A DNA stretch of 64,000 nucleotides from a virus (Duplodnaviria; Caudoviricetes), in IMG/VR virus record IMGVR_UViG_3300023275_000004, positions 32,001 through 96,000 of that record; one strand, given 5' to 3'. The position numbers and the translations under genes were made by a program. Below the pieces are notes generated by a model. The model did no database searches and was not told the DNA's origin. It saw only the letters and a list, made by a program, of their open reading frames with translations. Shown one piece after another: positions 1 to 64,000 of the stretch (positions within the stretch are counted from its first letter, which is position 1; each line of letters opens with the position of its first letter).

Positions 1-44
1 AAGCTATACAGAACTCGGCCAGCTAGCTGCTAGGAACCTCGCAA

Positions 45-281
45 GGAGTCTCTTAGGAGTCCCGCTACCTTTGATAAAGGAGGTAGATGGTACCTAACCG
101 GAGTCCCAACTACTCTAAGGAAATATGGTACCTAATTTTATTTTGACTTAGAGACTCACGCACACAGACCGGAGTCCCGTTCGGCGGGCAATATGGTACC
201 TAGGTAGATCTTGGTTCCCAGACACACACGCAGGAGTCCCGTTCCATGGCCTACGTTGGCGGGATACCCAACCGGAGTCCC
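45..281. repeat. Terminal non-coding region with short direct repeats (GGAGTCCC x5, ATGGTACCTA x3)
   Basis: GGAGTCCC at 56, 100, 171, 233 and 274; ATGGTACCTA at about 87, 125 and 193; no ORF. Confidence 0.8.
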
Positions 282-662
282 ATTACCCCTAGTGATTTTT
301 AGTTCACTGAGTTGAAAAAAGTAAAGTCAGTTTGAGCGTGTCAATTCTCTCAGAATCATTTAACCAAAAGCCTTGACAAGTCTACACATCTAATACTCAT
401 AACCGCATACAAATTAGCTGCCTAGTTTCCTAGGATGCATGGCCCTAGCTAGCCTGCCCTCTGAGACGCACGCTAAGGCGTTAGGCATGCGTGCCCTAGC
501 CCACGTACCCATGCGCGTAGGCTAGGCCCATAGCTAGCCATACACAGGGCCATACAGTACCCATGCATGGGCATGGGATGGTCACCCTACAGGGTAGGCC
601 CATGGTAGGGGGCACATACAGAAGCACCCCCTCATATGAGGGGGTGCTATATGCGGGGTACC

Positions 663-833
663 TCAGCGCAGGCTAAGCAGCAGGCCCAGGATATCCGACC
701 ACTGCATACCCGCGTTGTAGCACTGCACCACAGCAGCACGCTCAGCAGGGGTAGTAGCAAGGTCCCACACAGCAGCCTCTTCCTGCGTACGGAGGATGGA
801 TTCGGTAGCGGCGGTGTACTCTGTGTTCGTCAT
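663..833 (-). CDS. Small early hypothetical protein (56 aa, leaderless)
   Basis: Read manually (MTNTEYTAATESIL...); promoter TTGCGT-N17-TAGACT directly upstream; hairpin at 623-648 downstream. Confidence 0.7.
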   Translation of the reverse strand: MTNTEYTAATESILRTQEEAAVWDLATTPAERAAVVQCYNAGMQWSDILGLLLSLR

Positions 834-890
834 ATCTGTAGTCTACCCATCTATGCGGCTAAACGCAAGCTTTAATCCTAGGGTTTTTAT

Positions 891-1061
891 TTATCCTACG
901 CGCAGAACGCTAGCTACTCGGTTGTGCAACCCCGCCCTGTAGCCACGTTTGGTTACGATACGGGCTGCGCCCCATGCCGTGTAGGCATGCACCGTAGCAC
1001 GGTTACCAAGCACCGAGGTAAAGGAGTTGGAATACTCCACCGCGTAGGTCTTCTTAAACAT
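891..1061 (-). CDS. Small early hypothetical protein (56 aa)
   Basis: Read manually (MFKKTYAVEY...); conserved leader CAAGACGAGCTAGGGAG. Confidence 0.65.
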   Translation of the reverse strand: MFKKTYAVEYSNSFTSVLGNRATVHAYTAWGAARIVTKRGYRAGLHNRVASVLRVG

Positions 1062-1254
1062 CCCGGCTCCCTAGCTCGTCTTGTATCCATAGCCTATCAG
1101 GCGAGGGGTAGAAATCAAGGGCTTGTGAGATTTTCCACAAAATCATAACCAGCCTAGTTTCCTAGGATGCTCAACTTAGCTAACCCTAAGATCTTCGGAT
1201 TCAAGGAGGACACAAAAAAGGCCCCCTCAAATGAGGGGGCCATTCAGAAAATTT

Positions 1255-1530
1255 TCACAGGGAGGGCATTTTGACCGTGCGCACCGATCCCTGAACATAT
1301 TCGTACTCGTAGGTAGCCCGGTTGAACTTCAGTTCGTAAGCCTCAAGCCAGATTGCCTCGCCAGTGCGGCAGTTGCGAGCGATGTTGTACTGCTGCTGTG
1401 CACTCTTCAGAGTGTTTGCGTAGAACTTGCTGTCAGCGGGAGTCGAGTAGCGCGCCGTGGTCTCGTTGGAGAACTGGTGACCGATGCGGTACATCGTTTT
1501 CTCCTGCGCGAACATGTCAGCGTAGCTCAT
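1255..1530 (-). CDS. Hypothetical early protein
   Basis: ORF with RBS, conserved leader and promoter. Confidence 0.75.
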   Translation of the reverse strand: MSYADMFAQEKTMYRIGHQFSNETTARYSTPADSKFYANTLKSAQQQYNIARNCRTGEAIWLEAYELKFNRATYEYEYVQGSVRTVKMPSL

Positions 1531-1617
1531 TTTGTTCTCCCTAGCTCGTCTTGTATCTATAGCTTAGCGCACGGCTAGACGACATGCAACCCCTACCGCC
1601 AACTTTCTCAGAATTAA

Positions 1618-1824
1618 TCAGCGCGTGAGGTAGCTAGCCAACATCATGTGCGCCTTAACCTCAACCCATGATTTACCCGAGCTGCGCATAATAACTACAG
1701 CCTCGGCTGCCAGAGCCTTAGCCTCAGGAGAGGAGTAGCTTAGAAGACGGTTCCCTACCCAAAGCCTTGCCTTGATTTCTGCTTCGGCTTTAGCGGCCTT
1801 GCGAGCTTTCATCGCTGCGAACAT
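1618..1824 (-). CDS. Hypothetical early protein
   Basis: ORF with conserved leader and promoter. Confidence 0.75.
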   Translation of the reverse strand: MFAAMKARKAAKAEAEIKARLWVGNRLLSYSSPEAKALAAEAVVIMRSSGKSWVEVKAHMMLASYLTR

Positions 1825-1857
1825 CTTCTCTCCCTAGTTCGTCTTGCTGATATCTAA

Positions 1858-1895
1858 AGACTACTGCCAGGCCCGACCGAAGTCAAGACCTGGCA
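1858..1895 (-). promoter_or_regulatory. Composite terminator-hairpin/promoter
   Basis: TTGACT-N17-TAGTCT; the -35 lies in the arm of a TGCCAGG...cUUCGg...CCTGGCA hairpin. Confidence 0.8.
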
Positions 1896-1913
1896 TCCTC
1901 TATTTTCAGAAAA

Positions 1914-2141
1914 TTACTTCAGATACTGCGCAACCACATTGGCGTTCGCATAGACGTTGAGCGCCAGAACTTTCTCGCCCCTGTAGTCCGCGCTAGTCCA
2001 CATGTAGTGAATGCCCGCGTCGAAGAGCCGCTGACGAATCCCGTCGATGTTGATCCGGTTCTCTTCAGTCACAGCGTAGAAAGTTACGCCCAGCGGCGGC
2101 AGAGCGTCCTGCACGACAGTCTCAACGTGATCCATGTTCAT
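1914..2141 (-). CDS. Hypothetical early protein
   Basis: ORF with conserved leader and promoter. Confidence 0.75.
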   Translation of the reverse strand: MNMDHVETVVQDALPPLGVTFYAVTEENRINIDGIRQRLFDAGIHYMWTSADYRGEKVLALNVYANANVVAQYLK

Positions 2142-2175
2142 TGCGCGCTCCCTAGCTCGTCTTGCTGATATCTAA

Positions 2176-2215
2176 AGACTAGTGGGAAGCCCTGCGCTAG
2201 TCAAGACTTCCCACT
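2176..2215 (-). promoter_or_regulatory. Composite terminator-hairpin/promoter
   Basis: TTGACT-N17-TAGTCT within AGTGGGAAG/CTTCCCACT stem. Confidence 0.8.
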
Positions 2216-2222
2216 AATTTTC

Positions 2223-2444
2223 TCAGATTGATTCGTACTCGACCACACTCTGATTAGTCAGGCCATCTTCCTGCACGCTCTTGATAACCCGGAACACGCC
2301 CTCCTTCTGCGCCCAGAGGTAAGCGAAAGCTTCCTGCGGCGTGAGCGTGTAGCGACCGGTCTTGCGCGATCCCTTAGCGACGTAGGCGACCCAACCCTTG
2401 CCCTCGATGAAGATCTGAACGATGTATCGAGTGGTGGTTTCCAT
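2223..2444 (-). CDS. Hypothetical early protein (start revised to METTTRY)
   Basis: AAGGAG RBS and TTGACA-N17-TAGTGT promoter place the start at 2444. Confidence 0.7.
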   Translation of the reverse strand: METTTRYIVQIFIEGKGWVAYVAKGSRKTGRYTLTPQEAFAYLWAQKEGVFRVIKSVQEDGLTNQSVVEYESI

Positions 2445-2787
2445 GTCTAGCTCCTTCGTCGCTGCTGTGTTCCTGATAGATAGAACACTACTAGCATCAA
2501 CCACCGCTGTCAAGAGATTTTGAGAAAAAGATTTAGAGACAGCAAAGCCCGCCTCCCGTAATCGAGAGTCGGTCAAGATCATTCATCCGAGAGGTTCCGC
2601 AGCCATCATGCTTTGGATTAACGTCCGCAATTTCCTCTAAAATTTGTAAGCTCTCTGTCTTCTCAGTCGATGCTCGGCTATCTTCCCTACTTACCGAGGC
2701 TCTATGGCCTACTTCGGGAGCACTGATCAAACTAATTGGACATCCTGCTAACAATAATAACGGCTAACAGGATGTCCAACCTAATTA

Positions 2788-3234
2788 TCACTCCAAGTAC
2801 ATAGGGATGATCGTATAAGGCGTCACCGTGTTATCCGCCTTCCGCATACGTACAGGGCCAGCACTAGGAAGGTAAGCACGCTCAGGAAATATCTCGCCCT
2901 CGATAGGCTCCGCAAATTTCTTAGCAGCAGCTACAGCTGTCTTAAAGCTCATGCTCGCAGCTATCGTGCTCTCGCCCAGCCCCTCAACCTTTTCTATCAC
3001 TAGGAATACACAGGGATTATCTGACTCTATGTTCAGACGTGTATCGTCACCAGGTTCTTTCTTGCGTCTCTTGCCCACATACTTGCCAGGCTTGTCATCG
3101 TTGTTGTAGATGGGCTGATCGTTTGAAAAAGTTTTCTCGGGCACAAAGACCGGGTTAGCCGCGATATTCGCCGAGTTAACGCTGTTGTAAGGCTGGCCGG
3201 ATAACTCACTGGGGTTCTCTGTTACTTGCTTCAT
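2788..3234 (-). CDS. Hypothetical protein
   Basis: 148 aa ORF in operon; inverted repeat downstream at about 2736-2779. Confidence 0.65.
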   Translation of the reverse strand: MKQVTENPSELSGQPYNSVNSANIAANPVFVPEKTFSNDQPIYNNDDKPGKYVGKRRKKEPGDDTRLNIESDNPCVFLVIEKVEGLGESTIAASMSFKTAVAAAKKFAEPIEGEIFPERAYLPSAGPVRMRKADNTVTPYTIIPMYLE

Positions 3235-3415
3235 TATTGTGTTCCCACTCTCTTTTTAGCTCTTCGTAAAATTCTTCCCACATCTCTTCCGAGTATTGAG
3301 CGCTCATCTGATCGTTGCGGGATAACTCTTCACTAGCCTCTAGGGAGTACGCATATCGTTTATCCTCCGTTGCTCGTAGGTACGCTACCGTAAAGTTGAA
3401 CCTGTAATCTTCCAT
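3206..3415 (-). CDS. Hypothetical protein
   Basis: ORF coupled to its neighbours. Confidence 0.6.
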   Translation of the reverse strand: MEDYRFNFTVAYLRATEDKRYAYSLEASEELSRNDQMSAQYSEEMWEEFYEELKREWEHNNEASNREPQ

Positions 3416-3419
3416 ACCT

Positions 3420-3827
3420 CTAGTCTAGCTCCCTGTTGATCCTCTCCCAAGGTCTCTCTCCTTCTGTCATCAGCTCAGCTATCCTGCTCTCTGTCTCTAG
3501 TCCGTATTTCCTTCTCTGTTTCAGCCTATCGCACTTGAGACATCTTCTGTGTTGCCTTCCCTTTCTATCAACGTCTAGCCGTACATTCTCTTCCGTTAAC
3601 TCATGTCCCCGGTAGCAAGAGGTCTGCATTCTTTTTTGTAGAGCGGCTGGGGAGATGACTTTTATTTCTTGGGCTAGCGTCCTGGCGGGGAGATGCTTTC
3701 TACGCTTGGGAGAATCTATTTTCCTATTATGGTATGCCCTGTTCAAGGTGCGGCGGTGGCACTCGCGGCAGCGCTTATAACTACCGCGAACATACCAATC
3801 ATCGGTACTGCACTTCTTACATTTCAT
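3420..3827 (-). CDS. Basic Cys-rich (Zn-binding) putative DNA-binding protein
   Basis: CxxC...CxxC plus CYRGH...N...RxCxxC motif typical of actinophage HNH-associated domains. Confidence 0.6.
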   Translation of the reverse strand: MKCKKCSTDDWYVRGSYKRCRECHRRTLNRAYHNRKIDSPKRRKHLPARTLAQEIKVISPAALQKRMQTSCYRGHELTEENVRLDVDRKGRQHRRCLKCDRLKQRRKYGLETESRIAELMTEGERPWERINRELD

Positions 3828-3992
3828 GGTCGCTCTCCGATAGCCAGGAAGATATATCCTCACACTGTATTACTAAGTGATGACAGACTTAGCCCTCTAG
3901 CCCGCTGTAGCGCTCTCTGTGCCCCTAAACGTAGCTAAGCCGTCCTGGCCTACCTAGACGGTAGCGGACGGCTTAGAATAGGTATTGCTGGA

Positions 3993-4496
3993 TTAGCCTT
4001 CCAAGCCCTTCAGCGCGAGGCGTAAGGCTTGCATAATTGCTTTTTCTGTTTGCAAATACTTGGTGTACTGCTCAGTTACGGTAGTATCGTCTGTGTAGCT
4101 AGCAAGTGTCTTAATAAAGACTTTTTCTTTCGCCGCTGCTAAAGATAGTCGGCCCTGTAGTTCCTGCGTAAGGCTGATGATCGCGGAAGTCTGGTAAGGA
4201 TTTAATTCTGAGAAATTTACAGCCTCCTCCTTATGCATCTTGTTAGCTGGGCGCACTGCTTTGCCTTGCGTGACAACCTTCCCGTTCTCATCACGTTTGA
4301 CTTCCCACACGCTGTGCGTGCCCTCTTTGAGGGTGATCACGTCACCCTTGTAAAGTTTCTCGGCAGCGGTGCCCACGATGGTGCCGAACTTATCCATCTT
4401 GGCTAGCGAGACACGACCGGTGCTTCTGTCCATGACCATCGACTGCCCAGCCTCGATGGTCTCGTTAACCTCTAGCGTCATGCTCGGACGATTCAT
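3993..4496 (-). CDS. Hypothetical protein
   Basis: 167 aa ORF with AGGAG RBS. Confidence 0.7.
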   Translation of the reverse strand: MNRPSMTLEVNETIEAGQSMVMDRSTGRVSLAKMDKFGTIVGTAAEKLYKGDVITLKEGTHSVWEVKRDENGKVVTQGKAVRPANKMHKEEAVNFSELNPYQTSAIISLTQELQGRLSLAAAKEKVFIKTLASYTDDTTVTEQYTKYLQTEKAIMQALRLALKGLEG

Positions 4497-4519
4497 TTTA
4501 TTTCTCCTAAAACTGTGGG

Positions 4520-4771
4520 TTACTTGTCAAGCTCCAGCATCAATCCGCCAAGCATGCCCAGCCACATCAAGAAGTCGGGGGAAGAGTGCCAGATCTCAGA
4601 ATCTGAGTGCGCGACAAAAAGCAGTTCCCCCGTCTTGTAGATATTAATTTCCATAGCATCGCCATCGTTGTCAGAAAACGTCCATCCTCCGGAGTAGGTG
4701 CTACAGCCAGTGCTCTCTACGCACTTAGGAGCCAGAGCGGTTGCGCTGTTATAGATCTCTGCGAGAGTCAT
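4520..4771 (-). CDS. Hypothetical protein
   Basis: ORF downstream of hairpin promoter. Confidence 0.7.
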   Translation of the reverse strand: MTLAEIYNSATALAPKCVESTGCSTYSGGWTFSDNDGDAMEINIYKTGELLFVAHSDSEIWHSSPDFLMWLGMLGGLMLELDK

Positions 4772-4817
4772 TGGATTAGCCTTCCGAGAAGTCTTGGAGG
4801 AATTTCCCTACTCACAA

Positions 4818-4856
4818 ACAATAGCAAGAGCCCTCAACCGAAGTCAAGGGCTCTTA
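4818..4856 (-). promoter_or_regulatory. Composite terminator-hairpin/promoter
   Basis: TTGACT-N18-TATTGT; UUCG-loop hairpin. Confidence 0.8.
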
Positions 4857-4869
4857 CGAAGTTTTTTAA

Positions 4870-5043
4870 TTACTTTGTGCTAGCTTGAAAGTGTTTAATC
4901 GCCATCCCCACTGCGCGAGGCTCAGCGTTGGTAATCAGATTGCCTCCCTTGATCTTGACCACGTAGCCCCAGCGAGTCAGTACGCGACCAGCGTTGAAAA
5001 AGTCAGAAGCTAAAGACATTGACTTAGGCTTGTAAGTGAACAT
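4870..5043 (-). CDS. Small hypothetical protein (57 aa)
   Basis: Read manually (MFTYKPKSMS...); AAGGA RBS. Confidence 0.6.
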   Translation of the reverse strand: MFTYKPKSMSLASDFFNAGRVLTRWGYVVKIKGGNLITNAEPRAVGMAIKHFQASTK

Positions 5044-5078
5044 CAACAATCCTTCGTTAGAAGACTGACCAGAAATTT

Positions 5079-5297
5079 TCAGAACGTCCGAGGCGTGGGG
5101 ATGTTGTGCTCAGTGCAAAACTCACGGAGGATGTCTGTCGCCTCGTTGTACTTGTTTCGCGCTTTCATTTCTCGCGTGCTCTGAATACGCTGACCTTTAG
5201 CTACTCGCGCCTCACGAGCCATGCCAACCTTACCGTGAGCTAAGCGAGCTCGCGCGGTCAGAGTCTCAAGCTTCTTAATGATCTGCGCCTCAGTCAT
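5079..5297 (-). CDS. Hypothetical early protein
   Basis: ORF with conserved leader and promoter. Confidence 0.75.
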   Translation of the reverse strand: MTEAQIIKKLETLTARARLAHGKVGMAREARVAKGQRIQSTREMKARNKYNEATDILREFCTEHNIPTPRTF

Positions 5298-5330
5298 TGA
5301 AGTCTCCCTAGCTCGTTTGCTTGTACCTAA

Positions 5331-5368
5331 AGCCTACCGCGCCTGTCAACCGGAGTCAACAGGCGCGG
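5331..5368 (-). promoter_or_regulatory. Composite terminator-hairpin/promoter
   Basis: TTGACT-N17-TAGGCT in CCGCGCCTGTTGAC/GTTGACAGGCGCGG hairpin. Confidence 0.8.
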
Positions 5369-5378
5369 CGGAAAAACT

Positions 5379-5579
5379 TTAGCTGATTGCGTTGATCACC
5401 GGAGCATTCTCAGGAAAGCGGTCGACAACAATCGTCTCAAGCTCAGAGACAACCATGTCCGCAGAAGTGTAAGCGTCGAACACTGCATTCTGTGCTTGCG
5501 TGCCGTTAGCAGCAGCGACATAGATGAACAGGTCACCGTCGTGGTCTTCGAGGTTGATCTTGACCCGGTAGCGTGCCAT
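5379..5579 (-). CDS. Hypothetical early protein
   Basis: ORF with leader CAAGACAACAACCCAAGGAG. Confidence 0.75.
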   Translation of the reverse strand: MARYRVKINLEDHDGDLFIYVAAANGTQAQNAVFDAYTSADMVVSELETIVVDRFPENAPVINAIS

Positions 5580-5616
5580 TTTATACTCCTTGGGTTGTTG
5601 TCTTGCTTGTATCTAA

Positions 5617-5646
5617 AGCTTAGCGCACCCCTTTCGAGGTGCGCAA
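5617..5646 (-). promoter_or_regulatory. Composite terminator-hairpin/promoter
   Basis: TTGCGC-N18-TAAGCT; GAAA-loop hairpin. Confidence 0.7.
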
Positions 5647-5664
5647 GCTCTCTACCAAGATTTT

Positions 5665-5913
5665 TTAGAGAATTCCTGCTGCCTTGTAAGCCTTCTTCAA
5701 CTTACGCGGAAGGCGAGTAAGGCTGCGACTCAGCACGGGCTTAGCCGGGTAGATCGTGGCATCCATGTCCAGGGCGAGAGCGTGGCAGCGATCCAACCGC
5801 TCCGAAATTTCGGCGTACAGCTCAGCCTTTTTCATAGCGCTCCGACCAGCGATGTTCAGCGTGGCAGCGAGAGCGGAAAGGTCCTTAGCGGTGTACTCAG
5901 CGATGGTCTTCAC
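5665..5913 (-). CDS. Small protein with Rho N-terminal-like helical domain
   Basis: TAKDLSALAATLNIAGRSAMKKAELYAEI resembles the Rho_N (T..eL..lA..l.i.g.s.m.K.eLi..I) pattern. Confidence 0.6.
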   Translation of the reverse strand: MKTIAEYTAKDLSALAATLNIAGRSAMKKAELYAEISERLDRCHALALDMDATIYPAKPVLSRSLTRLPRKLKKAYKAAGIL

Positions 5914-5982
5914 AATTTCTCCTAAGTGAGAAGCTAAAATTTTTGATGAGAGGGGCGAGCGGATGCCCGCCCCTGCCTTGCT

Positions 5983-6201
5983 TCAGGAAATATCGGAAAG
6001 CTCTCCGGTCTCGTCAACAAACTCAACCGTGATGTTGTGAGGAGCAGCAGCCTTGCGAGCGTTGCTCAAGAACTCACGCACTCCGTCAGCGTTCCGGTAA
6101 CGCACCGACTGGCGACCAGCGACCCGCAGGTCAGCGAAGTAGCGCTCAGCGAAAGTCGGGTTGGTAGAGACCGAAACCGTGAGGGTAGCAATCCGGGCCA
6201 T
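5983..6201 (-). CDS. Hypothetical early protein (start MARIAT)
   Basis: Promoter position argues for the 6201 start. Confidence 0.7.
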   Translation of the reverse strand: MARIATLTVSVSTNPTFAERYFADLRVAGRQSVRYRNADGVREFLSNARKAAAPHNITVEFVDETGELSDIS

Positions 6202-6237
6202 TGTCTGCTCTTTTCTCTCTGTCTTGCTGATACTCAA

Positions 6238-6280
6238 AGCTTAGTCCCTAGGGTGCGAGGCTGTCAACCCCGCACCCTAG
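6238..6280 (-). promoter_or_regulatory. Composite terminator-hairpin/promoter
   Basis: TTGACA-N18-TAAGCT; CTAGGGTGCG/CGCACCCTAG stem. Confidence 0.8.
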
Positions 6281-6287
6281 AAACTTT

Positions 6288-6593
6288 TTAGCGAAGATAG
6301 GTACGGCACATGCCCTGGTGAGTCGTGGTAGTCACGCTGTAGCGAGCGTCGGGCACGCGCACCGCGCCATCCTTGGTGACGTAGGCAATCGGAGTAGCGT
6401 AGCTGACGACCGTGTAAACGATCTCGTCCGCGTTGGCGAAGTTGTTGTACTCTCGGGCATCCTCGGCGGGCATATGGCCCGTGCTGGACACTGCGCCCTC
6501 AACGCCTTTCATAGCGAACCCGCTGCGCTTAAAGGCGGTCTTGGACTCAAGGGCGGCGATGGTGAGCTGACGGGCGCGACCGTGAGTAGCCAT
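6288..6593 (-). CDS. Hypothetical early protein
   Basis: VVSYATPIA...YSVTTTTHQ motif seen in actinophage small proteins; conserved leader. Confidence 0.75.
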   Translation of the reverse strand: MATHGRARQLTIAALESKTAFKRSGFAMKGVEGAVSSTGHMPAEDAREYNNFANADEIVYTVVSYATPIAYVTKDGAVRVPDARYSVTTTTHQGMCRTYLR

Positions 6594-6685
6594 TTTGTTC
6601 TCCTTGGGTTGTTGTCTTGCTTGTATCTAAACCCTACCTAGAATCCGTCCTGATTGCAAGCCTTAGAAAGAACTTTTCTTGTGAG

Positions 6686-6823
6686 TTAGTTCACAAGAGA
6701 GACCATAATGTTGACCGCGCAGGTGATCAGAAAGCCAGCAAAGCAGATGCCAGCAAGAGAAAATTTGCGCGCTGTAGCAAAAACAATTCCACCACATAGC
6801 AGGAAGACAGCGACAGTGATCAT
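6686..6823 (-). CDS. Small membrane protein (45 aa)
   Basis: Read manually; hydrophobic; GGAGG RBS. Confidence 0.6.
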   Translation of the reverse strand: MITVAVFLLCGGIVFATARKFSLAGICFAGFLITCAVNIMVSLVN

Positions 6824-6855
6824 TAGTTTCACCTCCAATTATTTTTATACAGTAA

Positions 6856-6894
6856 ACACTACAGGACCTTGGCTTTCTCAGTCAAGGTCCTGTA
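6856..6894 (-). promoter_or_regulatory. Composite terminator-hairpin/promoter
   Basis: TTGACT-N18-TAGTGT in TACAGGACCTTG/CAAGGTCCTGTA stem. Confidence 0.8.
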
Positions 6895-7085
6895 ATTTTT
6901 CTTTAGAAGATCCACTCTAGAAACTTCCTCCAGAGACTCTTCTTACTTTCGCGGATGGCTTCCCAACTGCTACCAGGGGAGTCAAGAGTCCAGCCCTGTT
7001 CCTTCTTCCTAAAGATACCCACTGTGCTCTCCTAACTACTGGATTGCTTATAGTAATTATTTTAGCACAGTGGGTATTTAGTTGT

Positions 7086-7241
7086 CTAGTTTGCGATCTT
7101 CCACATTTGGTAGATTGTCCATCCGGGGTCGTCCGCGTACACTGCCGTGACGTACTTCTTAGCCCTCTTGGCATTGCACTTAGCAACATAGTGAGTGAAA
7201 GTGACGGTACTGTTCCTCATGACGATCTTGTATGTCCTCAT
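7086..7241 (-). CDS. Small leaderless hypothetical protein (MRTYKI)
   Basis: ATG 7 nt after the -10. Confidence 0.65.
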   Translation of the reverse strand: MRTYKIVMRNSTVTFTHYVAKCNAKRAKKYVTAVYADDPGWTIYQMWKIAN

Positions 7242-7248
7242 AGATAAA

Positions 7249-7287
7249 ACAATAGCAGCGCCCTCAACGAGTGTCAAGGGCGCTGCT
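7249..7287 (-). promoter_or_regulatory. Composite terminator-hairpin/promoter
   Basis: TTGACA-N17-TATTGT in AGCAGCGCCCTTGAC/GTTGAGGGCGCTGCT. Confidence 0.8.
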
Positions 7288-7295
7288 CAAGATTT

Positions 7296-7523
7296 TTAGT
7301 TGACTTTTACCAGCCTCAAACGGTCCGCACTTGTACCATAGACCCAGTGACCTTGATAGCGGTACGCCTCCCACTCATACTCTCGGCCATCTGTGTCAGT
7401 AGACTTGAAGCTAGCCGTACGCTCCACTCCTCCACCACGAAGGCTAAGAAATTTTGCTGTCTCTGTGTAGTGCCCGAAATCTAGCGTGACCTCGGTTCCG
7501 GGCACAAGGCTATCGATTCGCAT
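7296..7523 (-). CDS. Hypothetical protein (start MRIDSL)
   Basis: Follows the stop of the 7525-7683 ORF. Confidence 0.65.
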   Translation of the reverse strand: MRIDSLVPGTEVTLDFGHYTETAKFLSLRGGGVERTASFKSTDTDGREYEWEAYRYQGHWVYGTSADRLRLVKVN

Positions 7524-7524
7524 T

Positions 7525-7683
7525 TTAGCCCTCAACAATCTCAACGTCAGCGACGGTAACGCCATTTGCATCCATTTCCCACGAAAACGCAAACTCGATG
7601 CGGTCGAAGTTGTCAACAGGAACGAACTCTACGGTGTGGATACGACCGGAATCAACGTCACGGTAGCGAATGGTGTAGGTCAC
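7525..7683 (-). CDS. Small hypothetical protein (52 aa)
   Basis: GTG start, GAGGAGG RBS, own promoter. Confidence 0.65.
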   Translation of the reverse strand: MTYTIRYRDVDSGRIHTVEFVPVDNFDRIEFAFSWEMDANGVTVADVEIVEG

Positions 7684-7743
7684 TTCTGCCTCCTCGGTAG
7701 CTTGTATCTAAAGTCTAGCAGCAGCTCACGAGAATAGCAAGCC

Positions 7744-7986
7744 TCAGTGTCGCCAGTTCATAACGAATCCGTCAGTTTTTTCCAGATCTTTGCCTTCTAT
7801 CAACTCGGCCCAGACGATCTCAAATTCCCAAGCTGCACGAAGCCGAATAATTTTCTCAGCATCGCTCAACGAAATTCCAGATTCTTTACGGAGGATGTCC
7901 ATGAGATCATCATCAGCGTCACTGCTTTGCATGTACTTTGAGAGGAAGTCTTCAAGGATAGTTTCGTAGTTCATCGTCTTAGTCAT
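7744..7986 (-). CDS. Leaderless hypothetical protein (MTKTMNY)
   Basis: ATG 6 nt after the -10 TACTGT. Confidence 0.7.
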   Translation of the reverse strand: MTKTMNYETILEDFLSKYMQSSDADDDLMDILRKESGISLSDAEKIIRLRAAWEFEIVWAELIEGKDLEKTDGFVMNWRH

Positions 7987-7992
7987 GTATAG

Positions 7993-8039
7993 ACAGTAAC
8001 AGGCTCCCTCAACCGAAGTCAAGGGAGCCTGTCAAGATT
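7993..8039 (-). promoter_or_regulatory. Composite terminator-hairpin/promoter (43-bp exact copy at 13880-13922)
   Basis: TTGACT-N18-TACTGT; UUCG hairpin. Confidence 0.85.
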
Positions 8040-8041
8040 CT

Positions 8042-8545
8042 TTAGGCAAGTCGTCCGCTACACACAGGTCCCATGCCGTCTTCGATCGACTGCTTTGCTG
8101 TCAACTTGCGTCCGCAGACACAGCAGAAAGAAATTTTGAGGCTGAGCTTTTTTCCTTCTTCCTTGGTCATCAGCATGTCAGCAGTGAAGCCAACCGGAGC
8201 TCCGCAGAATTCGTAGTACGCCTTCTTGCCCTCTGGAGTGCGAAGGATCTTTGCCCACTGCTTACCAGAGCCAGCCGTCCGAAGCTGAAAAACTCGGCCC
8301 TCTTTGACGTACACACCATCGGCCAGCTTCACGGAAGTCTGAGCAACAGTCTTGGACGGCCATGGGAGACCAAAGAGCCAGTTTTTGAGAGCGTCAACCT
8401 CACATTTTTTGACGTTGCACAGTTCCGCTTCGATAAGTTCCTTATTAGCTTCGGTGGTCTTCTTGGCAGCGATCTTACGCAGCATGCTCATCTGCGGTTC
8501 GGTAGCGGGAGCTTCAAGCGTTGCGGCGAGCCATGTCGTTGTCAT
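8042..8545 (-). CDS. DUF6011-like Zn-ribbon protein
   Basis: C-terminal CCVCGRKLT..QSIEDGMGPVC motif; leaderless. Confidence 0.75.
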   Translation of the reverse strand: MTTTWLAATLEAPATEPQMSMLRKIAAKKTTEANKELIEAELCNVKKCEVDALKNWLFGLPWPSKTVAQTSVKLADGVYVKEGRVFQLRTAGSGKQWAKILRTPEGKKAYYEFCGAPVGFTADMLMTKEEGKKLSLKISFCCVCGRKLTAKQSIEDGMGPVCSGRLA

Positions 8546-8551
8546 GTCTAA

Positions 8552-8589
8552 ATACTATGGGAGCCCTCAACTGATGTCAAGGGCTCCCA
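8552..8589 (-). promoter_or_regulatory. Composite terminator-hairpin/promoter
   Basis: TTGACA-N17-TAGTAT. Confidence 0.8.
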
Positions 8590-8771
8590 CTAGATTTTTA
8601 GTTGTTTATGTATGTCCAGTTCATGCCTAGCTCGCACACAAACCCTATGAAGAGCAGCAGCGCAGCCAGCCAAAACCATGGACTTTGGAAAATTTTCACC
8701 GTGACCCCAACCATAAGATGATTATGAAGATCATCAGCAGGATTAGGGAGACAGTGTGCCAGTTTTTCATG

Positions 8772-8927
8772 TCAGTCAGTAGCCTCCGAAACAGTCGCCT
8801 TGATGTCTGCCGAGGTAGCGTAAACCTCGCGGTCATCCTCCGTCACGATGTAAAAAGCCTGGCGTCCGTGATCCCAACGAACAACCTCACCGAACTCGCC
8901 GGTGTTCAGCTCAACGATCGCGCCCAT
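8772..8927 (-). CDS. Small hypothetical protein (51 aa)
   Basis: Read manually (MGAIVELNTG...); AAGGAG RBS and promoter. Confidence 0.65.
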   Translation of the reverse strand: MGAIVELNTGEFGEVVRWDHGRQAFYIVTEDDREVYATSADIKATVSEATD

Positions 8928-9272
8928 GTCTAGCTCCTTGGGTAGTTGTTTCCTTGCTGATGATCTAAGACTATCAGATGTCTAGCTATCTTGCAAGCGG
9001 AATCTTAGTAACAGGAAGAAAGAATTGTGGAGTATGCAACAATAATCATGCATACCAGGAAGATCCATCCATTACGTTCGCTCATGACCTTCAGACTTTC
9101 TCACTTCTTACCTCCACAGAAGTCAGCGCTGATAGATTTTAACAGTCTACGATAGTGATAAGTAATTGTGACAAAGTTCTCTTTGCTGGCAGTCAGCAAA
9201 GAGGGAGCCTGTAGCGCTGATTGCTTACACTTCGTTGTCATGATTAGACCCTACTATCTAGGGCCTAGTCTG

Positions 9273-9806
9273 TCAATAGGTAGAGCTAGACGTGTCAGGC
9301 ATGCTGTAGTTGCTGCTGTTGTCAGCAGGCATCGAGATCGGAGTGTCATACACAGGAGAAGTGTACGTAGTAGGGTCACTAGCCACCTGAACAGGCTCAT
9401 ACGAAGCGAACACTCCAGGCAAAGTAGTCCCGTAGACAGCAACATTCATAGCTGTAGCAGCGGCCTCAACCTCGCTTTCTGCCACGGCCAACTGAGCAGG
9501 AGTGTAGGAGCTGCGAGACAGCCGGTAATCTTGACGCATCGGCGGGATGATCTTCTTCTCGGCACGGTGAGCGCCAGGGATCACCGGAACACTCGGCTTA
9601 GCAGGCGTGTTGGTGTTGTTCTTGTAGGCCACCACGACATCCGACTTTTCGGCAACCTTAGAAATTTCTGCCAGACTCTCAAGCGAGACCACGCCACGCG
9701 GCTTCGGCTCAGCAAGCGTCTGCATAGTGGACTTGCCATCAGTACGGTGACGACCATCCTTAGTGATCCGAAAGACGTTCTTACGAATCCAGGTGAACAG
9801 GCTCAT
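9273..9806 (-). CDS. Hypothetical protein
   Basis: 177 aa; RBS; TTGACA-N18-TAGACT promoter. Confidence 0.7.
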   Translation of the reverse strand: MSLFTWIRKNVFRITKDGRHRTDGKSTMQTLAEPKPRGVVSLESLAEISKVAEKSDVVVAYKNNTNTPAKPSVPVIPGAHRAEKKIIPPMRQDYRLSRSSYTPAQLAVAESEVEAAATAMNVAVYGTTLPGVFASYEPVQVASDPTTYTSPVYDTPISMPADNSSNYSMPDTSSSTY

Positions 9807-9864
9807 GGGTATGCTCCTTATATGTTAGGTAGTTGCTTTCATCTATATGAGAAGTCTACAGTGA

Positions 9865-10764
9865 TCAACAACCCGCTGTCAACTCCCAGGCCACCAGATC
9901 TCTCGGCTTGTTAGTGGTGAGCACAGTCACTCCATAGTTAGTCATGTTAGACCAGTTAGTCACTGTGTCATACGAAGTGTTATCTGTGCTCCAAGCGATC
10001 ATATGAACCCCAGCAGCCTCATACCCATCGACAAATTCTTTTGAGGCAATATTTTTTACAGCTAGGGCGTAGTACTTCACCTTCAAGACATCCCGCAGGT
10101 AGGCAGGATTCTTGACGTTGACGGCTACCGACGAGACCGAAGCAGGGAACTCAATCAAGGCGTAAGTCAGGGCGCTGTAGCCAGAGTACGTCCTCATCTT
10201 TTTGATCGTGTCTTCACTCCCCTGAACGATGATCTTTGACGCCAGATTGTAAGTAGTGATGTATTGAAGCAGCTTAGCTGCTTGATCAGCGTTGGCAGGA
10301 GCAGCCTTCATATCCAGGATCGCAGAAATTTGAGCGTTGTTGACGGCTGTAAAAAAATCATAGGCACGAGCAACCTTGGTCTTCGATCCTTTAAACCGAG
10401 CATCTGTGTTCCATGGCGCATAGTCGGCAGCCGTGTAAGTCTCCACAGTTGTGTAAGTCTGAGCAGAGATAGCACCCTTACCATTTGTGGTGCGGTCTAG
10501 CGTGTCATCGTGTAGTAGGCGAGGATATCCAGACTTATCAAACTGAACATCCATCTCAACATACTTAGCTCCAGCAGCCTTGGCAGCGTTGATACCAGGC
10601 ACGGAATTTTCTGGAGCTTCGCTGACTGAGCCACGATGCCCGCTGACAGCAGGACAGATAAGAGAGTTGGTTACCGCAGTAGCAGGAGTGTTGCTCTTAG
10701 TCAGCACGGGAGTACCCAGCGCAAAGACTGTGGCTACCACAACTGAGATGACCTTGACGAACAT
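9865..10764 (-). CDS. Secreted glycerophosphodiester phosphodiesterase (GDPD)
   Basis: GHRG, APENS, VEMDV, HDDTLDRTTNG motifs; N-terminal signal/anchor helix; GGAGG RBS. Confidence 0.9.
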   Translation of the reverse strand: MFVKVISVVVATVFALGTPVLTKSNTPATAVTNSLICPAVSGHRGSVSEAPENSVPGINAAKAAGAKYVEMDVQFDKSGYPRLLHDDTLDRTTNGKGAISAQTYTTVETYTAADYAPWNTDARFKGSKTKVARAYDFFTAVNNAQISAILDMKAAPANADQAAKLLQYITTYNLASKIIVQGSEDTIKKMRTYSGYSALTYALIEFPASVSSVAVNVKNPAYLRDVLKVKYYALAVKNIASKEFVDGYEAAGVHMIAWSTDNTSYDTVTNWSNMTNYGVTVLTTNKPRDLVAWELTAGC

Positions 10765-10902
10765 GATTCCTCCGAAGATTTGAGTTTGTTTCATATCTCT
10801 TATACTTCAGACAGTATCATAGCTTCCTAGGATAGTCAACTTTCCCAAAATAGAAGCTGCCCCGGAGCATTATGCTCCGGGGCTAACTTTAACTTCTAGA
10901 GA

Positions 10903-11133
10903 TCAGCTAGCCTCTTCCTGGTCAGCCTTCGTACCGCCGTAAGGAAGCAGTTCGTTCCGCAGGACAGCGAACTTGCCGACACTCGTGTGAACGATCACGT
11001 TCCACGTGTCGACATCCTCAGGCTGACCGTCAATCGTGACGTACTGGTTGTCACCCTGCTCCAGGTAGTCCGAAGCATCGATCAGGTCGCCATCCTCGAA
11101 GTCCTCAGCGCGAACGAGAGAGATCGTAGCCAT
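10903..11133 (-). CDS. Hypothetical early protein
   Basis: Conserved leader, own promoter, terminator at 10859-10883. Confidence 0.75.
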   Translation of the reverse strand: MATISLVRAEDFEDGDLIDASDYLEQGDNQYVTIDGQPEDVDTWNVIVHTSVGKFAVLRNELLPYGGTKADQEEAS

Positions 11134-11204
11134 TTTGTTCTCCTTGGGTTGTTGTCTTGCTGATGAGTAGAACTCTACCTGATAGATCCTAGCCTCGTCA
11201 AGCT

Positions 11205-11408
11205 CTATTTTGTGAGTTCTTTCACAACCTCAGTTGCAATATCCAAGGCTGCGTAGAGGCCACCGTCGGTCTTGATTTCTTGGAAAAAGTTTGGGCCATG
11301 CAATGTCCACCGAAAATAACCTCCAGCGGGCATAGCAATCAGTACCCACTCACCGTCGTTAGCAACGTAGTGGGAATAGTCTTTAGCGGCTGTCCATTCG
11401 ATATCCAT
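11205..11408 (-). CDS. Leaderless hypothetical protein
   Basis: TTGACA-N17-TAGTGT then ATG. Confidence 0.7.
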   Translation of the reverse strand: MDIEWTAAKDYSHYVANDGEWVLIAMPAGGYFRWTLHGPNFFQEIKTDGGLYAALDIATEVVKELTK

Positions 11409-11756
11409 GGGTTAGACACTACTCCGACTTGTCGAAGCTGTCAACCTTACCTAGAGCCAAAGTTCCAGAAAGAGACCGCTCCAGCAGCAGCTACCAAGCT
11501 AATAGCAAGGTAGACATAGTTACCAGCAACAACAAAATTTAGCAGTGCTACAAGGAACACTGCTCCTAGCACTAGACCTATAAGCTTCCAAATCATCGCT
11601 TCCCCTGAACCGCTAGCAGTATGCCCGAGGAAAAGATCAGCCCAAGCGCTAGCATAAGTTGAAAAGTATTTTGTGTATAAGTGAAAGTAAGCAGAGTGAT
11701 CAGCCCGATCGAAAAAATCAGATAACAGACCACTCTAACAGCTGTTCCCATAAGAT

Positions 11757-12134
11757 TTACTCCTCGGGAGTTAGTGTGCGGATAATGAAATCTGCTTGGT
11801 CCATAGCCGCACCTACAGTCTCAGCAGTCAACAGGATGAATTGATTAGCATCGCCCTGCAAAAGAAATTTTCTATCCTCATAGTTAACGATCTGCCAGTC
11901 TCCGTCAGGAGTGGAGAAGCTATCGCCATCTTTTGAAGTAATCCAATCAATCTCAGTAAGAGCAGAGATCGGAAGCTCAGGAGCCTCTTCCTTTGGTGCC
12001 TTAGACCTCTTAGCCTCACCCTGAACGGCTTTTTTACATACCCACAGAAGAAGGATGAGTGCCCAAGCAAACGCGGGGATGTGAACGGAAGGAAGAAGGA
12101 AATCGACAAGGATCAAGCTGGCGATAACAAACAT
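11757..12134 (-). CDS. Membrane protein
   Basis: Hydrophobic N-terminus. Confidence 0.65.
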   Translation of the reverse strand: MFVIASLILVDFLLPSVHIPAFAWALILLLWVCKKAVQGEAKRSKAPKEEAPELPISALTEIDWITSKDGDSFSTPDGDWQIVNYEDRKFLLQGDANQFILLTAETVGAAMDQADFIIRTLTPEE

Positions 12135-12145
12135 TTGAAATTTCC

Positions 12146-12469
12146 TCAGTTCACGTAGTAGTCAGCGAGGAAGCGAGCCATTCGGGGGTAAATGTAAGAT
12201 TTGACCGAGACAGACGACGGGCGAGTAGTAACACCTTCCATCGTTACATCGGTACGCATCACTACCTTGCCCTTTGTAAGAACTTCTGTGGTGTCAGGGT
12301 AGAGGATGGAAATTTCCTGCGTGCTGTGATCCACCTTGACATCGAACAGGTACTTGCCTGTCTTAGTAGTCGCAGTGTAGATGGACATTACGCCATCCTG
12401 AGACAGCTCAGGGTTAAAGTTGACCTTGACTCCCATGACACCTTCGACGCGGGAAATGTTGTCAGTCAT
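12146..12469 (-). CDS. Hypothetical protein (start MTDNIS)
   Basis: GGAGG RBS. Confidence 0.65.
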   Translation of the reverse strand: MTDNISRVEGVMGVKVNFNPELSQDGVMSIYTATTKTGKYLFDVKVDHSTQEISILYPDTTEVLTKGKVVMRTDVTMEGVTTRPSSVSVKSYIYPRMARFLADYYVN

Positions 12470-12505
12470 AATTCCTCCAGAGTTGAGATTCTTTCTCGAC
12501 AAGAC

Positions 12506-12886
12506 TTACTCTACAGGGTCTCCTGCCTTATCGTCAAGTACCTTACCCGCATCATACTCAGGATTTTCTAGCCGGTACTGGTCAAGGATAGTTCGCATAG
12601 CTCGGATCACTCGACGCGCTGCGTACAGTTGACCGTGGGAGTATTGCTTAGAGGCATCAGAGACGTTCGTTAGCTCAAGAGTAATTTGAGCCTCTTCAGC
12701 CATCTCGCTAGCTTGACTTAGCGCTGTAGCCGCCAGCATAGCCAGCACGTGACGATCAGGAGCGATAGCTGTATAAGCGTCTAGTGATGGCGCTTGCTTG
12801 ATGTCTGCAAGATCTTCATACCCAACATGATGCATGAGCCAACGTCGCATGGTTTGGCTGTTGTACTTTTCTCCTAAGTCATCCAT
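12506..12886 (-). CDS. Hypothetical protein
   Basis: GAGGAG RBS. Confidence 0.7.
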   Translation of the reverse strand: MDDLGEKYNSQTMRRWLMHHVGYEDLADIKQAPSLDAYTAIAPDRHVLAMLAATALSQASEMAEEAQITLELTNVSDASKQYSHGQLYAARRVIRAMRTILDQYRLENPEYDAGKVLDDKAGDPVE

Positions 12887-12942
12887 TATTTCTCCTCAAA
12901 TAATAGTAGGGCCAGGAACCCTGGCCCTACTAGTTTAGCTAC

Positions 12943-13284
12943 TTACGAGCAGGTAGAGCCATTGAAGTAGTAGCCGATCCGGCAGCGATCGTAGACTGCC
13001 TTGGAAATTTCCTTCTCGACGTGCTCACCCGTGCGCTCGTCAACGTAGGTGAGATCCCAGTCCTCACGCTCCTTGATACGAGGCGTGCGGCAGTCTCCAG
13101 GGCGCTTGAATTTCTTCTGACACTCCTTGGCAGTGTAGAACTTTGCCGGGTCATAGTCCATGTTCACGATAGTTCCTCGACCACTACCAACAGGGCCAGA
13201 GTGATAATGCCCGCCCAGCACAACGATGATAATAACGACCGCAGCAAGAACAACTACTCCAGCGGCGATAAGTCCTTTACGCAT
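12943..13284 (-). CDS. Membrane-anchored exported protein
   Basis: N-terminal TM helix; Cys pairs. Confidence 0.7.
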   Translation of the reverse strand: MRKGLIAAGVVVLAAVVIIIVVLGGHYHSGPVGSGRGTIVNMDYDPAKFYTAKECQKKFKRPGDCRTPRIKEREDWDLTYVDERTGEHVEKEISKAVYDRCRIGYYFNGSTCS

Positions 13285-13513
13285 ACTATCCCCTTAATCT
13301 CTGTCTTAGTATTCTTTCACTCTATTACAGAGTGGAGTGACTGTCAAGTCCCTACGCCTGACAGCAGCATGTAGAGACAGAGCGCACTACCAACTCCAAA
13401 CAATCCAAAGAGAAAGAACCCATGGGGCTTTAATGCCCCGTCAGGGGTACGAATCAAAAGTAAGCACCCTAAAGAAAGAAATGCTAAGAGCACCATGAGA
13501 ATAGCTAGCTCTT

Positions 13514-13846
13514 TCACCAGCTCACCTTCCTTGAATGATACTTATCGTGAATTTTTTGAATTCCATGGTTGAGGCCCTTCGGCCACCAATTCTCAGGGAT
13601 CTTCAGATCGTCTGAATATCCAAATTCTTCGACAAGTATCTTGTCATAGATACCCGGCTTGAAATTTCCTTGCTTACGTTGCTCCATGATGATCTGAGCG
13701 TAAGTCTCAACCCGAGAATGATTGGCGATAGCCGCTGCCATCAGCTCAAGATACTCGTATGTATAGATTTGAGGATCTTGAAGCCACTCGAAACTCTTAA
13801 CTCGGATAGCTGCGGCAGCGTGTGCAGCGAGCGTAGCTGGATTCAT
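13514..13846 (-). CDS. Hypothetical protein
   Basis: AAGGAG RBS, hairpin promoter. Confidence 0.7.
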   Translation of the reverse strand: MNPATLAAHAAAAIRVKSFEWLQDPQIYTYEYLELMAAAIANHSRVETYAQIIMEQRKQGNFKPGIYDKILVEEFGYSDDLKIPENWWPKGLNHGIQKIHDKYHSRKVSW

Positions 13847-13875
13847 CAGAACTCCTTCGTTATGGTTATGCTCAA

Positions 13876-13922
13876 ATAATAACAGGCTCCCTCAACCGAA
13901 GTCAAGGGAGCCTGTCAAGATT
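13876..13922 (-). promoter_or_regulatory. Composite terminator-hairpin/promoter (copy of 7997-8039)
   Basis: TTGACT-N18-TATTAT. Confidence 0.85.
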
Positions 13923-14098
13923 TTACAGCCAGATCACGAAGCCAACCAAGCTTCCTGCGATCATGAGAAATCCCAGGATAAACCAGCGTGCTACCTGAGA
14001 GTCATCCGTTGTGCGAATATTTTTGATCGACTGCTTGACTGATGCCAGCCCTGCAACAAAAAATATTGCAATTACGAGCAAGGCCAGATAGTGATGGG

Positions 14099-14470
14099 TC
14101 ACTCCAGGAAGCTCTTCAGCTTCTCAGCGACTCCGCGAGCATTCTTAGCCTTCTCAAGGCGAGCCTCAGCAAGAGACCTCAGTTCATCTCCCTGAGCCTT
14201 GGCATCCTCAAGAATGCGGTCGGCTGAAGCCTTCAGAGCAGCAGCCTTAGAAGCTGCCATCTGACGAGCCTGCTCTGCCTCTGCCTGCGCAGTGTGTGCA
14301 GCATCCTCCAGCGTCTCAGCGGCACGCTCCTGAGCGTCATGAGCACGCTGAAAAAGTGCCGTCGCTTCAGCTCGCATGTCGTCAGCCAGCTCATCCACAG
14401 ACTTGCGCACAGCCTCAACGGCAGGCGCTTCCTTACCGAAATACTTGTTCCACAGTTCCTTAATGGACAT
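14099..14470 (-). CDS. Ala/Glu-rich coiled-coil protein (start MSIKEL)
   Basis: AGGAG RBS; heptad-rich. Confidence 0.7.
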   Translation of the reverse strand: MSIKELWNKYFGKEAPAVEAVRKSVDELADDMRAEATALFQRAHDAQERAAETLEDAAHTAQAEAEQARQMAASKAAALKASADRILEDAKAQGDELRSLAEARLEKAKNARGVAEKLKSFLE

Positions 14471-14507
14471 CTTTTCTCCTTGTGTTGGGTTTTCTGCTAG
14501 AACTATC

Positions 14508-15014
14508 TTACCGCATCTTCTCTTCCTCGGCAAGCGCGGCATCTTCCTGCTTTTTCAGCTTCTTATACATTTTGGTATAGATTTCGTAGAGCCTGTCCGA
14601 AAATTCTTCGTCATACTCTTCGATATCGTTGCCATCTGAAGCATCAGGGTAGTAGTTATCAGTGTCAGAGTAGATCACAGGAATCTCGTCAAGCCCAAGA
14701 AGGATGGCACAGACAACCCGGTGATGACCGTTTCCCAAGCCATAGGCACCACGACTATCGCGCCAGATGCATACGGGGTCAGTGAACCCTTCGTCAAGAA
14801 TTTTTTGTGCAAGCACAGGAGTGTGAGTATCACCGGCTTTGCTGGCGATCACATAAGCCCAGGTAGAAGGGGTGCCGTCAAACTCAATGGTGTTCCAGCC
14901 ACCATCAAAATCAGCACTCAGCGTTACCTTCTGCAAGATGTCGGTAACACTCCACATTTTGATCTCATATGTGACACCATACTCTTCGATGATGTCGCCC
15001 ACTTTGTAAGTCAT
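14508..15014 (-). CDS. ParB/Srx-like N-terminal domain protein
   Basis: GFTDPV...GNGHHRV..A..LG...IPV. Confidence 0.75.
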   Translation of the reverse strand: MTYKVGDIIEEYGVTYEIKMWSVTDILQKVTLSADFDGGWNTIEFDGTPSTWAYVIASKAGDTHTPVLAQKILDEGFTDPVCIWRDSRGAYGLGNGHHRVVCAILLGLDEIPVIYSDTDNYYPDASDGNDIEEYDEEFSDRLYEIYTKMYKKLKKQEDAALAEEEKMR

Positions 15015-15021
15015 GATAAAA

Positions 15022-15060
15022 ATACTAACGGCCAGAGGCTATGTTGTCAACCTCTGGCCG
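15022..15060 (-). promoter_or_regulatory. Composite terminator-hairpin/promoter
   Basis: TTGACA-N17-TAGTAT in CGGCCAGAGG/CCTCTGGCCG; leaderless ATG follows. Confidence 0.8.
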
Positions 15061-15069
15061 CTAAATACT

Positions 15070-15330
15070 TCAACTATCTTCTGTGTGACGCTCCGGGCGA
15101 GCATAGAAAGTCACGCTCTTGAAAGCAAGATCGCCCTTGAACAGCGTAACTACTCTGCCTCGCTTGCCTTCAATAGGAACTCCATCTTTGAGGTACCAAA
15201 CCAAAATCTGCATTTTTGCAGGCTCTAGTGTAACCAACTCTCCAATGTTCATTCCTACGTTAGTGCTCTTGCTCGTATAGAGCACTGTGTCACCAACTTC
15301 AAGATTGCTACCTAGCCAATCTTTCATCAC
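15070..15330 (-). CDS. Hypothetical protein (SH3-like)
   Basis: KDWLGSNLEVGDTVLY motif, resembling 62335-62802. Confidence 0.65.
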   Translation of the reverse strand: MMKDWLGSNLEVGDTVLYTSKSTNVGMNIGELVTLEPAKMQILVWYLKDGVPIEGKRGRVVTLFKGDLAFKSVTFYARPERHTEDS

Positions 15331-16190
15331 ACCATCCCTAGCATGTGCCTCAACTGAGTGAAACCATGGAAGTTTCCGTGAAGCGCTCCTGTCAATGGTA
15401 CACCAGCAGCCGCTACATGTTCAAGAGGGCTAGCGTGAGGTGGCTTATGTCTTGCTAGTCGATCGAACAGCTCAATATCCTTGTCAAGATCACGTACGCC
15501 ATCATGCGTAAGATAGCTGACCCTGGCACACCTGGCAGCAGAAATTTTCAGCAGCGGGTTAGCCGCTACAATTTCCCATTCTCGCAGGCCACGGCCGTTT
15601 CTAGACATCACGATCGGAAACTCCTTAAGCTCTTCAACCGTGATGTAAGGAAGGTGCCAACCTCCCCACGGAATGCGTACTGGAGTACTGGCATCATAAG
15701 CAGTCTTCATAGCTACTGCCGCCGCTCGAATCTCGGGCTGAGCGTCAGGATGGCAGCGTTGTGCCCAAAATCCCTTCCAATTTGTAGCTGACACAATAAT
15801 TGTGTGCGGAAGAAAGGGCTCAAGTAGACGGTTGATCACTGACTTGTGAACACCAATCTTGAAAAGTTTGTCAGCACTCTCAACCGCAGCATCCCTAGCT
15901 TGAAGCCATTCTTGCTCAGCCTGCTCTTTAACATCCTCGGGAAGTTCTGCACCGCCCTGCATACCCTTTTGCTCTTGGGGCCAGGATAGCGGGACGGCTG
16001 GATTCTCTAGAGCCTTAGCACGCATCTTAGCGAAAGGAATTGCACGCGAGCTGGCAGAATTTCTGGAGAATGCACGATGAGTATTGAACTCTGCGAGCAC
16101 AAATCTATGTATCGTACACTCAATCGTTGTTAAACGATCTCCTTCCTCAGTGATAGTGTCTGCTACTACGTGAGCGTTAGGTTGAAACAT
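15327..16190 (-). CDS. thyX: FAD-dependent thymidylate synthase
   Basis: AEFNTHRAFSRNSASSRAIP, AQPEIR, ARCARVSY, HASPLEH motifs. Confidence 0.9.
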   Translation of the reverse strand: MFQPNAHVVADTITEEGDRLTTIECTIHRFVLAEFNTHRAFSRNSASSRAIPFAKMRAKALENPAVPLSWPQEQKGMQGGAELPEDVKEQAEQEWLQARDAAVESADKLFKIGVHKSVINRLLEPFLPHTIIVSATNWKGFWAQRCHPDAQPEIRAAAVAMKTAYDASTPVRIPWGGWHLPYITVEELKEFPIVMSRNGRGLREWEIVAANPLLKISAARCARVSYLTHDGVRDLDKDIELFDRLARHKPPHASPLEHVAAAGVPLTGALHGNFHGFTQLRHMLGMV

Positions 16191-16223
16191 GAACTGCCTC
16201 TTTCAAGTAAGTTAAAGCTCGTC

Positions 16224-16484
16224 TTACGAATTCTTAACAATCTTGCGCCCGCCACCCTTGGGGCCTGTGGCTGTAATCCTATGCGTGTGCTCGTACCACT
16301 GTTTACCACACCACTGATGCGAGCAAGGATGCGCCACCTTCTTAGCACAAGTTTTATGACTACACGGCCCATGCTTGTATGAAGGTCCATTGTGATCTAG
16401 AAATGGATGGTCAGAAATTGTAGTAAGCCGATCACCCTCTTCAGTGATCGTATCTGCAATCACCTTTGAGTTAGGCTGAAACAT
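16224..16484 (-). CDS. Small protein with a duplicated ThyX N-terminus and a Cys/His-rich tail
   Basis: First 23 aa nearly identical to ThyX. Confidence 0.55.
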   Translation of the reverse strand: MFQPNSKVIADTITEEGDRLTTISDHPFLDHNGPSYKHGPCSHKTCAKKVAHPCSHQWCGKQWYEHTHRITATGPKGGGRKIVKNS

Positions 16485-16755
16485 CCTGATCCTCCAATAC
16501 TATGTGCGATTCTGAATAGACTTGCCAAGCCTCTAGTTCTGATTCTGACAGACTAGCAATAAAGTTTTCTTGTACTCGGCGTCGGTCTTCTCGTTTAAGC
16601 CCGCGATTAGCCTCGTAATATCGAATAGAGGTTAGCTTTCCCAGAATCTTTACGTGAAGATCAGGCGCAGTCTCCTTCGGAATATATTCCAGCAGTCGGG
16701 TTAGCTCAGAAACTGTTAAATGCATATCAACTCCAAGTAGCAATTTTCTTACCAT
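16471..16755 (-). CDS. Hypothetical protein
   Basis: ORF in operon; start uncertain. Confidence 0.6.
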   Translation of the reverse strand: MVRKLLLGVDMHLTVSELTRLLEYIPKETAPDLHVKILGKLTSIRYYEANRGLKREDRRRVQENFIASLSESELEAWQVYSESHIVLEDQDVSA

Positions 16756-17263
16756 TGTAGGTAAGCGTGATAGTTCCTTGCTTGTATGTGTTCATAGGTG
16801 CCTCAAGGCTCATCTTGTATACCTTGGTTGCGCCAGCCTTGAGATTGTCTGAAAGAGGATCTGAACCAGAAATCTGATAAAAATCTTCGTTCGTCTTGCT
16901 GTCGAAATAAATCTTAGCAGCATCACCGCTCCACGCCGAACGAGCCTTGACAGTGATATTGAAGGTAACTATCTGTGTTCCGGAGTTGGTAGTTACTGCA
17001 CGTGAGTTAGCAGGATCACTGACGTAAATAGAGACATCTCCCTCGTCAACTGTGAGCCTGTAAGCCGATCCATAGCTCAAGGTCTGGTAGGCAGTCTTCT
17101 CGGGCGCAGGAGCCGTAGTTTTAGCCTTCTGAGGAGCCGCCTGAGGGGCCTTTGTAGTTGGTTGGGTATAAGGGGTTGGGTTGGAAGTGTTAGGGGCTCC
17201 TGCTGTCTCACAGCCGCCTAGAGCTAGGGCAGCAACAGCTATTAGCAGAACAGTACGCTTCAT
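16727..17263 (-). CDS. Lipoprotein
   Basis: MKRTVLLIAVAALALGG-C lipobox; Pro/Thr linker; beta-rich domain. Confidence 0.75.
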   Translation of the reverse strand: MKRTVLLIAVAALALGGCETAGAPNTSNPTPYTQPTTKAPQAAPQKAKTTAPAPEKTAYQTLSYGSAYRLTVDEGDVSIYVSDPANSRAVTTNSGTQIVTFNITVKARSAWSGDAAKIYFDSKTNEDFYQISGSDPLSDNLKAGATKVYKMSLEAPMNTYKQGTITLTYNGKKIATWS

Positions 17264-17314
17264 AATTTTCTCCAAAAGTAGTAGAGCAGGATCGATTGAT
17301 CCTGCTCTATCATA

Positions 17315-17593
17315 TCACTCGACTTCCCACTCTTCTATTTTCCTAGTTGCCTTGCCCCATCGAACTCTGGCATAAGATCCATGAAGCTCTGGGTAGTCAC
17401 TAACATAGAAAGTCCCCCAGAGGTTAGCAGCCTCAACTCCATTCCTGCGATAGTCTCCCATTTCTGTAGAGACAGGAACTTGGAGATCCATCTTTAGTTC
17501 TCCTCGGACTCCCCACTTACTCGCAGCTTCTTGAACTTCCTTAATAAAAGCCTTCATGGAAATTTCTGCTTCGGCTCTAGCAATATCGTCCAT
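17315..17593 (-). CDS. Hypothetical protein
   Basis: Coupled to the upstream gene. Confidence 0.65.
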   Translation of the reverse strand: MDDIARAEAEISMKAFIKEVQEAASKWGVRGELKMDLQVPVSTEMGDYRRNGVEAANLWGTFYVSDYPELHGSYARVRWGKATRKIEEWEVE

Positions 17594-18249
17594 CAGATCT
17601 CCTTGACTGTGGTCATACCTTGCCTGTTAAGTTCAAACCTGTATCTTTTATCGGCAAGATCTGAATAGGCGTCTGAGTGAGTAACCATGACAAACTGAAT
17701 GCCAGCCTCATCAGCAAGCTTTCGTAGAAACTCTGCCATCCGCCCTTCATACTCCTGAGAAAGCATACCAAAAGTCTCATCCAAGAAAATTACTGACTGT
17801 TGAGACTTCTTGCTCAGCAGCATGATCACCACACGCAGCAAGAAACCTACGACCGAAGCTAAACCTCCACCGCGAGAAGACATCACATCAGTCTCAATAA
17901 TTTTTCCGTCGGGAAGAGTTGAACGCACCAGGAAACTTACTTCTGGCCTAGCTCCATTCATCGACTGCTCGATGTGGAAACTAAGCTCTTCGCCAAATAC
18001 TGATTGAAGACCTCGGGTTACTAGAGCCTCCACTTGAGCCTGTGCAGCCTGCTGACGCTGCTCCCCGATAGACCCTAAGACAGCCGCCGCGCGTTCGTAG
18101 GTGGCCTTCTCAGCGGTCAGAGCCTCCACCTCAGCTTCAGTCTTGATTCCGTTAGCTCTGATTACCCTCGCCTGTCCTATTTCCTGATCGACGGAAGATC
18201 TTGCTAAGCGGATTCTTGTGGAGAGACTTTCTAACGTCACGCTGCTCAT
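17593..18249 (-). CDS. SbcC/Rad50-like ABC ATPase, C-terminal half
   Basis: Coiled coil, signature-like SSRGGG, Walker B VIFLDETF, VTHS H-loop; no Walker A. Confidence 0.85.
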   Translation of the reverse strand: MSSVTLESLSTRIRLARSSVDQEIGQARVIRANGIKTEAEVEALTAEKATYERAAAVLGSIGEQRQQAAQAQVEALVTRGLQSVFGEELSFHIEQSMNGARPEVSFLVRSTLPDGKIIETDVMSSRGGGLASVVGFLLRVVIMLLSKKSQQSVIFLDETFGMLSQEYEGRMAEFLRKLADEAGIQFVMVTHSDAYSDLADKRYRFELNRQGMTTVKEI

Positions 18250-18568
18250 CTAAATAAATTACCTCTCTAGCTACAGCAAGGGCATAGTAGAAATTTTGCG
18301 CAGTTACAACTTTAGCACCACCAAGTTGATTGATCTTTGAATCTGGATCTCTACGCTCTTCAGCTTCCCAGATCTTATAGTGCTGATCTAACATCTCAGC
18401 TTTATCCCTTAACCAATCAGCTAGGGATACCGAAACTCTCAAATTAGCAATTGCTCTTTTGCCAGGGCGCAAAGAAATATCCTGCTCCAGGATATTTGCT
18501 GCCTTGTTGAGAATCTTAGCCTGCTCACAATAATCTTTAGCGGGCTCGTTAGCTTCACTCATGACCAT
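18152..18568 (-). CDS. Hypothetical protein
   Basis: ORF in operon; overlaps the next gene. Confidence 0.55.
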   Translation of the reverse strand: MVMSEANEPAKDYCEQAKILNKAANILEQDISLRPGKRAIANLRVSVSLADWLRDKAEMLDQHYKIWEAEERRDPDSKINQLGGAKVVTAQNFYYALAVAREVIYLDEQRDVRKSLHKNPLSKIFRRSGNRTGEGNQS

Positions 18569-18785
18569 ACCTATCTCTTAACACTGCTTGAGTATTTTCT
18601 GGTAAATCGGCCAAGGTAACCACATTAAGCGCTAAAGATATCCCCATACCTAGACCATCAATAGCTTTGACAGCTTCAGGATGGAGACCTTCCATAGTCA
18701 TTACTTCAACCATCAGGCGCATCAAGTCCTGAACATTCACGTATAACTGGCCGTCAAGGTCAGCTTTTCTAAGATTAGATGACAT
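18555..18785 (-). CDS. Hypothetical protein
   Basis: GGAGG RBS. Confidence 0.65.
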   Translation of the reverse strand: MSSNLRKADLDGQLYVNVQDLMRLMVEVMTMEGLHPEAVKAIDGLGMGISLALNVVTLADLPENTQAVLRDRYGHE

Positions 18786-18842
18786 ATTTTCCCTCCCTAT
18801 ACAAGTTTAGCCGGTAAGTTGGATCTCTCCTAACTTACCGGC

Positions 18843-19157
18843 CTAGTTCTCTAGGGACTTGAATACCCTAGCCAACACTGTCTTTTGTTCTTTAAGCGCT
18901 GCAAGGACAACACGATGATGACCGTCCTCAAGATAAAAATCATTATTCCAAATAATAACATGAGGAAAAGCGTCCTTGGAATATGAAAGAGCGTTACTAA
19001 ATAATGGATCTATAAATACGCCACGTTGGGTAAGTACTAAGTCTTTCAACACTACTTTTTGAATAGGAATGGCAAGCCATAGCTTTGAAGTTAGCCCAGA
19101 TACAGGATAAGGACGTTCATCAATAAATCCTTTAAAAGGTAGGTAGTCGGTAGCCAT
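18843..19157 (-). CDS. ParB/Srx-like small protein
   Basis: PHVIIW...YLEDGHHRV. Confidence 0.7.
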   Translation of the reverse strand: MATDYLPFKGFIDERPYPVSGLTSKLWLAIPIQKVVLKDLVLTQRGVFIDPLFSNALSYSKDAFPHVIIWNNDFYLEDGHHRVVLAALKEQKTVLARVFKSLEN

Positions 19158-19176
19158 GACTTTTCCAAAACCTTTC

Positions 19177-19264
19177 TGGCGGTGTCTACAGGATTTGAAC
19201 CTGTGGAAGTTTTACCTTCTCTGGTTTAGCAAACCAGTGCAATAGACCACTCTGCCAAGACACC
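19177..19264 (-). tRNA. tRNA-Ser(GCT), CCA encoded
   Basis: Cloverleaf, loop TTGCTAA, long variable arm. Confidence 0.9.
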
Positions 19265-19290
19265 AAACGGGCAACTATCTGCCCTAAAAC

Positions 19291-19707
19291 TTAGAACGTA
19301 CTGTAATTACAAGATACGCTCTCTGCTGGACCATCTTTATCGAGTACCCTGCCATCAATATCGGTGATCCTGCAAGTCAAATCCTGTCCATCCTTAGTTG
19401 AGGAGGCAGTAATTTTTGTGGAGCTAGAAAGGTAGTACTTGCTGAACGGAAGCTCAACAAAACCTTCCTTCTTATCATCTTCATTAACTGAGTACATAGA
19501 AATCTGTGCTGAAATTCCTGTACCTTCAAGCTCTATGTGCATTTGAATTCTATCTACTGGCTCATTTGGTCTCTCATGTCTACTACCCACAGTCCCATAC
19601 GCTATATAAATATACCCTAGCGCTAGAACAAAGAGAGTTGCCATGATCAGAACGAAATTCTTCCTCAACTTAATCCTTTCTAAATTGTGCAACAGCTGAG
19701 TTAGCAA
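19291..19707 (-). CDS. Membrane-anchored protein (MmpS-like architecture)
   Basis: TM helix; C-terminal LTCRI..DG.V.......VSC; start uncertain. Confidence 0.55.
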   Translation of the reverse strand: MLTQLLHNLERIKLRKNFVLIMATLFVLALGYIYIAYGTVGSRHERPNEPVDRIQMHIELEGTGISAQISMYSVNEDDKKEGFVELPFSKYYLSSSTKITASSTKDGQDLTCRITDIDGRVLDKDGPAESVSCNYSTF

Positions 19708-19909
19708 ACATCATGGCAATCTGAAGATGCTTGATAGCTTCTACTTTTTCATCACAATCAGGAAGCTTCTGCTGCCACTCATAAGCAAGATCACCAATAG
19801 TTTCTCGTACAGACTCATGACTAAGCACTTGAGCCAGACTTGTAGGACGATGGTATCTGAACTTATTAGCTACTCGCTCAAGCTCGGCAGGATCATATCG
19901 GCTTTCCAT
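19670..19909 (-). CDS. Acb2/Tad1-like small protein (tentative)
   Basis: FRYH.P...Q...H..VR..........P...EK..A...LQ.AMMFANSAVA pattern. Confidence 0.55.
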   Translation of the reverse strand: MESRYDPAELERVANKFRYHRPTSLAQVLSHESVRETIGDLAYEWQQKLPDCDEKVEAIKHLQIAMMFANSAVAQFRKD

Positions 19910-20123
19910 TTAGCCTCCTCAGAAAAAAACAAGGGCGATAACTACAACTACACTCAAAATAGAAATAAGAATTAGTTTCTTGTTATACTGACGCTGAGGC
20001 TTAGTTCCATGATATTGGTGCCAAGCATCCCTAGCATATTTTTGCTGTGCTTTTCTATCTAGATAGCGTCGCCACCAAGGATAATCCTTAGACATAGGCA
20101 CTCCTTATTTAGTTTTTATAGAG

Positions 20124-20211
20124 CGGAAGAGGTAGGACTCGAACCCACACGGGTGTTACCCCCAACAGTTTTCAAGACTGCGACCCATAGACCGACTTGG
20201 CTTACTCTTCC
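20124..20211 (-). tRNA. tRNA-Ser(TGA)
   Basis: Loop CTTGAAA, long variable arm. Confidence 0.9.
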
Positions 20212-20883
20212 AGCGCTGTTTTTGATATACGGAATGGAACAGCAAAACCATCCCTGAGTACTACGATCTTCCGCTAGTCCCTCTACGCCTGCCTAGTAGA
20301 CGCCTGCGCTCAACCTCACCAGCAGTAGCCGAATAAAGATAGTCAGGATACTTGCGCTGAACCCTAGAAACTCTCGTCTCTGGAGTAGGGTTACTGGCAA
20401 AAGCCCTCTTTATTGCTCTGATAACCCAGCTAGGACGTTTGTCTGCCATCATCGCACCGCCGCGTAAATAATTCCTGCAACGCCAAGAACGGCGATAAGC
20501 AGAAGTCCAATAAGGATCGCCCCAATTAGACCATACACGTTCATACTACGCTTAGCCATAATTTCTCCTAGTTAAGAAAGATCGAGAGAATGTTCATCAC
20601 AATTACCAGCAAAATCAAAGTACCATACACTACTCCGACTGCGATAAATAAATGCTTTAGTTTAAAATTACGATCTCTTGACATCTATTCCTCCATTTGC
20701 TGTCGCGGACCCTCTACATAATAGAAAGGAATAAAATACTTTGTCAAGGGTTCGTCGGTAGTTTGATTTTATCGATTGAACTCATCAAGACTGGAGGTTT
20801 CGCACCAAAGAGTGCCTGAAGGAAGCCAACTTTGGTACCAGGTTTTAACTAATGTAGATTTATAATTTTCAATATCTTTCACG

Positions 20884-20958
20884 TACTCCATGTCAGATTT
20901 GAACTGACTCTCACGAATTTATAAGATTCGCCCGTTTACCAGAGATCGGCTATGGAGC
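20884..20958 (-). tRNA. tRNA-Ile(TAT)
   Basis: CGAAT-CTTATAA-ATTCG. Confidence 0.8.
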
Positions 20959-21024
20959 ATAGCCCCCGTTTGCGCTGGATATCACAAGCGACTTATAACC
21001 CGCACGGAGACAAACACGGGATTT

Positions 21025-21161
21025 AGAGTGTGAAGAGAATTGAACTCTTCCAGCGGACTTGCGCAAGTCCTTTTTTCCACCAAGATTTTATTATGCGGAG
21101 TCGAACCGCACTCCCGTCCAGGAAAATGTTGGAATCGAACCAACGACTGCCATTTACACCC
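21025..21161 (-). ncRNA. tRNA-like RNA with three T-arms
   Basis: GGGTGT/ACACTC closing stem; three stem-TTC(G/A)ANT-stem units. Confidence 0.7.
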
Positions 21162-21167
21162 TTAACG

Positions 21168-21243
21168 TCCTCGCACTAGGATTTGAACCTAGGACCTCTC
21201 GTTTATCAGACGAGTGCTCTAAACCTGACCGAGCTATACGAGG
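21168..21243 (-). tRNA. tRNA-Ile(GAT)
   Basis: CTCGT-CTGATAA-ACGAG. Confidence 0.92.
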
Positions 21244-21258
21244 TTGAAATTTAATACG

Positions 21259-21336
21259 TCTGACAAGGAGGAATCGAACCCCCGCCCTCTTGAAGAAACA
21301 CACCTCAAGCGCTCTCACCGCTAGAGCTATTGTCAG
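21259..21336 (-). ncRNA. Atypical tRNA with 7-bp anticodon stem; anticodon undetermined
   Basis: Perfect acceptor and D arm, canonical T-loop; CTTGAGG-TGTGTTT-CTTCAAG. Confidence 0.75.
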
Positions 21337-21444
21337 CCAGAGAAGGCCGCTGAATCTCCGTCTCCCACCAATTAGCTAGCTTCGGTCAGTAAGTCAGTAA
21401 CCCCTACTGTGGACCTAATGCTACCTAATGGATGTTTATTCACG

Positions 21445-21527
21445 TGTACCAGGAGGGAGTCGAACCCCCGAACCCGAAGGAATGGTTTTACAGACCACCG
21501 CAACTAACCGACAGTTGCCTCTGATAC
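21445..21527 (-). tRNA. tRNA-Tyr(GTA)
   Basis: Loop CTGTAAA, variable arm. Confidence 0.88.
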
Positions 21528-22033
21528 ATGAAGGATCTTTTTAGTTATTTAGCTGGCAGCCAATCCTTCAACCTCTGCCGCGCCTCTTACGCTTTAAATA
21601 TTACTACCTGCTTGGTGTGTTGTCAAGTCCTAGGTTGTGGCAGCTACGTAAATCGAGTAGACAATATAGCCTACCAGCAGCAGTAGGAACAACACAACGC
21701 CAATTTCTAGCAAGTTGGTGATGAATTTTCTCATACTATCACCCAAACATTATAACTGCAAGGATGATTGCTAGGACTATAAACCCACCAAGAATAACAG
21801 ATGCCTTGGTATACGGGGAAGAGCCTTTCTGTCTGTGTCTAGCCATAAGTTTAACTCCCTCTGTATTATGTGGTCTAAGCCTAGCACTTGATTACTAGGC
21901 TGTCAACCTCTCACCAGAAGTCGCCTGAGCTAATATCCAGGCCACAACATATAACGATAATCAAAAAAACCACTACTACCGCTACCACAATAGCGGGGAA
22001 AGAGATCTTTACTTTAGTCTTCAAGTTTTCCTC

Positions 22034-23224
22034 CTATAAGCTGTAACCTGTAAGACTTCCTAGAAGCATTTGCTGGACAACGCCGACCAGCCCTGCCTCT
22101 TCATTTTGGAGAAGAATAGGACTCTTACGACTCTTAACATCTTCTCCGAGCATGAACTTACAGGTATCTACTTCATTCACTGCTAACAATTCTAGCAGAT
22201 ACCCATGGTGAACTGTCAAGGTGCGACTTTTGCCCTTCCAGCCCGCCTCTATGATTTCCTTAGACTTGTTGCCTAGTTGGTCACGGGTAGAAACCTCTAT
22301 CGAGTCCTTAGACAGCTTGAGAGCGATAGCGCTAGTGTCCTCATCTGCGCACAGCCTCACATGCTTGATGGCTGCGATCAGCTTAGACCTGCTAACAGTA
22401 AGTTCCAGATCGTTAGCAAGTGCGGGCCTCAAAAAAAGCTGCTCAGCGTGAGGAAATTTCGCCTTAGCTTTTTCCACCAGCAGCAAAGTCTTGTCAACCT
22501 TGAACACCAGTTCATTTTCTGTCTCAGCTACTACAAGATCGTCTGAGACAGAGGCACCTACAATCTTGGAAATCAAATCAATGGAGCCCCCAGGAATCTG
22601 CATAGCCGGAGCCTTAACTACCGCCTGCTGAAACCTAGCTCCATCACAAGCTGTCATCTTGTTCTGACTAAGATTGATCATCTTTAGTCCCGGTCGAGCA
22701 CTGTCCTTGGCCACGGCATACTTAACAGAGTAAAGACCATTCAAGAAATTTTTGCGATCGATAACTACCGGCTTTGTTCCAACAAGGCTAGGAGTTTGAG
22801 GAAACTTTAAACCCTGCATACTTCTCAGCTCCCAAGAAGCTCCGCCGATCACAACAATGATAGAACTTCCCGTAACTTCAATGTCTACCTTGGCCTCAGG
22901 CACGCTGCGCAGGATCTCTAGGATAATTTTTGCAGGAATCATCATGGTTCCATTAGCAAGAGGCTCAAACATTTTGGTCGAAACGATCATTGTGTGATTG
23001 CCGTCCGTACCAGTGATTTTCAGTGTTTCACCAACTTCAATCTTGAAATTAAGGATCACTGAACTATCAGACTTAACGGGAATTACCGCAGAAACTTTAT
23101 CCAGCAAGGCTAAAAGTACCTGCTTGTTTGCAGTAAATCTAACTGAGTCAAAGTCCTGCTTCTGCTCTGGCTCGTAGGCTACTGCTGTCTTATTGGACTC
23201 CAGATACGCAAGAACATCTGTCAT
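22034..23224 (-). CDS. dnaN: DNA polymerase III beta sliding clamp
   Basis: Three-domain clamp pattern: ITGTD, AVAKDSARP.L, TACDG.R, KFP. Confidence 0.85.
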   Translation of the reverse strand: MTDVLAYLESNKTAVAYEPEQKQDFDSVRFTANKQVLLALLDKVSAVIPVKSDSSVILNFKIEVGETLKITGTDGNHTMIVSTKMFEPLANGTMMIPAKIILEILRSVPEAKVDIEVTGSSIIVVIGGASWELRSMQGLKFPQTPSLVGTKPVVIDRKNFLNGLYSVKYAVAKDSARPGLKMINLSQNKMTACDGARFQQAVVKAPAMQIPGGSIDLISKIVGASVSDDLVVAETENELVFKVDKTLLLVEKAKAKFPHAEQLFLRPALANDLELTVSRSKLIAAIKHVRLCADEDTSAIALKLSKDSIEVSTRDQLGNKSKEIIEAGWKGKSRTLTVHHGYLLELLAVNEVDTCKFMLGEDVKSRKSPILLQNEEAGLVGVVQQMLLGSLTGYSL

Positions 23225-23475
23225 GGCCTACCCTCAAACATATCTAGCAGTTCTTGTATTTGAACAGTCTTGTCAGCTAACCTTACTTCCATTTCAGCTA
23301 GCAAGGCTAAAGCTTCTTCCTTAGTTGTAACTTTGTACTGAGTCTTTAAAATTTCTTTTGCATTAGCTACATCAGCCCTAGCAACCTCAGCCTTATGTTC
23401 AGCCATAAGCTTAGCCTTAGCTGCTGCCTGCTCTCTGGCCTTCAAGGCTTGAATTTCCTGATTAATGTCTGACAT
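23221..23475 (-). CDS. Small coiled-coil protein (84 aa; start MSDINQ)
   Basis: GAGGAG RBS; heptads. Confidence 0.7.
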   Translation of the reverse strand: MSDINQEIQALKAREQAAAKAKLMAEHKAEVARADVANAKEILKTQYKVTTKEEALALLAEMEVRLADKTVQIQELLDMFEGRP

Positions 23476-23485
23476 TATTTTCTCC

Positions 23486-24316
23486 TCAAATAAGGCCGGG
23501 CATCCCCAGGCCCACAAGGTTAGGCTTCTTATACTTTTCACAAGCATGCTTTACCTGGCACCAACTACAACCAGCTACGTCATCTTTTGGGCTATGATCT
23601 TCCGTCCAAACCGCACGAAGCATGGTCATAATACGAGCTAGCATTGCTCGCCTGTCGTCATTAGTGAAGTTGAACTCTAAGACTTGCTGATCACACATAG
23701 GCTGAATAAGTCCAGACTTCACTGGTGATTCACCCATCATAGCGTAGACAGCTAGGTCGTAAAAAACCAGTTGCCCTAGAGTCTTCTTCCAATAGTTGTT
23801 ATCTGCTGTAGCCTTAAGATCCCAGACGTTGTAATGGCTGTTTTCTCGTACTAGCAGGTCGAATTCTCCAGTAAGGAAAATTTCTGTTGGCTCGTTATTG
23901 ATTCCTGGCAACGTCATGGGAATCTTGAAGCGCTTAGCTGGCTCGTAGTCAAAGGGCACTACTAGTCTGAATAGAATTGGCTCCAATTTTTTTGTCAGAG
24001 TTATGCAGAACTCTCGAAGATCTGCCTTATCAGTCTTGTGCTTCCACTTAACAATTCCGTCACCAGTCTCCAGCGCCTCACGCTCGCAGCTCTCCATGTA
24101 GTCATCAACCATCTGAGGCATGATGCCAGGCTGAGGATCATCTAACCAATTACGCATGATACGGTCAACAACAGTTCCATGAAAAAAGTTTCTACTGTCT
24201 TTAACAGGACTAGATTTGCGTTGACTAATCAACCAGCCCTTTTGCTTACACATTTCCCAATTTTGAAGGCTGCTCCACGATACTCTAAACGGCTCCATAG
24301 TCTTTAATTCACTCAT
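23486..24316 (-). CDS. PD-(D/E)XK RecB/Cas4-like exonuclease
   Basis: SWSSL..WEMC, GEFDLL, WDLK, QLVFY, CSWC.....C. Confidence 0.85.
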   Translation of the reverse strand: MSELKTMEPFRVSWSSLQNWEMCKQKGWLISQRKSSPVKDSRNFFHGTVVDRIMRNWLDDPQPGIMPQMVDDYMESCEREALETGDGIVKWKHKTDKADLREFCITLTKKLEPILFRLVVPFDYEPAKRFKIPMTLPGINNEPTEIFLTGEFDLLVRENSHYNVWDLKATADNNYWKKTLGQLVFYDLAVYAMMGESPVKSGLIQPMCDQQVLEFNFTNDDRRAMLARIMTMLRAVWTEDHSPKDDVAGCSWCQVKHACEKYKKPNLVGLGMPGLI

Positions 24317-24393
24317 AAAAAATCATCCTAGCTTCTCTAGTTGGCTTACCTATATTACCAGGCGAGCGAACCTCGGGAGAAGCTAGGATGATT

Positions 24394-24855
24394 TTAACCA
24401 GAATACGGTTTGCCTAATTTAGAGAGTGCTGCTAAGAGCTTTTTTTGTGAGTCTCCGCCCATTTTAAACTCTATGTGAGAGTGAGTTTCTGCTTGTGACC
24501 ACTGTTTTTCCTCGTCAGTCATTTGTCCGGGAATTTTTCCTTTGCTGTTATAGATGAATGACTTTTCGCCAGGGATCTTTTTCAGCGGAATAGCTTGATC
24601 TTCTTGCCATGCCACCTCTTCCCAATCATCTTCAAACACTAGCTCTATTAGATACCTATCAAAAGCTTTATTAAGGATGTAGTAGCTCCAAGCTTTAGTA
24701 CCATAATAGATCTTAGTTGAACCTTTAGGAAAACTGAACTCGTCAGTCTTAATGAAGCCCTTTGTTCTCGTAAAACTCGCTGTAAAAGTCTTCCCGACCC
24801 CCGGCCTTAGTATCTGTATATCCGAGTCTCTAACTAACCTAACTTTGTGTACCAT
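24394..24855 (-). CDS. Hypothetical protein
   Basis: 153 aa ORF with RBS. Confidence 0.65.
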   Translation of the reverse strand: MVHKVRLVRDSDIQILRPGVGKTFTASFTRTKGFIKTDEFSFPKGSTKIYYGTKAWSYYILNKAFDRYLIELVFEDDWEEVAWQEDQAIPLKKIPGEKSFIYNSKGKIPGQMTDEEKQWSQAETHSHIEFKMGGDSQKKLLAALSKLGKPYSG

Positions 24856-24872
24856 GTCGCTCCCCTCTCTAG

Positions 24873-25862
24873 CTACAGAGTACTACAAACAGCTTCAGAT
24901 AACAAGGACTCAACTAGCGCCTCCAAGTCCTTCCCTAATCCTAGTGTTTTTACATGATCCATAACAGCTTCTAAGCTAGTAATTTCTACGGTCGTTTGTC
25001 CAATCGAAGCAAGGAACGAATCAAGCTCTGCTTGTACGGTCTTGACTTCACCAATTTCTTGAAGACGAAAAACCTGTGTTGCTGGCTTAGCATCCAATGG
25101 TATGAACTCAAATTCACCAGTAGTGGAGTCCCATAATGTAACTCCAACTTGCCGAGTAAGATGGGATTCTGTAAGACTTCCTCGGGAGAGTGCACCATTA
25201 TTGCAGAATCGTACTCCGCCAACATTATATGTTCCATGCGGATCGTGGATATGCCCATAATACACAGAACCATGTCGACCCATGTGTAGCGCAAATTTCT
25301 CGGGATAGTAGACCTCTGCATTTTCATACTTCGGCTCCTTGCCAGGAGGATAGAAGGGTGCGTGCGTGATAACTAGCGCAGGAACACTACCATCATACAA
25401 GTCTTGCCATTGTGCCAGAGCTTTAGAGACCTCTGCTTCTTGTACGCTCTCGTCAGGATTATCCCAGTCCTGTAACCAGGGTACGCCATAGATAGGTAAG
25501 CCTTCTGCCCAGCCCTGAAGCATTCTAACGGACTTTGAACGGATGACTGCCCCTAGTGGTTGGCCCTCGTGTAGTGAGGCTAGACGATCGTTTGACAGAT
25601 CATGGTTACCAGGTACTACCCACACAGGACAGGGAGCGTTAGAAGCCCAGTCAATCGAACGAATAACTAATTTATAAGAATTTCTGCTAGGCATCTTGAT
25701 ATGAAACCAGTCGCCAGCCTGAATAATCCCCTCACAGTTATTCTTCTTAGCAACAGCACTGGCTTGATCAAGTAAATCAAATAGATCTTCAAGATACTCG
25801 TCAGTGCAGGACGATGGAGGACGATCAGCAAGGTGAACATCTCCAATAAGCAAAAATTTCAC
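24873..25862 (-). CDS. SbcD/Mre11-like metallophosphoesterase nuclease
   Basis: GDVH, GDWF, GNHD, GHIH, GAL.R motifs. Confidence 0.88.
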   Translation of the reverse strand: MKFLLIGDVHLADRPPSSCTDEYLEDLFDLLDQASAVAKKNNCEGIIQAGDWFHIKMPSRNSYKLVIRSIDWASNAPCPVWVVPGNHDLSNDRLASLHEGQPLGAVIRSKSVRMLQGWAEGLPIYGVPWLQDWDNPDESVQEAEVSKALAQWQDLYDGSVPALVITHAPFYPPGKEPKYENAEVYYPEKFALHMGRHGSVYYGHIHDPHGTYNVGGVRFCNNGALSRGSLTESHLTRQVGVTLWDSTTGEFEFIPLDAKPATQVFRLQEIGEVKTVQAELDSFLASIGQTTVEITSLEAVMDHVKTLGLGKDLEALVESLLSEAVCSTL

Positions 25863-26101
25863 TTGTGCTCCTGATAAGTAGCTGGCAGGTTTTCTAATTG
25901 AGGATCATTAGACCATAAATTTGCATTAACGCCTTGCATTAATCCTATCCAAATAAAAAGGAAGGCAAGTAGACCAAGTAACAGCCTTGGTCCAACTTTA
26001 GGATCTTTAATAAATTCAATAAATAAACGTAACCAACTCATAGTTCCTCCAAAATGAAAGTAGGGAGAGCCTTTTGACTCTCCCTACTAGCTTAACATCT
26101 T

Positions 26102-26368
26102 CTAGCCGTCAACGAACTCTGTCAAGTCCGTGATCAGGTTACGAGCCTCGGTGCGCGAGATTGGAAGGTTACTGATCATCGAGTTGCCCAAGCTAGCACA
26201 CTGTGCGTGAATTCTGATGATCTCGGAAGTCTCATATTGCTGCTTAACATTAGCAAGCAGAGCATGTGCAGAATCCCAATTCAGTAGGACAGTAGTGCTG
26301 CCAGCCTCAAGAAGAAATACTTGCTGAGTACGAAGCTTAAGAGTAGTTGACATTAGACGTAGCTCCAC
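26102..26368 (-). CDS. Hypothetical protein
   Basis: ORF in operon; terminator downstream. Confidence 0.6.
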   Translation of the reverse strand: MELRLMSTTLKLRTQQVFLLEAGSTTVLLNWDSAHALLANVKQQYETSEIIRIHAQCASLGNSMISNLPISRTEARNLITDLTEFVDG

Positions 26369-26607
26369 TTCTTACGATCGAATCCTGCGGCGATAAGAAA
26401 ATCTGCAATCTCAAGTGCCCGACTGGAAGGCATCTCACGCCAACCATAGGTTACAAAAACTTTCTCGATGGGAGCATCAGCAACTTCTCGAAGCTCTCGG
26501 GCAGAAGTAATTACATAATAATCCTCTCCTGCCTTCCAACCCTGGTCGTTTGCCCACGCATTTACACTGGCATAAGTCCCCACGACAAGAACTCGGACAT
26601 CTGACAT
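26353..26607 (-). CDS. Hypothetical protein
   Basis: GAGGAG RBS. Confidence 0.65.
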   Translation of the reverse strand: MSDVRVLVVGTYASVNAWANDQGWKAGEDYYVITSARELREVADAPIEKVFVTYGWREMPSSRALEIADFLIAAGFDRKKWSYV

Positions 26608-27374
26608 TGCGGCTCCTCTGGATTTAGGAAACTAAAAACTGGAGCTGAAAAATCCTTGAAGGATACAGTTGGCCTGGCTACCCAAGTCATACGTTCCGCC
26701 AAAGCTACTTCCTGCTCACCTGTCTGCTTATGAGTGTACTCGACATCCTCACTATAAGCAACCTTCCCGCTGATCGCTCCCAAAGTCTCACGATCAGAAT
26801 AGTCGTCTTCCCAGCTCAAGCCCGCCTCTTTCAACATCCTACGCTTGTCTGAGAAAGTTTTACCTAACAATTCCTTGTGACTATAAACAGAGTTGGCTGC
26901 TAGAAAGATTGCATTACGAAGAGCATCCATTTGTCTCCACAGCAAATAATTTCTTACTTCCATGGTTGAAGGAACGGTAAAAACTCTAGCATCGAAAACT
27001 GAAATCTCTGAGTCTGCACGAAGCCTGTTCCAGTAAGCTCCTGCATAACTTGCAGCCACTGAAACAATTTTCTGAGTCTTTCCAGCAAACCAGTGCTGGT
27101 GAGTTGGTCTAGATAGATCATGCATGATAATAGAAATTTCATCTGACTGCGTATAACCAAACACTGCTCCGCTGATGTTACTACAAAGATAGTTCATCAG
27201 TAGATCCATATCTAGCATAAGCTGTCTATCAAATGGCTTATCAAGGTTCCTGGTGTACGTATGGAAAGCCTTCCCATCGAGCCGTAGAACAGCCCAGGAG
27301 TTACTAGGTAGGATTGCGCCAGTTGCAGCCTCGTAGGACTTCATACGTACAGCTAGCGGGCTAGGAATAGTCAT
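26562..27374 (-). CDS. tRNA-His guanylyltransferase Thg1-like protein
   Basis: RLDGKAFH, KPFD, YTQSDEIS, FDAR, YLLWRQ.D..RN. Confidence 0.92.
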   Translation of the reverse strand: MTIPSPLAVRMKSYEAATGAILPSNSWAVLRLDGKAFHTYTRNLDKPFDRQLMLDMDLLMNYLCSNISGAVFGYTQSDEISIIMHDLSRPTHQHWFAGKTQKIVSVAASYAGAYWNRLRADSEISVFDARVFTVPSTMEVRNYLLWRQMDALRNAIFLAANSVYSHKELLGKTFSDKRRMLKEAGLSWEDDYSDRETLGAISGKVAYSEDVEYTHKQTGEQEVALAERMTWVARPTVSFKDFSAPVFSFLNPEEPQCQMSEFLSWGLMPV

Positions 27375-27781
27375 CAGGCATCCCTCAGAGCGTTACGAAT
27401 AAGAATAATCGGATCAATGTTACGAGGAGTTTCGACCTTCTCCGGATTAAAAATTTCATCCTCCAGCATAGGATGCTGCTGGATTTTCTGCCAGACCTTG
27501 AAGCTCCACATAAGCCAATCCTCCAAGTCCTTAGCCTTATTTCCATCGAGAACCATAGTTACCGTAGTAACTACGGACTTTTCTACCATCACTGAGCCCA
27601 TAACTTTTTCCTTTTCCAACTCTTCACAATACTCACACGGATAAGCCTGCTTAACATCCCCCAACTTTACTGGACAATCCTTGTGCCCGTACTTGCACCC
27701 ATGATCTTTACAGCAGTGCGTCCTACAAGCATAATGCTTGCTTCTCTGCACCGTTGCTTCAATTGCAGCGTCAGGCCACAT
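27374..27781 (-). CDS. Cys/His-rich hypothetical protein
   Basis: HCC..HGCKYG...CPV......Q.YPCE.C. Confidence 0.65.
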   Translation of the reverse strand: MWPDAAIEATVQRSKHYACRTHCCKDHGCKYGHKDCPVKLGDVKQAYPCEYCEELEKEKVMGSVMVEKSVVTTVTMVLDGNKAKDLEDWLMWSFKVWQKIQQHPMLEDEIFNPEKVETPRNIDPIILIRNALRDA

Positions 27782-27862
27782 GACGGAACTCCTCTCAACG
27801 TAAAACTCCCGTGCTTTCTACTGTACTAGCAGAAAGCACGGGAGTCAAGTAAAACGTTAGGA

Positions 27863-28120
27863 TCAGGTGAAGGCTACTGCCACGATGCCCACGATAAGTA
27901 GGCAGACCAGCGCGCCCTTAAGGAACTGAGAGCGTCGCAGCCAGTAGGCCACAAAAGCAGCCAGGAACAGGATAACGATAATCTTCATCGTGTCGGGTGA
28001 CATGTGAGTGATCCAGTGAGAAAACTTCTCCGCCCAACCCAGACCATCGCTAGATGATGGAGCATGAATGTCAGGCTTCGGAATGTCAACAGTGTAGAAG
28101 CTCAAGGTATTACCTCCCAA
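27863..28120 (-). CDS. Membrane protein
   Basis: Two TM segments; start uncertain. Confidence 0.6.
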   Translation of the reverse strand: MGGNTLSFYTVDIPKPDIHAPSSSDGLGWAEKFSHWITHMSPDTMKIIVILFLAAFVAYWLRRSQFLKGALVCLLIVGIVAVAFT

Positions 28121-28500
28121 ATTTTTGTATCTTCGTAGCTACCATCATAGCGCATGTTGCTGAAATTTACAACATACTCATTAGGTATGATCCAGTTTGG
28201 AAAGATATGTTCTACAGAGGCATAGACATTTTCAGAGACACGAACTACTAGGCCCGGCTCAAGATCAAAAGTATTCACCTCAGTAAAATTTGCCATAATC
28301 AGCGCCTCGGAAGGTGAGGAGCTGTCCAGGTCTTGGACACTCCTGCGCACTTCAGGCCGTTACGGTCTCGCCAGCCTCTACGTGGGATGAAAAACACCTC
28401 AGTGTTGCAGGTCGTGCAGCGAGTGGTGGTCGGGAGCTTGATCAGTGTAGTCTGCATTGCTTCCTCCTCGTTGTTGGCGATGAGTAAAGCTTACACTAGC

Positions 28501-28845
28501 TCACTCCGGAGTGTCAAGCTCTTCTTCGATACCGACTGTACGTCTCAGTTCATCTACGAAGGGCTGTAGACGTTCATCCTCCTGGTCAGAATTTTCCATA
28601 AAGTGCGCCAAAGCATCAGCTAGAGCATTTAATTTCAATCTAGTAGCTTCGTCAACACCAGCACTCTTAGCTGCTTGGTAAGAGGAGATGTGTCCTACAA
28701 AGTTGGCGTAGATAGAGACCATGACAACAAACGTAATAGAATTTTTCCATAGAGTTACCCCTGGAATGACAAGTAAGGCCCACAAGCCCGAAAGAGCTAG
28801 GTGGACCTTAATTGCTGTCATATGTCTAGCATAAAAGAGTCTCAT
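28501..28845 (-). CDS. Membrane protein
   Basis: Two TM helices and an acidic tail. Confidence 0.65.
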   Translation of the reverse strand: MRLFYARHMTAIKVHLALSGLWALLVIPGVTLWKNSITFVVMVSIYANFVGHISSYQAAKSAGVDEATRLKLNALADALAHFMENSDQEDERLQPFVDELRRTVGIEEELDTPE

Positions 28846-28852
28846 ACACTAC

Positions 28853-29479
28853 CTATCGGTAGCGAGGGTAGTTCCTGTTAGGTAAGCCTGACCTGCGCTG
28901 AAGCTTTCTTTCTGAATTGTAGTGTCTGAGCATGACCTTCTCATAAAATTCATAGAACGATCCTACTCGTCTACGGTACTCGCCTGGCCCGTTTTGATTA
29001 TAGGGACGATCAACTAAGTAAGCTTCTACTCCTACTGCCTCTAGAGCATCATAGTTTTTGAGGTTATCTTCAAGAAAAATATCTGTGGGAACTGAAGTCT
29101 TATCCTTGGTAAATGTCAAGCTATCATATTCTATGCCGACAGACTCAAAAAAGTGCTTCGTAGCTTCCTCTGAAGATAACTGTTTTCCAGAGAACCTGTT
29201 AGTTACGATATGAATCGTATTCCCAGCCGCTCTCATATGACGAATGTAGTCAGGAATATTGTCGTCGTATAGCTCTCCTTGCCAGAACAGCTTTTTGCTG
29301 TCTACCAGATCGTCCATATGACTGCAAAACTCTTCAGCGGTATATCCGTACTTAGTGAAGTAGTCCCATACCTCAGGGTGGCTCTCAACCTCTACTTCGT
29401 GTCCTAGGCTAGCTAGGTGCTCGTTATACACACTGAAAAATTTATACAGCACTCCGTCAGAATCTAGCCCTACTCTCAA
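28853..29479 (-). CDS. HAD-family 5'(3')-deoxyribonucleotidase
   Basis: DSDGVL, IVT.R, K, LEDN, RPYN. Confidence 0.85.
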   Translation of the reverse strand: MRVGLDSDGVLYKFFSVYNEHLASLGHEVEVESHPEVWDYFTKYGYTAEEFCSHMDDLVDSKKLFWQGELYDDNIPDYIRHMRAAGNTIHIVTNRFSGKQLSSEEATKHFFESVGIEYDSLTFTKDKTSVPTDIFLEDNLKNYDALEAVGVEAYLVDRPYNQNGPGEYRRRVGSFYEFYEKVMLRHYNSERKLQRRSGLPNRNYPRYR

Positions 29480-29488
29480 GATTTCTCC

Positions 29489-29728
29489 TTAATCAATGAC
29501 TGGCTTTCCTTCAAGGAATCGCTGAACGTCTGAGGTGTAATAAACCCAGCCATGCGGCCCGCATCCTGATGGCTCGTAGGTCGAGGCTTCATGGTCATAT
29601 TGGTAGCCGTTGCACTCGGTGAAAGTTTGACCGCGCATCCAACAGAAAAACTCTTTCTTCAACTCAGGACTAAAAATATCTCCGAGTTGACTGTAGGGGT
29701 AGCCAAGCTTACAAATTGGTGCCTGCAT
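29489..29728 (-). CDS. Hypothetical protein
   Basis: GGAGG RBS. Confidence 0.65.
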   Translation of the reverse strand: MQAPICKLGYPYSQLGDIFSPELKKEFFCWMRGQTFTECNGYQYDHEASTYEPSGCGPHGWVYYTSDVQRFLEGKPVID

Positions 29729-29804
29729 ACTTCCTCCAAAGTAAAACGCCCTTACCGATAAGTCAAAGACTATCAGGAAGGGCGCTACATGTCAAACTGG
29801 AAAG

Positions 29805-29880
29805 GGTGACTGACGAGATTTGAACTCGCGGTCTCTAGGGTCACAACCTAGCGCTTTAACCAGACTAAGCTACAGCCACC
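29805..29880 (-). tRNA. tRNA-His(GTG) with encoded G-1
   Basis: Loop TTGTGAC; G-1:C73. Confidence 0.92.
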
Positions 29881-29973
29881 ATTCGGAAATTCCTCGGTGC
29901 CAGTTCACCATAGGAGAAATTTCCTTTGTCTCTGGTCTTCTACTAGAGGATGTGAAACCTCCAACCAGCTACG

Positions 29974-30047
29974 CTGCCCGACTAGGACTCGAACCTAGAA
30001 ACACCGGAGTCAAAGGCCGGGGACTTTGCCAATTCGTCTACCGGGCA
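29974..30047 (-). tRNA. tRNA-Gln(TTG)
   Basis: Loop CTTTGAC. Confidence 0.9.
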
Positions 30048-30205
30048 TAGTGTCCGACCATCGAAATAATCCAGTATCAAGCTAGCCTCACTTGACTTAA
30101 ATCATTCGGAGGGGGCATGTCGTCTCGCACCTATTCCCTCATTTTATATGAAATTAGCTGTGCGCTAAGCACATTTAAGAGATTGCCTTTCCCACTACTT
30201 TCAAG

Positions 30206-30277
30206 CTCTCCGACCTGGACTCGAACCAAGATTAAGGGATTCAGAGTCCCTTGTGCTACCCATTACACTATCGGAGA
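30206..30277 (-). tRNA. tRNA-Gln(CTG)
   Basis: Loop CTCTGAA. Confidence 0.92.
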
Positions 30278-30564
30278 ATAAAGACTTTAAGGCTTTCATC
30301 TGTGCGGTGGCTGCTGTGCGAAGCTTTGGACACTTCGTTACCAGAATGACGTTTAATGAAGGGCTGCTATCCTTCAGAAAACCAGCCTAATGCGAGCAGT
30401 TGACGGCTACCCATGTGCTAATCGCCTTGTAGTCCTAGCTGCTATCCAGTGACTCCATCTAAATGAGAATGAGTTTGCTAGCAGGCTAAATAATAAGCGC
30501 CTTGTAAGCCCACCGAAGGGTAGCTAATCCTCCTGTACTTACATCCCCTCTTATTATTATCGCG

Positions 30565-30637
30565 TCGGGTATGAAGGACTCGAACCTTCCGCCTCCGGAC
30601 TCCAAGACCGGCCGTCTTCCCCATGACCTAATACCCG
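30565..30637 (-). tRNA. tRNA-Pro(TGG), variant with A37
   Basis: CGG/CCG-A acceptor; loop CTTGGAG. Confidence 0.8.
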
Positions 30638-30655
30638 GTAAACCTTATAAGTACG

Positions 30656-30729
30656 TCGGGATGACAGGATTTGAACCTGCGACATCTTGCTCCCAAAGCA
30701 AGCGCGCTACCAAACTGCGCCACATCCCG
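30656..30729 (-). tRNA. tRNA-Pro(TGG)
   Basis: Canonical; loop TTTGGGA. Confidence 0.93.
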
Positions 30730-30735
30730 ATTGTA

Positions 30736-30810
30736 AGCAATCAGTAGGACTCGAACCTACAACCCCCGGCTTACCATGCCCGGCGCTCTGCCTTTGAGGC
30801 GTACAACTGC
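30736..30810 (-). ncRNA. Atypical tRNA (Thr-GGT-like or Pro-derived)
   Basis: Canonical T arm; G:U-rich extended acceptor; bulged anticodon stem. Confidence 0.6.
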
Positions 30811-30830
30811 TTACATGCTTAATACTACTC

Positions 30831-31130
30831 TTACTCTGTACCTTCTGTCAACTCTTCATCCGTAAGAAGCTTTGGACTCAGAATGTTTGTGTACTCATGC
30901 CAAGCCTGCGAGATAGCAAAATATGTTAGCAGGATGTCAATAACTATCCAAAATTCTCGGGTCAGAACAAAATATCTAGTTGGAGGAAAAAACACATCCC
31001 ACACTAACGAAAGTGTCCAACACACAGTCCAGAAGATATTCCACTTGATAGCTCTACGCTGTTTCGGAGAAATAAACTTCCATTGAATCTTAGCCCGAGC
31101 TAGATTCCATTCGACTGCGGTCTTTACCAT
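30831..31130 (-). CDS. Membrane protein
   Basis: Two TM helices. Confidence 0.65.
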   Translation of the reverse strand: MVKTAVEWNLARAKIQWKFISPKQRRAIKWNIFWTVCWTLSLVWDVFFPPTRYFVLTREFWIVIDILLTYFAISQAWHEYTNILSPKLLTDEELTEGTE

Positions 31131-31768
31131 GGCAGGCAGACTCCCTTAGTAGTGCAAGTGAGTAGACCCATGTGAGTATAGTAGTTCAAGCAAGAAAACA
31201 CTAGGAAGAAAACTCCAACTGTATTCCAACCATATCTAACTAACTTAATAAGTGTTCCATCGGTTACTGTAAAAGGAAGAGCCAGACAAGATAGTGCTGC
31301 AATTAGGTAGATAATTCCAAAGGTTGTATTTTCCCAGCCATGGAACTGTCCAGAAATTGGCTCCATCGAAGGAGCGTCACCAACTACATTAAATCTGAAA
31401 ATTGCTGCGGAGCAAGATAACAACATTAGACCAACTGCTGCGACTATCCAAATGAAAACTCTACCATTGATTTTAATCCTTCTAGTGGAATTTACTACTA
31501 GGAAGGTACCACCAGTGATTGCTAACATCCCAAGAATCAAACTTGGTTCCGCAAAAAGAATGTTGATCGGTAGATTTACCTTAAGGGGCCAAGTTGTTGC
31601 CATAAGAAAAGATAACACCGTTAGTGGCACTCCAGCAACAAGTAGTCCGTATCCATGAACTGTAGAAGAAAGCCTTTCAAAAGATCCTTGCGAAAGCTTT
31701 AGAATGTTTGATGTGATTAGTAGCACAAGCGCTGCGCAAAATCCCATCATGGTATTGTAAAGAATCAT
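31124..31768 (-). CDS. DUF981-like multi-pass membrane protein
   Basis: YNTMM, TWPL, NILFAEP, EPISG motifs. Confidence 0.7.
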   Translation of the reverse strand: MILYNTMMGFCAALVLLITSNILKLSQGSFERLSSTVHGYGLLVAGVPLTVLSFLMATTWPLKVNLPINILFAEPSLILGMLAITGGTFLVVNSTRRIKINGRVFIWIVAAVGLMLLSCSAAIFRFNVVGDAPSMEPISGQFHGWENTTFGIIYLIAALSCLALPFTVTDGTLIKLVRYGWNTVGVFFLVFSCLNYYTHMGLLTCTTKGVCLPW

Positions 31769-31799
31769 AGTTTTCTGCTCTCTTTCAATTTTACTAACG

Positions 31800-31875
31800 T
31801 GGTGAGTACAGGAATCGAACCTGTGAACCTCTCGGGTTTCAACCGAGCGCTCTGACCAGTCTGAGCTAACTCACC
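31800..31875 (-). tRNA. tRNA-Phe(GAA)
   Basis: Loop TTGAAAC. Confidence 0.92.
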
Positions 31876-31966
31876 ATTACTGGTAGTTGTAGCGGTCCGC
31901 CTTCCTATCTACCAGTATCCCTTAACTCAAGTCGATAAGCGGACATGTGAACTTGAGCTTACAGCG

Positions 31967-32038
31967 TAGAGCTAGAGGGAATTGAACCCTCACTACGAGA
32001 TTGAAAGCCTCGCGTCCTAGCCATTAAACGATAGCTCC
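31967..32038 (-). tRNA. tRNA-Glu(TTC)
   Basis: Loop CTTTCAA. Confidence 0.9.
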
Positions 32039-32622
32039 AAGGCTGTGCGGAAACTTACCCGCACATTTTTATTACTAGCAGAAAGCTAGAAAGATAGTCA
32101 CAGCAACAAAAACAATAAATATTACTGTAAACCAATTGAAAGGAGATGGGTACTCGCCGTCCCTTTTTTTCTTCTCTTCTTCCCACTCGTTACTCATCAG
32201 AATAGCCCTAGAAATCTAGCACCGTGCTCATGCATCTGCCAGAAAAACCAGGCTGCAAAGAGCATCCAAAGTACAAAAAGAACGGTGCCCAGCTTAGTTC
32301 CACCCTTTTTTGCTTCTCGCGCCATATTTCCTCCTAAGATAGATTCCTGAAAGTATTCTTACCTCAGCCAGGAAAACCGGGCTGCGACATCATCGCAACG
32401 ACGAAGAGGACGAGCATGATGATAAAGATTGCAAACAGTACATTCTTCATTTTGTTCTCCTTGGATCGATGTGTGTTTTGCTTATGTAATAACTCTAGCA
32501 TAGCCTAATTCATGATCGCAAGTCCTGATTTTGAGTATAAAAAAGCGCAGTATTGGCACGGCACTGCGCAGCCGCTCAGGAATCTAAAAATAGGGAGGAG
32601 TACCTATTCTTAAACTTTACCG

Positions 32623-32696
32623 TACTCCATGAGGGATTTGAACCCTCGATCTCCTGATTGAGAATCAGACGTGTTCGGCCACTACACTAATGGAGC
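32623..32696 (-). tRNA. tRNA-Glu(CTC)
   Basis: Loop TTCTCAA. Confidence 0.9.
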
Positions 32697-32710
32697 ATAA
32701 ATTTATTGCG

Positions 32711-32792
32711 TGCTGGTAACGAGACTCGAACTCGTACGTCACTAGGACGGGAGATTTTAAGGCTCCTGTGTCTGCCATTCCACCATACCAGC
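32711..32792 (-). tRNA. tRNA-Leu(TAA)
   Basis: Loop CTTAAAA, variable arm. Confidence 0.9.
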
Positions 32793-32894
32793 TTGTCGAC
32801 GGTTTTCCAGAGCGACCATAGAGGCGTACCTCACAGGTTGCAGCTACATTATGCTCTGAGGGAACCGTCGTGAAACCCAGGTAAGTAAATTGTA

Positions 32895-33086
32895 TTAAAT
32901 ATCCATAGCGTACTCATGTTCGCACTCGTCACATAACCACATCGGAGTGCTATCTCCATGGATCTCTTCCTCGAAAGGATCTGATCTCCACTCGATCATG
33001 TTACCTTCTGTGAAGTCATTCCAGCCCTTACGAACCGGATAAATTTTATCACAGAAGCCAGCACACTTACGGTGTAGATATTTCAT
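32895..33086 (-). CDS. Small Zn-binding hypothetical protein
   Basis: C...C, DPF..EI.GD, CDEC; GAGGAGG RBS. Confidence 0.65.
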   Translation of the reverse strand: MKYLHRKCAGFCDKIYPVRKGWNDFTEGNMIEWRSDPFEEEIHGDSTPMWLCDECEHEYAMDI

Positions 33087-33139
33087 TTTTCCTCCTCAGA
33101 TTAGAGACAATCTGAGTCAACAACTTGAGAAGGAAAAGT

Positions 33140-33219
33140 TGGTCTGAAGGTATGGACATAACCCCATACGTTTCCGCCCCCAACGGGCGGCGGTAATTGT
33201 ATCTCTAGCCTACTTCAGA
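33140..33219 (-). ncRNA. Cloverleaf-like RNA with non-canonical loops, ending ACCA
   Basis: CTGAAG/CTTCAG-A-CCA; CCGCCC/GGGCGG and GTATGG/CCATAC arms. Confidence 0.55.
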
Positions 33220-33220
33220 G

Positions 33221-33302
33221 TGCTCCTAACAGGACTCGAACCTGCACGCCTCTCGGCATGGCGTTCTAAGCGCCACGTGTATGCCAATTTCACCACAGGA
33301 GC
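33221..33302 (-). tRNA. tRNA-Leu(TAG)
   Basis: Loop CTTAGAA. Confidence 0.92.
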
Positions 33303-33361
33303 TTGGTAGGAGAGGTCTTTCAACCTCTCGCTACAACTATCTTACACTATTACTGCCTAAC

Positions 33362-34396
33362 TTAGCAACTACCAGGACCACCATAGCGGATTGTGCGAGT
33401 GCTTTGAACAGGCGGAGTAGCCGTACTGTTCTGACGGAATCCCTGATACCAAGTTGGCTGAGTAGCAAAAGCATTCAGCACAACATTAGTTGATGGCTGC
33501 CCCGAATACGTAACGTTCGATAGACGCGCGCCAGCAGTAGGAGTAGCCATTACAGGTGTAGGACCAAGACCCATATCAGCACAGGTAGCTGGTGTTCCAG
33601 CGGCAACCTCACCAAAGGTCTGGAAAAAGTCTACCTGCTTGAACGTAGTTACACTAGGAGTAGCACCTGTCCAGATAGTATCTGGAAAATTACCAATCCA
33701 GTCAGCTGTGCCATCGTTTGGACCAAAACCAATCCACCAAGCTGTAGCAGTGCGCTCAATCTGGAAGACCATCTCAGTGTTAGCGTTGGCATAAGCAGTA
33801 AGATCAGCGCCAGCGTTGAACGTAGTATTGGCAGCGTTATCAACCCAACCACAACCATTGTAGCATGTTTCCTGACCATTTACCCAATGATAAACAAAAA
33901 GACGAACTTTGTTGTCACCATTAGTTGACTGATCACGGGTTACACCAACCTCAACAGCTTGCTGCTCGTCTGCTGACTGCACAGCATCTTCGTTAAGAGT
34001 ATGATAATCCCAAGTTGGATTGATATACGGTGTACTTACTGTGTTCAGTGAGGACACTCCTGTGGGAGGAGTAGTTGGCCTCTGCTTTCCACCAGCGTAA
34101 ATATAACTTACTGCCCCAGGAGTCCTCTTTGCACGTAAATGTGAAGGTGGCACAGGAGGTCTTCCCTTTGCCCCAGACCCTGTAGTTTTTGCAAATGCGG
34201 CGCTAGGATCTCCACTGATGACCTTTCCGGCCTTAGCTGGATCTCCCTTTGGGATAGGGATAGAAATCCCGACCCTAGTAGTGTCACTAGCCGCTGCTTG
34301 AGCTGCTGTGGGTACTGCCTGTGCCGGGGATACCCCGATAGTAAGCGAAGCTAGCAAAGTAAGTCCTGCTAGTGCTCCCATAAAACGATTTTTCAT
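33362..34396 (-). CDS. Secreted neprosin-family (DUF239) glutamic prolyl endopeptidase
   Basis: Signal peptide, pro-region, AVEVG, RLFVYHW, CYNGCGWV, IGNFP..IW, FGEV, DMG motifs; start revised to MKNRF. Confidence 0.85.
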   Translation of the reverse strand: MKNRFMGALAGLTLLASLTIGVSPAQAVPTAAQAAASDTTRVGISIPIPKGDPAKAGKVISGDPSAAFAKTTGSGAKGRPPVPPSHLRAKRTPGAVSYIYAGGKQRPTTPPTGVSSLNTVSTPYINPTWDYHTLNEDAVQSADEQQAVEVGVTRDQSTNGDNKVRLFVYHWVNGQETCYNGCGWVDNAANTTFNAGADLTAYANANTEMVFQIERTATAWWIGFGPNDGTADWIGNFPDTIWTGATPSVTTFKQVDFFQTFGEVAAGTPATCADMGLGPTPVMATPTAGARLSNVTYSGQPSTNVVLNAFATQPTWYQGFRQNSTATPPVQSTRTIRYGGPGSC

Positions 34397-34425
34397 ATCG
34401 TTCCCTTTCGACGCCGTTGTTGGCG

Positions 34426-34508
34426 TGCCGATGACAGGAGTCGAACCTGCACTTCCTTTCGGAAACAACGTTCTTAGCGTTGCGTGTCTACCATTTCACC
34501 ACATCGGC
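34426..34508 (-). tRNA. tRNA-Leu(AAG)
   Basis: CAACG-CTAAGAA-CGTTG; Leu-type D and variable arms. Confidence 0.88.
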
Positions 34509-34778
34509 GTTTCCCGGTTAACTTTGACCTTAATCCAGCACCGGACCGACTGGGATCAACTATTTTACTAACTATGAAATAAAAGTTGAGGCTCAGTATG
34601 CATCTTTACCTCACTACGCCTGTCAGTACTCTTGCAGATCTCGTAGACTTTTAAAACAAAATTAGCGCCGAGAAAGAGGGTTGCAACTTCCCTAGCCTGC
34701 ATTGCACAGCATAGAGACCTTTTTCTCTGAAAAAAAGCCAGTGCTCAGCCCTAACCTGTTAGATACACTCTTTTCTTG

Positions 34779-34854
34779 TTGCGGAGGGAGGATTTGAACC
34801 TCCGATTTCCAGCTCATGACGCTGGCGAGAACGACCGAACTTCTCTACCCCGCT
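34779..34854 (-). tRNA. Initiator-like tRNA-Met(CAT)
   Basis: 1-72 mismatch and GCGGGG acceptor; lacks the 3 G-C anticodon-stem pairs. Confidence 0.8.
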
Positions 34855-35023
34855 AAGACCTTTAATACTATCGGACTAACCTTACTCTGTCAACTGCTTC
34901 AGACGCTCTACCTCAGCTAGAAGAACTCTAACATGATAGACAGCAGTATTTTTGTCAAGCTTGTCTGTCTGTGAGTAGTAAGCGTATTTTTGACTGATTT
35001 TTTCTAGCTCTTCATTAGTCACG

Positions 35024-35095
35024 TCCTGATGAGTGGAATCGAACCACCTCATGCCGGGATATGAATCCGGGGCTCTACCAGTGAGCTACATCAGG
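35024..35095 (-). tRNA. tRNA-Met/Ile2(CAT)
   Basis: Loop TTCATAT. Confidence 0.85.
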
Positions 35096-35332
35096 TAAAA
35101 GAGAGATAAACCACCAACCTAACATCTCTCTCAATGTCTGCTCCGCGCTAGATATCAGCTTAGCAGACGTTCCCTCATATTACTACTCTCCTAAGTTTTT
35201 CTTAGGCATCTGCGTCAAGTATAACGCGGTTTGAGCGGGACCGCAAACCCGACCTGAGCTTCACCCTAGGCAAGTGCTTGACAAATTTCCAGGTCTCTTC
35301 GCCAAGACAGTAACTTTTTCACCTTCGTTACG

Positions 35333-35410
35333 TGGACTATACGGGACTCGAACCCGTGAACCTCCTGCAAAATCAGGTGTTGTTCGCCGACCTTCTCAAC
35401 TTTATTGCCC
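35333..35410 (-). ncRNA. tRNA-Ala-like RNA (G3:U70) with degenerate anticodon arm
   Basis: GGGC/GTCC-A acceptor; canonical T arm; 4-bp stem with 6-nt loop. Confidence 0.7.
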
Positions 35411-35411
35411 G

Positions 35412-35492
35412 TGGAGCTGTAGGGAGTCGAACCCTAGTCCTTCACCGTTCCGACGTGCGGCTTTCTAGTGAAGTCGAATACCGTCCAGCCCC
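35412..35492 (-). ncRNA. Mini tmRNA-like RNA (tRNA-like domain only)
   Basis: GGGGCTG-GACGGTATTCGAC 5' end; GGAC-TAGGGTTCGACTCCCTA-CAGCTCCA 3' end; only a short capped helix between them. Confidence 0.8.
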
Positions 35493-35728
35493 TCAGCTAC
35501 AGCAGGAACCTTATTCCCTACGGTACTGTAGCACTACCGATCCACCCGATGCTAGCTGCCCTGCCCTTAGGCTCTGGTGGATAGGGCACTAAAACCTAGA
35601 TAGTCTCGGAAGACATCTAGGAACTAGTGTGAATGAGAAAACAGGCCCTACCTGCATTTAATCCTAAGTTTTGGAGGCTTAGACTTCCTCGCTCACAAGA
35701 ACTACTTTACACTAACTGCCTAGCTCTG

Positions 35729-36613
35729 TCAAGCTACCGAAAGCTTAGTAGAAGCTAGGGCAGACTTCACGGCAGCAAGAACATCTTCCTTAGAAGCTGC
35801 CTTGTCTACTGGAAGCTTAGCTACTACCGCAGAAGCTAGCGCGCTAACAAATGCTGGGTTATTAGCGATTGCTGCTCCCAATGCTACCTCATCAACATCT
35901 ACGCCACTAAGTGCAGCTACGGCTGTCTTGAGAGTAGCAACGTCGGTTGCTAGCGCACTCAAGGCTGCTGGTAGTGCATTAAGACGATAGCTGATCAAGG
36001 TCTTAGCCTGCCACTCAGGATTAGCTGGATCTCCTGAAGGCATGTAGTCAATATCCCATACTGCCTTTGCAATGTCCTGTGCTGATGGCATATCCTCATC
36101 TCCCAAATACTCTTCTAGCGTCTGACCCTTTAGAACTGACAGAATGGCATCCATTGCTTTTCTATCATTTACGTACCTTCTACGAACTTCTAGGTGTACG
36201 TGCCATTTATGGTCATCGCTAGCTGTGCCTACTGTTCCAGTAACTACGTCGTAGCGCCCCGGACTTCCATTTCCGTCCCAGCCATTCCAAGCGTTAATGT
36301 ACTTCATACGCTCATCTGTGGCTCTGTTCTGCCAAGCTGCTTTCAATCTTGCGTGACACTTTTTCATGTCCGTCAAGTTAAGCGTCATATCTACGGCCGA
36401 GGCCATATTTCTAGGCCAGTCACCAGGAGGAGCCTTGTCATCTTTTCTGGTTACTGAGTAGTTATCAGAAGGCTGATCCTGAATTGAGATATGATAGCCG
36501 CCTCTAGCGGCATGAGCTGCGTCTCCTACGATTCCAGAGATCGCGGCAGAGGGATAAAGTTTCTCCCATTCATTTGACAGATAAACTAATTGTGCTGGTG
36601 CTGCTGTTGACAT
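35729..36613 (-). CDS. Endolysin (Zn peptidase-type catalytic domain plus helical C-terminus)
   Basis: SGIVGDAAH, GGYH, ASAVD, H.WHVH motifs of actinomycete phage lysins. Confidence 0.75.
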   Translation of the reverse strand: MSTAAPAQLVYLSNEWEKLYPSAAISGIVGDAAHAARGGYHISIQDQPSDNYSVTRKDDKAPPGDWPRNMASAVDMTLNLTDMKKCHARLKAAWQNRATDERMKYINAWNGWDGNGSPGRYDVVTGTVGTASDDHKWHVHLEVRRRYVNDRKAMDAILSVLKGQTLEEYLGDEDMPSAQDIAKAVWDIDYMPSGDPANPEWQAKTLISYRLNALPAALSALATDVATLKTAVAALSGVDVDEVALGAAIANNPAFVSALASAVVAKLPVDKAASKEDVLAAVKSALASTKLSVA

Positions 36614-36900
36614 CAGTAATCCTCCCCCGCTCTAGGATGCGAACGCACTTCATAGTTGTTCTCTTCCATGGCACGACGGATGTTGTACTGCTCTTCCTGA
36701 CTCCACTGAAGTACCTGAGGCTCAGAACCTCTTACTGAGAAATTTTTCTTCTCAAGATCCCAATCGTAGATCCACATCTGTCCTCTTGGCCTGTCAATAA
36801 TGACAATGCCCTTTGGGTAGTCAGTAGTTAAAACTTCTCCTGCCATCGGTCCACCTACGGCTAGGCCGGTGTAGAGACTCTTGGATGGAAAAACGGTCAT
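36613..36900 (-). CDS. Hypothetical protein (start MTVFP)
   Basis: Coupled to the lysin start. Confidence 0.6.
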   Translation of the reverse strand: MTVFPSKSLYTGLAVGGPMAGEVLTTDYPKGIVIIDRPRGQMWIYDWDLEKKNFSVRGSEPQVLQWSQEEQYNIRRAMEENNYEVRSHPRAGEDY

Positions 36901-37013
36901 AACTATCACCCAATCTTGGTTAATTTCTACGCTATTTATTACTAGACGATAGACACAAAAAAAGCGCAGGACTCCAACCATAAATACAATCGGGTCCTGC
37001 GCTTGCCATGTTC

Positions 37014-37370
37014 TTAGTCTTCGTCAGTACTTCCCTCGTCCTTGAAAGTTATGAGCATCCACTCGTGCTCTAACCCCTCTACTGCCTCAGGCTCTTCATA
37101 CTGAGCCCTGAATGAGTAGCCCGCAGCCTCAGCCATACGAATAACCATCTCAGTGTTAGAGACATAGACAGGAACTTCAAACTCATGAACTCCTCCATGA
37201 AGGAGCTGCCAAATCATTCCTACCTGTACGCCCCTAGCAAACTCTGGACTATCCGTGTCGTACTGAAGCATCATGTACGGCTGATCACCAGTATCATCCC
37301 AAATACCTCCACTCGGAGCTTCTTGGGAGTTATTTCCAGGCTCAAGAAAATTTTCATCTAGCATTAGCAT
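37014..37370 (-). CDS. Hypothetical protein
   Basis: AAGGA RBS; start approximate. Confidence 0.6.
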   Translation of the reverse strand: MLMLDENFLEPGNNSQEAPSGGIWDDTGDQPYMMLQYDTDSPEFARGVQVGMIWQLLHGGVHEFEVPVYVSNTEMVIRMAEAAGYSFRAQYEEPEAVEGLEHEWMLITFKDEGSTDED

Positions 37371-38058
37371 CCTTAAATGGTATTGGCAGTGACTCCCATA
37401 CGAAGTAAATGGTATCTCCAGAATCAAGAACTCTTACCATCTCTTTAGAGAGACTGAAATTACTAGCAAAGGCAGTCTCCTCAGCTTTACGTTGAATAGT
37501 TTCCTTGGATAGGCCCGTAGCTAGAACTAATGGCAGGGACATACGAAGTGTTGGGGTACCCCCAAACTCTGAGGCTGGAAGCCACTTAAATACAATTTTA
37601 TGCCCGTGTTCTTCCAACAGCTTTTCATCCCTCAAAGCTATTTCATTCATTGAACTGGAAGCATCTTTATCAGTAGCAGAGTAGTCACGCATAATTTTTC
37701 CTGCGCCAACATAGACTGACACTGGAGCGGTAATTAGTCCACCAGTTGCATACTTAGTCTGCTCGGCCTTCTGCTGCTCAGAAACTTCTCTTCCTAGAGC
37801 ACCGTAGCCAGAAATATCAATCCAGCTATCTGCCTTGTCAGGAGTCTGAACGAGACGGCTAAGTTTAGTAACTATTTGTATAACTGGTAAATCGTGAGGA
37901 GTAAGTAAACGTCCACCAGGACCGCGATATCCAAGCGCGTTAAGTGCCTCAACAACTTTCGTAAAATTATCAATTGGTTCGCCGTACTCTGTGTTTCTAT
38001 CATTAGACACTAGGCGCTTGGCCTCGTCCAAGGCTTGATCTCTTAGGCTGTCAGTCAA
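37354..38058 (-). CDS. DUF6378-like protein (putative nucleotide hydrolase fold)
   Basis: DRNTEYG.P..NF, K.SR, DSWIDISGY. Confidence 0.7.
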   Translation of the reverse strand: MTDSLRDQALDEAKRLVSNDRNTEYGEPIDNFTKVVEALNALGYRGPGGRLLTPHDLPVIQIVTKLSRLVQTPDKADSWIDISGYGALGREVSEQQKAEQTKYATGGLITAPVSVYVGAGKIMRDYSATDKDASSSMNEIALRDEKLLEEHGHKIVFKWLPASEFGGTPTLRMSLPLVLATGLSKETIQRKAEETAFASNFSLSKEMVRVLDSGDTIYFVWESLPIPFKDANAR

Positions 38059-38060
38059 TT

Positions 38061-39005
38061 TTAACTCCTCGAAATAGTCTGATTACATGTTGGGCATTTT
38101 CCTAGCTCTTGAAGCCTAGTATGCAACTGATCGTGACTTTCTTTTTCTAGCAAACTAGCCTGCTCTAGCGCTTCGTTAGCCTCCTTCTCCGCTTTCAACG
38201 CCTTTGCCCAAGCAACTACTGAATTCTTAAACTTCACATAATCTAATTGTAGCGCTTCAAGTTCGTCCAAAGAAGGTAGCTCAGGAAGCTCTACCAGAGA
38301 CGCCAGCACGCCCTCTGAGTCGATCAGAGACGAGAGAACGCTCCGGAGCTGTCGCTGCCTAGCCTGAAGCTCGGTAGCTTCCTCTAGCGCCTTCTCAGCC
38401 TCTTCTAGAGCCTTTTTACGGGCGGCTAACTGAGCAAACTTTTTAGCTTCTTCCTTCAACTGATTTAAGTCAGCTTGTCTGGTTTTCAACAAAGAGTTAA
38501 TAGCTAGCTTTTTCTTATTGGCTACTCGAACAGCCTCAAAAATTGAAGAGACGTTAGTAAGATCTCCGAGCACCTTTGCTACCTGCGAAGCAGACTCTCC
38601 GAGCAAGTAAGGCTTATCAAACTGCCCAGCAAAATTTATACTGGCTTCCGTTGTGGTTACCGGCTGAATATTAAGAGTCTCAGTTACTCCCTCAGGAACC
38701 TTCTGAGCCAGCTTAGTGAAAGGCTTCTCTTCTCCAGTAGAGCGATCCACAACGATATATTTCCCAGTCGTAGCCGTCTTCTTCAGAGTAATTATATCAT
38801 TCTCGATATATAACGAAATAGCTAAAGACTTTTCACCAGAAGTTATAACCGATGATCCTCTAATATTGGAAGCCAGCCCCCGCATAGCTCTAAGAAACGC
38901 TGACTTACCTGAACTAGAGGGACCAACGATTACCGTGAATTTCCCTAGCTCAAGATCCAGCTTCTTTAGACTCTGGAAGTTCTGGATCACTACACGTTCT
39001 AACAT
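38061..39005 (-). CDS. SbcC/Rad50-like ATPase, N-terminal half with Zn hook
   Basis: IQNFQS, Walker A GPSSSGKS, Q-loop, coiled coil, terminal CPTC. Confidence 0.88.
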   Translation of the reverse strand: MLERVVIQNFQSLKKLDLELGKFTVIVGPSSSGKSAFLRAMRGLASNIRGSSVITSGEKSLAISLYIENDIITLKKTATTGKYIVVDRSTGEEKPFTKLAQKVPEGVTETLNIQPVTTTEASINFAGQFDKPYLLGESASQVAKVLGDLTNVSSIFEAVRVANKKKLAINSLLKTRQADLNQLKEEAKKFAQLAARKKALEEAEKALEEATELQARQRQLRSVLSSLIDSEGVLASLVELPELPSLDELEALQLDYVKFKNSVVAWAKALKAEKEANEALEQASLLEKESHDQLHTRLQELGKCPTCNQTISRS

Positions 39006-39288
39006 GAAATCTCCTGGAAATAAATTTAAGCTAGTAGGATCTCTCCTACTAGCTTAACATTCAACTATGTGCTGAACCTACTTACGATCAGGCATCTTCC
39101 TCTGCGTACTGAGTAAAGTCTCCCAGATCCGCTACGTTGCCCCTACCAGCGTCATCCAATGCCTTAGCGAGCTTCACTCGAAGTTCTGCCTCCTGACGCT
39201 TCTGCTCACGAACCTTTCGAGCTGCGCCCTTACCCATCTTACCTACGAATCGATTTGCCATGTCAGCTCCTTAGTTAGTTTCCTGAAA

Positions 39289-39522
39289 TCACGTGTTGAG
39301 AGATCCACCGAACTGCTTCACAAAGACTGCTGGTCGCATATGCTTGGCAATCTCAATTTCTCGAAAATCATTACAGCGCCTACAGAAAATAAAATCTCCC
39401 TTAAAGCACTGGATCTCGAAGAGTGTGATATGCCCACACGTCCCTTTAGCCACCCAGTAGACTACTTCTTTACCATTAGTATCTAACTTGGTGTACTTGG
39501 GGAGTAACGTCTTGCTTGCCAT
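39289..39522 (-). CDS. Small Zn-ribbon protein
   Basis: CGH...CRRC. Confidence 0.6.
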   Translation of the reverse strand: MASKTLLPKYTKLDTNGKEVVYWVAKGTCGHITLFEIQCFKGDFIFCRRCNDFREIEIAKHMRPAVFVKQFGGSLNT

Positions 39523-39571
39523 ATGTTCTTCTCTCCTAGTTTAGCATGTGTGTAACTGAGTTTCTAGTGTT

Positions 39572-39763
39572 TTACCAACCTTTTCGCATGGCCGATGCCG
39601 CTAAGGTGTTCAAGATATTTTCTCTCATCCTAGCGTGAAGTCGAAGCCTTCTCTTAGCGTCAGCAACCGTATTCTGGTCTGCCTCAATTACAGAGTCTAG
39701 GCTTTCTAATTCTTCTGCCAACTCTTCCGCTGTCATACCTTCAAGCGACTTAGCCATAACCAT
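39572..39763 (-). CDS. Small coiled-coil protein
   Basis: AGGAG RBS and promoter. Confidence 0.6.
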   Translation of the reverse strand: MVMAKSLEGMTAEELAEELESLDSVIEADQNTVADAKRRLRLHARMRENILNTLAASAMRKGW

Positions 39764-39918
39764 TCTCCTGTCGGAAGTTGTTCCGTAAGAAGATCATATA
39801 CTTCTGTAAGTTGAGTTGTCAACTACCCGACCCTCTTACGTCTGACATATGAGAAATCGGTTGAGACGGAAGGAGGGCCTCCCTAATCTCGGAAGACCCT
39901 CCTTCTTAAATTTTTATT

Positions 39919-40791
39919 TCAGCCGATCGTAGTTCCGACTCGTCGCTGAGTGTGCTTACGAGCAACACGACGCCAACGCGCACGGCAGCGTTTCTTAGCT
40001 GACTTACTAGGTCCGTGGTCGCAATACTCATGATCGATGTTGCCCGTAGCCGTAAGTACCGGCTTATCGTTCGGGTCCATGTCAATCAGATTATCCATAA
40101 GGCTAGCAAAGTCATCAACATCACTAGGAGCCATAGCACCGCGACGAAGGGAAGCCATAATGGCATCACCCTCAATATAGTCGGAGTATCGACCCAGACC
40201 TAGCTCCGAACCGTCACCGTCTTCCCACCAAGTCTCATTGGTGCCCTCAGCGTCTGCCCACCAGGGCTGCCTGCGCCCCGCAGGAGTGTAATCGTCACCG
40301 TACCGGCGCGTTCCTGCCTTACGGCCCTTGCCCTTCTTGACAGAAAAGGCTCCGGTCCCAGGATAGGTAGAGCCGTACTTGCCCACCGAACCAGAGATGC
40401 CAGTACTGGAAGTCCAGTAAGAATCTTGGTGATCTGGAGTCGAAAGCTGTGAGAAGACCGTTGCCCAAATGGAGTTATACAGAGAGTGAAGCTCGTTATC
40501 CTTGTACTTTGTCTCCGTAGTAGGCTTGAACTTCACGAAGTCAATATCCATCGTGATCTTGGCAAGAGCCTTGCCAAAAGCCTCGTGCGTGCAGTAGGCA
40601 CGGTACTCATAGTCAGTATTGGGGATAGCGATGATCTCTCCGAGGTCGTCTCCCATGTACTCCTTACGAAGAATCTCAAGATCCTTCCTACGGCGAGTAC
40701 GAATCTGGAGAGTACGGTCGTCACCCTCAGGAACAGTGCCCTCTGGACGGAGACTCGGCATCAGAATTCCAAAGCTCGTCATAACCCACAT
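39919..40791 (-). CDS. Phage hypothetical protein
   Basis: MW...G...R.R...DY.YR...ID...FK N-terminal pattern; own promoter and terminator. Confidence 0.75.
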   Translation of the reverse strand: MWVMTSFGILMPSLRPEGTVPEGDDRTLQIRTRRRKDLEILRKEYMGDDLGEIIAIPNTDYEYRAYCTHEAFGKALAKITMDIDFVKFKPTTETKYKDNELHSLYNSIWATVFSQLSTPDHQDSYWTSSTGISGSVGKYGSTYPGTGAFSVKKGKGRKAGTRRYGDDYTPAGRRQPWWADAEGTNETWWEDGDGSELGLGRYSDYIEGDAIMASLRRGAMAPSDVDDFASLMDNLIDMDPNDKPVLTATGNIDHEYCDHGPSKSAKKRCRARWRRVARKHTQRRVGTTIG

Positions 40792-40858
40792 TTAGTGCCT
40801 CCTCATGTTAAACGTTCTTCGCTTATGTGTCTTACTGTACACCTACTTGGAGAGACTG

Positions 40859-41083
40859 TCAAGTGCCTGTATCATCTCGAACATCTTTCCAAGAAAGCTT
40901 CACTGCTTGACCTAGCTTGTCTGGATAATCTATCACTATATCTGTCTCATGTCCAGCTAGCGCCAGATTGATTTTGATTTTGTCTCCTTGAGCGACAAAT
41001 TTTCTCAAAACCGCCGCTAATACCTGCTCAAGCAAAAGAGCCCGGTCTAAACCGGACTCCTCTACCGACTGCTCCTCAGTCAC
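40859..41083 (-). CDS. Hypothetical protein
   Basis: Coupled ORF. Confidence 0.55.
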   Translation of the reverse strand: MTEEQSVEESGLDRALLLEQVLAAVLRKFVAQGDKIKINLALAGHETDIVIDYPDKLGQAVKLSWKDVRDDTGT

Positions 41084-41535
41084 TTTTTTTCGCCCGCCTT
41101 AACCACATTCCAGATAATTTCTCCGAGAGTGTAGTCTCGGAGAATCCAATTAATTTTACGGTGGTTGAACTTGCTGTCAGGATACTTATCACAGTTGCAC
41201 ACAACATACCCACGAACAACAGTAACCATAGCACCATGACTTGCGAAAGTGCCTGCAAACTCTCCTACCGTATCCATCTCTGGAGTACTCATGACATCAA
41301 GTTTCAAGCCACACTTAGAAATGTGGCTACGAATTTCCTTGGAGTTGTGCCCATAACCGCCGTAGTACTCATACGTACCGCCCTTATCAATAAGGAACTT
41401 CCATACAGCTTCCTTGTAAGGAAGCATGTCGACACGCTTTTCAATGTGAGCGCCACCGTCAGCAGGCATTCCACACTCGTCACAAACCTCAGGAGCAAGC
41501 TCGAAGGGTTTGAACACAGTACAAGACTTAGACAT
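41080..41535 (-). CDS. Cys-rich hypothetical protein
   Basis: GAGGAGG RBS. Confidence 0.7.
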   Translation of the reverse strand: MSKSCTVFKPFELAPEVCDECGMPADGGAHIEKRVDMLPYKEAVWKFLIDKGGTYEYYGGYGHNSKEIRSHISKCGLKLDVMSTPEMDTVGEFAGTFASHGAMVTVVRGYVVCNCDKYPDSKFNHRKINWILRDYTLGEIIWNVVKAGEKK

Positions 41536-41567
41536 TCTACCCTCCTCGGGTTTATTTAAAGATTAAG

Positions 41568-41682
41568 TGCCTCGGCTAAGGAGTTGAACCCTGCAAACCG
41601 CTATCACAAGTTTCTAGAATCTTGTGCTTAAGCACCGGCCGGATACTTAAGACTAGCTGCTCTTCCATTGAGCTATCGAGGC
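41568..41682 (-). ncRNA. tRNA-like RNA with bifurcated anticodon domain
   Basis: Acceptor, D and T arms; GCTA/TAGC stem encloses two hairpins. Confidence 0.75.
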
Positions 41683-41772
41683 GTGCGAGGTAAATTTTCT
41701 CCGTGAACAGTAAGGAACTCTGCCTTAGCCACCCACAGTGCGTGGTCTACCTCGGGTATTTCTATTAAATCG

Positions 41773-41973
41773 TCACTTCATTGTAGCAAGACGAGCCAGG
41801 CCAATCAAGATCACAATCAAGCCCAAGATTAGAATTGGGTTGATCCTGAAGCCTTTACGAGCAGGCTTTGCCACCTTTGGCTTTTCCCACCTACGCCTAG
41901 TTGCGATCAGTGGTGAAGGTGGACGCCTGCCGTTAGGTGGCGGAACGTACCTACCGTCTTTCATAATTGGCAT
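41773..41973 (-). CDS. Small membrane protein
   Basis: Basic N-terminus, C-terminal TM; GGAGG RBS. Confidence 0.65.
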   Translation of the reverse strand: MPIMKDGRYVPPPNGRRPPSPLIATRRRWEKPKVAKPARKGFRINPILILGLIVILIGLARLATMK

Positions 41974-42081
41974 TTTTACCTCCGTTGTTTTCCTGATAGC
42001 TAAAGACTACACCCGTCTAGAAAAGATGTCAAGAGACAGAAACGCCCCGACCGAAGCCGGGGCGAACCTTAAAAACTTTGT

Positions 42082-42402
42082 TCAGGAAGTAGTTGTACGT
42101 GGAGTATGTGCCCAAACGGCAGTAGCAATGTCATTCTGTACTTGACTTGGCTCATCCTGCGCGTCAGCGTTGAACTGCAAGATAACTGACTTGATTGAGT
42201 CCATGTCTAGACTCAAGACAGTAACATCTTCCTGTAGAGAAGTCAGCATTGCGTACAGCTTCTCATAAACAGTGTTAAATACTGCCTCAAAGTTCCAATA
42301 GATATCAGTCTGGTTAGTACGCCAAGATGGAGCACGGAATACGTTGTCACGTGTGGCAGCAGTATCCCAGATTAGATTGGCATCTGTCTGTGTAATAGCC
42401 AT
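42082..42402 (-). CDS. Hypothetical protein with a lysin C-terminal-like motif
   Basis: DIATAVWAH compared with lysin DIAKAVWDI. Confidence 0.65.
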   Translation of the reverse strand: MAITQTDANLIWDTAATRDNVFRAPSWRTNQTDIYWNFEAVFNTVYEKLYAMLTSLQEDVTVLSLDMDSIKSVILQFNADAQDEPSQVQNDIATAVWAHTPRTTTS

Positions 42403-42491
42403 AAGCTACTCCTTGATAGTTAACCTTAGTCAAAGATTTGTCTCTGACCCACATTAAATATCGGATACTAGGAGGTGCTTTTGGACCTTTA

Positions 42492-42800
42492 TTACTCAGT
42501 TTTCATGTCAGTTGCAAGAATTGCACCTTGATCCCAAGACTCTTCGGTAAGGCTGATAAAATAACCCGTAAACCATCTTGCCTCATCAAGAGCCGCTGAT
42601 TGAAGCATCAGCATCCATCTCTTAAGGTTCTTATCATAATGCCAAGAAAGTCTGTTTGGTAACGAATCAGGGTCCTGTGAGACCTTCTCAGCTGCCTGTA
42701 TGAACAAGTTTAGCAACATGTCTTTCAATGCGTCTAAAGACATGAAGCCTTCGGTTGAATTTACTCTGAATGATGCTCTATACATCTTCTCTTTATCCAT
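42492..42800 (-). CDS. Hypothetical protein (start MDKEK)
   Basis: ATG directly after the tRNA-Cys 3' end. Confidence 0.55.
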   Translation of the reverse strand: MDKEKMYRASFRVNSTEGFMSLDALKDMLLNLFIQAAEKVSQDPDSLPNRLSWHYDKNLKRWMLMLQSAALDEARWFTGYFISLTEESWDQGAILATDMKTE

Positions 42801-42801
42801 G

Positions 42802-42883
42802 AGCACTTAGAGGGAATCGAACCCTTGACCGTAAGGACAGGTTTTGCAGACCTGCGGCAGCCCACCAGCTACCTGCTAAGCGC
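42802..42883 (-). tRNA. tRNA-Cys(GCA), possible 8/4 fold
   Basis: Loop CTGCAAA, U73, 6-bp D stem. Confidence 0.8.
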
Positions 42884-42920
42884 AAAAGGGATCACTATCT
42901 TGCAAGATAGGTTCCCTAAG

Positions 42921-42993
42921 AGCCCCCTGAAGGAATCGAACCCTCGTCTGCTGTTTACAAGACAGCGGCTCTGTGCCATTGAGCTAAGGGGGC
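42921..42993 (-). tRNA. tRNA-Thr(TGT)
   Basis: Loop CTTGTAA. Confidence 0.92.
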
Positions 42994-43044
42994 AAATAGT
43001 GGGATTTCTTAAAAAGGGACTACCAAGTACCCACTTCCCTACGG

Positions 43045-43115
43045 AGCGACTAGCCGGGATCGAACCGGCGACAAATGGTTGGAAACCACTTATGTTACCG
43101 CTACACCATAGTCGC
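43045..43115 (-). tRNA. tRNA-Gly(TCC)
   Basis: Loop TTTCCAA. Confidence 0.92.
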
Positions 43116-43125
43116 ATTACTTACG

Positions 43126-43198
43126 AGCGGTGAACCGGACTTGAACCGGCGACCTAGACGTTGGCAACGTCTCGCTCTACCAACTGAGCTACCACCGC
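43126..43198 (-). tRNA. tRNA-Gly(GCC)
   Basis: Loop TTGCCAA. Confidence 0.93.
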
Positions 43199-43204
43199 AA
43201 TTTC

Positions 43205-43525
43205 TTACAGTTGACTCTCAACTACGTTCTTAATACTACTCTTACTAGCTGCACCTGTCAACTCAATAACTCTCACACCCTGCTTGAAGACTGCAATAGT
43301 TGGAAGGCTCATAATCTTTTGAGTCAGTCCTGTCTGAACAGCCTCATCAACATTAACCTTCACTACCAGAACTTCGTCGCCCCACTCACCAGCTAGTTCT
43401 TCAACTACCGGAGAAATTTTACGGCATGGACCACACCAGTCAGCCCAAAAATCCACTACTACAGGAACCCGACTTTCAGAAACAACTTTCTCAAAGTCTT
43501 CGTCAGTCAACTCACGCAAACTCAT
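43205..43525 (-). CDS. trxA: Thioredoxin
   Basis: DFWADWCGPC. Confidence 0.93.
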   Translation of the reverse strand: MSLRELTDEDFEKVVSESRVPVVVDFWADWCGPCRKISPVVEELAGEWGDEVLVVKVNVDEAVQTGLTQKIMSLPTIAVFKQGVRVIELTGAASKSSIKNVVESQL

Positions 43526-43758
43526 TTAGAGTACCCTTCTGGCATTATTTTCTTAAATAACTCTTCAGCTTCTTTGTAAGGAACTGGCCTGCCATCGTAC
43601 AGAGTTTTTCTATCTGCTCTGATGAGGTTATCAGCAACCTGTATGTCGTTTTCTCTCGAAAACCAGTGAATAAGATTGCGAAGTAGTCCTGTGTTTGAAA
43701 TATGAGGATTTGTATTTTCGACTGGCTCTTCTACCCGAATAAGAAGATAGTGATGCAT
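43522..43758 (-). CDS. Hypothetical protein (start MHHYLL)
   Basis: Upstream part of the listed ORF overlaps tRNAs. Confidence 0.6.
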   Translation of the reverse strand: MHHYLLIRVEEPVENTNPHISNTGLLRNLIHWFSRENDIQVADNLIRADRKTLYDGRPVPYKEAEELFKKIMPEGYSK

Positions 43759-43783
43759 ATATACCCCCAACGTTATAAATACG

Positions 43784-43857
43784 CGCGGAAGACGGGACTC
43801 GAACCCGCGACTTCTACATTGACAATGTAGCGCTCTAACCGACTGAGCTACAACCGC
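43784..43857 (-). tRNA. tRNA-Asp(GTC)
   Basis: Loop TTGTCAA. Confidence 0.9.
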
Positions 43858-43952
43858 AAGGCCCAGCTCTACGAGAGATACTAGGCGGTATAAACTTTGG
43901 AGCCGGAGGCAAGGGCTTACTGTCATATCCCTTGATAAACAGACCTCCAACG

Positions 43953-44026
43953 CACGGATAAAGGGACTCGAACCCCCAACCTTCACGTTCGTAGCGTGAC
44001 GCTCTGTCCAATTGAGCTATACCCGT
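43953..44026 (-). tRNA. tRNA-Arg(ACG)
   Basis: Loop CTACGAA. Confidence 0.9.
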
Positions 44027-44117
44027 AAGTGTAAGCGATTCACTTCGGAACTAACCTGCGTTTCTCGCTTACAAGAAATACTCTACACCATCTCTTACTA
44101 TCTTGTCAACCCTAGCC

Positions 44118-46127
44118 TCAAGCTACCTTCTCAGCAGTGAAGTGTGAACCAATATCCAAGATCGCTGTACCTGATGCTCCACTTCTAGCCCATTTTACAG
44201 CAAACGTTCCAGCAGTGGTAACAGTGTAAATAAGTCGTTCCATTATCATTTCACCGTTAGTTCCGTTAGTTCCATAAACTAGAGCTGTGCCAGGACCGTA
44301 TCCGGAATTCATCAAAATTACCTTGTCAGCAGTTCCTGTTACGGCAGAAAGAGATGCGTTAGGACCAATATTAATTCTATTCAAAGTTGTTCCTGTTGGA
44401 ACAGTATAAGCTACCTGGAAATCACAGGTTACATCTGAAGCCGTATTGGTCTTGAATGCCAAAGCTACTTCAATTACCCACGTTCCCAAGCTTAACGTAG
44501 TTGTCAGCATATCATCATCTGACAAGGTTGTACTAGTTCTACCCGCGTGAGCGGATGTCCTCCACAAAGTAATTCTAGACCCTATGCCCGCTACTGACAA
44601 GTTTCCTGTCAGAGTAGCATTCGGAGCCGTAACTGTTCCTGTGAAGGTTGGACTCGCCAAAGGAGCTTTAAGATCCAACGCGGCCTGAGTCAGAGTAGAA
44701 ATAGGCTTTGCTGTATCCGCTGTATTATCAACGTTACCCAATCCTACCATACTCTTAGAGATACCTGCTACCGTACCTGTAAAGGTCGGAGAAGCAAGGT
44801 TAGCCTTAAGGTCTAAAGCAGTTTGCTGAGCTGTGCTTACTGGCTTAGCTGTGTCGGCAGTATTATCCACACTACCCAAGCCAACCATTGATTTAGTTAT
44901 TCCCGATACTGTACCAGAAAAGGTTGGTGACGCAAGATTAGCCTTCAAGTTCAAGGCTGTCTGCTGAGCAGTTGACACCGGCTTAGCTGTATCTGCCGTA
45001 TTGTCAACATTAGCTAGACCAACATCACTCTTAGTAAGAGCCAGATCAGATTTGAACTGAGTGACTGATCTGTTAGTCCAAACTCCCGCCTTACGCTGAA
45101 TAATATCATCGTTAGTTGGAGCAATAGCAGCAATTGCTGTCAAATCAGAATCTAGAGCTTGCTTACCATCTAAAGCAGTCTGGGTAGCCGTAGAAATAGG
45201 CTTAGCTGTATCAGCAGTGTTATCAACATTACCTAAACTGACATCGCTCTTGGTAAGTACAACATCACCTGTACGGCCCGCAACGCTACTTACTGCCCCT
45301 CCTCCACCACCAGTATTATCTGTTCCCCAAATAAGTCCTGTGGCCTGGGTGCTATCAGCCTTCAAGACAGAACCATTAGAGCCAACAGAAATTTTTGAAA
45401 CTGAGCCTGCGCCAGTAGCTACTAAAATATCTCCTTTAGCAGCAGCTACGGTTAGCGGAACATAAGTAGTGTCATGGTTGTGAGTAGTGGCTGACTTGCC
45501 ATTCAAGGCTGTCTGAGTAGCTGTAGAAATAGGCTTGTCTAGGTCCGCTGTATTGTCAACGTTAGCTAGACCCACCATGCTCTTCGTGATACCTGTAACG
45601 GTGCCTGTAAAGGCAGGAGAAGCCTTAGGAGCATAGCTTGACAGTGAGCTGGCTAGAGCATCATCTACAGCAGCATCAATAGCTGGTCCGGCTACATCTT
45701 CAATAGCTCCCGCTACAGCCTCGTTAAGATCGGCCTCACTAACATACCCTGCATGAGTGTGATTATAAGGTGCGTAAGAAATTCCTATTGATGCAGCTAC
45801 AGGAAGAATATCTGACAGTGAAATAGATCCACCTGGAGCATTGTAAGGAATTCTAATACTAAAGGTACTGACACTCTCAGAGAGATTTACGCTTACCTTG
45901 TAAGTCCAGTCAACCGGAGTCCAAGCTGGGTCATCCGTAGCGGGCACTTGAATAGTGAAGTGCCCTGCTCCGTTTAGCTCAGCAGAAATTTCGCTAGGTG
46001 CCATGATGTCTGAGCTGCTGTTATGTTGAACAAACTGCTTAGACCTAAAAATTATCGTGCCGCTTTCGGGCGTACCATCCAGCTTTAAGTACGTCCCTAC
46101 TACGGTAATCAGTGTTGGAAGTGCCAT
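44118..46127 (-). CDS. Tail fibre / virion fibre protein
   Basis: Repeats of TKSMVGLGNVDNTADTAKPVSTAQQTALDLKANLASPTFTGTV; adaptor-like N-domain. Confidence 0.8.
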   Translation of the reverse strand: MALPTLITVVGTYLKLDGTPESGTIIFRSKQFVQHNSSSDIMAPSEISAELNGAGHFTIQVPATDDPAWTPVDWTYKVSVNLSESVSTFSIRIPYNAPGGSISLSDILPVAASIGISYAPYNHTHAGYVSEADLNEAVAGAIEDVAGPAIDAAVDDALASSLSSYAPKASPAFTGTVTGITKSMVGLANVDNTADLDKPISTATQTALNGKSATTHNHDTTYVPLTVAAAKGDILVATGAGSVSKISVGSNGSVLKADSTQATGLIWGTDNTGGGGGAVSSVAGRTGDVVLTKSDVSLGNVDNTADTAKPISTATQTALDGKQALDSDLTAIAAIAPTNDDIIQRKAGVWTNRSVTQFKSDLALTKSDVGLANVDNTADTAKPVSTAQQTALNLKANLASPTFSGTVSGITKSMVGLGSVDNTADTAKPVSTAQQTALDLKANLASPTFTGTVAGISKSMVGLGNVDNTADTAKPISTLTQAALDLKAPLASPTFTGTVTAPNATLTGNLSVAGIGSRITLWRTSAHAGRTSTTLSDDDMLTTTLSLGTWVIEVALAFKTNTASDVTCDFQVAYTVPTGTTLNRINIGPNASLSAVTGTADKVILMNSGYGPGTALVYGTNGTNGEMIMERLIYTVTTAGTFAVKWARSGASGTAILDIGSHFTAEKVA

Positions 46128-46175
46128 GCTAGATTCCTACCTGTCTCCGGGAACTTGAGTCCTTCTTATTACTGG

Positions 46176-46799
46176 TCAAACAACTGAGTCAATTATGGCA
46201 GGAACCTCCGAAGTACCATTCCAAACCGAGATATTACCAACCGGAAGTTCAGCAGAACCATTCCATACACTAACAAGTTGACCAGAACTCTCTGGTATAA
46301 AATCAATGTCCAGGAAATATCCTCCAGAATTATATTGATCCGTTGGCATTATAGGAGTTACCAATCCAACAGACTGATTATAATCATGAAAGCGACCAGC
46401 TTGCGCAATAGCTGTAATGTGTCCGTTAGTATAGTTTACTGGAAAATAACCCGGAGAAGCTGTATACCTATCAGTTACTACAGAGAAAATATAGTCTTCG
46501 TCAGCATTAATGTTCCATCCTGTAACTGCATAGTGATTCCATTCACCTAAGAATAAATCATCAAACTGAGCTGTTGCAATAACAGTAGAAGTAGCTACTC
46601 GCCATAACTGAGCTTTAATAGGAATAACATCATGATTTAATGTACCTGGATAATTATTGGGCATACGCCAATGTACCTGAGGTATACTCCCTGCAACATC
46701 AGAACGAAACCGTGTTCCTATACAATAAGTTGTATTATCCGAGGCGTCATCTGATACTGGCTGGTCAGCGCCAAAAATTAACCCGCCTACATTAGCCAT
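46176..46799 (-). CDS. DUF4082-like beta-sandwich protein
   Basis: GTRFRSDVAG, QLW, GEWN, Y..DI.F. Confidence 0.7.
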   Translation of the reverse strand: MANVGGLIFGADQPVSDDASDNTTYCIGTRFRSDVAGSIPQVHWRMPNNYPGTLNHDVIPIKAQLWRVATSTVIATAQFDDLFLGEWNHYAVTGWNINADEDYIFSVVTDRYTASPGYFPVNYTNGHITAIAQAGRFHDYNQSVGLVTPIMPTDQYNSGGYFLDIDFIPESSGQLVSVWNGSAELPVGNISVWNGTSEVPAIIDSVV

Positions 46800-47794
46800 T
46801 ACGACAACCTCACAATTACAGTGCCTGCGCGTGTTCCTCCTGGAACTGGAGCACCCGAGGCTAACACTAGAACGTCAACCTTAGCATCCAGGGCTGCTTG
46901 TTGAGCCGTACTTACAGGCTTAGCGGAATCCGCAGTATTATCTACATTTCCTAGCCCAACGTGAGCCTTAGTAATACCTGTTGGCGTTCCAGTAAAGATT
47001 GGACTCACTAAAGTTTTATTTGACAGTGTAGCTGAAGCAGAATTTTTTGTGCTATCACTAGTGTTGTCAACATTTCCCAGACCTACGTGAGTTTTTGTTA
47101 CGCCAACTACCGTGCCGGTAAACGTTGGATTAGCTAGCGGAGCTTTCAAAGAAACTGCTGTGGTCATAGAAGCTAAATCCTCAGTAAGGTCCACGATCTG
47201 ATTCTGATTAAGAGTCACCGTATCAGTACCACCACTAGAATGGGTAGCTGCGTGAGTTGTAGACGCTGCCCCTATAGCTGCGGCAGTAGGTAGTGCAGGA
47301 GTACCGTGTGAGTGGTCATTTCTGGCGTACTTAGTTCCTACTCCTACAACACTCGACTGACCATAAGAAGTTCCTGAAACCACTGTAGTAGCTGGATCTG
47401 CTCCACTGCCTCCGCCTTCGTGAGTATGATTGTAGGGCGCATAGAGATTGCCGCTTGAAGGCCCTACAGGGAGCAAGTGAGAAAGCTCTAGAATGCCCTC
47501 TGAAACGTCATAAGGCACCATCGCTGAAAAGGTATAGACACTTTCAGAAAGGCGTAGATGAACTTCATAGGTCCAAGTTGAAGGAGACCATTCAGGATCA
47601 TTGGTAGCTGGTACCTGAATAGCCACTGATCCATCGGGGCCAAGAGTTGCCTTGAGTAAGCTAGGAACCATCACAGTCGCATCTTCAGAAGACAACGAAA
47701 AAACTTTTGAACGAAAATAGACGGTACCCTCTTCAGGAGTACCGTCAAGCTTTAGATATGTGCCCTGAACTGTGATTAAGGTAGGACGAGTCAT
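46799..47794 (-). CDS. Short tail fibre-like protein, paralog of 44118-46127
   Basis: Shared N-domain (PTLITV.GTYLKLDGTPE.GT...VPAT.DP.W.P..WTY) and VGLGNVDNT repeats. Confidence 0.78.
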   Translation of the reverse strand: MTRPTLITVQGTYLKLDGTPEEGTVYFRSKVFSLSSEDATVMVPSLLKATLGPDGSVAIQVPATNDPEWSPSTWTYEVHLRLSESVYTFSAMVPYDVSEGILELSHLLPVGPSSGNLYAPYNHTHEGGGSGADPATTVVSGTSYGQSSVVGVGTKYARNDHSHGTPALPTAAAIGAASTTHAATHSSGGTDTVTLNQNQIVDLTEDLASMTTAVSLKAPLANPTFTGTVVGVTKTHVGLGNVDNTSDSTKNSASATLSNKTLVSPIFTGTPTGITKAHVGLGNVDNTADSAKPVSTAQQAALDAKVDVLVLASGAPVPGGTRAGTVIVRLS

Positions 47795-47853
47795 GGCAAA
47801 AGCCTATCTTCTGGAGCTGACTGTATCCTTAATACTATCGGCTCCAGAAGACA

Positions 47854-48291
47854 TCACTTTCTGAGATCGTCCCACTTAGGTGTGTATGGCTTCCATAGAA
47901 GTTTCATACCCGCCTCAGCAGGAGTCTTGTTATCTTTCTTACTGTTGCACTTATGGCAAGCAGCAACAGTGTTCTTCCAAGCATTCTTTCCACCACGCGA
48001 ACGTGGAAGTACGTGGTCGATCGTTGTAGCTTTTGACTCACAGTACGCACACAGGTTATTATCCCTGCGCATTACTCCACCTTTGGTCCACTTAGGGGAG
48101 CGGTTGTAACGCCACGATGTTACAACGTACTGAATTAGGCGAAGAACCCTAGGCTTCGGGAACACACCCATTAAGTCATCCTCCGCTTCGTGAATAACCG
48201 CAACCTTACGTACGATCATCCGGATAGCGTGCTTGAGATCGACTGAATGGAGTGGCACGAAGTCTGCGTTTAAAACCATTACAGAAGTCAT
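47854..48291 (-). CDS. HNH endonuclease
   Basis: VLNAD..PL N-terminus; RD...CAYC, TIDHVLPRSRGG, N...AC..CN..K. Confidence 0.9.
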   Translation of the reverse strand: MTSVMVLNADFVPLHSVDLKHAIRMIVRKVAVIHEAEDDLMGVFPKPRVLRLIQYVVTSWRYNRSPKWTKGGVMRRDNNLCAYCESKATTIDHVLPRSRGGKNAWKNTVAACHKCNSKKDNKTPAEAGMKLLWKPYTPKWDDLRK

Positions 48292-48324
48292 TCTACCCTC
48301 CATCTTTTATAATTATTGAAATTT

Positions 48325-48522
48325 TGTGAGCTACTAAGATAGTATCCTGAATCTTAGTAGGGTCTGACTATAACTTAGGACCGCTTCGCCTATCAGTCTC
48401 GGCTAGGCTGCCGCTATTACACCATCGTTGAGTGGGGGCATTGAGCATATAATCATCACATCAGTAGGTCCAGCCGTCACCGCTAGGTGTTTAGGAAATT
48501 TTCCTAAGATCACGACCTACTA
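48325..48522 (-). ncRNA. Putative structured RNA upstream of the HNH gene
   Basis: Several hairpins; GAGACTG...TAAGTTATAGTC resembles group I intron P7 elements. Confidence 0.4.
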
Positions 48523-48524
48523 CG

Positions 48525-48594
48525 TGGACAAGGTCGGAATCGAACCGACTTCAACTTCCTTGCAAAAGAAGTCCGCTACCTCAGCGTCAAGCCC
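48525..48594 (-). tRNA. tRNA-Ala(TGC), short D arm
   Basis: G3:U70; loop TTTGCAA. Confidence 0.8.
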
Positions 48595-48608
48595 ATTATT
48601 TAATTTGT

Positions 48609-48779
48609 CGCGTGTAGAAGGATTTTAACCCCCGACCACTATTGGCGATTTCGCTACTTACCTGTAATCCTTAAACGTTGTCAGACTCAGGAGTTTTCAC
48701 TAATAACGTTATCCAATAGCCGCTCTGTTACATCCGCAGATAATTCAGATTTTCCTTCTGACTTCGGGCGCATACACAC
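48609..48779 (-). ncRNA. Expanded tRNA-like RNA (~170 nt)
   Basis: GTGTGTA/TACACGC acceptor; T-like arm; GCTATTGG/CCAATAGT stem with a large insert. Confidence 0.65.
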
Positions 48780-48780
48780 G

Positions 48781-48853
48781 TGGAGAATAAGGGATTTGAA
48801 CCCTTGACCTTCGGCATGCCATACCGACGCTCTACCAACTGAGCTAAGACCCC
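48781..48853 (-). tRNA. tRNA-Ala(GGC)
   Basis: G3:U70; loop ATGGCAT. Confidence 0.88.
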
Positions 48854-48924
48854 ATGGGAAAGATACATCTAGCAACAAATCAAATTCAGCCCACATGGAC
48901 AAGTAATTTACTGTGTATCTAACG

Positions 48925-48997
48925 TACCCCCGACAGGATTTGAACCTGCGACATTCGGTTTAGAAGACCGACGTTCTATCCGCTGAACTACGGGGGC
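48925..48997 (-). tRNA. tRNA-Arg(TCT)
   Basis: Loop CTTCTAA. Confidence 0.93.
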
Positions 48998-49102
48998 AAG
49001 CAGCAGTTTTACGGATCTGCCAACCTAGTAAATTTTAGGACTTGCCACCCGGCTTGTCAAGTGACTTCCGGCCTACCTAAGGCTTACCAACCTGTATGCT
49101 CA

Positions 49103-49300
49103 TCAAGCGTCGTCATCGTGCCTAGCGGTAATATCCCAATAGTTTCTGAAGCGATCTGTGAAGATAACTCCATCCGCAATCTTCTTCTTACCTTCCTTGG
49201 TACGAAGGAACTTCTCTGTAACCTGAGCCGCACCTGAAAGATCAGGACGCTTATCAGGTTCCAAGTCCATGTAGTTGACTACATCACTAATGTCAGCCAT
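49103..49300 (-). CDS. Hypothetical protein
   Basis: AAGGAGG RBS; TTGACA-N17-TAATAT promoter. Confidence 0.7.
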   Translation of the reverse strand: MADISDVVNYMDLEPDKRPDLSGAAQVTEKFLRTKEGKKKIADGVIFTDRFRNYWDITARHDDDA

Positions 49301-49693
49301 TGTGGCCTCCTTACCTAGACTATATTACTAGATAAATCGGCCCGTGTCAAGCACTACCGTCTCATGATCGCAGTAGTTAGATCTAGGTTCATCGCTCTCT
49401 TGAACAAATCCAGCTCTTTTTTGCGGCAGGCAGCAGACCTAACCTCGTGCCAGCCGTTAGCTTCTGTGCCTGGCTTACAACCACAAGTCAGAGTCTTCAC
49501 TGCCTACCTCCTAGATCTTCTTTTTAGGCTTCCAGTCTTTCACTGAAAGTCCTCCAGGTATTCTTTCCAGTCTGCCCTAAGTTCTTCAAGGCTCTTGGCG
49601 GAATCCAGTCTAGCTGTTCTAAGAAACCTTAGAATAATTCCCTCAAGCCTCTCAACTTTGTACTCAGCCTGGTCAGCCCGCTCTTCGTAAGTT

Positions 49694-51400
49694 TCAGCCT
49701 TCACAAGCGATACACTCATCCTTTGCTGCCTGAACTCCTGCCTGACTACGCATGTAGTATAGACCCTTGATCCTTGGGTCCTCGGCAGCAGCTCTGTGAA
49801 TCTGCGAAATATACTTAGGATCTTCGTCAGCAGCAAAGAACAGGTTCAACGACTGACTCTGATCGATGTACTTTTGGCGAGCCGAAGCTAGCCTAAGCAA
49901 CGCCATCTGATCAATCTCAAAAGCTGTCCTGAAAACCAACTTCTCTTCATCATTCAACCAGTCTACACCAAGAATACTGCCCTTGGCATCTACTAAGGCG
50001 TTGATCGTCTCCTTATTGTAAACTCCACGCTCCTTCATCACCTTTAGAAGCGAAGGATTAATTCTCTGAATCTCACCAGCAGCCGTGTTCTGATTGAAAA
50101 CATTAGCTACGACTGGCTCAATTCCCTGAGAAACACCACCACAGATTAGCGCAGTAGACATATTTGGAGCAATAGCCAGTAGGTGCGTGTTCCTACGTCC
50201 ATAACCCTTGCACCACTCAGGCTCGCCAGCAGCACTTGCCATCCACTCAGAAGCCTTCTCAGCCTGAGCACGGATGTCACTGTAGATAGCGTTATTGATA
50301 GCGTGCGCCTGCATAGACTCGATAGAAATCATTCTGTCCTGAAGGTAGGTATGGAATCCCATAGTTCCTAGTCCAAGAGCGCGAGACTTCTCAGTAAATC
50401 TAACAGCTCTCTCAAATCCAGGAATGTCCTTAGCCTGCCTCATAAAGGCTTCCGCAACACAATCAAGGAAAATTATGGACAAGTTTACAGCGTCCGTATC
50501 CTTCCAGTCATCGTAGTAGCGCAGATTCATCGAAGATAGTACGCAGGTGAAGGTGTGGTCCTCATCTGAGTACAGAGAAATTTCTGAGCAAAGGTTACTG
50601 GCCTTTACCTTCATGTCACGATCCTTATACATGTCAGGATTCTGCGCGTTCACCTTATCGATGAACAACATATAACCCTTACCTGTAATCTTACGAATCT
50701 TCATGATCTTCTGGTAACGCTGGATGGCATCCTTGTCACCCTTGTTTAGACGCTCAATAAAAGAATTTGGAATGATCCACCCAATATTGAAGTCATCAGG
50801 ATTATTGAGTAGGTGATCCGAAACCTCAAAAAAATCTCCGTGATCTATCTCAAGGTACCCTGCCCACGAGCCGCGACGGACGTTTCCCTGAGAAACATCT
50901 CGCATATCCTGCACGAAGCCCAAGAAAACTGGCAGCGATCCTGAAGCCTTACCTCCAGCAGAAATTTCTGAGCCTCGTGGACGAATGTCTCCCATATAGG
51001 CTGAACTACCGAAACCATACTTGGTGAGCATCGCTGTCTCTAGTCGAGACGAGTAGAACCCGTATACAGAGTCCTCCACAACGCCACCAGAGCACGAAAC
51101 TGGCATGCCCCTAGTCGTACCAAGGTTAGCTAGCGCAGGAGTGCTAGGAGACAACCAGCCCTTCCACATAATATCGAAGAACGCTAGCGTCCAATAATCC
51201 GAGGTATTTCCATACAGCTCAGCAGCAATGTCTCCTGCTGTTCTTGCGACTTGCTGATAACGCTGCTTTAGGCTCTGCCCTGGCAACGTGTACTTCTCCA
51301 TGAACATCTGATAGCCGCCAGTAGTGTACCAATCTGGTACCTCTCCCTTGGCCTGAAGTTCTTTACGCTCCTCAGAGAGCTTGCTGTATAGGGATGCCAT
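49694..51400 (-). CDS. nrdA: Ribonucleotide reductase class I alpha subunit
   Basis: SPSTP, VSC, SNLCSEI, RALGLG, AIAP, IDQSQS, LYY, C-terminal CIACEG; no ATP cone. Confidence 0.95.
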   Translation of the reverse strand: MASLYSKLSEERKELQAKGEVPDWYTTGGYQMFMEKYTLPGQSLKQRYQQVARTAGDIAAELYGNTSDYWTLAFFDIMWKGWLSPSTPALANLGTTRGMPVSCSGGVVEDSVYGFYSSRLETAMLTKYGFGSSAYMGDIRPRGSEISAGGKASGSLPVFLGFVQDMRDVSQGNVRRGSWAGYLEIDHGDFFEVSDHLLNNPDDFNIGWIIPNSFIERLNKGDKDAIQRYQKIMKIRKITGKGYMLFIDKVNAQNPDMYKDRDMKVKASNLCSEISLYSDEDHTFTCVLSSMNLRYYDDWKDTDAVNLSIIFLDCVAEAFMRQAKDIPGFERAVRFTEKSRALGLGTMGFHTYLQDRMISIESMQAHAINNAIYSDIRAQAEKASEWMASAAGEPEWCKGYGRRNTHLLAIAPNMSTALICGGVSQGIEPVVANVFNQNTAAGEIQRINPSLLKVMKERGVYNKETINALVDAKGSILGVDWLNDEEKLVFRTAFEIDQMALLRLASARQKYIDQSQSLNLFFAADEDPKYISQIHRAAAEDPRIKGLYYMRSQAGVQAAKDECIACEG

Positions 51401-51412
51401 TATTTTATTTCC

Positions 51413-52387
51413 TCACCAATTGAAATCTGACTCTTCCGCACCAGCGCGGTTGTACTCCGACCCGACTCCGGTAAAGAAGTCGTGAAGTTGATACATGTTA
51501 ATTCCCTTGTAGAACCAATCAGCGATCGGGTTTTCGCCAATCTCGAACGGCTTATCTACACCCAGATTTTCTAGGCAAGCGTTAAGCCTGGAACGTACAA
51601 ACATACGAAGATCGTCAGCGTTGATACCTTCAATCTCACCCTTCTCAAAGATCATATCAATAATTCTGTCCTCGTGAAGAGCGATCCTGTGAGCTGTAGC
51701 TACTAGCTGGGCATCCAGCTCTGCTCTTGCGTCTGGAAGCATCTCCATCTCTGAAACTAGAGTGTTAAAGAGCCAGGCTCCAGCAGTAGCATGCAAATTT
51801 TCATCACGCACGCTGAAATTAATTCCACGACAAACGTTGACCAACTTGTTCTTTCCATCTGACTGGAAGTGCTTCAGGAAGGCGAAGCTGCTGTATAGAA
51901 CCGCTCCCTCAAGCATTGAGAAGGCTCCTACAGCCAGAGGAAGGTTACTCGTGTCATCAGCAACAGAGTTGACAAAGTCGATCCTCTCAGAGAGCACAGG
52001 ATCACTAATGTACGAGTTATAAAACTCCTCTGTGTTGAGCATCATGGCCTCATTGATTCGGTTATAGAAACGAGCGTGAATGCCGATCTCTACGAATCCG
52101 AACGTTGTGGACATAAACTCAATATCAGGACGAGGGAAGGCTTTCTTAATTTTCTCCCCCCAATACTCATTACCTACGATAAGCTCATAAAGCGTAAATA
52201 GCTTAAGAACAGTAATGACCCCGTGCGCTTCGGCAGGAGTCATATTAGCGCGTAGATCCTGAACGTCCTTTTCTACGGCAATTTCGGTGGGAAGCCAGTA
52301 AATATCCATCTGAGTTTCAGCGAACTTTGCGGCCTCTGGGTAATCGAATACGTACGCGGTCTTCTTTTCTGTGATACGGGGAGACAT
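51413..52387 (-). CDS. nrdB: Ribonucleotide reductase class I beta subunit
   Basis: W.P.EI, EIGIHARFY, EG..LYSSF, RDENLH, DFF. Confidence 0.93.
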   Translation of the reverse strand: MSPRITEKKTAYVFDYPEAAKFAETQMDIYWLPTEIAVEKDVQDLRANMTPAEAHGVITVLKLFTLYELIVGNEYWGEKIKKAFPRPDIEFMSTTFGFVEIGIHARFYNRINEAMMLNTEEFYNSYISDPVLSERIDFVNSVADDTSNLPLAVGAFSMLEGAVLYSSFAFLKHFQSDGKNKLVNVCRGINFSVRDENLHATAGAWLFNTLVSEMEMLPDARAELDAQLVATAHRIALHEDRIIDMIFEKGEIEGINADDLRMFVRSRLNACLENLGVDKPFEIGENPIADWFYKGINMYQLHDFFTGVGSEYNRAGAEESDFNW

Positions 52388-52538
52388 AAATTTCCTTCCG
52401 GCTTTTAGAGTTGCCTATGAGTTATCGGCAAGAAACAAACCTTACAATCTTAAGCCTAGCAGAGAAAAATAAGCCCTCAAACTCTCTGATTTACAGAGAA
52501 TTCAAAGGCTTGTTTATGCTGCTTAGAGGCTCATTACG

Positions 52539-52611
52539 TGCCCCCGACAGGACTCGAACCTGCAACCTACGGTTTAGGAAACCGGCGCTCTATCCATTGA
52601 GCTACGAAGGC
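52539..52611 (-). tRNA. tRNA-Arg(CCT)
   Basis: Loop TTCCTAA. Confidence 0.9.
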
Positions 52612-52615
52612 AATG

Positions 52616-52888
52616 TTACTTTCTTCTAATCCCGTACAAAGTCTTAGCATCAGATAAAGATTTCGGCATTCTCCTCGGTCTGTGACAAGAACAGTATCCA
52701 AATCTTTCATCGTGATTAATGATCATAGCAACCTTACGCCACTGATTATCATTAGTCTTCCTGGGAGGCTTAAATGCTTTTCCCATATAAAGCATTTCAG
52801 TTTGACATAGTGGGCACAGAGTAGTTCTTTTAGCAGAAAACCTACAAGAGATACAAGTATAAGTTCCATTACTAGTAAGCAATGACAT
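52616..52888 (-). CDS. Zn-ribbon hypothetical protein
   Basis: C..CR, CP.C...M..MG..FKPPRK.....W. Confidence 0.7.
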   Translation of the reverse strand: MSLLTSNGTYTCISCRFSAKRTTLCPLCQTEMLYMGKAFKPPRKTNDNQWRKVAMIINHDERFGYCSCHRPRRMPKSLSDAKTLYGIRRK

Positions 52889-53021
52889 TGCTACCTCCTG
52901 TAGGAATTTGCTCGTGGCTGGTCTGACTAGTCCTTGGGCTTATCCTGATCAGGGAGACCTGTTACCTCACCAGACAGTATTTTGGCATTAGCAGTCACTT
53001 CTACTGTTATAACAGACAGCG

Positions 53022-53093
53022 TCCCCCGAGAGAATTACGATATCTCGACCCGCCGATTAAAAGTCGGCTGCTCTTCCTCTGAGCTACCGGGGG
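53022..53093 (-). tRNA. tRNA-Lys(TTT), atypical T-loop
   Basis: Loop CTTTTAA; T arm GAGAT-ATCGTAA-TTCTC. Confidence 0.85.
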
Positions 53094-53154
53094 CTAAAAA
53101 GTGAGTACGCCCAACATCTTGCATGGCCTAGGCTCGGGCACTGTACTCACTTTA

Positions 53155-53226
53155 GTACGACGACAGGACTCGAACCTGCAACACCGGCTTATATGCCAGG
53201 GCTTTACCCACTTAAGCTACGCCGCT
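53155..53226 (-). ncRNA. Atypical tRNA with 6-nt anticodon loop
   Basis: CTGGC-ATATAA-GCCGG; canonical D and T arms. Confidence 0.7.
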
Positions 53227-53349
53227 AACAGGGTGCCAGCCCTGCTTTTTACATTTCGAGAGACCCGGACGGTTATCCACACTTTATGCTGGCACACAAG
53301 CTGATCTTGCTCGAACGTCTAGTAGTTAAATTTACTGTTATTTGTTAAG

Positions 53350-53421
53350 TACGCCGAGAGAATTACGATATCTCGCCCCCCTGATTAAGAGTCAGGTGCT
53401 CTTCCTCTGAGCTACCGGCGC
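53350..53421 (-). tRNA. tRNA-Lys(CTT), atypical T-loop
   Basis: Loop CTCTTAA. Confidence 0.85.
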
Positions 53422-53469
53422 TTGATGAGAGTTCCAGATACAAAGTCAGTCACTCACAACCACCCAGCG

Positions 53470-53541
53470 TACGGGTAGAGAATTTTGAAATCCCGCCCTG
53501 CTGTGTGTAAGACAGCCGCTCTTCCTCTGAGCTATACCCGC
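53470..53541 (-). tRNA. tRNA-Val(TAC)
   Basis: Loop CTTACAC. Confidence 0.85.
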
Positions 53542-53673
53542 TTGTAGAGGTAGACCGGAGGATTGGTTACCTCATTCGGTCGCTAACGGGCTACCTCTTC
53601 TTATCACTGACTTGACAGACCGTCTCCATATTACAAGCCGTTTTCTAAAACGGTGTTACCTTAATATTATACG

Positions 53674-53744
53674 CTCTCCCACCAGGACTCGAACCTAGAT
53701 TAAGGCGTTAACAGCGCCCCGTCCTGCCATTGAACGATAGGAGA
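53674..53744 (-). tRNA. tRNA-Asn(GTT)
   Basis: Loop CTGTTAA. Confidence 0.92.
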
Positions 53745-53817
53745 TTAACCGGGGGTCAAGTATCAACAGAGCGTGATTCAGGAGCCCCGGCATCGTAAAG
53801 CTATGTAATTATCAACG

Positions 53818-53888
53818 CAGGGGTAGAGGGAGTCGAACCCCCGCTAACGGTTTTGGAGACCGTTGTGCTTCCGTAACACTTTACCCCT
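53818..53888 (-). tRNA. tRNA-Trp(CCA)
   Basis: Loop CTCCAAA. Confidence 0.92.
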
Positions 53889-53983
53889 ATCAAACGAAAA
53901 GTCAGGCACTCGGTAAACCTGATGTGGCAGCCCCTATATCTGCGCTCTCTTCGTTCTTTTATTACTCTATCAAAACCTAACTC

Positions 53984-54259
53984 TCAAGTCAAGTCCTGAA
54001 GTTCTTTCTTGGCTTGATTAACGCCTTCACGAATCATGGCTAGGAACTTCTCCATGTCATCAAAGCTTAGCATAATCGGCCCGTTCATTGCAAGGTGAAC
54101 ATTCTTACCAATCGTACTAGACCACTTAGCATCTCTAGTGTAGTGCCTGTAATCGTATCCGTCAAGCCCTACGACTACAAGAACGTTAGCGTACCTGGAG
54201 TCTATACTGAACGTAGCCTGTGGAGGCTTACCCTTTTTACGAACAATCTTGATGTCCAT
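53984..54259 (-). CDS. Hypothetical protein
   Basis: GGAGG RBS. Confidence 0.7.
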   Translation of the reverse strand: MDIKIVRKKGKPPQATFSIDSRYANVLVVVGLDGYDYRHYTRDAKWSSTIGKNVHLAMNGPIMLSFDDMEKFLAMIREGVNQAKKELQDLT

Positions 54260-54289
54260 TATATTTCAACCTCCACAGGCTAGGAATGA

Positions 54290-55402
54290 TCAGTGACGGT
54301 GACGGAAACCACGGTGGCAAGAGTCACAGCGATCATTAGAGCTAGCTACAATGTCTCCACCAACGCGCATCAGACGAGAAACTTGATCCGGGTCCATATC
54401 CGAATCGTTCGCTACCTGAGTGAACGCCTGCATCAAACTATACATGGTCAGCGTGTCTTCGTCAACCAGGGCATCCGTAATAGTTCCCTGAAGATTCCTA
54501 GGAATCTTGTACTTGTCAAAGTAGTCCTCCAGTACGTCTACTGTGTGACCCTGAAGGTTGATACTCGTCATAGCCTGAATGCTGTCCAGAGAGCCCTCAA
54601 GGCCACCCAGAACCTCATCTACAGCCTCACGAGCCCACTCGTAGACTTCCTCAGACTGACCAGCCTGTCCACGACGCGACCAAGGCTCAACCTCGTTTGC
54701 CACATCGATAGAACCGTTAGTGCACCACCAACGGAACTGATAGCCCTTGATAGAAGTCTGACCCTTACCGATCAGCGAGTTACGGAAGTCAACACCAACC
54801 GACCACGTATCATTCTCCGTACCCGAATTCTCGATGTCCCTGCGGTACTCAGGGATGATAAATCGAGCGTGTGTGCCAGCCATCGTGTGACTGAACTTGT
54901 AGTCTACAAGAACCTCACCCTGACCGTACTTAGCCTCGATACCGTCGAGAATCTTCTCAACCAGCAGAACATTCGAGTAAGGCTTGATCGACGCACGAAC
55001 AATAGCGCCGCCAACGCCGTTAACCGACATGAGCTTGTGAGCCTTCTCTTCACCGAATCCCGAACGGAACCAGTAGTTGAGCAGAGGCTCAACCAGCTCC
55101 GGAGGAGTGTCAGAGGCAAAGCCCTTAGGGAGGCGAATCAGAGACATAGCCTCAAAAAGCGCATCCTGAGTGAGCTGTACTTCCGTGCCGTTAACCGACA
55201 CGGAAGCATCAATTACCTCTGTACCCTGACGAGATTCAGCTCCGTGGTTCCAGCCTGGATTCAGGCGGAAACGTACATCAGTAGTGTTGTCAAACGTAAG
55301 GCTGTCGATAGGTTCAGTTGCCGCAAGACGATTACGAACATCATCGAGCGAAAGCAGCTTGCCTCGCATCTGATCAACAGTCACAGTCGATGCATGTGTC
55401 AC
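54290..55402 (-). CDS. DUF932-like protein
   Basis: NS..G..SI....R..CTNG motif. Confidence 0.7.
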   Translation of the reverse strand: MTHASTVTVDQMRGKLLSLDDVRNRLAATEPIDSLTFDNTTDVRFRLNPGWNHGAESRQGTEVIDASVSVNGTEVQLTQDALFEAMSLIRLPKGFASDTPPELVEPLLNYWFRSGFGEEKAHKLMSVNGVGGAIVRASIKPYSNVLLVEKILDGIEAKYGQGEVLVDYKFSHTMAGTHARFIIPEYRRDIENSGTENDTWSVGVDFRNSLIGKGQTSIKGYQFRWWCTNGSIDVANEVEPWSRRGQAGQSEEVYEWAREAVDEVLGGLEGSLDSIQAMTSINLQGHTVDVLEDYFDKYKIPRNLQGTITDALVDEDTLTMYSLMQAFTQVANDSDMDPDQVSRLMRVGGDIVASSNDRCDSCHRGFRHRH

Positions 55403-55453
55403 GTTGCTTACCTCCTAGAAGTTTTCCTTTGTTGAGCTAATTCTAACAGAATT

Positions 55454-56620
55454 TCAGTCTGCTAGCAAATCCTCATCTACCAGCGACGGAAGATCACTAT
55501 CTTCCTCACCCTCAACTACCGGGCTCTCTGTCACCACTGAGGCTACCAGAGTACGACACAGATCCACAACCAGCTTACGCCACTCTGGGTGCTCGTCGGC
55601 AAACTTCATCAACGTAGATTCTCCGTGAATGTAAGCGTTACCTTCCTTGGAGATGTCCATGTCTGGATGAATCAGCTCTGGCGACTTGTCAAAGTAGAAA
55701 TATCCTGAGGTGCCATAAATTTTCTTATTAGCAGCTAGAACATTCTTAGCGGTCCACATGTCATCGAAGCCCTTACCGAAGCGGACTCGCACGATAGCCT
55801 CCTTGTACGGAGGAGCGACCTTATTCTTAACAATCTTCACCTTGACGTTGGAAGCGATTGTTTCTGGCTTCTTGAGTCCAGTAAGAGGGTCCTTTACTTC
55901 TCCCTTGATCTGAGAGACTGGCGCGTACTCAATCCTCATAGAGGCATAGAACTTCAGAGAAACGCCGCCAGGGGTCGTCTTAACGGGACCAGCAGGGCCT
56001 CCTATACCAACCTTTTCCTTCAAGTGATTGATGAAGATAGCTAACGTGCCTGTTTCCATAAGGATCGGGTTAAGTTGCTGCATCAGAACTGACATCAGCC
56101 TGGCCTGTGGAGCGACTTGCACCTTTCCAACTTCATTATCACGAAGCGCGGCAGGAATCATGGAAGCCACAGAGTCAAAAATAACTACTCGAACTTTCCC
56201 AGTCTTGATCAGACTGACCGCAAAGTTAGCTCCATCCTCGAACAGGTTTGGCTGCGCGAAAATAAAACTGTCGTGGTCCGTGTCCAAGCCAAGATTCTTG
56301 GCGTAAACCGGGTCCATAGCCTGCTCATAGTCCAAATAAAGAATGTACTCATCTAGACCATTGGCAATGATGTCCTTCTGGTGGTTAGCTGCAACCATCA
56401 GAGCAGTAGTTGTCTTGCTTGACGCTGGCGGTCCAAAAAGTTCAACGCTACGACCTAGAGGAAGTCCTCCTACACCAGTGATGTAATCAATAGCAATACT
56501 GCCAGTGCTAATAGTAGGGTGATTCTCCGCTACCTTATTCATTGGCCCAGCATCGATATCGTACTTCTTCTTAGCGTCCTTTAGCAGGGCGTTAATATCC
56601 ATCTTAGCTTTACCTGGCAT
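55454..56620 (-). CDS. recA: RecA-like recombinase
   Basis: STGS..ID...GVGGLP.GR.VE.FGP...KTT, DSVA, ARLMS, TPGG..LKFYAS, KNKVAPP. Confidence 0.95.
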   Translation of the reverse strand: MPGKAKMDINALLKDAKKKYDIDAGPMNKVAENHPTISTGSIAIDYITGVGGLPLGRSVELFGPPASSKTTTALMVAANHQKDIIANGLDEYILYLDYEQAMDPVYAKNLGLDTDHDSFIFAQPNLFEDGANFAVSLIKTGKVRVVIFDSVASMIPAALRDNEVGKVQVAPQARLMSVLMQQLNPILMETGTLAIFINHLKEKVGIGGPAGPVKTTPGGVSLKFYASMRIEYAPVSQIKGEVKDPLTGLKKPETIASNVKVKIVKNKVAPPYKEAIVRVRFGKGFDDMWTAKNVLAANKKIYGTSGYFYFDKSPELIHPDMDISKEGNAYIHGESTLMKFADEHPEWRKLVVDLCRTLVASVVTESPVVEGEEDSDLPSLVDEDLLAD

Positions 56621-57231
56621 CAGACCTTCTTCTTTCTCTCAGGCGTCACTTTATCTGTGTATCTTTGTGTTCCATCAACGTCAAATGTACCGTGCTTTTC
56701 CAGCTGATCCAAACCCCAAATGCCAATTAAGTAGGCTGCACAATAGTCAGTCATTACTTTCTTAGCTAGATTCCTTTCTACTGCCTTCATTCCCTCTTCT
56801 ACCAAATTGGGAGGCGTGTAGAAATTTCTTTGAGCTACTGGAACAACTGCGTCAGGCCACTTCTCATCGGCTACTCGTTTATAGGATCTCTGCCACAGTG
56901 CAGGAGGCACGAATAAAATTTTATCTCGCTGTCCATACTGCTCCATAACTTCTGCGATCCTGCCTTGGATACGACACACTCTCTTTACAAGCGCGGCAAA
57001 CTTCAATCCATGAGGCAGATCTTCAATCAACATAACTTGCGGAGGAGTATCAACGTAGTTGGCTGGATCAAAGGGACTACAGATCTGATGAACAAATTCC
57101 ATCTCTGTCGGATGCCATGAATCCCAACCACTCACTACCTTTGCCTCTGATGGGTATGGTGGTAGCGAATAATTTATTTTTAACGCTGCTGAATATCTAG
57201 CAGCAAGATCAACACTTACTAGGCTTGCCAT
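56620..57231 (-). CDS. RuvC-like Holliday junction resolvase
   Basis: VSVDLA, LIED, P..WQ, D..AA acidic RNase H-fold pattern. Confidence 0.65.
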   Translation of the reverse strand: MASLVSVDLAARYSAALKINYSLPPYPSEAKVVSGWDSWHPTEMEFVHQICSPFDPANYVDTPPQVMLIEDLPHGLKFAALVKRVCRIQGRIAEVMEQYGQRDKILFVPPALWQRSYKRVADEKWPDAVVPVAQRNFYTPPNLVEEGMKAVERNLAKKVMTDYCAAYLIGIWGLDQLEKHGTFDVDGTQRYTDKVTPERKKKV

Positions 57232-57448
57232 TCGTTCTCCTCAAATAAAGAAGGCCCCCTCAATAGAAGGAGCCTTCCTAAAATTTACTTCGGATCATTC
57301 TCGTCTGCATGCCCACAGTTTCTAATGATCTTAACTACCTTCCAAGTTCCGTCAGTTTGACGTTCCTCGGTGTAAAAGGTCATCATTGCTGCCCTACAGA
57401 CGAGACAAGTTGATAACTTGCTAGACTTTCTAACGTCCAGATCATCCA

Positions 57449-58348
57449 TCAGACATCCAGAAGGTCTTCCCAAGTGGCAGCCTTAGGCTCTGTCTTGTCA
57501 GCAGGCTTAGTGGTAACCGCAGGAGTCTCAGCAGGCTTCTCGTCCAGCAGGTTGTTCAGGCTGTCAGTCAGACCCGGAAGTTCCTTAGCAGCCAGCGTAG
57601 GCTCAGCGCCCTTGCCATTCACTGTACGGTGAGCTTCACGAATCTTCTCGATGTCCTGGTCAATCCAACGCTGCTCTGTGTTCCTACCAACCAAGCTCAG
57701 AAGGTCGCCAGCACGGTTAGCCTTAAGCGTTGCGAGAGTAGTCTCACGGTACTCAGGGCTGCTGTTCCAAAGAGCCTTTACATCATAATTAATGTCAAAC
57801 TTCTGGAACTGAGGATCGGTGCAAGGACCAAGCAGAAGGTCATGCTCCTGAAGGGAGCCAACAATTGACGCAATATCAACCAACTTGTTGAAAATAACGT
57901 CAGTGAACTGCCACACCAAAATGTTAACTCCGTACGGAGCATCAGTCAGGTTGAAGTTGGCAGGGTTGGTGTTGTACTTAACAACGTGAACAGCGAACCT
58001 ACGCTTCGGAGCCTCAGCCATAGCTGAATTCTCCTTAGCCAGAGCACAGACGGCACAGTTCTTTGGATCGATACCAACCTCGCCCAGCGTGTCCTCATCG
58101 CCCTTACAGCGTGAACGGCTCAGCCAATCAGTGACTAGCGCCTGGAAAGTAGTTCCATCCTTGCGGTCTACACTCTTGTAGACTGGCTTACCATCTACGA
58201 TCTTAGGAGCGCGAAGATCGTGAACGTAAGCAAACTCAGGATTCTCCAGAATCGCAACGCGGACGCGCTGGTTCTTGTCAAGCTTCAGCTTAGGAAAGTC
58301 TGAAACTGCCTGAGTCTTGTTCTTGGTCTCGAACGTAATCTTAGCCAT
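57449..58348 (-). CDS. Single-stranded DNA-binding protein (gp32-like)
   Basis: LKL.....R..I, H...C...C..C metal site, acidic tail WEDLLDV; replication context. Confidence 0.65.
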   Translation of the reverse strand: MAKITFETKNKTQAVSDFPKLKLDKNQRVRVAILENPEFAYVHDLRAPKIVDGKPVYKSVDRKDGTTFQALVTDWLSRSRCKGDEDTLGEVGIDPKNCAVCALAKENSAMAEAPKRRFAVHVVKYNTNPANFNLTDAPYGVNILVWQFTDVIFNKLVDIASIVGSLQEHDLLLGPCTDPQFQKFDINYDVKALWNSSPEYRETTLATLKANRAGDLLSLVGRNTEQRWIDQDIEKIREAHRTVNGKGAEPTLAAKELPGLTDSLNNLLDEKPAETPAVTTKPADKTEPKAATWEDLLDV

Positions 58349-58436
58349 TATTTTAATTCCTGTTCTCTGTTTTTACGGCGACCGTTGTTCGGCCAGCTCT
58401 ACAATATATTACCAGTTCAGAGTGCCTTGTTCCAAC

Positions 58437-58967
58437 TTATGAAGTTGTGTATTCCATAGCATTTACCATTGGTACAGCCTTGATTCTAGCAAGCAAATCC
58501 TGTCGTGCTGAATCTAGACCTCGATACATCTTCTGCAAAGCATCTACTGTCTCCTCTGTCCAAGAAAGAACTTCTTCAGCCTTTCTGGCAGCTTGGCGCT
58601 CTTCAATAGATGCCATGTTAGCCGTAGCATACTTCTCCCTAGGAGCCGTAAACTCCTGAGCCGCTACCAAGCTAACAGTTTTCTTTTCCTTTATCTGAGA
58701 CAGACTTTCATCCCATTTATCACTAGCATCATTTTGAGCTGCCTTGAATGTTCTAGAGGCATCACCTTTGCGAATAATGGCTCTAACCATTAGGTACTCA
58801 ATTCTATCCAGCCTAGCTCTGTAGTCTTGGAGAACTGCCAACATAATTGAGGTATCATCATCTGCTTTCGCAATTGGTGCGTTATACCTCAGTTCCACAG
58901 CTTCCTTAAGATACTCAGACATTAGCTGTGGAATTGATTTAGACGGGCTTGTGCTCGAATCTGTCAC
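58437..58967 (-). CDS. Helical hypothetical protein (possible recombination mediator)
   Basis: Coiled coil next to SSB and RecA. Confidence 0.6.
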   Translation of the reverse strand: MTDSSTSPSKSIPQLMSEYLKEAVELRYNAPIAKADDDTSIMLAVLQDYRARLDRIEYLMVRAIIRKGDASRTFKAAQNDASDKWDESLSQIKEKKTVSLVAAQEFTAPREKYATANMASIEERQAARKAEEVLSWTEETVDALQKMYRGLDSARQDLLARIKAVPMVNAMEYTTS

Positions 58968-59340
58968 CTAGAACCTCCTTGTTAATGGCTAGAAGCCAAC
59001 CAGGAATATTTCCTTCTGTCCTGATAATGACTTGATCAGCCTTCTCAGGATAGACCTGATCATGAAGTTGAACAAAGCCAGTAAGCAAGCCCTTGAAGAA
59101 AACTGACACCTTCTCCTGCTCTTCCAAGGCTCCACGGGTATACACAATAGCATCCTGAAGCTCTTCATAAAGGTCCTGAAGAAAATTTCTTCCGTTGTAT
59201 GCCTGAAGCAGCGAATCGTACTTCTTCAGACCGAAATCCTTGCGCTCAGTAATATCTGAGATAACGAGATCGTGCATGGAAGCCCCGCTAGTAGAAATAG
59301 GCTTCGGCTCGCCATGCTCATAGTCTGGCGTGTTACCCAT
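58939..59340 (-). CDS. Phage protein with a MazG-like helical motif
   Basis: R...G..KY...L.......L....EE..D...Y. Confidence 0.6.
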   Translation of the reverse strand: MGNTPDYEHGEPKPISTSGASMHDLVISDITERKDFGLKKYDSLLQAYNGRNFLQDLYEELQDAIVYTRGALEEQEKVSVFFKGLLTGFVQLHDQVYPEKADQVIIRTEGNIPGWLLAINKEVLGDRFEHKPV

Positions 59341-59584
59341 ATGTAATAATCACTTCCTCTAAGGTACCTGGAGCGGTTCCTGTGCCTGAAAAATCTGATT
59401 CTTGATAGTCGTTAATCTCTGCGCCTAGTTCTTTGATTACGGACATAAAATCCTCATCACGAATACTATGGCCTTGGAAACGGCATACTCCGTCAACATA
59501 GAGAGCCGCCCAATCACCGTTCTGATCATAAATCAGATCAACTTTCATCGGAGGCTGAGATTTCACGTAGCTTGTTAATAACAT
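59333..59584 (-). CDS. Hypothetical protein
   Basis: GDW.ALYVDG....GHS motif; start probably MKVDL. Confidence 0.6.
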   Translation of the reverse strand: MLLTSYVKSQPPMKVDLIYDQNGDWAALYVDGVCRFQGHSIRDEDFMSVIKELGAEINDYQESDFSGTGTAPGTLEEVIITYG

Positions 59585-59852
59585 TTTCCTTAGTCTTCTT
59601 CATCCTGTCCAAATCTTCCTGGACATCTTCTCGGGGCATGTTAAAGGCAAGGATCATAGAGTTGAACAGGTGAATCTCTGCCTCTGCTGTAAGAAGCAAA
59701 AAGGCCAGCCTTGAGCCTACCTGCTTACGCTCAATGTCTAGCTCAGCCTCATAAAGAATGCTGGCAAGATCATTCTCGTCAACCTCTACTTCAACCTTTT
59801 TCCAGTCTTGGCTTCCGACTACTGTGCCGGAATACATGCGTACAACCCTCAT
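59538..59852 (-). CDS. Hypothetical protein
   Basis: AGGAG RBS. Confidence 0.65.
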   Translation of the reverse strand: MRVVRMYSGTVVGSQDWKKVEVEVDENDLASILYEAELDIERKQVGSRLAFLLLTAEAEIHLFNSMILAFNMPREDVQEDLDRMKKTKENVINKLREISASDES

Positions 59853-59902
59853 GTCATCTCCTGTTCGCTTTTCTCAAGTTTACTGTAGTTAGGGCGTCGG
59901 CC

Positions 59903-62335
59903 CTAGAGCGCTAGTCCTGCAAAGACATCTGAGGGATCAACCTCATCTACCGGGCAGTATACTCTAGCGCCACCTAGAGCCAACGAAATCTTTGCTTGTG
60001 CTGCTGCTCCTAGGGAGGTACCCAAAGGAAGCTCTACATCGCCCTCAGGAGTCTTGAGGGATACCTTGGTGCTACCAGGGTTAGCCTTCAGTAGAGCTAC
60101 GAACCTCTTATAAGACTCCAACTCTGGCATATGATCCAACTCCACCACCAAAGCACTATCACTACTTACCGGTTCAAAAACTTCAGGTTCTGAAATTTCT
60201 GTCTCAGGCTCTTCGGGAGTAGCCAAAGGTTCAATAACTGGCTCATCATCAGGAGGAGCAAGCATCTCGCCCTTCTTAATCCAGATAGATCCGTCATCCT
60301 TCAAGATGATGTCCTTAACTGAGCCCCACTTCTGACCAATGTGCCAGTCAGCAACCATGTTGGGCCATCCATCGATAGGAAATACTACGGCTGGTCGAAT
60401 GATGTTGATAGCTGTCTTCAAATCAATAGACCTATGTACGTAGAATTCCAGCGCGTCATGCACATTCATAACTAGCTTAATTTTGTCAGCTAATCCTGCT
60501 GCTGCAATTGCCTTGTGGGCACGCACCATAGCAATACGAGGATAGTCCCCAGTAGCCGCACCCTGAATTGGATAGTTGAAGGCGTTCCTGTCTCCACCTG
60601 ATCTAATCCAGTGCTTGTCACTTTCATATGCCCAGATCGGGCACTTACGACCGAAACGAGTAAGTACGTAGTGATGCTTACGACCAAACTCAATCTGCCT
60701 ATCAACCCAAACCTTGATGTTCGAGTAAGCCGAGAAGTACATAGCAAACAGCTCTTCAGCTTCCTCAACGGAGATAGCCAGACGATCAGCCAAAGATTTA
60801 GCGCCCATACCGTAAAGAAGAGCGAAATTACAAGTTTTTCCAATTGCTCGGTCTTCCTTGGTAACTTCAGAAATATCCTTACGCAACATAAGGGCAGCCG
60901 TAGCTGAGTGAACATCCACTCCTGACTCGAAGGCGTCTAGTAGAGCCTTCTCACCAGCCTCGCCTGCAATAGCTCGTAGTTCGGCCTGGCTGAGGTCGAA
61001 TCCGAGGATGTAGTAGTCGTCGGGAGCAATAATTGCGTCGCGGAAATTGAATTTGAACGTCTCACCAGATCTGAGTTCATACCAGTGACTAAACGTCCTA
61101 CCAGTCTTTTCACCATTTTTACGGTTCAGCACTCCATTCTCGTCTACGAATTCTTCAATGCCGTCTTTGGGAGCCTGTTGGTAGTTAGGATCTGAGGCTG
61201 AGAATCGCCCAGTAACTACGAAAGCCTGGTTAAGACCAGGATGCACCCTGCCATCAGGAGCATAGCCATATTCCTTCTCGTACTTAACGAGATAGGAAGT
61301 AAGCAGCTTCTTTAAGCCCTTCCACTCATGGATTTTCTTAACTACTGGGTACTGCCTGGAAAGTGCCTCAAGCGCAATAGCGTCCGTCGACATTTTCTTT
61401 TCGTCAGAATCCTTACTGCCCTTCGTATATCTAGTAGTACTCATTCCTAGCTTATTGTAAAGAATGTTAGCTAATTGAGGAGATGAGCCTAGGTTGATGT
61501 TGACTGGTTCACCAACCATTTCAGAAAGATCTTCTTGGATCTCCGCATTAATTTTCTCTACGAAACTTTCTGCCTGCTCACGAGTCTTACGGAAAAGCTC
61601 CCAGTCAAACTTAAGACCAAAGTCTTCCATATCACAGAGAACATACATGAGTTCCATATCTACCTTGTAGAGGAACTTATCTACAACCATAGGATGATAC
61701 AACTCGTGAACTGCTAGACACCAAAGGGCATCCTCACAAGCATAATCGATTACTTTAGGCTCTAGTTCCAGCTCATTGAATCGCAGAGTATTCATCTTGT
61801 TAGCTGGAAGGTCGAACAGCTCTTCGATTTTGATCATCTTATGACCGAATAGAGACTCAACCAGAGCTTTAAGACCGTGAGCCTTTTCCTCACCTACTAA
61901 GAAGGACTCAATCCAAGTATCACTTCTGACCTTAAAATATCCATTGGTCTTTCTTACAGCCTCACCAAAGATAGGATCATCCCAAAGCTGCTCACGAAAG
62001 AATCTAGACATGTTCCTAAGCTCGAAGCCAGCGTTGTGTGCAACGATAAGCCCTGAATTCATCAGGGGCCAAAGTAACTTAGCTGCCTCAAGGTTATCCA
62101 GGTTATCAGCCATGTCATGATTCAAGGCAGCATACCTAGCCCACTGCTGAGAGTTAGTAAAGCTAAATCCAGCAATAAGGTTAGTTTCAATATGCACTGA
62201 GCCCTTTTTTACAGGTGGTCCAACGTAGCCTGTCTCAAGGTCATAACCTACAGGCTTTTGCTCCTCGATAAGCTTCTCGAAGTATTCGCCTAGCTCTTTG
62301 ATGGACTCTACGCGACCGTAGTTTTTTACAGACAT
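59903..62335 (-). CDS. polA: Family A DNA polymerase with 3'-5' exonuclease and extra C-terminal domain
   Basis: DLET, HNA.FE, YACED; TGR.S...PN.Q, DLSQAELR, K..NF..LYG, IQG, VHD. Confidence 0.93.
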   Translation of the reverse strand: MSVKNYGRVESIKELGEYFEKLIEEQKPVGYDLETGYVGPPVKKGSVHIETNLIAGFSFTNSQQWARYAALNHDMADNLDNLEAAKLLWPLMNSGLIVAHNAGFELRNMSRFFREQLWDDPIFGEAVRKTNGYFKVRSDTWIESFLVGEEKAHGLKALVESLFGHKMIKIEELFDLPANKMNTLRFNELELEPKVIDYACEDALWCLAVHELYHPMVVDKFLYKVDMELMYVLCDMEDFGLKFDWELFRKTREQAESFVEKINAEIQEDLSEMVGEPVNINLGSSPQLANILYNKLGMSTTRYTKGSKDSDEKKMSTDAIALEALSRQYPVVKKIHEWKGLKKLLTSYLVKYEKEYGYAPDGRVHPGLNQAFVVTGRFSASDPNYQQAPKDGIEEFVDENGVLNRKNGEKTGRTFSHWYELRSGETFKFNFRDAIIAPDDYYILGFDLSQAELRAIAGEAGEKALLDAFESGVDVHSATAALMLRKDISEVTKEDRAIGKTCNFALLYGMGAKSLADRLAISVEEAEELFAMYFSAYSNIKVWVDRQIEFGRKHHYVLTRFGRKCPIWAYESDKHWIRSGGDRNAFNYPIQGAATGDYPRIAMVRAHKAIAAAGLADKIKLVMNVHDALEFYVHRSIDLKTAINIIRPAVVFPIDGWPNMVADWHIGQKWGSVKDIILKDDGSIWIKKGEMLAPPDDEPVIEPLATPEEPETEISEPEVFEPVSSDSALVVELDHMPELESYKRFVALLKANPGSTKVSLKTPEGDVELPLGTSLGAAAQAKISLALGGARVYCPVDEVDPSDVFAGLAL

Positions 62336-62802
62336 CAAACCTCCGTCTCAAGCTCTCCATCGGCAAACTTCACGATGTTTTCCGTTACTGAGATCGTAAC
62401 AGGCTTGATAGGTTCCTTCCTAGTCTCCACATAATCGTGAAAAACGGTAGGAACGTATTCAAACTTTTGACGGGTACGTTCTTTCCAATGGAGATTACGG
62501 TGCTCTTCCATGGAGTATCTTGTTCCGTCTTCTGCAACATAGTAAGAGCCATCTTTGATGTGCGTCCCGCTAGCTGCCCAGGGGTTTATTCTTTTCCCTG
62601 TTCTAGTGTCAACACTGTATGAGTTGGGCGTATGACTTGTCCAACGTGATCCAGCGAGAGGCTGAATCTTTACCTTGCCCTTATCAGTAATTTCCACTAC
62701 CTGACCCTTGACAAGGTTAATACATCTACCTGCCGACTGAGCGTAAATTACGTAATCACCTGGCTTGTATTCATTTCCTAGGAAGTCTGTTTTGGTTTGC
62801 AC
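62335..62802 (-). CDS. Hypothetical protein (SH3-like)
   Basis: TDFLGNE..PGD.V.Y motif. Confidence 0.7.
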   Translation of the reverse strand: MQTKTDFLGNEYKPGDYVIYAQSAGRCINLVKGQVVEITDKGKVKIQPLAGSRWTSHTPNSYSVDTRTGKRINPWAASGTHIKDGSYYVAEDGTRYSMEEHRNLHWKERTRQKFEYVPTVFHDYVETRKEPIKPVTISVTENIVKFADGELETEV

Positions 62803-63247
62803 AGCGTCGTCTCATCTCTGGATACATAATTTTTTGTAGGTTTGTTTCTGCTTGGTGACATGTAGTGCATAGCATTTCTAGATTATCGTGATGATGCATA
62901 CACGAAAAAGAGCTTTTGTCTCCTAATCGTGGAATTATATGGTTACATTCTAGTGCCAAGCCATTCTTAATCAGAACTGGCTCGCATGTTCCGCAGTGAG
63001 CACAAACAGGATGTCTATGCTCACCCTTAAATCTAGGACAAGGACAGACACCCTTAGATGTACGTACACACCAACGTCTTGCTTGCGTGTACCTGTGCTG
63101 ATCCCTGAACATCTTCATACAGGAACCATCATGCCAGACGCGACGCCTCGGCCCTAGTGTCAAATTACACCAGCGACACTTACTCTCGTCACCGTCCCAC
63201 TGAGAGAGTGGGCACAGTCTAGGATCTACTAGCACAACATCGGACAA
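62771..63247 (-). CDS. HNH endonuclease-like protein
   Basis: CAHC, ECNHIIP, NL..LC..CH...T. Confidence 0.75.
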   Translation of the reverse strand: MSDVVLVDPRLCPLSQWDGDESKCRWCNLTLGPRRRVWHDGSCMKMFRDQHRYTQARRWCVRTSKGVCPCPRFKGEHRHPVCAHCGTCEPVLIKNGLALECNHIIPRLGDKSSFSCMHHHDNLEMLCTTCHQAETNLQKIMYPEMRRRCANQNRLPRK

Positions 63248-63269
63248 TCGCTCTTTTCTTACAATATTG

Positions 63270-63351
63270 TAGGGGTGAAGGGACTTGAACCCTCACGCCT
63301 TTCGGCACTGGGTTTTGAATCCAGCATGTCTGCCAATTCCATCACACCCCC
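63270..63351 (-). tRNA. tRNA-Leu(CAA)
   Basis: Loop TTCAAAA, variable arm. Confidence 0.9.
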
Positions 63352-63366
63352 AGGTCTACGTACATA

Positions 63367-63999
63367 TTACCATAGACCGACCAGTAATTCCATAGCTCCA
63401 GCAGTAGCGTGCCTCTGTATAGCATCATCAACCACTGTTAATACATTCCTACACTTAGTTAACCTAGTCGGATCATAATTCTTGGCAATAGCTCCATATT
63501 TATGGACCAAGAATAACTTAATTCCTGTAGCTTCTGCAAGCTCTCTAGACGTATTGAAGTTTGGAACAGCCTTCCAAAGCGTGTGCAAAACATCTAGTCT
63601 GGAGTAAAGCTGTCCAACTACTCTGGCATACTCTGATTCTGGAAGAGCATTAAGCTCTAGCAAAGCTGATTTCTTATTGTTAAAAATAAGACAATCAGAA
63701 AAAGACTGCTTAGCAAACTCCTGTGTCAACTGAGCCGTAACCTGAGGCCCTGGATCTCCCCTAAACATAAGCGACTTTTTACAAACATTCATAACTGTAG
63801 GCAGGTCACTACCAGCTCGCTCGATAAGAAACTTAGCCGTCATGTCGCTGAAGTTAGAATTTCGCTTGACCCAAGCTATTAACTCTTCATCGTTAGGGAG
63901 AGAACATTTGACAGTCTTGCCCTTGCTTCTAATTAACTCAACATGAGCAGCAAGTTCTGGCTTCTTAGTGTCAGGAACATAAGGATAATCTGCATCATT
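63367..63999 (-). CDS. Clamp-loader delta (HolA)-like protein, 5'-truncated by the window edge
   Basis: Frame open to the edge: G..VKC..P...ELIAWV......AKFLIERAGSDL..V.N...K. Confidence 0.6.
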   Translation of the reverse strand, partial: NDADYPYVPDTKKPELAAHVELIRSKGKTVKCSLPNDEELIAWVKRNSNFSDMTAKFLIERAGSDLPTVMNVCKKSLMFRGDPGPQVTAQLTQEFAKQSFSDCLIFNNKKSALLELNALPESEYARVVGQLYSRLDVLHTLWKAVPNFNTSRELAEATGIKLFLVHKYGAIAKNYDPTRLTKCRNVLTVVDDAIQRHATAGAMELLVGLW

Positions 64000-64000
64000 T

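What the first reader, a model, noticed from the sequence alone, without database searches (positions are those of the whole stretch)
35412..35492. ~81-nt 'tmRNA without a message': a stand-alone tRNA-like domain
Seen: the 5' end GGGGCTG-GACGGTATTCGAC and the 3' end GGAC + T-arm + CAGCTCC-A match the tmRNA termini. These include the G3:U70 Ala identity pair, no D stem, the UUCGAC element and the short linker that SmpB binds. Only helix TTCACT/GGTGAA and a 20-nt cap lie between them, with no tag ORF and no pseudoknots. Known: bacterial and phage tmRNAs are about 300-400 nt, and TLD-only forms are known to me from jakobid and oomycete mitochondria. Inference: this RNA could sequester SmpB and block host trans-translation. 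Alternatively it could rescue stalled ribosomes without adding a proteolysis tag, for example when host defences cleave phage mRNA.
Basis: partly seen in the sequence, partly recalled or inferred. Interest (0 to 1): 0.88.

Follow-up and report, generated by a model that had tools for sequence, protein, structure and literature searches.

The report
Phage tag-less mini-tmRNA gene
This uncultured 125-kb phage carries a real 81-base gene for only the alanine-accepting, tRNA-like end of the bacterial ribosome-rescue RNA (tmRNA); the type is already known from mycobacteriophage DS6A and is common but mostly unannotated in phages, so this is a new member of a known kind.

Summary
Window 35412-35492 (minus strand) is a complete tmRNA tRNA-like domain (TLD). 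It has a 7-bp acceptor stem with G3·U70 and A73, the UUCGAC element, a 7-bp P2a helix, a GGAC linker and a T arm. It has no tag reading frame and no pseudoknots.

- **Scores:** Rfam tmRNA 54.8 bits (cut-off 47), tRNA 23.3 (cut-off 29), mt-tmRNA none.
- **Not new in kind:** a "TLD only" tmRNA is published for mycobacteriophage DS6A. A similar RNA inhibits E. coli tmRNA, perhaps by titrating SmpB (PMC4131195, PMC11915505).
- **Family:** the window RNA and DS6A's share even the cap hairpin. A model built without either hits both (71.6 and 59.8 bits). Relatives occur in 84 IMG/VR contigs and 82 cultured Streptomyces phages, where they are unannotated or, in a few records, called tRNA-Leu.
- **Structure:** across 62 distinct sequences 15 of 22 pairs covary, while G1-C72, G2-C71 and G3·U70 never change.
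- **Partners:** the phage encodes no SmpB, CCA-adding enzyme, Pth or ArfB, so host factors must serve.

Most likely it is alanylated and engages host SmpB and stalled ribosomes without adding a degradation tag. This function is inferred, not shown. This scan has reported the same kind on at least 98 other genomes.

The parts
35412..35492 (-). Mini-tmRNA (TLD-only tmRNA) gene, 81 nt from G1 to discriminator A73
   Evidence: Rfam RF00023 54.8 bits, above the cut-off of 47. Family model R1 71.6 bits, E about 1e-17. tRNA model 23.3 bits, below the cut-off of 29.
35486..35492 (-). Acceptor stem, 5' strand GGGGCUG
   Evidence: Pairs with CAGCUCC at 35413-35419, including G3·U70. In the family G1-C72, G2-C71 and G3·U70 are invariant in 62 of 62, and pairs 4-7 covary.
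35473..35485 (-). D-loop analogue GACGGUAUUCGAC, with no D stem; it contains the tmRNA UUCGAC element
   Evidence: Matches the Rfam tmRNA consensus GGaUUCGAC. GG..UUCGAC is conserved in the family.
35465..35472 (-). P2a helix, 5' strand UUCACUAG (A27 bulged)
   Evidence: Pairs with CGGUGAA at 35441-35447. All 7 P2a pairs show compensatory changes across 62 sequences.
35448..35464 (-). Cap: AAAG + 3-bp stem CCG/CGG with loop CACGU + AA
   Evidence: The AAAG-CCN-loop-NGG-AA motif is shared with DS6A, Karimac and the IMG/VR members. The third stem pair covaries.
35441..35447 (-). P2a helix, 3' strand CGGUGAA
35437..35440 (-). GGAC linker between P2a and the T arm
   Evidence: Matches the Rfam tmRNA consensus cGGAC. 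GGAC is the commonest linker in the family, 28 of 58.
35420..35436 (-). T arm UAGGG-UUCGACU-CCCUA
   Evidence: T-stem pairs 1 and 2 covary in the family.
35413..35419 (-). Acceptor stem, 3' strand CAGCUCC, followed by discriminator A at 35412 and an unencoded CCA (trailer CGG)
   Evidence: 33 of 34 tRNA genes of the phage also lack an encoded CCA, and their trailers mostly begin CG.
35704..35732 (-). Promoter-like site TTGACA-17-TAAAGT, about 210 nt upstream, just after the stop of ORF 35729-36613. It is only a candidate start for the transcript that holds the mini-tmRNA.
   Evidence: Consensus scan only; the number of sites in the region is no higher than in shuffles.
35333..35410 (-). Adjacent tRNA-Ala-like RNA that starts 2 nt after the mini-tmRNA discriminator. 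It has G3·U70, A73 and a good T arm, but an aberrant anticodon arm (4 bp plus a 6-nt loop). It is a neighbour and probably co-transcribed; a functional link is not shown.
   Evidence: tRNA model 20.8 bits, below the cut-off. Fold, alignment to tRNA-Ala genes. Model R1 does not hit it.

Best explanation
This is a gene for a TLD-only ('tag-less') tmRNA of the mycobacteriophage DS6A type.

**Proposed steps**
1. It is transcribed within the phage's tRNA array and cut out by host tRNA-processing enzymes.
2. The host CCA-adding enzyme completes its 3' end.
3. Host AlaRS charges it with alanine through G3·U70 and A73.
4. Its D-loop analogue, the GGAC junction and P2a helix let it bind host SmpB (and EF-Tu), so it enters the empty A site of ribosomes stalled on broken mRNAs in place of host tmRNA.
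5. It can accept the nascent chain. Because it has no resume codon or tag frame, no degradation tag is added.

The net effect is competition with host trans-translation. Products of stalled ribosomes escape tagging, and SmpB is occupied.

**Shown here:** the gene, its structure, its family, and selection on the alanine identity set.

**Inferred:** expression, charging, SmpB binding, ribosome entry, and the fate of the peptidyl-RNA.
For: **Identity**
- tmRNA model 54.8 bits against a cut-off of 47, matching both TLD halves. tRNA model 23.3 bits against 29.
- Model R1, built from 12 other members, gives 71.6 bits for the window RNA and 59.8 for DS6A. Ordinary tRNAs score 37 or less.
- The window RNA and DS6A share the cap sequence, roughly GAAA(G/A)CCGCACG..CGG.AC.

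**Real structured RNA**
- On 62 distinct sequences 96.5% of cells are paired against 66.9% in shuffles. 15 of 22 pairs have compensatory changes.
- Slid-register controls give 38-55% paired.

**Selection for alanylation**
- G1-C72, G2-C71 and G3·U70 are invariant in 62 of 62, while pairs 4-7 vary freely. A73 is present in 57 of 58.

**tRNA-like processing**
- It lies in a same-strand array of 37 tRNA-type genes.
- Its CG trailer resembles those of the phage's tRNA genes, 33 of 34 of which lack an encoded CCA.
- About 20 of 54 relatives lie within 300 nt of tRNA genes.

**Dependence on the host**
- No SmpB, CCA-adding enzyme, Pth or RF-1/ArfB domain is found in this 98%-complete genome. No SmpB is found in five other carrier phages.

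**Literature**
- A similar TLD-only RNA strongly inhibits E. coli tmRNA, perhaps by titrating SmpB (PMC4131195 and PMC11915505, citing Mao et al. 2009).
- Peptidyl transfer to a TLD-only tmRNA occurs in vitro (Shimizu and Ueda 2006, cited in PMC3895274).
Against:
- **Inhibition may not need charging.** PMC4131195 summarises the published inhibition as independent of chargeability, so ribosome entry is not required for an effect.
- **Co-occurrence with a full tmRNA.** Cultured Streptomyces phages such as Karimac, and the IMG/VR genome G001, carry the mini form together with a full-length tag-encoding tmRNA. This is awkward if the mini form simply shuts trans-translation down.
- **Biased alignment.** The covariation alignment was fitted to the model, and the members were collected with sequence patterns that fixed part of the T arm and cap.
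Confidence: 0.55

Rival explanations
1. It is a pure SmpB sponge. The RNA acts off the ribosome by binding host SmpB and so starves host tmRNA of its cofactor. Charging and peptidyl transfer are irrelevant.
For: PMC4131195 summarises Mao et al. [quoted passage not shown] The phage has no SmpB of its own.
Against: The alanine identity set (G3·U70, A73, G1-C72, G2-C71) is invariant in 62 of 62 and 57 of 58 members, while neighbouring acceptor pairs covary freely. This points to selection on charging. In addition, phages that carry their own full-length tmRNA also keep the mini form.
Confidence: 0.25
2. It is a helper for tag-less ribosome recycling. The RNA increases rescue capacity for the phage. 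It frees ribosomes stalled on mRNAs cut by host degradation or defence nucleases, with drop-off or hydrolysis of the peptidyl-RNA by host Pth or ArfB, rather than inhibiting rescue.
For: The Ala identity is conserved. In-vitro peptidyl transfer to a TLD-only RNA is reported. The mini form coexists with full-length phage tmRNAs in Streptomyces phages, which suggests these phages benefit from rescue. Organellar CDS-less tmRNAs are retained together with SmpB (PMC11915505).
Against: No release mechanism is encoded by the phage: no Pth and no RF-1/ArfB domain. The only experimental result on record for this class is inhibition of tmRNA.
Confidence: 0.15
3. It is an aberrant or suppressor tRNA: tRNA-Ala, or the 'tRNA-Pyl (CTA)' that ARAGORN calls. 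It would decode codons in the normal way.
For: ARAGORN reports tRNA-Pyl(cta) at 35411-35500. Some Streptomyces phage records annotate the homologue as tRNA-Leu.
Against: The tRNA model scores 23.3 bits, below its cut-off of 29, against 54.8 for the tmRNA model. There is no D stem and no anticodon arm. The central helix and cap covary as P2a plus a hairpin, with no 7-nt anticodon loop.
Confidence: 0.02
4. It is a remnant with no function: a decayed phage tmRNA, or an attP fragment of the host ssrA gene.
For: Phages often integrate into ssrA and carry its 3' end (PMC10865867). Related phages carry full-length tmRNAs.
Against: Both acceptor strands are present, and they covary in 62 distinct sequences of a constant 77-81 nt size. 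No tyrosine integrase is found in the genome. Karimac's mini form has a different acceptor stem from its own full-length tmRNA, so it is not a recent deletion copy.
Confidence: 0.03

Closest known systems
'TLD only' (CDS-less) tmRNA of Mycobacterium phage DS6A (tmRNA Website tmID 11587 / Phage__Mycobacterium.9; Mao et al. 2009, Hudson et al. 2014 PMC4131195, PMC11915505)
   Same: The architecture and size are the same (about 80 nt): G3·U70 acceptor stem, D-loop analogue ending in GAC, short P2a helix, T arm and A73. The cap is nearly the same (DS6A GAAAACCGCACGCGGUAC; window GAAAGCCGCACGUCGGAAC). Model R1 hits both. Neither phage encodes SmpB.
   Different: DS6A is a 60-kb temperate siphovirus, and its gene stands alone between protein genes (NC_023744 28478-28560). 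Here the gene sits in the tRNA array of a 125-kb phage and is followed directly by a tRNA-Ala-like RNA. DS6A's linker is GCAC and its P2a has 5 bp. It scores below the Rfam cut-off (43.2 bits), whereas the window RNA scores above it (54.8).
Unannotated mini-tmRNA of cultured Streptomyces phages (Stanwilliamsviridae, cluster BE; e.g. Karimac NC_048724 86164-86244)
   Same: It has the same family cap (GAAAGCCGACAAUGGAAC), G3·U70 and A73, lies inside a tRNA array, and belongs to a phage of about 130 kb with roughly 50% GC.
   Different: Karimac's UUCGAC element is degenerate (GUGUGAC), and it scores 42.1 bits on Rfam tmRNA. These phages also carry a full-length tmRNA with a tag (94.6 bits; tag ANS...ALAA). 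The window phage has none.
Standard bacterial tmRNA (Rfam RF00023)
   Same: The two ends of the molecule match: acceptor stem with G3·U70, UUCGAC, P2a, GGAC, T arm and ACCA-type end.
   Different: About 300 nt are missing: the resume codon, the tag reading frame and the pseudoknots. No tag-like frame exists in the 238 nt upstream either.
Mitochondrial tmRNA of jakobids and oomycetes (Rfam RF02544) and the ~65-bp CDS-less plastid tmRNAs
   Same: The concept is the same: a tmRNA reduced to its tRNA-like domain, without a tag frame (PMC11915505).
   Different: RF02544 gives no match at E <= 10. The mitochondrial genes are usually permuted. These are organellar genes kept alongside a nucleus-encoded SmpB, not a viral gene acting on a host system.

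Membership tests
tmRNA, standard form (RF00023) | tRNA-like domain: 7-bp acceptor stem with G3·U70, discriminator A, T arm | tested here: met
tmRNA, standard form (RF00023) | D-loop analogue with UUCGAC and a GGAC linker flanking helix P2a (the region that SmpB binds in solved TLD-SmpB structures, from established knowledge) | tested here: met
   The alignment to the Rfam consensus shows GGUAUUCGAC, P2a and GGAC.
tmRNA, standard form (RF00023) | Score at or above the curated gathering threshold | tested here: met
   54.8 bits against 47. The score comes from the two ends only.
tmRNA, standard form (RF00023) | mRNA-like domain: a resume codon and a tag reading frame that ends in a stop | tested here: not met
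   Only 17 nt lie between the P2a strands. About 300 model positions are deleted. There is no tag-like ORF upstream and no full-length tmRNA elsewhere in the genome.
tmRNA, standard form (RF00023) | Pseudoknots PK1-PK4 | tested here: not met
   They are absent from the element. The upstream 208 nt fold no better than shuffles (z -1.46). A truncated-model alignment that includes the upstream region scores only 22.1 bits.
Phage TLD-only tmRNA (DS6A type) | About 80 nt consisting of the TLD plus a short capped P2a helix, with no CDS | tested here: met
Phage TLD-only tmRNA (DS6A type) | Sequence and structure homology to the DS6A RNA | tested here: met
   The two share the cap and overall layout. 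Model R1, built without either, scores the window RNA 71.6 bits and DS6A 59.8 bits.
Phage TLD-only tmRNA (DS6A type) | Inhibits host tmRNA or binds SmpB | not testable with these tools
   Known only from the literature, for a similar molecule in E. coli.
Phage TLD-only tmRNA (DS6A type) | Expressed as a discrete RNA and charged with alanine | not testable with these tools
Indirect support: the Ala identity set is invariant in 62 of 62.
mt-tmRNA (RF02544) | Match to the curated model | tested here: not met
   No match at E <= 10 in the whole genome.
tRNA (RF00005) | Cloverleaf with D arm and anticodon arm; score at or above 29 bits | tested here: not met
   23.3 bits. There is no D stem or anticodon loop. 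ARAGORN's tRNA-Pyl call needs a different, shifted 5' end.

The most novel reading that the evidence does not exclude
The phage mini-tmRNAs form one old, widespread family with its own conserved cap motif (AAAG-CCN-tetraloop-NGG-AA) and a strictly conserved alanine identity. Some phages keep it beside a full-length tag-encoding tmRNA. On this reading it is not a crippled tmRNA or a simple SmpB sponge. It would be a distinct, charged effector that gives stalled ribosomes a tag-less exit or reprogrammes host trans-translation, with the cap serving as a specific recognition element.
Probability: 0.3. Interest if true: 0.6.

Novelty: new member of a known kind. Interest (0 to 1): 0.3.

Why it matters
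**Biology.** Trans-translation is the main ribosome-rescue and protein-tagging system of bacteria. A phage RNA that takes over its entry step without adding the tag would be a compact way to manipulate host quality control.

**What is already known.** The principle has been on record since the DS6A case, so this window adds a member rather than a concept.

**What this analysis adds**
- The family is large and strongly covarying.
- It keeps the alanine identity set invariant.
- It is present but unannotated or mis-annotated (tRNA-Leu, tRNA-Pyl) in 82 cultured Streptomyces phages. These phages offer a safe, tractable system for the missing experiments.

**Annotation.** ARAGORN calls this locus an amber-suppressor-like tRNA-Pyl, which could wrongly suggest stop-codon recoding.

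Tried and rejected
- **mt-tmRNA model RF02544:** no match.
- **Synteny through the upstream 294-aa protein:** four IMG/VR relatives at 42-53% identity have no tRNA or tmRNA within 3 kb. This was uninformative.
- **'Three pseudoknots' upstream (another first-reader note):** not supported.
  - The fold is not better than shuffles.
  - There is no tag ORF.
  - The tmRNA model aligned over that region scores 22.1 bits against 54.8 for the mini form alone.
  - Family members have unrelated 5' flanks, often tRNAs.
- **Genome-contig scan with the cap/T-arm pattern:** it mostly returned class II tRNAs and the 3' ends of full-length tmRNAs. Only about 7 true minis were found, in MAG or genome contigs labelled Spirochaetaceae, Butyrivibrio, Sideroxyarcus, Novosphingobium, Bullifex and Actinomyces. 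Host range therefore stays open.
- **attP-fragment reading:** rejected. Both acceptor strands are present and covary, and there is no tyrosine integrase.
- **Phage-encoded partners:** SmpB, CCA-adding enzyme, Pth and RF-1/ArfB are all absent.
- **MAFFT alignment A3:** it misplaced the 5' acceptor strand because the D-loop length varies. It was replaced by a gap-free seed (A4) and a model-based alignment (A6).
- **Mao et al. 2009:** the paper could not be read. Its content is cited only through PMC4131195 and PMC11915505.
- **Closest cultured relative:** by DNA polymerase I it is Microbacterium phage Magritte at 36.7% identity. Its best tmRNA-model hit is an ordinary tRNA-Ala.

Full report
**What is there.** On the minus strand, window 35492 down to 35412 reads as follows:
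- acceptor strand GGGGCUG;
- a 13-nt D-loop analogue ending in UUCGAC;
- helix strand UUCACUAG;
- cap AAAG-CCG-CACGU-CGG-AA;
- helix strand CGGUGAA;
- linker GGAC;
- T arm UAGGG-UUCGACU-CCCUA;
- acceptor strand CAGCUCC;
- discriminator A.

The acceptor stem has seven pairs with G3·U70. Rfam's tmRNA model matches 35409-35492 from its first to its last position, with about 300 central positions deleted. The score is 54.8 bits against a gathering score of 47, E 8.7e-19 for the window. The same stretch scores 23.3 bits on the tRNA model, below its cut-off of 29. The mitochondrial tmRNA model gives nothing. ARAGORN mislabels the locus as tRNA-Pyl(cta) at 35411-35500.

**Context.**
- The window lies in an IMG/VR virus record of 125,618 bp, estimated 98% complete.
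- ARAGORN tRNA-type genes, all on the minus strand, and the element lies among them.
- Only 1 of 34 tRNA genes encodes CCA, and the usual trailer after the discriminator begins CG. The mini-tmRNA's trailer is CGG, so it looks like one more unit of the array, to be processed like a tRNA.
- The genome has no full-length tmRNA and no tyrosine integrase.
- It also lacks SmpB, a CCA-adding enzyme, peptidyl-tRNA hydrolase and any RF-1/ArfB domain. Every partner would have to come from the host.
- A promoter-like hexamer pair lies at 35732-35704, right after the stop of ORF 35729-36613. This is only a consensus match.
- By DNA polymerase I the nearest cultured phage is Microbacterium phage Magritte at 36.7% identity. 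The host is unknown.

**It is already a known kind.** Hudson, Lau and Williams (PMC4131195) list "Mycobacterium phage DS6A (TLD only)". They state that a similar molecule, chargeable or not, strongly inhibits tmRNA, perhaps by titrating SmpB, citing Mao et al. 2009. The 2025 tmRNA database paper (PMC11915505) repeats this and counts only 9 "Standard, no CDS" sequences among 97,179.

I located the DS6A gene at NC_023744 28478-28560, where it is unannotated. Aligned with the window RNA, it has the same layout and nearly the same cap: GAAAACCGCACGCGGUAC against GAAAGCCGCACGUCGGAAC.

**The family.**
- A strict pattern for a short TLD found five more in IMG/VR, scoring 48-76 bits on the Rfam tmRNA model.
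- A pattern made of the cap plus the T arm found 84 contigs. They hold 54 distinct RNAs of 77-81 nt.
- A BLAST search with the Karimac copy found homologues in 82 cultured Streptomyces phage records of about 126-136 kb, including cluster BE1 and Stanwilliamsviridae phages such as Karimac, Jay2Jay, Samisti12 and Mildred21. Most of these are unannotated, and a few are annotated as tRNA-Leu.
- I built covariance model R1 from 12 members, excluding both the window RNA and DS6A. It scores the window RNA 71.6 bits (E about 1e-17) and DS6A 59.8 bits, while ordinary tRNAs reach at most 37 bits.

**Covariation.** On the model-based alignment of 62 distinct sequences:
- 96.5% of cells form standard pairs, against 66.9% in shuffles and 38-55% when the partner column is slid.
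- 15 of 22 pairs show changes on both sides, including all seven P2a pairs.
- G1-C72, G2-C71 and G3·U70 never vary.
- A73 is present in 57 of 58.

Two caveats apply. The members were collected with patterns that fix parts of the cap and T arm, and the alignment is fitted to the model. However, the acceptor stem and P2a were not part of the cap/T-arm pattern that collected most members.

**Mechanism.** The conserved parts are those that, in tmRNA, serve AlaRS (G3·U70, A73), EF-Tu (acceptor and T arm) and SmpB (D-loop analogue, GGAC and the P2a junction). This assignment rests on established knowledge of TLD-SmpB structures. Published work shows that a TLD-only RNA can accept the nascent chain in vitro (Shimizu and Ueda 2006, as cited in PMC3895274). 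It also shows that a TLD-only RNA inhibits tmRNA in E. coli.

I therefore favour a charged competitor. It would be processed from the tRNA array, given CCA and alanine by host enzymes, bound by host SmpB, and delivered to ribosomes stalled on broken mRNAs. There it would accept the chain but offer no frame to resume on, so no degradation tag is added.

The strict conservation of the alanine identity set argues for charging, and so against a pure off-ribosome sponge. The published charge-independent inhibition keeps the sponge model alive.

Whether the outcome helps the phage by freeing ribosomes or simply blocks host rescue is open. Karimac and the complete IMG/VR genome G001 carry the mini form together with a full-length tag-encoding tmRNA. 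The window phage and G002 carry the mini form alone. The coexistence fits poorly with a plain shut-off of trans-translation.

**Rejected readings.**
- Ordinary or suppressor tRNA: rejected on model scores, the absence of an anticodon arm, and the way the central helix covaries.
- attP fragment or decayed tmRNA: rejected because both acceptor strands covary, the size is constant, there is no tyrosine integrase, and Karimac's mini form and full-length tmRNA have different acceptor stems.
- Upstream 35493-35728 as the missing pseudoknot or message domain: not supported. The fold z-score is -1.46, there is no tag-like frame, and the tmRNA model scores lower when forced over it. Relatives have unrelated upstream flanks.

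**Earlier scan notes.** Notes of this scan report the same kind on at least 98 other genomes, with the same closest known case, DS6A. I reached DS6A independently from the literature, and those notes agree with my result.

**Verdict.**
- The feature is real and the description accurate.
- It is a new member of a known kind, and its function is inferred rather than shown.

Noticed in passing
window 35333-35410 (-): A 78-nt tRNA-Ala-like RNA starts 2 nt after the mini-tmRNA discriminator. It has G3·U70, A73 and a perfect T arm, one acceptor mismatch, a weak D arm, and an anticodon arm of 4 bp with a 6-nt loop (CCUG-AUUUUG-CAGG). The tRNA model gives 20.8 bits, the fold z-score is -2.1, and model R1 does not hit it. 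In IMG/VR locus L022 a normal tRNA-Ala(GGC) starts 2 nt after the mini-tmRNA.
   Followed up: partly
window 35411-35500 (-): ARAGORN calls the mini-tmRNA locus 'tRNA-Pyl, anticodon cta'. Homologues in a few Streptomyces phage records are annotated tRNA-Leu and the rest are unannotated. Such calls could wrongly suggest amber suppression.
   Followed up: yes
window, all tRNA genes: 33 of 34 tRNA genes lack an encoded CCA, and most have the trailer CG(T/C/G) right after the discriminator. The phage encodes no CCA-adding enzyme.
   Followed up: partly
window 41568-41682, 42802-42883, 48609-48737 (-): These are sub-threshold tRNA-model hits at 21.4, 23.5 and 13.9 bits. Two of them are 115 and 129 nt long. 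They may be interrupted or degenerate tRNA genes (genome coordinates minus 32000).
   Followed up: no
window 53155-53226 (-): ARAGORN reports 'tRNA-???' with a 2-nt anticodon (at). Rfam tRNA gives 34.8 bits.
   Followed up: no
L011 3304-3425 (Karimac) and L012 1881-2007 (Wofford): tRNA-model hits of 122-127 nt at 33-34 bits lie in unannotated spacers of the Streptomyces phage tRNA arrays. They may be intron-containing tRNAs.
   Followed up: no
L009 5916-6012 (-): A Pistol ribozyme match (50.7 bits, cut-off 34.5) lies about 2 kb from another mini-tmRNA on IMG/VR contig 3300025131_000728.
   Followed up: no
family alignment: There is co-variation outside the helices. All 8 members whose D-loop analogue ends in GCC instead of GAC have the linker GUAC instead of GGAC. 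This suggests a conserved tertiary or non-Watson-Crick contact at the P2a junction.
   Followed up: partly
L122, L135, L155, L184 and others (bacterial genome contigs): Full-length tmRNA 3' ends on contigs labelled Chitinophagaceae, Eubacteriales, Oscillospiraceae and Clostridia carry GAAAGCC-NNNN-GGAA just 5' of the P2a 3' strand and GGAC. This resembles the mini-tmRNA cap and may hint at how the mini form arose.
   Followed up: no
window 33362-34468 (-): A 368-aa ORF inside the tRNA array matches Pfam Neprosin (E 1.3e-14). Another first-reader note also flagged it.
   Followed up: no

Follow-up and report, generated by a model that had tools for sequence, protein, structure and literature searches.

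A forked tRNA-scaffold RNA without an anticodon arm in a leaf-litter phage and its relatives

Phage tRNA clusters are usually taken to be codon-usage helpers. The DNA analysed here, a stretch of 64,000 nt referred to as the window, is a portion of a 125.6-kb IMG/VR phage record (98% complete), in which ARAGORN called 37 tRNAs, all of them on the minus strand. A 115-nt segment on the same strand has the acceptor stem, the D arm and the T arm of a tRNA, and two hairpins where the anticodon arm would stand. The question raised by this locus is whether the segment encodes a tRNA, the remains of one or an RNA of another kind. Comparison with relatives indicated that it is very probably a real, conserved and non-decoding structured RNA, in which the shape of a tRNA has apparently been kept and decoding discarded. 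The best reading of the sequences is a small, uncatalogued family, which would comprise non-decoding RNAs built on a tRNA scaffold.

Architecture and genomic setting of the 115-nt RNA

The acceptor stem GCCTCG/CGAGGC with its following A, the D arm and the T loop TTCAACT, all proposed in a first-pass annotation of this DNA, were present on the minus strand (Table 1). The 4-bp GCTA/TAGC stem enclosing two hairpins was present as well, its helices were kept in homologues, and the MFE fold of the element was exactly the drawing given in that annotation. A single A separated the D arm from the 5' strand of this base stem (P), and a GT linker led from the base stem to hairpin 1. Hairpin 2 adjoined hairpin 1 with no linker and was followed by a single A, the 3' strand TAGC of the base stem and then GGTTT before the T arm. 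The hairpin loops measured 9-10 nt. The T stem was best drawn as 6 bp with one bulged A, stacked on the 6-bp acceptor to give 12 bp in total; the seventh acceptor pair is either A.C or replaced by an extra T-stem pair. The folding energy of the element was ordinary (z = -1.6), so the case for it rests on comparison with relatives.

Table 1. Coordinates of the 115-nt RNA, its parts, its neighbours and the related RNAs in other loci. Positions without a locus name refer to the window.
Feature	Position	Strand	Observation
Whole 115-nt tRNA-scaffold RNA	41568..41682	-	G1 to discriminator A73; CM R1 score 149 bits
C74 after A73	41567	-	CCA not encoded
Acceptor stem, 5' strand GCCTCG	41677..41682	-	Partner CGAGGC at 41569-41574; 4/6 pairs with two-sided changes across the family
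Linker A7-U8-A9 (three nt)	41674..41676	-	A-U-R in every member (alignment A4)
D arm GCTC-AATGGAA-GAGC, with G18 G19 and A20	41659..41673	-	Stem invariant in 4/4 members; D loop AAYGGAA kept
Base stem P, 5' strand GCTA	41654..41657	-	Partner TAGC at 41600-41603; 2/4 pairs with two-sided changes across the family
Hairpin 1, stem CTTAAGTA/TGCTTAAG, loop TCCGGCCGG	41627..41651	-	7/8 pairs with two-sided changes across the family
Hairpin 2, stem CACAAG/CTTGTG, loop ATTCTAGAAA	41605..41626	-	CAC...GUG ends invariant; 2/6 pairs with two-sided changes
T arm GCAGGG-TTCAACT-CCTT(A)GC	41575..41594	-	6-bp stem with one bulged A, canonical T loop; 2 pairs with two-sided changes
Upstream structured RNA, closing stem GAGGTAGA/TTTACCTC	41686..41753	-	Conserved in L160 and L162; 3 nt from the 115-nt RNA
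Promoter-like site TTGATT-17-TACAAT, extended -10 TG	41780..41808	-	From a consensus scan alone (9/12 matches), which is not evidence of function; inside the end of the 66-aa ORF
66-aa ORF, upstream, same strand	41773..41973	-	Homologue in L162 76% identical
Terminator-like hairpin before the 66-aa ORF	42064-42043		
151-aa Cys-rich ORF, downstream	41080..41535	-	Starts 33 nt past the 115-nt RNA; anchor by which L160, L162 and L163 were found
Family member	L160:882-998		Nearly identical to the window
Family member	L162:1071-1187		92% identical to the window element, 9 differences in 115 nt
Family member	L157/L158:2773-2884		70%-GC phage contigs; full-length covariance model match
Family member	L168:6437-6548		70%-GC phage; added by pattern scan

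Both structured RNAs lay in a same-strand operon between the 66-aa and 151-aa ORFs, downstream of a terminator-plus-promoter pair. The upstream RNA had also been reported in the first-pass annotation, and it was found in a form that more than one drawing fits: RNAalifold gave 24 pairs with only 1 two-sided change, and a cloverleaf-like alternative fitted equally well. It may be a tRNA-like RNA that lacks a T arm. Drawn in this way, it has acceptor-like GAGGTAG/TTACCTC, a D-like stem CCAC/GTGG, in which C-to-T changes still stand opposite G, and the stem-loop TAAGG-CAGAGTT-CCTTA. An analogue with the closing stem CTTGACGA/TCGTCAAG was present in the metagenome locus L163. Searches of Pfam and PHROGs with the neighbour proteins of the 115-nt RNA, including the product of the 151-aa ORF, returned no family, and the AlphaFold2 model of the 151-aa protein was too poor to use (pLDDT 44). 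In L162 (1217-1372) and L163 (809-960), the RNA and the 151-aa gene were separated by a small Cys-rich ORF with a MARM... start, which was absent from the window.

The 3' end of the 115-nt RNA (A73, C74, then T) fitted the pattern of the 37 tRNAs of the phage. Nearly all of these tRNA genes finish with N73-C, the next base being G or T, and CCA is encoded by none of them. A search for a CCA-adding enzyme (PF01743) in the phage found none, so the 3' ends of its tRNAs and of the 115-nt RNA would all have to be completed by host enzymes. The 5' half of the element was almost identical to that of Curtobacterium tRNA-Arg(CCU), which is a hint to the host lineage. The source samples were leaf litter and the nearest cultured phage by RecA-like protein was Microbacterium phage Magritte, with 41% identity; together with the tRNA-Arg-like chassis, this fits a host of the Curtobacterium or Microbacterium type. 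In Curtobacterium genomes (L170-L189), the chromosomal tRNA-Arg(CCU) was followed by a second, partial copy of the T arm and 3' end, an arrangement that looks like integration-site repeats.

Relatives and covariation

The 151-aa ORF had a handful of relatives, and their alignment led to four metagenome loci, L160, L161, L162 and L163. The gene order of L162 was unchanged, and its neighbouring proteins were 74-78% identical to those of the window. Four of the nine differences between the two elements formed two double compensatory changes, one replacing T-A by C-G in the base stem and the other A-T by T-A in hairpin 1. Two others turned G-U into Watson-Crick pairs, two weakened hairpin 1, and one broke G1-C72, leaving a G1.A72 mismatch. 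Hairpin 2 was the same in the window and L162, its loop included. No such RNA was found at L161 in the 152 bases upstream of its 151-aa homologue gene. At L163, where the 151-aa homologue was 54% identical, a 7/5 tRNA frame was observed in the same position as the element (692-797), upstream of the small Cys-rich ORF and the 151-aa homologue. Its lower domain of ~52 nt is folded differently and was not recognised by the model. Given this differently built lower domain, the exact fork may matter less than the tRNA top half.

The members from the 70%-GC phages (L157/L158 and L168) adopted this layout when folded by themselves, and the MFE fold of the L157 member, computed independently of the covariance model, gave the same architecture. 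Its upper part comprised a 6-bp acceptor, an A-U-G linker, the D arm, a 3-bp base stem and a G-C linker. Hairpin 1 had a 10-bp stem and a GCGC tetraloop. Hairpin 2 followed with no linker before it and an A linker after it, and had 7 bp starting with CAC and ending with GUG. The T stem was a perfect 6 bp (GCGAGG/CCTCGC) with the loop TTCGAGT, followed by A73 and C74. The hairpin 2 loop was reduced to 4 nt (GGCA) in both L157 and L168.

In the comparative set, which holds four distinct sequences from two clades, the distant clade being aligned by fitting to the model, 97.8% of cells were paired compared with 79% in shuffles, and 17 of the 34 pairs had changed on both sides. The covariation score was reached by 0 of 500 shuffles, and sliding the 3' partners by 1-3 columns lowered pairing to 35-45%. 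The first-pass annotation had staked its drawing on the pairings being kept in homologues, and every helix was indeed kept, with compensatory changes. The helices were maintained by such substitutions in phages of 48% and 70% GC, and neither hairpin loop was conserved. Across the family, the 3-4 bp of the base stem led through a 2-nt G-Y linker into hairpin 1 (8-10 bp), which directly adjoined hairpin 2 (6-7 bp), and a 1-nt A linker completed the junction. Base stem P and hairpin 2 together made 10 bp in both lineages. The folding energies of the low-GC members were unremarkable (z of -1.6 and -0.05). The model scores of the distant members, 43-51 bits, were modestly above those of ordinary tRNAs (up to 39 bits), and the likeness of the two clades may, though less probably, be analogy, not homology. 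A homologue of the window's 290-aa ORF lay 0.8-3.7 kb downstream of every member.

All databases searched yielded six loci with four distinct sequences, and from these the family of the 115-nt RNA looks rare. More than 100 further IMG/VR loci share the idea of a chassis plus insert, with inserts of other kinds. When some 120 phage tRNA frames from outside the family, with inserts of 50-80 nt, were fetched by pattern and compared with the model, none fitted both hairpins, so the fork layout is specific to this RNA family. The 112 IMG/VR phage loci L042-L153 have a tRNA D arm and T arm 50-80 extra nt apart and include forms with three T arms; a recurrent subgroup (e.g. L043, L048, L061, L112 and L140) shows a hairpin and then ACAGCAA. 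An Actinoplanes MAG contig (L175:353-483) carried a 131-nt tRNA frame with a two-hairpin fork over the 5-bp stem TTCGA/TCGAA, without sequence similarity to the family. No further member was obtained from a scan of viral sequences with the alignment of the 151-aa neighbour, from the last viral pattern scan (13 loci, zero new members) or from model R2 on the whole records L154, L159, L155, Jay2Jay and Magritte. A pattern scan of genome contigs returned nothing but att-site repeats of Curtobacterium tRNA-Arg and insert-bearing frames unrelated to the family. Among cultured phages, DNA similarity searches gave only chance or D-arm matches for the window element and no match for the L157 element, and tblastn with the 151-aa and 290-aa neighbours found no match. 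Sequencing-run DNA contigs aligned to the element contained no variants, and among the runs listed for the stretch none was an RNA run.

The complete 62.7-kb phage G005 keeps the family RNA and has no canonical tRNA, which argues that the RNA is not just debris of a tRNA array.

Other insert-bearing tRNA frames were observed in these phages. G005 has two of them, a 152-nt RNA directly behind the family member and a tRNA-Gly-like gene with a 20-nt insert. In L157, the 152-nt RNA immediately behind the member (2885-3036) combines a tRNA acceptor, D arm and T arm with a multi-hairpin insert of ~95 nt. The gene at L158:1404-1498, which is the same in L157, is tRNA-Gly(GCC)-like (RF00005, 39 bits). 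Its 20-nt insert after position 37 repeats ATGCCA and has a small hairpin inside.

Decoding, processing and mimicry as possible roles

A canonical anticodon arm, with a 5-bp stem and a 7-nt loop of U33, anticodon and purine 37, was absent from the element, and a three-way junction stood in its place. The element was not called by ARAGORN with default settings or by Rfam, whose tRNA family stayed below its gathering threshold of 29 bits over 41400-41900, with no match even at E ≤ 10. The L162 and L157 members had no Rfam match at E ≤ 0.01. That the RNA is a decoding tRNA, either an amber or CUAG suppressor reading through the hairpin 2 loop or a tRNA-Leu(UAA) spliced from an intron, is hardly tenable. 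When introns were allowed, ARAGORN did draw a tRNA-Leu(taa), which needed a 26-nt intron, left the anticodon stem mismatched and had 20 nt in its variable region, and at low threshold it drew a 4-base anticodon, ctag; the identity of the loop ATTCTAGAAA in the window and L162 would also suit decoding. The intron model was rejected, as L162 breaks its anticodon stem CTAGT/TCTAG and instead shows covariation of GCTA/TAGC, and as the former stem cannot be aligned in L157 or L168. The amber anticodon, which the first-pass annotation had raised as an outside chance, was rejected as well: in the window the 10-nt loop caps a stacked stem of 10 bp, in the distant members only 4 nt are left of it, and no TAG recoding signal was found in the phage, where TAG ends 9 of 75 long ORFs. 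The same annotation was right in dismissing introns of known type. The ~41 extra nt are too short for a group I intron and gave no Rfam group I match, and no 3-nt bulges flank a 4-bp helix as in a bulge-helix-bulge motif. When spliced and unspliced forms were compared in silico over the aligned family, no contiguous deletion yielded a canonical anticodon arm common to the members, and neither RtcB nor an RNA ligase was found to be encoded by the phage. The helices of the fork are kept by compensation and the loops vary freely, which leaves the RNA without an anticodon and without an intron that could be removed to make one. Judged from sequence, the 115-nt RNA almost certainly cannot read codons, and the decoding reading appears already close to refuted. 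Equally little speaks for a decaying tRNA pseudogene, or a tRNA broken by an inserted fragment, without selected function, which is most improbable. Rejection by the standard tRNA finders and Rfam and the unexceptional folding energy would agree with such an origin, but the identity to L162 exceeds the 74-78% of the neighbouring proteins, the substitutions are concentrated at compensatory positions, and distant phages keep the same architecture.

The preferred reading as a whole, a non-decoding tRNA-scaffold RNA that is cut out by host tRNA-processing enzymes and acts as a tRNA mimic, is evenly poised between being right and wrong. Its parts differ in strength. Maturation by tRNA-processing enzymes is likely, since the same-strand operon and the 3-nt packing behind a tRNA-like RNA resemble the arrangement of the phage's real tRNAs and suggest excision by host tRNA enzymes. 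Host RNase P and 3'-end enzymes would probably excise the RNA, and the host CCA-adding enzyme would probably complete its 3' end. A role as mimic or decoy is proposed more tentatively. The excised RNA would act through its shape, its tRNA top half being recognised by some tRNA-binding protein, and the forked lower half would bar it from the decoding site of the ribosome and may have a binding partner of its own. Of its possible uses, the likeliest would be to tie up or divert a host enzyme that acts on tRNA, for instance a defence nuclease that cleaves tRNA or a processing enzyme.

An alternative, which we consider unlikely, is that the fold only punctuates an mRNA, as an RNase P or RNase Z cleavage signal between the 66-aa and 151-aa cistrons, and that the released RNA has no function. 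It would account for the position between two same-strand ORFs, with a terminator and a promoter only upstream of the 66-aa ORF, and for a sequence conservation that is limited to the top half, the part needed by RNase P; L163, with another kind of lower half in this place, keeps this alternative alive. However, RNase P needs no anticodon domain, yet hairpins 1 and 2 were kept by compensation across GC contents, the junction layout was kept with them (linkers of 2, 0 and 1 nt, CAC...GUG ends), and a full D arm with A20 was retained. The invariant junction geometry, with the 10 bp of P and hairpin 2 in both clades, suggests that the fork is more than filler and favours binding or a decoy over a pure cleavage signal. 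Punctuation and mimicry are compatible and not mutually exclusive. Quite improbable is an aminoacylated carrier, which would be charged by an anticodon-ignoring host synthetase and would donate its amino acid outside decoding or tie up EF-Tu or the synthetase. The intact 12-bp acceptor/T helix, A73 and C74 as in real tRNAs, and an A20-bearing chassis like that of tRNA-Arg in Microbacteriaceae and their phages are consistent with charging, and L157 has G3.U70 and A73, the alanine identity set. Against this, arginyl-tRNA synthetase depends on C35 of the anticodon, and alanine identity was rejected because G3.U70 occurs in L157 only, the window and L162 having C3-G70 and L168 having G3-C70. L162 also has the 1-72 mismatch, and no identity set is common to the members.

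The mimic reading can be carried further, to a version that we regard as doubtful. The fork would then be a purpose-built platform of a counter-defence decoy, in which the top half would lure a host tRNA-targeting nuclease or a tRNA-sensing immune protein and the junction would block cleavage or lock the enzyme. If this were true, the RNA would represent a new kind of RNA-based anti-defence, and the other lower domain of L163 and the many chassis-plus-insert variants would be traces of an arms race. If such RNAs bind tRNA-directed host enzymes in any way, they would bear on how phages cope with tRNA-cleaving defences.

Comparison with known tRNA-like RNAs

No Rfam family matched any tested family member, and no description of the fork architecture was found in the literature searched. 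A catalogue of structured RNAs from IMG/VR published in 2023 mentions tRNA-like candidates in general terms only (PMC10690425). Because tRNA finders do not see such RNAs and Rfam does not list them, annotation misses them. The element combines an intact tRNA top half with a structured lower domain that is not an anticodon arm, conserved among phages, and was on this basis classed as a scaffold RNA.

With canonical tRNA (RF00005), the element shares the 12-bp acceptor/T helix, the D arm with G18 G19 and A20, a T loop of the form TTCRANT, U8, A14, A73 and C74. The elbow nucleotides (G18 G19; T54 T55 C56) are present, the D arm and T loop being conserved in all members. CCA is not encoded, as in the phage's own tRNAs, and the T loop matches that of the tRNA-Arg(CCG) of Microbacterium phage Magritte. 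The element differs in a three-way junction of ~58 nt in place of the 5-bp/7-nt anticodon arm, and in an acceptor/T split of 6/6 with A7 looped out, whereas the canonical split is 7/5. Non-canonical cloverleaf tRNAs (8/4, 9/3 and allo-tRNAs) were found in phage tRNA clusters and soil metagenomes, and a role as regulatory non-coding RNA was proposed for some of them (Mukai et al. 2017, PMC5389517). They too retain a 12-bp acceptor branch with an unusual division, but keep the anticodon arm and are read as tRNAs, whereas in the element, divided 6/6 (or 8/4 with a bulge), the arm is gone. The conserved 6/6 division is a small addition to these architectures.

The tRNA-like domain of tmRNA likewise has a tRNA top half without an anticodon. 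It differs in its G3.U70 alanine identity, its reduced D arm and its long lower helix, whereas the element is forked; ARAGORN -m found nothing in the element and RF00023 gave no match. YrlA-type Y RNAs (RF02553), reportedly set out by Chen et al. in 2014, are said to be circularly permuted relative to tRNA, with ends that fall within the 'anticodon' stem and a loop that caps the acceptor. They resemble the element in having a T arm, a D arm and an acceptor-like stem in a non-decoding RNA, actinophages included. The element has normal tRNA topology in contrast, with free ends forming the acceptor stem, and it had no match to RF02553, for which the positive control from Streptomyces phage Jay2Jay scored 39.8 bits. 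This control sequence (L002:1440-1558) lies in an unannotated gap after tRNA-Ile and is itself a YrlA-like permuted RNA in which the 3' half precedes the 5' half and the acceptor is loop-closed; its score (E = 9e-6) is below the gathering score. Intron-containing tRNAs, whether archaeal with bulge-helix-bulge motifs or bacterial with group I introns, also carry extra sequence in the anticodon region. The element differs from both in the length and structure of its 41 extra nt, and no excision restores the arm in any member. Phage T4 encodes the small structured RNAs species 1 (RNAC) and species 2 (RNAD), of obscure role, which are co-transcribed and processed with the phage tRNAs. The element is likened to them by description, T4 being unrelated to this phage. 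Among anticodon-less tRNA-shaped RNAs, the fork architecture and the 6/6 acceptor/T split are new.
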